19,280 bases of DNA from Candidatus Zixiibacteriota bacterium (GTDB taxonomy: Bacteria; Zixibacteria; MSB-5A5; CAIYYT01), in contig JBECKX010000197.1 of NCBI GenBank assembly GCA_040235515.1, positions 1 to 19,280 on the forward strand. The letters are read 5' to 3'. The position numbers and the translations under genes are program-made. The notes beneath the pieces were generated by a model, which saw only the letters and a list, made by a program, of their open reading frames with translations, did not search any database and was not told the origin of the DNA. Position 1 is the first letter of the stretch; the number at the start of each line of letters is the position of its first letter. Of this stretch, positions 1 to 19,280 are shown piece after piece.

Positions 1-1019
1 TCATCGCGAGGAGTCCGCGGCGGACGACGTGGCGATCTCGTTGCTTCCCCCATCTTGGAGCATTGAGATTGCCACGCTCCCTCATCGCCTGCACGCCGTA
101 GCGCACAAGCGGCGACTTGCTCGCCCGTAATGACAGTTCCCGGCCAACCCTGAGGGAAACGTAACTCACGGGTACCCCACCGCTTGCGGTGGGGATCTCT
201 TCACTCCACCACAACTTGATGCTGCCTGGGCGAGTGCCACTCGCCCCTACAAAGGGAGGTTCACTATCTGTCGTGATGTAGAGAGGCATGTCATCGCGAG
301 GATCGGTTTGACAGAGTCGAACCGGGACGTGGCGATCTCGTTGCTTCCTCCGCACTGGAGCACTGAGATTGTCACGCTCCCTCATCGCCTGCACGCCGTA
401 GCGCACAAGCGGCGACTTGCTCGCCCGTAATGACAGTTCCCGGCCAACCCTGAGGGAAACGTAACTCACGGGTACCCCACCGCTTGCGGTGGGAGTTTCT
501 TCACTCCACCACAACTTGATGCAGTCTGGGCGAGTACCACTCGCCCCTACAAAGGGTGATCCAATATTGTCGAGGCGTGGGTAAAGTCATCGCGAGGAGT
601 CCGCGGCGGACGACGTGGCGATCTCGTTGCTTCCCCCGCACTGGAGCACAGAGATTGCCACGCTCCCTCATCGCCTGCACGCAGTAGCGCACAAGCGGCG
701 ACCCACTCGCTCGCAATGACAGTTTATCGGCCAACCCTGAGGGAAACCTGCGGGTACCCCACCGCTTGCGGTGGGAATCTCTTCACTTCACCACAACTTG
801 ATGCTGCCTGGGCGAGTGCCACTCGCCCCTACAAAGGGTGATCCAGTATTGTCGAGGCGTGGGTAAAGTCATCGCGAGGAGTCCGGCGGACGACGTGGCG
901 ATCTCGTTGCTTCCCCCGTCTTGGAGCACAGAGATTGTCACGCCCCCTCATCGCCTGCGGCGACTCACTCGCTCGCAATGACAGTTTCTCGGCCAACCCT
1001 GAGGGAAACGTAACTCACG
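1..1019. repeat. Tandem array of ~282-296 bp composite palindromic units (BIME-like), 3 full units plus 1 partial, truncated at the left edge
   Basis: Units start at (G)TCATCGCGAG at 1, 290, 586 and 868. Each full unit has a large cruciform GTCATCGCGAG..CGTGGCGATCTC..GAGATTG(C/T)CACG..AATGAC, a CCCCACCGC-TT-GCGGTGGG hairpin (175-194, 475-493, 757-775) and a minus-strand GTAG-tagged REP, GTAGGGGCGAGTGG(C/T)ACTCGCCC (228-250, 528-550, 810-832). Confidence 0.93.
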
Positions 1020-1039
1020 CAATCGATGCACGCATCAAA

Positions 1040-1100
1040 CTCCCCCTCTTGAGAGGGGTGGACTCGATCCGAGCTTGCGAGGAACGAGAACGGGGTGTGT
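1040..1100 (-). repeat. Palindromic element ACACACCCC...CCCCTCTCAAGAGGGGGAG (REP-like, a different family from the array)
   Basis: CCCCTCT-TG-AGAGGGG hairpin plus an internal hairpin and GGGGTGTGT end. It resembles, from recall only, repeats often seen near DUF559 endonuclease genes. Confidence 0.55.
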
Positions 1101-1150
1101 ATTCGTGTGAGCCGGTCGTCGATTCAAGGGCGAGGTGTTGAGGTGAAGAC

Positions 1151-1184
1151 AAAGAAAAACGCGGCGCACCGGGAGGTACGCCGC
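1151..1184 (-). terminator. Intrinsic terminator of the tgt-yajC-def-fmt-rng operon
   Basis: Minus strand reads GCGGCGTACC-TCCC-GGTGCGCCGC-GTTTTTCTTT: a 10-bp stem with one G-U pair and a U tract, about 140 nt downstream of the rng stop. Confidence 0.75.
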
Positions 1185-1198
1185 ACACGTTCTATGAT

Positions 1199-1224
1199 TG
1201 GATACCGGCTTACGCCGGTATGAC
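1199..1224 (-). repeat. GTC-tagged REP-like hairpin GTCATACCGGCGTAAGCCGGTATCCA
   Basis: Perfect ATACCGGC/GCCGGTAT stem with GTAA loop and GTC(A) tag, the form of CGTC/GTC-tagged palindromic repeat families. Confidence 0.7.
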
Positions 1225-1230
1225 AGCCGC

Positions 1231-1251
1231 AGGGCGAATGGTATTCGCCCT
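1231..1251. repeat. Degenerate GGGCG..CGCCC REP-like hairpin
   Basis: AGGGCGAAT-GGT-ATTCGCCCT, a 9-bp perfect stem with the same architecture as the array GTAG-REPs. Confidence 0.6.
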
Positions 1252-1267
1252 CTTCATTTTCCAATCA

Positions 1268-1307
1268 GATGCTGCCCGGGCGAGTACCACTCGCCCCTCT
1301 ACGAAGG
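1268..1307 (-). repeat. Solo copy of the array's GTAG-REP module with its flanks
   Basis: GATGCTGCCCGGGCGAGTACCACTCGCCCCTCTACGAAGG matches the array segment GATGCTGCCTGGGCGAGT(G/A)CCACTCGCCCCTACAAAGG. Confidence 0.8.
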
Positions 1308-1323
1308 ACTGTTTAGCTGCATC

Positions 1324-2877
1324 CTACCGTACACCCTGATACAGCGCCGTAATATCCACATCCTCGGATGTGTCGATAATCTTGTACTCGTCCAGCTTCA
1401 GGCTTTCATCACCGATGAGCTTAATCCGGAATCGGTGCGCCTTTTCAATCTCGCGAATACGATCTGATTCGCCGTTACTCATGAACTTGGCAACTTCAGG
1501 GTGGAAGCGCACCTCATAGTTGCGTCCTGCGTGAGCGACCTTGGCGCGCATAAACCAGCGCTCGATCTTCATCGCGATCGTTTCCTTCGACATAATGCGG
1601 CCCAATCCATTGCAAGCCGGGCACTGATCAGAAAGCGTAAAGAGAATCGATTCCTTGGTGCGTTCACGAGTCATCTCGATCAAGCCAAAATCTGAAACCG
1701 GCTGGATCGAGTTCTTGGCGCGATCATTGGCGAAGCAACGTTTGAACTCCTCATACAGAATGCGACGATTCTCATACGAGTACATATCGATGAAATCGAT
1801 GATCAACAACCCGCCGATATCGCGAAGTCTGATTTGGCGTGCCGCCTCGCGCGCCGCCTCGAGATTGGTCTGCAGGATCATGTTCTCCGGGTCTTTACGA
1901 TTGCCGGTGAAACGTCCCGTATTGACGTCGATTGTGACGAGAGCTTCGGTCTGATCGATGATCAGGTACGACCCCTTCTTAATCCATACCTTGCGATCAA
2001 GCATCTTGTCGATCTCCTGCTCGATATGGAAGGTGTCGAAGATGGGTACTTCGCTCGTGTACAACTCAATCTTGTTGCGCATCTCCGGATCGATCGACTT
2101 GACATAGCGCAGAATCTGCTTGTATGTCTTCTTGTCATCCACCACCAGATGGTTGGTGTCGGTCGTGAAAACATCGCGGATCACGAATGAGGTCATCGAC
2201 TCTTCGCTGTGCAGCAGCGTTCCCGGTCTGGCGCGATCGGCTTTCCGCTTAATTTTGTTCCAGGTCTTGGTCAGCTTGCGAATATCCGCCTTAAACTCTT
2301 TCTCGGTACGCCCTTCCCCTTCGGTGCGGACAATCACGCCGCAGGCCTCCGGTTTGCAGTCGTACACCAGCCGGCGCAGCCGACGCCGCTCGGCGAAATT
2401 CTCGATTCGCTTGGAGACGCGGATATAGGCTGAGTTCGGAGAAAGCACCGAAAACCGCCCCGGCAGTGACAGATCGGTGGTGACGCGGGGGCCCTTGGTT
2501 CCAATCGGTTCCTTGATGATCTGCACCACGATCTCCTGCCCCTGCTTTAATATCTTCTCGATATTCTGGTGCTTGTGTTTGCGCATTACCTCGGCATTCA
2601 CAGCTTCATCTTCGTCATCATCCAGCTCGAAGCGGCTACCCGCTTCGGAGGCAAGGGCGATGTCGGAGATGTGAAGGAATGCCGCTTTTTCGAGACCGAT
2701 GTCAACAAAGGCGGCCTGCATACCGGAGACGATCCCGGTCACCTTGCCCTTGTACATGTTCCCGACAATGCGCTCGTCGTCGGCACGCTCGACATGCAGT
2801 TCGACCAACTTGTCGTTTTCGATTACTGCAATACGAGTCTCGTGATCACCGACATTGACGATGATTTCTTTCTTCAC
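1324..2877 (-). CDS. rng: Ribonuclease E/G family (Rne/Rng) endoribonuclease, catalytic domain only
   Basis: S1 domain (GNMYKGKV..MQAAFVDIGLEKAAFLH), TEALVTIDVNTG, RLRDIGGLLIIDFIDM, CPAC Zn-link. GTG start with AGGAG RBS. 517 aa. Confidence 0.95.
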   Translation of the reverse strand: MKKEIIVNVGDHETRIAVIENDKLVELHVERADDERIVGNMYKGKVTGIVSGMQAAFVDIGLEKAAFLHISDIALASEAGSRFELDDDEDEAVNAEVMRKHKHQNIEKILKQGQEIVVQIIKEPIGTKGPRVTTDLSLPGRFSVLSPNSAYIRVSKRIENFAERRRLRRLVYDCKPEACGVIVRTEGEGRTEKEFKADIRKLTKTWNKIKRKADRARPGTLLHSEESMTSFVIRDVFTTDTNHLVVDDKKTYKQILRYVKSIDPEMRNKIELYTSEVPIFDTFHIEQEIDKMLDRKVWIKKGSYLIIDQTEALVTIDVNTGRFTGNRKDPENMILQTNLEAAREAARQIRLRDIGGLLIIDFIDMYSYENRRILYEEFKRCFANDRAKNSIQPVSDFGLIEMTRERTKESILFTLSDQCPACNGLGRIMSKETIAMKIERWFMRAKVAHAGRNYEVRFHPEVAKFMSNGESDRIREIEKAHRFRIKLIGDESLKLDEYKIIDTSEDVDITALYQGVR

Positions 2878-2936
2878 GGTTGTAGCTCCTGACTACTTCA
2901 GGTCTGCTTTGCAGAGACCTGCTATAAATGTAAAAG

Positions 2937-3875
2937 TCAGGATACGGTGAGTCTGGTACCGGGAGAGAGACGAGCTCCGTTGAGGAAAGATTGGACATCC
3001 ATACGCTTCTTGCCGGCGGGGCAAACCTCAAGTAGTCTCACTGCACCACTGCCGGCGGCCACGATCAGGCCACTATTCTTGTCGGCGGCGATAATCTCGC
3101 CGGGTGGGTGAGTTCCATTACTCGGGTCCGCTAACGCGGCACGCAGGATTTTGAGGCGATTACCATTCAGGTATGAGTATGCATCGGCTGAGCCGGCGAG
3201 ACCGCGAATACGGTTCACTACCTTGATTGCCGGTTGCTCCCAGTCGATCAGGCTGTCGGCGGCTGATATTTTCGGCGCCGCCGTGGCTGCCGTGTCATCC
3301 TGTGGCATAGCTTGAATCTTGCCTTCCTCGATACGGTCGATAGTCTCTACAAGCAGATCTGCGCCGATGTTGGCCAGGCGAGGATACAATTCCTCGTACG
3401 TCTCATTAGGACCGATCTCAACTCGACGCGACAGCAGAATTCCGCCGGTGTCTACGTTTCGTGCAATCCTGAACGTAGTCACACCGGTTTCAGATTCGCC
3501 CGCCATCAGGGCATGCTCAATCGGTGCCGCTCCACGATACTTCGGCAATAATGAGCCGTGGAGATTGATGGCACCTTGAGGCGGCAAGGAAAACAACTTT
3601 TCCGGCAGAATTCTAAACGCAACCACCGCGAATAAGTCGGCAGCGTATTCGCCGACTCTTCTGATGAAGCTTTCATCACGTAGCTTTCGTGGCTGCAGAA
3701 CCTCGAGATTCTGTTCGAGCGCGTATCTTTTTACTTCAGACGGCGCTAACTTCTTGCCGCGACCCTGCGGTTTGTCGGGAGCCGTTACGACGGCTGCGAC
3801 CTTATGGCGGGATTTGAGTAGTCGCTCAAGTGCGATCTGCGCAAACCTGGGTGTACCAAAAAAAACTAACCGCAT
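2937..3875 (-). CDS. fmt: Methionyl-tRNA formyltransferase
   Basis: N-terminal FFGTPRFA, VVTAPDKPQGRG, NLHGSLLPKYRGAAP motifs. Adjacent to def. Confidence 0.97.
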   Translation of the reverse strand: MRLVFFGTPRFAQIALERLLKSRHKVAAVVTAPDKPQGRGKKLAPSEVKRYALEQNLEVLQPRKLRDESFIRRVGEYAADLFAVVAFRILPEKLFSLPPQGAINLHGSLLPKYRGAAPIEHALMAGESETGVTTFRIARNVDTGGILLSRRVEIGPNETYEELYPRLANIGADLLVETIDRIEEGKIQAMPQDDTAATAAPKISAADSLIDWEQPAIKVVNRIRGLAGSADAYSYLNGNRLKILRAALADPSNGTHPPGEIIAADKNSGLIVAAGSGAVRLLEVCPAGKKRMDVQSFLNGARLSPGTRLTVS

Positions 3876-3928
3876 CCCGGGTATTCTTTTCTGTATCTAA
3901 ATCTATCTTTAACCTGAGCCGGTTACTT

Positions 3929-4432
3929 CTAACCGACCTTGATTTTCTTCAACTTGCCTGAAATCATCTCTCGTTCCGCCGGCTCGATATGGTCGATGAA
4001 GAGTTTGCCGTTGAGGTGGTCAGTCTCGTGCTGAATTGCGCGGGCAAACAACCCCTCCGCCTCAACCTCGTTCTCGTTGCCGTCCAGATCAAAATAACGA
4101 CAAACAACCTTGTTAGCACGGGTGATTTCCAGGTAAAGACCGGGAAAAGAGAGGCATCCCTCCTCACCGCACTGTTCGCCTTCCATCGAGATTATCTCAG
4201 GGTTAATCATAACCAGATCGTCAAGCTCGAATGAAGATGAACTGAGATCGAGGATGAAGAACCTCTTTGTCACGCCCACCTGAGGCGCCGAGAGACCGAC
4301 ACCCTTCACGCGGCGGAGCGTCTTGAACATCTCGCCGATGAACTCCTTCAGCTCTGGAGTAATCTCCTCGACCGGAGTGCACATCTCGCGGAGGACTTCA
4401 TCACCATATATGACGATTTCCTGGTTAGCCAA
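3929..4432 (-). CDS. def: Peptide deformylase
   Basis: GVGLSAPQVG, EGCLS and QHETDHLNG motifs. TTG start preceded by GGAG. Confidence 0.97.
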   Translation of the reverse strand: MANQEIVIYGDEVLREMCTPVEEITPELKEFIGEMFKTLRRVKGVGLSAPQVGVTKRFFILDLSSSSFELDDLVMINPEIISMEGEQCGEEGCLSFPGLYLEITRANKVVCRYFDLDGNENEVEAEGLFARAIQHETDHLNGKLFIDHIEPAEREMISGKLKKIKVG

Positions 4433-4489
4433 TTTTTAACTCCAAATTCCAACTCACCCAAGAGGGCAGACTGGCAAAATTCTACTCTC

Positions 4490-4810
4490 TTAGGTAACTT
4501 TCTGAGCAATAGAGGACTTCAGGAATTCCATTTTAACCTCTTCGGAAACCTTGATGATAACTTTATTCTCGTTATCGTTGATTCCGAAGATGGTCCCGAA
4601 CATCCCTCCAGTTGTAACAACACGGTCACCCTTCTTAAGTTCCGCGAGCATCGCCTGATGCTCTTTCTGCTTCTTCTGCTGCGGGCGGATCATCAGGAAA
4701 TACATCACGGCGATGATCAACACAAACGGCAGGAGCATTCCGATGATGCTGCCGCTACCGCCTTCGCCACCCTGGGGTGCCGCCATTAGAATAGTGTAAT
4801 ACAAATCCAT
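4490..4810 (-). CDS. yajC: Preprotein translocase subunit YajC
   Basis: Single TM followed by YFLMIRPQQKKQKEHQAML and LKKGDRVVTTGG. Start placed at ATG 4810, with GGAGGA 10 nt upstream, rather than 4828. Confidence 0.95.
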   Translation of the reverse strand: MDLYYTILMAAPQGGEGGSGSIIGMLLPFVLIIAVMYFLMIRPQQKKQKEHQAMLAELKKGDRVVTTGGMFGTIFGINDNENKVIIKVSEEVKMEFLKSSIAQKVT

Positions 4811-4843
4811 TCGCTCTTTATCCTCCAAACTATTTCATCTAAA

Positions 4844-5974
4844 TTATACGTAGTCAGGCTCATCTTTAAACAGGCTAATCAGCTCCTTTTTGAAGCCTGC
4901 AAAGTTATCAGCGAGAATGGCTTCGCGAGCCCGACGAGTCAGGTCAAGATACATCTGAATGTTGTGAATTGTCAAGAGTCGTAGTCCCGCAATTTCTCCG
5001 ACATTGAGAAGATGGCGCAGATAAGCGCGGCTGTAATTGCGACAGCAGATGCAACCGCATGCCTCATCGATCGGGCGATAATCGTGCGAATAGGTTGCAG
5101 CCTTGATTGTCAGCTTCCCATTCCAGGTGAAAACGGTACCATTGCGGGCATTGCGGGTCGGCATCACACAGTCGAACATATCTATCCCCCGCTCGATCCC
5201 ATCTATGATATCTGCCGGTGTACCGACTCCCATCAGATAGCGCGGTTTCTCTGTCGGCAGGATCGCATTCATCTGTGTCAGGATCGGCAGCATCTCAGAT
5301 TTCGGCTCTCCAACCGAAAGGCCCCCAATAGCATAGCCCGGAAAATCTAGCGCGACGAGATCCCTGGCTGAACGTTCGCGCAAGTCAGAAAACACCGATC
5401 CCTGAACGATAGCAAAGAGTGCCTGATTTTGTGGATCGGCGCCCCAATAGTCGCGCGCTCTCTCTTCCCACCTGAGCGTCTGGCGCTCCGCCCGCTCGGC
5501 TTCTTCGTGAGTGCATGGGTACTCGATGCAGACATCGAGTGGCATGATGATATCAGCGCCGATCGCTCGTTCGATATCGATTGTCGACTCCGGGGTAAAC
5601 AGATGGGGTGAGCCGTCGATGTTTGATTTGAAATGAACCCCCTCATCGGTAATCTTCCGTAACTCCTTGAGCGAGAACACCTGAAACCCGCCCGAGTCGG
5701 TGAGCGTGGGACCCCTCCAACCGTTGAAGCACGCCAACCCTCCGGCATTGCGAATGATCTCTGTTCCCGGCCTGAGGTAGAGGTGGTAGGTGTTTCCCAG
5801 AATGATCTGGGCTCCGAGGGAGCGAAGATCGTCGCCATCGAGGGCTTTCACCGATGCAGCGGTCCCTACCGGCATGAACACCGGCGTCTTGACCGCGCCA
5901 TTGGGAGTTGTGATCTCCCCTGCACGTGCAGAACCACTGGTCGCTTCCAGTCTGAAGCTGAAGAAATCGAGCAT
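4844..5974 (-). CDS. tgt: Queuine tRNA-ribosyltransferase (tRNA-guanine transglycosylase)
   Basis: TPVFMPVGT, ILGNTYHLYLRPG, TDSGGFQ, DMFDCVMPTRNAR, Zn site CGCICC..H. Start placed at ATG 5974 from promoter geometry. Confidence 0.97.
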   Translation of the reverse strand: MLDFFSFRLEATSGSARAGEITTPNGAVKTPVFMPVGTAASVKALDGDDLRSLGAQIILGNTYHLYLRPGTEIIRNAGGLACFNGWRGPTLTDSGGFQVFSLKELRKITDEGVHFKSNIDGSPHLFTPESTIDIERAIGADIIMPLDVCIEYPCTHEEAERAERQTLRWEERARDYWGADPQNQALFAIVQGSVFSDLRERSARDLVALDFPGYAIGGLSVGEPKSEMLPILTQMNAILPTEKPRYLMGVGTPADIIDGIERGIDMFDCVMPTRNARNGTVFTWNGKLTIKAATYSHDYRPIDEACGCICCRNYSRAYLRHLLNVGEIAGLRLLTIHNIQMYLDLTRRAREAILADNFAGFKKELISLFKDEPDYV

Positions 5975-5981
5975 ACGGCCC

Positions 5982-6010
5982 AATATAGCCCGCCCGATCC
6001 TCTAAGCCAA
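5982..6010 (-). promoter_or_regulatory. Putative sigma70 promoter of the tgt operon (probably leaderless)
   Basis: Minus strand TTGGCT-N17-TATATT-N7-ATG (5974). No SD in the 7 intervening nt. Confidence 0.55.
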
Positions 6011-6252
6011 AATAATAGAATCAGTTAAGGCTCAGAAAGGGGGTATAAATCGCCCTCGGCAGTGTAATTGTTCCTCGCTAAAACCCGATAAATGTGAATA
6101 GGCTGTCTGTCCGTTGGTCCATGACAGCAACAAAGCCGTAAATGGTTGTGTTAGAAAGCGTAGAAGTATAGAAGGTGTACAGGTTGGCGACAGCGAAGTC
6201 TCACCCGAACTCGTTTAAATTCTGACACGATAAATTGGAACAGGAATAGATA

Positions 6253-7623
6253 ATGATAGCAGCACAAGCATCACCAGGTAAGATTGTCCGCCAAACATTC
6301 AGAAGCTCATGCAAGCTGGTGACGATTGTCTGCCTCATCTGCCTGCTCTCGCTGCCGGCAGCAGCCAAGACCTGGTATGTCGCCAATGGTGGCAACGATG
6401 TCGCCGGTGGTGGCACCAGCGGATCGCCGTTTGCCACCCTGCAGTTTGCGATCAGCCAGGCCGCTGGAAGTGATTCGATCAGCGTTGGCGCCGGTTTGTT
6501 TGTTGGCGCGGGTAATCGTGATATCTCGGTCAGTGGTAAGTCACTCACGATATTCTCACCCGGTGGTCCCGCTGCGACGACGTTTGATTGCGAAGGCAGC
6601 GTCAGCAATCGACACCGTGCGATCACATTTGGAGCCGGGATAGATTCCACCTTCAAGCTGGTCGGCATAACATTCAGGAACGGCTACGACTCTACCGGCG
6701 GACTCTTTTACGTCGGGAGCGGCGCTGATCCCACATTCGAGGATTGTCGCTTCGAGTTGAGCGAGGCCTTCAATGGCGGCGCGGTCTTCTGCGAAGATGC
6801 TTCGGGAACTTTCAAGAACTGCAGCTTCACGAATAACAATTGTGACAATCTTGGTGGAGCGGTTTTCATCGAAACCGGAGCTTCACCGACATTCATCGAC
6901 TGCGATTTCGACGGGAATTCGTCAGACAACTATGCCGGGGTCCTGATGGTCGGCAACGCCGCCAGCGGCTCCTTCCGCAACTGTCTCTTTGCCGAGACTT
7001 CGGCGACCTGGGGTGGAGGTATGCTGTATGCTTCCGGCGGCAACATCGACTTCACTGGCTGTACCTTCGTCAAGTCCTCAGCGACCTGGACCGGTGACGT
7101 GCTTGCATTCGCCAATTCGACGGTGAGTCTGGAGAATTGCCTGCTTCATACGATTGCGGGCAGCGAGGCGATCGTTTGTCTCGGCACCAGCACGCTGACA
7201 ATCGACTGCACCAATATTTTCTCGACAGAATATACCGGTTGGTTCGGTGCGTGTGTGACACCCTACTTCGGCATCAACGGTAACTTCTCGGCGGAACCGG
7301 CATTCTTCGACTACGGTGCCGGCGATTACCGCCTCGACAGTTCATCTCCCTGCGCACCCGCCAATAACACGTGCAATGTATTGATCGGGAGCGAATCGGT
7401 ATTGCCGGAGACAGACGATTGTGGTGACCTCGATGGTGACGGCATGACCACGATTACCGACGCCGTGTACGGGATTAACTATATCTTCGCCGATGGGCCG
7501 AATCCGCAAGACTCGCATGGCGGTGATGTCGACTGCAGTGGAGCGATGATTATCACCGACTGCGTCTACCTGATCAATTACATCTTCGCGCATGGTGCAC
7601 CACCCTGCGAGAACTGCAAGTGA
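6253..7623 (+). CDS. Secreted right-handed parallel beta-helix (pectin-lyase-like/Pmp-repeat) protein with C-terminal dockerin type I-like domain
   Basis: Hydrophobic signal ending PAAA/KTWYV, GTSGSPFATLQFAI cap, repeated F-x-x-C-x-F and GGAV motifs, GNFSAEPAF..DYRLDSSSPC, and a duplicated dockerin-like motif GDLDGDG..ITDAVYGINYIF / GDVDCSG..ITDCVYLINYIF (7420-7620). Confidence 0.85.
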   Translation: MIAAQASPGKIVRQTFRSSCKLVTIVCLICLLSLPAAAKTWYVANGGNDVAGGGTSGSPFATLQFAISQAAGSDSISVGAGLFVGAGNRDISVSGKSLTIFSPGGPAATTFDCEGSVSNRHRAITFGAGIDSTFKLVGITFRNGYDSTGGLFYVGSGADPTFEDCRFELSEAFNGGAVFCEDASGTFKNCSFTNNNCDNLGGAVFIETGASPTFIDCDFDGNSSDNYAGVLMVGNAASGSFRNCLFAETSATWGGGMLYASGGNIDFTGCTFVKSSATWTGDVLAFANSTVSLENCLLHTIAGSEAIVCLGTSTLTIDCTNIFSTEYTGWFGACVTPYFGINGNFSAEPAFFDYGAGDYRLDSSSPCAPANNTCNVLIGSESVLPETDDCGDLDGDGMTTITDAVYGINYIFADGPNPQDSHGGDVDCSGAMIITDCVYLINYIFAHGAPPCENCK

Positions 7624-7705
7624 ACCGGGAAATTCAAGGAATAGTGGCTATTTAGATCGCTAATCTCCACAGCAAGCCTTCCGCGATTTCTTCAAAACAA
7701 AAAAG

Positions 7706-7734
7706 TTGACACACTAGTTCAGGAATCCTATCCT
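7706..7734 (+). promoter_or_regulatory. sigma70-type promoter of the S8 peptidase gene
   Basis: TTGACA (7706-7711)-N17-TATCCT (7729-7734), with an A-rich UP-like tract AAAACAAAAAA just upstream. Confidence 0.7.
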
Positions 7735-7737
7735 GAA
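7718..7737. promoter_or_regulatory. Candidate repressor operator overlapping the -10 box
   Basis: Perfect inverted repeat TTCAGGA-N6-TCCTGAA. Confidence 0.5.
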
Positions 7738-8028
7738 TCGAGCAACTAACAAAACCTACAGGCAGAAACATTTCAACTGGGTGGGGACTCCAGGCCCCGT
7801 CATACCACCCTTACAGACAAATGGGATCCAGCGCCGGTGTACGTATCCCTGCCGGGATTGAATGGCCGAGCTACGCGTTCCCCATTGGAAAGGAGGTTTT
7901 CGCAGGCAATCAGGCCCGTAAACCTCCGAGGCGGATAATTGGAGTTAGTGCACTGCGCCTGCAGTGCCGTGCGCCTCGGAGAAGTAGTGGTTCAAGTGTG
8001 CGGGCGGCAAGCCCGTATGGGAGGAATT

Positions 8029-11000
8029 ATGAAACGAGTGATGATTGTTATCATCGCAGTGGCCATGTTAGCGCCGACATTGTTAGCGGCGGACCAGATT
8101 ATCCAGGTCAATCGACCAACGGACATTCCCTCATTCCTCGGCTATGTGCCCGATCGGTTCATAGTGGTGATGAAGTCACAAGTGGGGCCTTTGAATATTC
8201 AGATGTCAAGCCGGTCAGTCGCACAGATCGGCGATCCCGAATTCGACAAGCTATCCGAGCAGTTTGCCGTTTCAGAAATCAAGGAACAATTCCCGGGGGC
8301 ATCTCGATCCACGATGGCGCACGCGGATGAACTTGCGCGCTATCACAAAGTCACGATCAACAAAGGAACGCTCGAGGAGGCGATGGACGCCTACAGGAAG
8401 AATCCACTCGTCGAGAGCGTGGAGCCGATCGGCATACATGCCATGTACGCGGTTCCGAACGATACCTATTACTCGCCGTATCAAACCTACCACAATCAGG
8501 CGAATGATCACGATATCGACTCACCGGAAGCATGGGACATCGAGACTGGAAGTTCTTCCACCATCATTGCCCTGCTCGATTCCGGAACTCGTTACTATCA
8601 TCCTGACCTCGGTGGAGCCAACGCCTCCGTGTCAAATCCCGGCGCATCACGCGGCAATATGTGGATTAACAGCGCGGAGTTGAACGGCAGCTCCGGTGTC
8701 GATGATGATGGTAATGGTTATGTCGATGACTGGATCGGATACGACTTTATCGACGGTGTCAGCAACTGCTGGTCCGGCGAGGACTGTAACACCAAGGACA
8801 ACGATCCGCGTGATTTCAACGGTCACGGAACTCATACCGCCGGCATCATGGGAATGATAACCAATGACGGATACGGTATGGCCGGCGTGGCCGGTGGCTG
8901 GGCCAGTGGATCTCAGCCCGTCACCGCAAACGGTATCAAGGTGATGCCGCTGCGCATGGGCTACTCCTATAACTACCTTGGTCAGGAATATGGCGTTGTC
9001 ATGATGGACGCCGCCGCCGAGGCCTTCTACTACGCCGCCAACAACGGCGCCAAGATTGCTTCCTGCAGCTGGGGTTCCTCGAATACCGGCGGCATCGGGA
9101 CCGCGGCCAGTTATTTCATCAATAACGGCGGTATCATCTGCGTTGCGGCAGGTAATGATGGTACCCAGACCGCAGACTACCTGAACGGACGCGGGGACTG
9201 TATCTCCGTGGCCGCAGTCGACCAGAACGATGCAGCCGCGAGCTTCACCACCTACGGTACCTGGGTCGATATTTCGGCTCCCGGCGTCGGCATCTATTCA
9301 ACCTATCACGACCACACCGATCCGAATACAATCTACTGGGCGGCCCTCGACGGTACCTCAATGGCTACCCCGATGGTTGCCGGCGTTGTTGGCCTGATCT
9401 GGTCACACAATCCGACCTGGACCGCCGCGCAGGTCACGACTCAACTCTATTCCAGCGCGGACAACATCGATGCTTATCTTTCATCGCAGTACCTCGGAAA
9501 GATGGGCGCCGGACGCATCAACGCTTACAACGCGGTAAACACCGGCCCGCCACCGGCGCCGGTCGCCGAGTTCTCCGGCTCGCCCACAACGGGTACAGAA
9601 CCACTTACCGTGAACTTTACCGACCAGTCAACCGGTAGCATTACCAGTTGGGCATGGACTTTCGGTGATGGTGGTACATCCACCGCCCAGAACCCGTCGC
9701 ACCAGTACACCTCGGCCGGTTCATACACCGTGAGCCTGACCGTAACGGGTCCCGGCGGTTCCGATGGTGAAACCAAGACCAACTACGTCACGGTCAATCC
9801 CTGTACGACACCGACCGCGAATTTCGTGGGTTCACCCACCAGCGGTGATTACCCGCTCAATGTCAGCTTCACCGATCAATCGACCGGCGGCGCTACTTCG
9901 TGGTCGTGGAACTTCGGTGATGGCGGTACCTCTACCGCACAGAATCCGTCACACACCTACACTTCCGCCGGGAGCTACACGGTAACGCTCACGGCCTCCA
10001 ACGCCTGTGGCAGTGATCAGTTTGTCAGAACCAACTATATCACCGTCACGACACCGCCGTGCGATCCACCGGTAGCAGACTTCACCGGCTCGCCGACGTC
10101 GGGTACATATCCGTTGACGGTCAACTTCACTGACCTTTCAACCAACTCGCCGACGAGCTGGAGTTGGAATTTCGGTGATGGTGGCACGTCGACGGCACAG
10201 AATCCGTCGCACAACTATACAGCCGCCGGAAACTACACGGTGTCGCTGACCGCTACCAATTCATGCGGATCAGACGGTGAAACGAAAACCGCGTATATAA
10301 CCGTGAGCGAGCCGTCGTCCGACTACGCCACACTGCCCTACTCGACCGGGTTCGAGAGTGGTGCGTTCGATCAGTACTGGTTCACGCAGAGCAATAACTC
10401 TGAGGGCAGGATTCTGATCACGACCGCCAACTCACCACGCGGTACCTATCACATGACGATGGATGATAACACGAATGGCGGACTGTATGCACAAAATGAG
10501 GCCTGGCTGCGGCTTGACCTCTCCGGTGAGACCGCCGTTGAGCTATCGTTCTGGTGGAAGGAATTCGGCGACGAAAGTCATACCCAGGATGGTGTGTTCC
10601 TCTCGGATAATGGTGGAAGCACCTTCGTGAAGGTGTACAGCCTGATCAATGGCAGCACCAGTTATCAACAGATCACGCTCGATATCGACCAGCTGGCTGC
10701 CTCCAACGGCCTCAGCCTGAATAGCACATTCGTCGTGAAATTCCAGCAGTACGATAACTACAGCATCGCGACCGATGGATTTGCGTTTGATGATATCAGC
10801 GTGATTGCTGTAACGCCTCCGCCGCCGGTCGCCGAGTTCAGTGGCGCCCCGACCTCCGGCACCACACCGCTCACAGTCGACTTCACTGATCTCTCCTCCA
10901 ACAACCCGACTAGCTGGAGCTGGAGCTTCGGTGATGGTGGTACATCGACCGCTCAGAATCCTTCGCATACTTACACGTCGGCCGGCAGCTACACAGTCAG

Positions 11001-11865
11001 CCTGACGGCGACGAATGCGTGGGGAAGCGACGGTGAAACCAAAACCGGCTACATCACCGTATCCGATCCGAGTTCATCCGGTGTGATCACCTACGATGAC
11101 TTCGAGAGTGGAATGGGTAACTACACCGACGGTGGTGGCGACATGTCACTCTATACCGGTGGTACCTATGCCTGGGAGGGCAGCAACGCTGCTGACATCC
11201 AGGACAACAGTGGTGTTGCCTCCTCGTTCTATCATACCACTGGTTATGATGTGAGCGGCTATACATCGCTTGAGGTGGAATTCTACTTTGTGGCGATTAG
11301 CATGGAGCCGAATGAGGACTTCTGGGTGCAGTACTTCGATGGATCATCCTGGTTGACTGTCGCGTCATTCGCACGGGGAGTCGACTTCAACAACAACACC
11401 TTCTACAACGCGATCGTGACGATTCCTTCCAGCTCGTACAACTTCCCGACCAACGCCAGGCTGCGCTTCATGTGCGATGCCAGCGGCAATCAGGATGATG
11501 TCTACATCGACAACATCGAGTGGCGTGGAATCGGAAGCGGGGCATTCGTGGATGGCAGCGTACCTGCCCTGCAGGCGCGCAAGTCGGTCGCGGTGTTGCC
11601 GGATGACTACGTTCTGAACCAGAACCAGCCCAATCCGTTTAACCCCGTCACAGCGATCAGTTTCGGTCTTCCGGAAGCAACCCACGCGACACTGTGTGTT
11701 TACAATGTGCTGGGCCAGAAAGTCGCCACACTGGCGGATGGAGAGTTCCAGCCGGGCGTTCATCGCTTTGAATGGGATGCCCGCTCGCAGCCGAGTGGAG
11801 TTTATCTCTACAAGCTGGTAACTTCGGAGTACACCGAAACGAAGAAGATGTTGCTCCTGAAGTAG
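8029..11865 (+). CDS. Secreted S8 (subtilisin-like) serine peptidase with 4 PKD domains, two jelly-roll-like domains and a C-terminal T9SS/FlgD-like sorting domain
   Basis: Catalytic triad motifs LLDSG, GHGTH and GTSMA. Signal peptide MKRVMIV..LAA. Four PKD repeats (WxFGDGGTSTAQNPSH). C-terminus LNQNQPNPFNP..GVYLYKL..KKMLLLK. Start moved to ATG 8029 (GGGAGG RBS), giving 1278 aa. Confidence 0.93.
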   Translation: MKRVMIVIIAVAMLAPTLLAADQIIQVNRPTDIPSFLGYVPDRFIVVMKSQVGPLNIQMSSRSVAQIGDPEFDKLSEQFAVSEIKEQFPGASRSTMAHADELARYHKVTINKGTLEEAMDAYRKNPLVESVEPIGIHAMYAVPNDTYYSPYQTYHNQANDHDIDSPEAWDIETGSSSTIIALLDSGTRYYHPDLGGANASVSNPGASRGNMWINSAELNGSSGVDDDGNGYVDDWIGYDFIDGVSNCWSGEDCNTKDNDPRDFNGHGTHTAGIMGMITNDGYGMAGVAGGWASGSQPVTANGIKVMPLRMGYSYNYLGQEYGVVMMDAAAEAFYYAANNGAKIASCSWGSSNTGGIGTAASYFINNGGIICVAAGNDGTQTADYLNGRGDCISVAAVDQNDAAASFTTYGTWVDISAPGVGIYSTYHDHTDPNTIYWAALDGTSMATPMVAGVVGLIWSHNPTWTAAQVTTQLYSSADNIDAYLSSQYLGKMGAGRINAYNAVNTGPPPAPVAEFSGSPTTGTEPLTVNFTDQSTGSITSWAWTFGDGGTSTAQNPSHQYTSAGSYTVSLTVTGPGGSDGETKTNYVTVNPCTTPTANFVGSPTSGDYPLNVSFTDQSTGGATSWSWNFGDGGTSTAQNPSHTYTSAGSYTVTLTASNACGSDQFVRTNYITVTTPPCDPPVADFTGSPTSGTYPLTVNFTDLSTNSPTSWSWNFGDGGTSTAQNPSHNYTAAGNYTVSLTATNSCGSDGETKTAYITVSEPSSDYATLPYSTGFESGAFDQYWFTQSNNSEGRILITTANSPRGTYHMTMDDNTNGGLYAQNEAWLRLDLSGETAVELSFWWKEFGDESHTQDGVFLSDNGGSTFVKVYSLINGSTSYQQITLDIDQLAASNGLSLNSTFVVKFQQYDNYSIATDGFAFDDISVIAVTPPPPVAEFSGAPTSGTTPLTVDFTDLSSNNPTSWSWSFGDGGTSTAQNPSHTYTSAGSYTVSLTATNAWGSDGETKTGYITVSDPSSSGVITYDDFESGMGNYTDGGGDMSLYTGGTYAWEGSNAADIQDNSGVASSFYHTTGYDVSGYTSLEVEFYFVAISMEPNEDFWVQYFDGSSWLTVASFARGVDFNNNTFYNAIVTIPSSSYNFPTNARLRFMCDASGNQDDVYIDNIEWRGIGSGAFVDGSVPALQARKSVAVLPDDYVLNQNQPNPFNPVTAISFGLPEATHATLCVYNVLGQKVATLADGEFQPGVHRFEWDARSQPSGVYLYKLVTSEYTETKKMLLLK

Positions 11866-11947
11866 GATGAAGCGACCGAGCGGCGTGGCTCGAACGGTCA
11901 ACCCCCGTTCGCACACCCGCCAGGTCATAGCTTGACATTTCTCATTT

Positions 11948-11981
11948 AAGGAAGAAGGCCGGCGCTTTCGTGCCGGCCTTC
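11948..11981. terminator. Probable bidirectional intrinsic terminator
   Basis: GAAGGCCGGC/GCCGGCCTTC 10-bp stem. On the minus strand it has a GAAA tetraloop and a TTCCTT tail. It lies downstream of the S8 gene on the plus strand. Confidence 0.65.
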
Positions 11982-12272
11982 ATGCTTCACCTGCTGCGAG
12001 TAGTGAAGTATCCAGTCAAGGCTGTGAGCAGTGAGCATTTCTTTCTGCCTGTGTCAACGATCTGATCCAGTTCATTTGCGCAGGCTCCGTGTCGCGATTC
12101 TCCGACAAACCGCGACACGGACAGGTCATCAGTCCCCTTTGCGCCGGGAAAATTGCTTTTCTTCGGCCAGCCCCCGAGGGAATACTCTAAATCGTGTTCC
12201 CCGCACTAAACTTCCCCTTTGCGATTACCTCTCTGAGTGTTCCCCTCTTTGGGCCCCTTTTCGATAAGTCAG
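11948..12272 (-). ncRNA. Candidate sigma54-dependent small RNA (~320 nt) with periodic GGGG motifs
   Basis: Bounded by a sigma54 promoter (12283-12298) and a terminator (11948-11981). No ORF of 60 aa or more on this strand. Repeated CG(C/A)AAAGGGG x3 and GGGGAACAC x2, plus a long hairpin at 12087-12120. Confidence 0.5.
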
Positions 12273-12282
12273 TTAACGTTAT

Positions 12283-12298
12283 TGCAACGGGTGTGCCA
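12283..12298 (-). promoter_or_regulatory. sigma54 (RpoN) -24/-12 promoter
   Basis: Minus strand TGGCAC-ACCCG-TTGCA matches the consensus TGGCAC-N5-TTGC(A/T). Confidence 0.75.
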
Positions 12299-12351
12299 AA
12301 ATCAGAGGAGTCTGTTCAGCGGCGTAAGCTGCACGGGGAGAATGGGTGTCG

Positions 12352-12390
12352 AAAATGAAAAGGTCGCCGGCCTGTCGAGCCTGCGACCTT
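12352..12390 (-). terminator. Intrinsic terminator of cysK
   Basis: Minus strand AAGGTCGC-AGGC..GCCG-GCGACCTT followed by TTCATTTT, about 40 nt after the cysK stop. Confidence 0.75.
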
Positions 12391-12427
12391 CGTTTCCATG
12401 CTGAAACAAAAAACGAAACAAACCGTT

Positions 12428-13366
12428 TCAGTTCGCTCCAAGTTCGGAGTATGTCGGAGTAGAGAGGTAACGCTCGCCGGTATCGCAGATAAACGTGACG
12501 ATCAGTTTGCCCTCACTCTCAGGCCTCGCAGCAATTCTCATTGCAGCGGCTACATTGGCGCCTGCCGAGATACCAAGCAGGATACCTTCCTCGCGCACCA
12601 CGCGCCGAGTCGTCTCGATTGCCTCCTCGTTTTCGACGGTCAGGATTTCATCCGCCAGCTCGATCTCCAGGATATCGGGTTTGAATCCTGCGCCGATTCC
12701 CTGGATCGGATGTGGCCCTTTCGTTCCTTTGGAGAGGAATGGAGACGCCGCCGGCTCTACCGCAATCACGCGGAGATCAGGCTTGCGTGGCTTGAGAACC
12801 CTGGCACAGCCGGTGATCGTTCCACCCGTGCCAATGGCGGACACTATGACATCGACATTCCCATCGGTATCTGTCCAGATCTCCTCGGCGGTGGTCCTGG
12901 CGTGGATTTCGGGGTTCGCGGGATTCTTGAATTGCTGCGGCATGAAGTAGCGCTCCGGATCGGTGGCAACCTTCTCTTCAGCGTGCTTCACCGCGCCGGG
13001 CATCCCCTCCGCGCCGGGCGTAAGCACCAGTTGTGCGCCGAACGCTTTGAGCAGATTGCGACGCTCGATCGACATTGTCTCCGGCATGTACAACACCAGC
13101 TTGTAACCCTTCATGGCGCAGACGAAGGCAAGCGCGATACCCGTGTTTCCGGATGTCGGCTCAATAATGACCGTCTCCGGTTTGATCTTGCCATCCCGTT
13201 CAGCAGCCTCGATCATCGCCAGACCGATACGATCCTTGACCGATGAGCAGGGATTGAATGACTCCAGCTTACCCGCAACTCGTCCATGCAATCCTCCGGC
13301 AACCCGGTCGAGGTACACCAGCGGAGTCTTGCCAATCAGTTTGGTAATGTCTTCAGCGATTCTCAT
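12428..13366 (-). CDS. cysK: Cysteine synthase A (O-acetylserine sulfhydrylase)
   Basis: PLP lysine motif [64 protein letters not shown]. Confidence 0.97.
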
Positions 13367-13481
13367 AACAACACTCCTTAGAAGTGAATTTTAATCTTCG
13401 TGCTTCAATAGAATCGGTCAGCAGTATCACCCAATTGCACAGAGCGCGTGCTTCGCACAGGTGTGGCGACAAATGCGAAAG

Positions 13482-13919
13482 CTATATCCAATACATCTCG
13501 GCAGCCTGGCCCGACTGCTCGATCACGTCACTTAAGGTGATGGCATCAAGGTTTGACTCAATGATCTTCGCCTGACGATCGATTACATCTGTTAAGACAC
13601 GCCCGACGCTATTCGACCGCCGCCCCAGCTTCGGATATCCGCCGCTCGACACCGCCAGGCTGCTCCGCCCCTCGCAAGCGAGGATTATCTCACGCAGGGT
13701 TATCTCGGCAGGTTTGCCGGCAAGTTGATAGCCACCGGACGCTCCGCGCACCGAATTGACAATTCCCATCGCCCGCAAGCGCGAAAACAGCAACTCCAGG
13801 AATCTTTGAGGTAGTTCCCGGGCGAGCGCAATCTCGCGGACTCCGATATGCCGCGTGCGCCCCTCGATAGCCAGGTGCACCAGCGCGATCAATCCGTAAT
13901 AGCTCTTGTTCGTAATCAT
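13482..13919 (-). CDS. Rrf2-family transcriptional regulator, CymR-like
   Basis: Rrf2 wHTH (KSYYGLIAL..REIA..FLELLFSRL..SVRGASGGYQL..EITLREII). Only one Cys, so no IscR/NsrR Fe-S ligand triad. C-terminal MYWI. Directly upstream of cysK. Confidence 0.9.
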   Translation of the reverse strand: MITNKSYYGLIALVHLAIEGRTRHIGVREIALARELPQRFLELLFSRLRAMGIVNSVRGASGGYQLAGKPAEITLREIILACEGRSSLAVSSGGYPKLGRRSNSVGRVLTDVIDRQAKIIESNLDAITLSDVIEQSGQAAEMYWI

Positions 13920-13925
13920 CGATTT

Positions 13926-13953
13926 AAGATATCCTCGATTTCCAATTCGTCAA
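13926..13953 (-). promoter_or_regulatory. Putative sigma70 promoter of rrf2-cysK (possibly leaderless)
   Basis: Minus strand TTGACG-N16-TATCTT-N6-ATG (13919), with an AT-rich upstream tract. Confidence 0.55.
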
Positions 13954-14334
13954 TAAAAATACACAAAACATCATCGGATTTACGTAATTTTGTTAGGGTG
14001 CTCCGTTTTCTGAACGAAGGCGAGTTGTTTTCTCATGGCAGAGGAAGAGCGTAGCGGGACTGTCCCCGGCGAAAGGGGGATAATTAAGGCTTGCTGCGCG
14101 GCGTTTGCAGACGCATATTATTGGTTTAAGAGGGTTTTGGGAGGCGCATTCTGTCTCCCCGACCTCAGAGATTTACAAGCCAGGACAAGATCAACACGTT
14201 CTAAGAACGAGTCAGAGCCTGGCAGGAGAGCTGCTCGAAGCGGCGGGAATCCTGGTAAGATCGTCGCCCGACTGCCTCTAATGACAGGAATTACAGAAAA
14301 ATCACGATCTGGAATAACACCCACAGGAGGTTCA

Positions 14335-15909
14335 ATGTTCTTTCGCACTTCAGCGAGCAGTAGTGTCTGGCTGGTAGTAGCAGCCTTGCTCGGTGCCGCC
14401 GCAGTAGCCATTTTGGGCGGTTGCAGCCAGAATACCAGCAGCACCCAGGCTTCCGTTTATCAGGATCCGCCGGAAATGACCGCGACCTATGATTCGCTCG
14501 AATCTCTGGCCGCCAATACCGGCAAGACACTTGGATTCGAAGACTATGAGTCCGTCTACAAGCATTTCATGAGTCAGTATCCCAATTCCACCCCGCTTCA
14601 CCGTGACTGGCAATCGACGCTCGATGCTTTCAATCGCAGTGATGAGAAAGTGGAGATGTACAAGAAGCTGCACGAGGACAATCCCGAGTCAGCGATGTAT
14701 GCCTATCTTTACGGGCGTGTATTACCGGATGGACAGGATCGCGAAATGTTCAAGCAGGCTATCGAACTCGACCCTGATTACTTCTGGGGCAACTTTGGAT
14801 ATGCGATAGTCTCACTCAGAAGCAATCCGGTTGACACTGCTGAAGGGATCAAGTATTTGGAGAAGGCGCTGGAGGCCGATATGACCTATCCGAGCGTCTA
14901 CACCCAGTTGATCAACATCAATGAGGAACGCGGCAATCTCGACGCGGCGCTCGAATATGCGAAAGGCTATGCCAGGACATCCCCGGAGAGCTATCGACCG
15001 ATCGAGGCTCAAGTCGATCTACTGAATCGCCTCAATCGCGCCGATGAGGCTGAGAAGCTGTTGCTGGATTTCGCCAACGCGCATGAAGACAATGGCGGCG
15101 TACGCACACGGCTGGTTGAGTACTACAAGTCGAAGGACAATCTGGCTGAGGCGCTGAAGTGGCAATACCAGGTTGTGAAGATTTCGCGCGATCCTGATGC
15201 GGCGCTGGTTGATGTCGCCAAGCTGCACCTCGCTATGAATCAGGCTGATTCGGCTCTCTGGTACTTGAATGAGGCTGCCGGCAGAGGCTACGCCGATTTC
15301 CGTCGCGTCGCTAACAACCCGGAGCTTGCCGCAGTCAAGGAGGTCGAGGGCTTCGACAAACTGATGACTACGCTTAAGACAAACGCTGAGGCTGCCCGCG
15401 ATCAGCGGTTGGCAGGCTTCCTGGAGAATGCCGCCGCAAACCGCACCGAGGCAATCGATGGCAAGCTCAACGAAGTTGCTCCCACTTTTGCGTTCAAAAA
15501 TCTTGAAGGCAAGACAGTCGCGCTTGAGGACCTGCGCGGCAGCGTCGTGGTCATCGATTTCTGGGCGACCTGGTGCGGGCCGTGTCGCATGACCATGCCC
15601 GTGCTTCAGGAATTCGTCGATCGTGCACCGGCGAATGTTGAATTCCTCTCACTCAATGTATGGGAAGATGATCAGTCGAAAGTGCAGCCCTTCATTCAAG
15701 ACTTCGGTTACAGCTTCAACGTCCTCTACGGCGACAACCAGGTCGCCTCGGACTATGGCGTTACCGGAATTCCCACCATGGTGGTGATCGATCCGCAAGG
15801 CAAGCTGCAGTACCGTCACGTCGGCTACGATCCGCATCTCGACCAGATCCTGCTCTGGCAAACGGAACATTTGCTGAAACAGTCAGGCGGAACGCAAGCC
15901 AAACTGTAG
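14335..15909 (+). CDS. Lipoprotein with TPR repeats and C-terminal TlpA/ResA-like thioredoxin domain (WCGPC)
   Basis: Start moved to ATG 14335 (AGGAGG RBS). Lipobox AILGG/C. TPR-like helices (FKQAIELDPDY, YLEKALEAD). DFWATWCGPC and cis-Pro loop YGVTGIPT. Confidence 0.9.
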   Translation: MFFRTSASSSVWLVVAALLGAAAVAILGGCSQNTSSTQASVYQDPPEMTATYDSLESLAANTGKTLGFEDYESVYKHFMSQYPNSTPLHRDWQSTLDAFNRSDEKVEMYKKLHEDNPESAMYAYLYGRVLPDGQDREMFKQAIELDPDYFWGNFGYAIVSLRSNPVDTAEGIKYLEKALEADMTYPSVYTQLININEERGNLDAALEYAKGYARTSPESYRPIEAQVDLLNRLNRADEAEKLLLDFANAHEDNGGVRTRLVEYYKSKDNLAEALKWQYQVVKISRDPDAALVDVAKLHLAMNQADSALWYLNEAAGRGYADFRRVANNPELAAVKEVEGFDKLMTTLKTNAEAARDQRLAGFLENAAANRTEAIDGKLNEVAPTFAFKNLEGKTVALEDLRGSVVVIDFWATWCGPCRMTMPVLQEFVDRAPANVEFLSLNVWEDDQSKVQPFIQDFGYSFNVLYGDNQVASDYGVTGIPTMVVIDPQGKLQYRHVGYDPHLDQILLWQTEHLLKQSGGTQAKL

Positions 15910-15946
15910 GCGATTGACGACATAGAGTAACAGGAAACTTTATTTC

Positions 15947-15983
15947 AACCGGCGGATCAGCGCGATCCGCCGGTTTTGTTTTT
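15947..15983 (+). terminator. Strong intrinsic terminator
   Basis: AACCGGCGGATC-AGCGC-GATCCGCCGGTT, a 12-bp perfect stem followed by TTGTTTTT. Confidence 0.9.
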
Positions 15984-16168
15984 GCTAGCGAGCTCATCGC
16001 CCTCAATATGAGCAAAGCGCTAGCGCACTGTTATGACTTGGTAGCGTCTGATTAAGCAGTTGCAGCGAGTACAACCACTTCCTACATTGGCGCATTGAAA
16101 CAGGCGGCGAGGCGCCCAGCGGCTCGCCGGGTGCAAGTCCTATTACTCTCAGGCGAAATTGGAATACC

Positions 16169-17740
16169 ATGATGAAACGTTCGATAAAGAGAGTCGTTGA
16201 GGAATCCGATTCCCGCTCTCTCCTTAAACTGCTCGCAGTAGCTTTGTTTGCCATATCAGTGCTGATCGCTGCGACCGGATGTTCTGAAGCTCAGGATGAG
16301 ACATTCACCGCAGCCAGATTTATTCTGCCAGCGGAAGTTCAGCAGACGATGGACTCTGTTAACGCATTCGCGCGTGCTTCGGGCGGAGCAGCCTCGTTTG
16401 AAGAGTACAAGGCCATCTACACCCACTTCATTGAACAGAATCCGAATTCGGTACCGCTGCACATGGACATCCAAACCCTCTACAACAATTTTGGGAAGCG
16501 GATCGACGCTCAGGATGTCTATCGGGAGCTCTATGAAACCTATCCGGACAGTGCGATGTTCATCTATCTTTATGCCCGCACTCAGGTGGGGCCGATCGTT
16601 GACTCCCTTTACCACAAGGCGTTTGTGGCTGATTCCAACTTCTACTGGTCAAACTTCGCGCTGGCGTCGCGAATCTTCTCCTATCCGCCGTACGACACTG
16701 CCAGGGCAATCGAACTCTACAAGCGTTGCATCAAGCTTGATAACGCCTATCCGGCGCCGTTTCAACAGCTAGCGGTGCTGTACAAAGCGAAGGGTGACTA
16801 CGACAAAGCAATGGAGTTTGCGGACCTGTTTGCGACCTCCTCACAGAATCCGCGCACACCGCTTCTGCTGCAGGCCGATATCTGGGAGGCTAAGGGCAAT
16901 GCGGTGGCGGCGCAGCAGCTCCTTGCCGCATACGTTGTCGAAAACCCGGGTGATCTTCAGGCACGACACGCACTGGCAGACCTGTATGAGCGGCAGGACA
17001 GTCTACAGCAGGCAATCGCTGAGATGTACGGCGTGGCGAGAGATTCACGCCTGCGTGCCCTGCCCTTCATGCGGATCGCGGAGCTATACGGTAAAATGGG
17101 GAATGCTGATTCGGCGTTAGGCTATGTCCTGGCAGCCGCCAGAGTCGGTTACGATGATTATTACAGAATCGAAAACGCGGCAGAGTTTGCGCTATTGAAG
17201 GATGACAACCGGTACTCCGATTTGATCGCCTTTTTGAAAGAGCAGTCGGAGAAGCACACCGCGGATCGAATGGCCGGTTTCGCAGACCGCGCCGACTCTA
17301 TCAAGCAAGCGAATCTCTCCAACACGGTCAGTGAGCCGCTTCCGAGTGTGGGTTTGACCACCATCTCCGGCGAATCGATCTCGCTTGAGGCGCTCAGGGG
17401 GAATCCCGCCGTCGTCCTTTTCTGGAGCGCCTGGTCAGATCAGAGCCAGCGTGTGCTTGATCTCTTCCATGATCTGGAGGAACTGCGCCCGGAGGGTGTG
17501 AAGTTCCTGCTGCTCAACATGTGGGATGATGACCCCGAGGAGGCAGAGAAGTACCTGCGTGATCGAGGGTTCGACTATCCCGTGATACCGGTCGATGACT
17601 TCACTGCCGAGAAATTCGGAGTCTTCGGAGTACCCACCATCCTGCTGGCTGATTCCGACGGAGTCGTGCGGTATCGTCTCGAGGGCTATCAGATGGCGCT
17701 CGATCAAATCATCCTGTGGCAACTTGAGGCGCTGAAGTAG
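16169..17740 (+). CDS. Paralogous TPR-TlpA-like lipoprotein lacking the redox cysteines (WSDQS)
   Basis: Lipobox IAATG/C. Collinear with 14335-15909 (FEEYKAIYTHF vs FEDYESVYKHF, SAMFIYLYAR vs SAMYAYLYGR, LDQIILWQ vs LDQILLWQ). Active-site position reads FWSAWSDQS. cis-Pro loop FGVFGVPT retained. Confidence 0.88.
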   Translation: MMKRSIKRVVEESDSRSLLKLLAVALFAISVLIAATGCSEAQDETFTAARFILPAEVQQTMDSVNAFARASGGAASFEEYKAIYTHFIEQNPNSVPLHMDIQTLYNNFGKRIDAQDVYRELYETYPDSAMFIYLYARTQVGPIVDSLYHKAFVADSNFYWSNFALASRIFSYPPYDTARAIELYKRCIKLDNAYPAPFQQLAVLYKAKGDYDKAMEFADLFATSSQNPRTPLLLQADIWEAKGNAVAAQQLLAAYVVENPGDLQARHALADLYERQDSLQQAIAEMYGVARDSRLRALPFMRIAELYGKMGNADSALGYVLAAARVGYDDYYRIENAAEFALLKDDNRYSDLIAFLKEQSEKHTADRMAGFADRADSIKQANLSNTVSEPLPSVGLTTISGESISLEALRGNPAVVLFWSAWSDQSQRVLDLFHDLEELRPEGVKFLLLNMWDDDPEEAEKYLRDRGFDYPVIPVDDFTAEKFGVFGVPTILLADSDGVVRYRLEGYQMALDQIILWQLEALK

Positions 17741-17771
17741 CCGCCGTCTCTTTCAGCGAGCCAGTTGGTGG

Positions 17772-19280
17772 CTAGCGCTCAAATCTGAAGAAATCGATGA
17801 TGCTACCGGCAGTCGTGTCGATTCCGATACCATAGTTGTCGTTGCCGAAGTTGTCGGAGTTGCGCAGTGGCTGATACCAACGTGTATCACCCATTGCGAC
17901 CGTGTCAGCGGCGATCGCATTGCTCTTTGGATCACGGCGCATATACTGATCTGTCCCACCCACATCGACCAGGATCGCATACGATTGTGCATACCAGGTG
18001 AATGGCGTTATCGGCCGTGGGGTGCGATAATCCTCGCGGAACGATGCGTGACCGAAGCCGTCCGTGCCACCGTCAAGCTGGTAGTAGTCATTTCCGCCGA
18101 AGTCAAAGAAGAATGAGTTGGAGCGAATCTGTGCCGTGGCGATCGAGATGATTTTGCCGCTGTAGGAATCATTCCCTTCCCAGTCGACCAGCAACGAATT
18201 GGTGAAATCCCAGCCGAAAGATAACCCCGCCCCGGCTGTTTCGAACAGTTCATGGCGATCATCACCCGTCTCGTCAAACATTGCCCCGATGCAGTAGTGA
18301 GCGCCGGAAGCCTGGGTGAAGTAGCAACTCTTGTAGAGATCATCGCCGTTAACATCATAAAGAATTCCGACACCGAACCAGTATCCGATCCCTTGCGAGA
18401 AGTTGCCTGAATAATATTCATCGTCGCCGTAGCAATCAATCAACGCTCCCAATCCCCCTGCCCAACTATGACCATCCGATCCATCACCGCGTCGACCCGA
18501 TCCGGCCCCCTGCGCGATATTGGCGTTAATCAATTCACCGGAGTGGTAGTCGCCGCGATTGAAGACACTGGCATACGGCTCGGCGGTGTACTTATCGTTG
18601 CCGCGATAATCAACCAGTACCCCGATCCCCCCACCGATGCCACCCATTCCTTGTCCATCACCGGCGAGGTAGTAGGTATCGCGCCCTTCTCGATCAACCA
18701 GCAGGCCGACCCCGAAGTAACCACAGCCCTGGCCCGAAACACTCAGCCGATAGTTATCATCTCCGGCGAAATCAGCGAGCAGCCCGGTGCCGAAGATCCC
18801 AACCGCTTGCGACAATCGATCCGACTCATAGGTGTCGTTGCCACTTGCATCCACGACCGCACCTACTCCACAAAGCCCATAGCCACAGATTCGCAAGGAT
18901 TGCGCGGTACCGTAGTGATCATTCCCCGCCAGGTCAAGGACCGCGCTGATTCCCTGAACTGGTGATGATCCACCACCCGCGCGATAGAGATCGTCCCCGC
19001 CGAAGTCAAGTATCAACAGGTATTCCCCCTCGCTGACGGTGTCACGGCTCGAGGAGTTGAACACTATTTTGCCGAGTGGCGTGGGAATCGAGATACTCTC
19101 CTGCAAACTGAGTTGCAACCCTGCCAGCCGCCTGGCAGATTGATCAAGGGTGGCGGCCACTTTGAAGGAGGCATATACCAACGATTGCCAGTCGATCAGA
19201 GCGGCACAATCATCAAACTGTGGATAGAATTTCTGGCCATCCCCCTGCGTGGCATCCAGATCAGTGATAGAGTAGAGTGC
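17772..19280 (-). CDS. Hypothetical Gly/Asp-rich repeat protein (12 x D-x-x-G-x-D-x-Y), 5' end outside the window
   Basis: The frame stays open from 19280 (ALYSITDLDATQGDG...) through the annotated TTG 19181 to the stop at 17772. Repeats include LDFGGDDLY, LDLAGNDHY, VDASGNDTY, ADFAGDDNY, VDREGRDTY and VDYRGNDKY. Confidence 0.85.
   Translation of the reverse strand, partial: ALYSITDLDATQGDGQKFYPQFDDCAALIDWQSLVYASFKVAATLDQSARRLAGLQLSLQESISIPTPLGKIVFNSSSRDTVSEGEYLLILDFGGDDLYRAGGGSSPVQGISAVLDLAGNDHYGTAQSLRICGYGLCGVGAVVDASGNDTYESDRLSQAVGIFGTGLLADFAGDDNYRLSVSGQGCGYFGVGLLVDREGRDTYYLAGDGQGMGGIGGGIGVLVDYRGNDKYTAEPYASVFNRGDYHSGELINANIAQGAGSGRRGDGSDGHSWAGGLGALIDCYGDDEYYSGNFSQGIGYWFGVGILYDVNGDDLYKSCYFTQASGAHYCIGAMFDETGDDRHELFETAGAGLSFGWDFTNSLLVDWEGNDSYSGKIISIATAQIRSNSFFFDFGGNDYYQLDGGTDGFGHASFREDYRTPRPITPFTWYAQSYAILVDVGGTDQYMRRDPKSNAIAADTVAMGDTRWYQPLRNSDNFGNDNYGIGIDTTAGSIIDFFRFER

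What the first reader, a model, noticed from the sequence alone, without database searches (positions are those of the whole stretch)
11948..12298. Candidate novel sigma54-driven sRNA with 40-nt periodic GGGG motifs (possible protein sponge or G-quadruplex RNA)
Seen: a near-perfect sigma54 promoter (TGGCAC-N5-TTGCA, 12298-12283, minus strand) lies just past the cysK terminator and points into a ~320-nt stretch with no long minus-strand ORF that ends at a GAAA-loop terminator (11981-11948). The 5' half holds six tracts of 4 or more G. CG(C/A)AAAGGGG occurs with G-runs at 12254-57, 12214-17 and 12134-37, and GGGGG at 12171-75, giving a ~40-nt register. GGGGAACAC occurs at 12242-45 and 12199-202. 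A 14-bp hairpin with a GGA-containing loop follows (12087-12120). Known: sigma54-dependent sRNAs with repeated motifs act as protein sponges (CrcZ for Hfq), and CsrB/RsmZ titrate CsrA through repeated GGA. Inference: this is an independently transcribed regulatory RNA whose motif (AAAGGGGA, not canonical ANGGA) fits no family I recognise. It may bind a CsrA-like or unknown RNA-binding protein, or fold into a G-quadruplex. A GTTTC-N6-GAAAC inverted repeat at 12392-12407 is at a distance suitable for an enhancer site. Alternative: the 37-codon ORF 12129-12016 (MTCPCRGL...) preceded by AAGGGG is the product.
Basis: partly seen in the sequence, partly recalled or inferred. Interest (0 to 1): 0.8.

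Follow-up and report, generated by a model that had tools for sequence, protein, structure and literature searches.

The report
Sigma-54 G-rich small RNA, likely sponge
This gap holds a conserved small RNA gene that matches no Rfam family, found in one family of uncultured Zixibacteria; its exposed G-rich motifs can pair with a second conserved, C-rich small RNA in the same genomes, so it may work as a decoy that switches that regulator off.

Summary
The letters are as described and the locus is a conserved non-coding RNA gene. A covariance model finds one copy in 17 of 21 family genomes and no strong match in 129 others. All 17 have a sigma-54 box, and 16 lie behind cysK. An enhancer-like site at about -150 is kept, and the last hairpin covaries (7 of 13 pairs). 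No Rfam match.

The usual form is 100-117 nt and ends at the 12121-12086 hairpin; this genome has an expanded form. The 40-nt period, a G-quadruplex, the 37-codon ORF and CsrA-type ANGGA sites are not conserved.

Best reading (45%): an RNA sponge like RosA/RsaI. A second uncatalogued, C-rich RNA (contig C169) is kept in 18 of 21 family genomes and 0 of 180 others. It is complementary to this RNA's conserved loop and to its repeats. Statistical support is modest (clade-level p 0.02-0.07, post hoc), and no expression data were found. Earlier scan notes hold no look-alike, only analogous RNAs in other lineages.

The parts
13482..13919 (-). Rrf2-family regulator gene, upstream of cysK (context)
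   Evidence: Pfam PF02082
12428..13366 (-). cysK-like PLP enzyme gene; conserved upstream neighbour of the RNA gene
12403..12430 (-). Conserved enhancer-like site TGAAAC-N4/5-GTTYC-N7-GTTYC, overlapping the cysK stop codon
   Evidence: 14 of 14 relatives of genera g2/g3 with upstream DNA, at -148 to -159; single such site in this genome; 15 of 21 family genomes. Activator binding is inferred
12392..12407 (.).
12352..12388 (-). cysK terminator-like hairpin (12388-12362) and T-rich tail
   Evidence: fold; function inferred
12283..12298 (-). sigma-54 -24/-12 promoter; predicted +1 at 12272
   Evidence: a box is present in 17 of 17 strong homologues
12078..12272 (-). The RNA as defined by the family (about 194 nt here; 100-117 nt in 15 relatives, 170 nt in G001)
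   Evidence: transcription itself not observed
12176..12257 (-). Expanded 5' part specific to this genome: four G4 runs and a long stem 12247-12235 / 12187-12176
12214..12223 (-). CGCAAAGGGG copy 1: 10-nt perfect complement of the C-loop of the C169 RNA
12143..12171 (-). Central hairpin between two G-tracts, matching the ancestral unit
12134..12143 (-). CGCAAAGGGG copy 2 (conserved motif 2); also the ribosome-binding-like site of the small ORF
12086..12121 (-). Conserved covarying terminal hairpin; intrinsic terminator in relatives; loop GUUGGGGAG in 15 of 15 g2/g3 genomes, GUCGGAG in genus g1
12016..12129 (-). 37-codon ORF, not conserved as a coding sequence
11948..11981 (.). GC hairpin, probably the two-way terminator shared with the convergent protease gene; possible read-through end in this genome
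   Evidence: also in G001; fold
7939..11865 (+). Convergent S8 protease with PKD domains and C-terminal sorting domain (context)

Best explanation
A stand-alone small RNA made by sigma-54 polymerase when one of the genome's enhancer-binding activators binds the site at about -150 (promoter and site shown by conservation; activation inferred). It displays G-rich, ribosome-binding-site-like motifs (AAAGGG[G] on either side of a hairpin, and a GUUGGGGAG terminator loop). Inferred function: these motifs pair, without Hfq, with a C-rich small RNA encoded at G000:C169:~14318-14158 (minus strand), whose near-invariant core is antisense to a Shine-Dalgarno plus AUG, and so release that RNA's mRNA targets. 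This genome's form has multiplied the G-tracts. That the RNA gene is real I put at about 90%; the confidence given is for the sponge mechanism with this partner.
For: (1) The partner is real by conservation: 18 of 21 family genomes at E<1e-7, exact 24-25-nt core in 18 of 21 family and 0 of 180 other class genomes, with its own promoter-like box and terminator. Both RNAs were found only in this family. (2) The most conserved loop of this RNA pairs in the same register with the invariant CUCACCCAAC of the partner in 15 of 15 non-g1 homologues (12 against their own partner, 3 against that of G020), p 0.005-0.11 each against shuffled partner cores. This segment was not part of the search that found the partner. 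(3) In both g1 genomes a repeated word matches that genome's own partner at a variable site: CGCAAAGGGG twice here, AAGGGCUCA twice in G001, where a 12-bp helix ranks first of 18 partners. CCCCTTTGCG has one non-coding occurrence in this genome outside the locus, in the partner (7 sites in all). (4) In genus g2 a genus-specific segment pairs with the genus-specific terminator loop of the partner (10 bp in G002). (5) Best contiguous helix against 300 shuffles: Fisher p 0.017 over 9 clades, 0.046 without this genome; own partner better than others, p 0.04. (6) No Hfq match in this genome. G-rich sponges of C-rich sRNAs are established for RosA (PMC8216469, passages read) and proposed for RsaI (10.1101/278127, passages read). 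(7) G019 lost promoter and 5' part, kept the stem and changed the loop, so the loop sequence is tied to the RNA and not to termination.
Against: No transcript or binding data. The statistics are post hoc, three energy measures were tried and kin are not independent: co-folding gave p 0.15 (clade level 0.07) and local hybrids p 0.037 (clade level 0.07); only 7 of 14 pairs beat at least 24 of 25 shuffles. The G020/G011/G016 clade, G003 and G006 are no better than shuffles. Motifs 1 and 2 are mostly not significant alone (3 of 17 and 1 of 17 at p<0.05 against shuffled cores), and the loop pairing is weak in this genome and G001 (p 0.54, 0.22). The 15 loop results reflect one ancestral state, not 15 tests. 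The partner was picked by a C-rich search (1 followed up of 16 loci), which inflates the match in this genome. By raw duplex energy it ranks 14th and 266th of 14,145 non-coding windows for the two repeat probes. Three genomes with this RNA show no partner (G017, G018, G010); in G017 and G018 the neighbouring gene is missing too, which suggests an assembly gap but does not prove one. Any G-rich RNA pairs with any C-rich RNA to some degree.
Confidence: 0.45

Rival explanations
1. A base-pairing sRNA that acts directly on mRNAs, for example opening C-rich anti-Shine-Dalgarno elements to activate translation, or sponging a different C-rich RNA.
For: A 9-nt loop conserved in 15 of 15 g2/g3 genomes on a covarying stem is typical of a pairing seed. 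Fifteen other C-rich, terminator-followed loci were not followed up. The second repeat here, GGGGAACAC, has no complement in the C169 RNA.
Against: No convincing leader with the complement among 18 CCCCTTT, 13 CCCTTTG and 15 loop-complement sites near gene starts (conservation of these not tested). Sigma-factor leaders are not C-rich here.
Confidence: 0.2
2. A multivalent decoy for an RNA-binding protein other than CsrA, such as one of the three RRM proteins of the genome.
For: Repeated motifs spaced by hairpins, and repeat expansion in genus g1, resemble protein sponges. Three RRM genes exist, one just behind the rpoN gene cluster.
Against: The motifs differ from one another except for the G run. 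Most homologues have only three or four G3+ tracts. No link to any RRM protein was tested; the RbpB/FopS papers were seen only as a search listing.
Confidence: 0.14
3. A CsrA sponge with non-canonical GGGGA sites, acting beside FliW.
For: csrA is present and in 194 of 201 class genomes. GGA occurs within motif 2 and at the loop end. G019 and G004 show neither csrA nor the RNA.
Against: ANGGA is absent in 11 of 17 homologues, whereas the flagellin leader here has a canonical AAGGA hairpin loop. csrA sits in the flagellar cluster with fliW, the protein-antagonist layout described in PMC4894983 (passages read). The RNA was found in one family while csrA is class-wide. G017 has the RNA without a csrA match; G009 and G005 have csrA without the RNA.
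Confidence: 0.1
4. The product is the 37-residue peptide, or the RNA acts as a G-quadruplex.
For: An AUG follows a G-rich motif at the same place in both g1 genomes. Six G4 runs here, G4Hunter maximum 1.36; 3 of 17 homologues fit the four-tract pattern.
Against: No AUG there in 15 of 15 other homologues; 1 synonymous and 5 non-synonymous changes; lengths 37 versus 27 codons. No quadruplex in the MFE of 17 of 17; eight homologues have only three G3+ tracts.
Confidence: 0.05
5. Not a functional RNA: a conserved terminator for cysK read-through plus an incidental promoter.
For: In G019 the hairpin persists alone behind cysK.
Against: Promoter, upstream site at a fixed distance and unpaired motifs are kept together in 14-17 genomes of three genera; a separate cysK terminator lies upstream of the promoter.
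Confidence: 0.05

Closest known systems
RosA of Bacillus subtilis (PMC8216469; passages read with 'find'; supplementary figures not seen)
   Same: Stand-alone RNA with three G-rich regions, preceded by A residues in one case, that pair with C-rich regions of other sRNAs; one G-rich region may double as the ribosome-binding site of a small ORF, as in genus g1 here.
   Different: RosA is sigma-A transcribed, about 229 nt and from Bacilli. This RNA has a sigma-54 box and enhancer-like site, is 100-194 nt, comes from a Gram-negative uncultured phylum, and its pairing is only predicted. No sequence homology was shown.
RsaI (RsaOG) of Staphylococcus aureus (10.1101/278127; passages read)
   Same: Two G-tracks bind C-rich sRNAs.
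   Different: RsaI also has a CU-rich region for mRNAs; no such region here. No Rfam match to any family at the gathering score.
RsaE/RoxS (Rfam RF01820)
   Same: Its CCCCUUUG motifs are the reverse complement of CAAAGGGG; the antisense strand of one homologue gave a weak hit (E 1.2, 16.7 bits versus gathering 79). The C169 partner has the same kind of anatomy.
   Different: The hit is on the non-transcribed strand and far below threshold; the C169 RNA has no RsaE match.
CsrB/RsmZ-type CsrA sponges
   Same: Repeated short purine motifs between hairpins; csrA present.
   Different: ANGGA (consensus recalled) is missing in most homologues; the organism has FliW.
Sigma-54 sRNAs CrcZ, GlmY, Pxr (recalled; Pxr and GlmY papers seen as search listings)
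   Same: Sigma-54 promoter with an upstream activator site driving a stand-alone sRNA.
   Different: No Rfam match; no Hfq match in this genome, which CrcZ titrates; different motifs.

Membership tests
Any Rfam 15 family | Score at or above the gathering threshold | tested here: not met
   0 hits in the window; only sub-threshold hits at E<=10; 0 hits at E<=5 in 13 homologous loci
sigma-54-dependent sRNA | -24/-12 box conserved at a fixed place before the RNA | tested here: met
   17 of 17 strong hits, including 10 of 10 not used to build the model; 0 of 7 weak hits
sigma-54-dependent sRNA | rpoN and activators in the genome; conserved upstream site | tested here: met
sigma-54-dependent sRNA | Transcript whose level depends on RpoN and an activator | not testable with these tools
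   needs transcript data
G-rich RNA sponge (RosA/RsaI kind) | Several exposed G-rich regions in a stand-alone RNA | tested here: met
   3-6 G3+ tracts in 17 of 17; loop tract unpaired probability 0.52-1.0 in g2/g3, the other tracts often partly paired in single-sequence folds
G-rich RNA sponge (RosA/RsaI kind) | A conserved C-rich sRNA in the same genomes | tested here: met
   found in 14 of 17 genomes with the G-rich RNA
G-rich RNA sponge (RosA/RsaI kind) | Complementarity beyond composition, specific to the own partner | tested here: inconclusive
   clade-level p 0.017-0.07 by three measures; several clades no better than shuffles
G-rich RNA sponge (RosA/RsaI kind) | Binding lowers the partner's level or relieves its targets | not testable with these tools
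   needs gel shift and reporter tests
RosA or RsaI proper (homology) | Sequence or model match | tested here: inconclusive
   no Rfam hit; RosA itself was not aligned, so only 'works like' is claimed
CsrB/RsmZ | Many ANGGA motifs in loops or single strands | tested here: not met
   0 in 11 of 17, at most 3; 1 in this genome
CrcZ | Hfq in the genome | tested here: not met
   no PF17209 match in a genome rated 100% complete
RNA G-quadruplex | Four closely spaced G3+ tracts, conserved and favoured over duplex | tested here: not met
   pattern in 3 of 17, in the MFE of 0 of 17
Small protein gene | Conserved start, frame and excess of synonymous change | tested here: not met

The most novel reading that the evidence does not exclude
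A complete Hfq-free sRNA-sponge circuit in an uncultured Gram-negative phylum: an enhancer- and sigma-54-driven G-rich decoy neutralises an ECF-sigma-driven anti-ribosome-binding-site sRNA, so two alternative sigma factor systems oppose each other through RNA-RNA pairing. The decoy has re-tuned its repeats lineage by lineage to follow changes in its partner.
Probability: 0.3. Interest if true: 0.8.

Novelty: new variant of a known kind. Interest (0 to 1): 0.62.

Why it matters
My paper searches found no study of small RNAs in Zixibacteria, and neither RNA is in Rfam. In the papers read, G-rich sponges of C-rich sRNAs come from Bacilli and Staphylococci. If the pairing holds, the same logic arose in a distant Gram-negative phylum under sigma-54 control, and the sponge-partner pair was found from genomes alone. 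Both RNAs are short, so the claim can be tested with two in vitro transcripts without culturing the organism. Even if the pairing fails, two new conserved ncRNA families and one activator-site motif remain.

Tried and rejected
Expression: no RNA holder listed, so no reads were laid.

A paralogue in this genome: blastn found none; models R1 and R3 give one match.

Range beyond the family: 6 weak hits in 129 genomes with R1 and weak hits in 13 of 137 genomes with R3, none with a sigma-54 box. Of 50 loci from two collection scans, 15 scored as family members, two of them new metagenome copies. Model R2 had its structure off by one column and was not used (rebuilt in 72).

Partner candidates rejected: a doubled CCCCTTT shared by the family is the reverse strand of a coding 3' end (that script stopped after 17 of 20 loci). 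The doubled motif on C77 did not recur as a shared element in that search and looks like a promoter. Sigma-factor leaders are not C-rich, so the lead from note e1-6779731 does not apply to them.

Other genes under the same enhancer site: none in this genome; 6 of 180 outside the family against about 20 control hits, none with a promoter.

Targets of the C-rich RNA: top duplexes include exported proteins, but a family search gave 13 non-self sites in mostly unrelated genes, so no conserved target is shown.

RNAalifold did not recover the central hairpin on MAFFT alignments; it rests on single-sequence folds, stable (below -7 kcal/mol) in 11 of 16 short forms. A conserved CAGGCYGTTG before the promoter is the arm of the cysK terminator, not an IHF site. 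A glycine-riboswitch, hammerhead or CRISPR-repeat likeness (recalled) was dropped: no Rfam hit and no array.

Full report
Setting. The stretch lies between a cysK-like gene (13366-12428, minus) and a convergent S8 protease (7939-11865, plus). The window is contig C140 of genome G000. Two record titles among the related loci name Zixibacteria; others carry other or no labels. The genome has rpoN, 17 strong matches to the sigma-54 activator domain, csrA and fliW in the flagellar cluster, three RRM proteins and no Hfq match.

Observation. All listed letters are at the stated coordinates. Six G4 runs and three AAAGGGG exceed shuffles (1 and 2 of 2000). Rfam gives nothing at threshold and only weak hits otherwise.

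It is a conserved RNA gene. A DNA search of 60 relatives gave one real hit, in the same-genus genome G001, at the same place. A promoter-plus-motif pattern gave five more. A model of the 3' core built from these 7 found single copies at E<1e-11 in 17 of 21 family genomes and only weak hits (6 of 129) outside. All 10 new hits have a sigma-54 box that the model did not contain; none of the 7 weak hits does. Such a box has 438 sites in this genome, about a 2% chance per 400 bases (my estimate). Sixteen of 17 lie behind cysK; the other is at a contig end. A second model over 150 phylum genomes added nothing outside the family.

Anatomy. Upstream site TGAAAC-N4-GTTYC-N7-GTTYC at -148 to -159 in 14 of 14 g2/g3 genomes with upstream DNA, with a 5-base spacer here; G001 does not fit the pattern. 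Then the cysK terminator, the promoter and the RNA: AAAGGG(G), a variable hairpin, a second G-tract, a linker, and a terminal hairpin followed by U's. The terminal stem is paired in 98.3% of cells, with changes on both sides in 7 of 13 pairs; 0 of 500 shuffles reach the covariation score (18 sequences). Its loop reads GUUGGGGAG in 15 of 15 g2/g3 genomes. These forms are 100-117 nt. G000 (194 nt) and G001 (170 nt) have added G-tracts at the 5' side, and G000 has lost the U-run, so it may read on to the two-way terminator at 11981-11948 (inference). G019 and G009 keep only a decayed hairpin behind cysK; in G019 the loop has changed. For G004 no cysK match was found, and in G005 the match runs to a contig end.

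Readings that fail. Quadruplex: none in the MFE of 17 of 17. ORF: only in genus g1, 1 synonymous and 5 non-synonymous changes in 15 codons. CsrA: ANGGA is absent from 11 of 17 homologues, while the flagellin leader has a canonical site and FliW is present; the csrA pattern in the family is mixed.

A partner. A weak antisense hit to RsaE showed that CAAAGGGG is the complement of that family's C-rich motif, which suggested a RosA-like sponge (PMC8216469, passages; 10.1101/278127, passages). A first search for doubled C-rich motifs found only coding DNA. A search of this genome for C-rich motifs followed by a terminator gave 16 loci, of which I followed one, C169:~14318-14158. It is conserved in 18 of 21 family genomes; its 24-25-nt core is exact in those 18 and in 0 of 180 other class genomes. 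It has an invariant CGTC with a TRAAC box 16-17 bases upstream in most genomes (ECF-type by recalled consensus), a long 5' hairpin, a C-rich loop, a core antisense to a Shine-Dalgarno plus AUG, and a terminator. No Rfam match.

For the pairing. The G-rich RNA's conserved loop pairs with the partner's invariant CUCACCCAAC in one register in 15 of 15 non-g1 cases (p 0.005-0.11 each); that segment played no part in the selection. In each g1 genome a doubled word complements that genome's own partner at a variable site. In G002 a genus-specific 10-bp helix forms with the partner's genus-specific loop, and in G012/G013 an 11-bp helix with its anti-Shine-Dalgarno core. Over 9 clades, best helices beat shuffles at p 0.017 (0.046 without G000) and own partners beat foreign ones at p 0.04.

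Against the pairing. Two other measures gave clade-level p 0.07; only 7 of 14 pairs clearly beat shuffles. One large g3 clade, G003 and G006 do not. Motifs 1 and 2 are mostly not significant alone, and the loop pairing is weak in this very genome. The partner ranks 14th and 266th of 14,145 windows by raw energy. Three genomes lack a detectable partner; in two the neighbouring gene, which scores E 1e-58 or better in the 11 other g3 loci, is missing too. All tests are post hoc on related genomes. No conserved mRNA target of the partner was shown.

Verdict. Shown: a conserved, uncatalogued sigma-54-type RNA gene with an upstream site, and a second conserved C-rich RNA in the same family. Inferred: transcription, activation, and that the first sponges the second (45%). 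It works like RosA/RsaI if so; membership by homology is not claimed. Paper searches for Zixibacteria with small RNA, sRNA or ncRNA gave 1, 0 and 2 papers, none on this by title or abstract (listings only); subscription papers and supplements were not seen, and the RosA supplementary figure with its G-rich sequences could bear on the comparison. Earlier scan notes gave no look-alike by place or sequence, only analogous RNAs elsewhere.

Noticed in passing
L273:1659-1819 (G000:C169:~14158-14318, minus): Uncatalogued ~160-nt C-rich small RNA with an ECF-type promoter box, a near-invariant core antisense to a Shine-Dalgarno plus AUG, and a terminator; 18 of 21 family genomes; usually next to tRNA-Ile and a short-chain dehydrogenase gene. 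Worth its own follow-up.
   Followed up: partly
L241, L245, L247 (about 1400-1600, plus; family f12): Conserved non-coding long hairpin with AAAGGG paired to CCCTTT, followed by a terminator that resembles the one studied here; no sigma-54 box; possibly a divergent 6S RNA (guess, not tested).
   Followed up: partly
L351 (G019) and L352 (G009), just after cysK: Two losses of the RNA gene within genus g3: promoter, upstream site and 5' motifs are gone and a decayed terminal hairpin remains.
   Followed up: yes
L173 (G000:C10:27742-27951): An RRM gene lies directly behind the lptB-rpoN-hpf-hprK-like gene run (names from recall of the translations).
   Followed up: no
L119:1440-1490 (G000:C32, flagellin leader): Hairpin with an AAGGA loop followed by two more GGA sites; with csrA and fliW nearby this looks like a Bacillus-type flagellin-FliW-CsrA switch. 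CsrA has a long C-terminal extension (116 aa).
   Followed up: no
L191 (G000:C77:48506-48533): Doubled AAAGGGG in front of a secreted-protein gene; looks like an ECF-type promoter rather than an RNA.
   Followed up: partly
window 14035-17740: Two adjacent TPR plus thioredoxin-like proteins, divergent from the Rrf2-cysK pair.
   Followed up: no
window 17772-19181 (minus): 469-aa ORF rich in Gly/Asp repeats with no Pfam match.
   Followed up: no
L259 (G000:C136:5297, minus): A sigma-54 box lies directly before an ECF sigma factor gene, a possible link between the two sigma systems.
   Followed up: no
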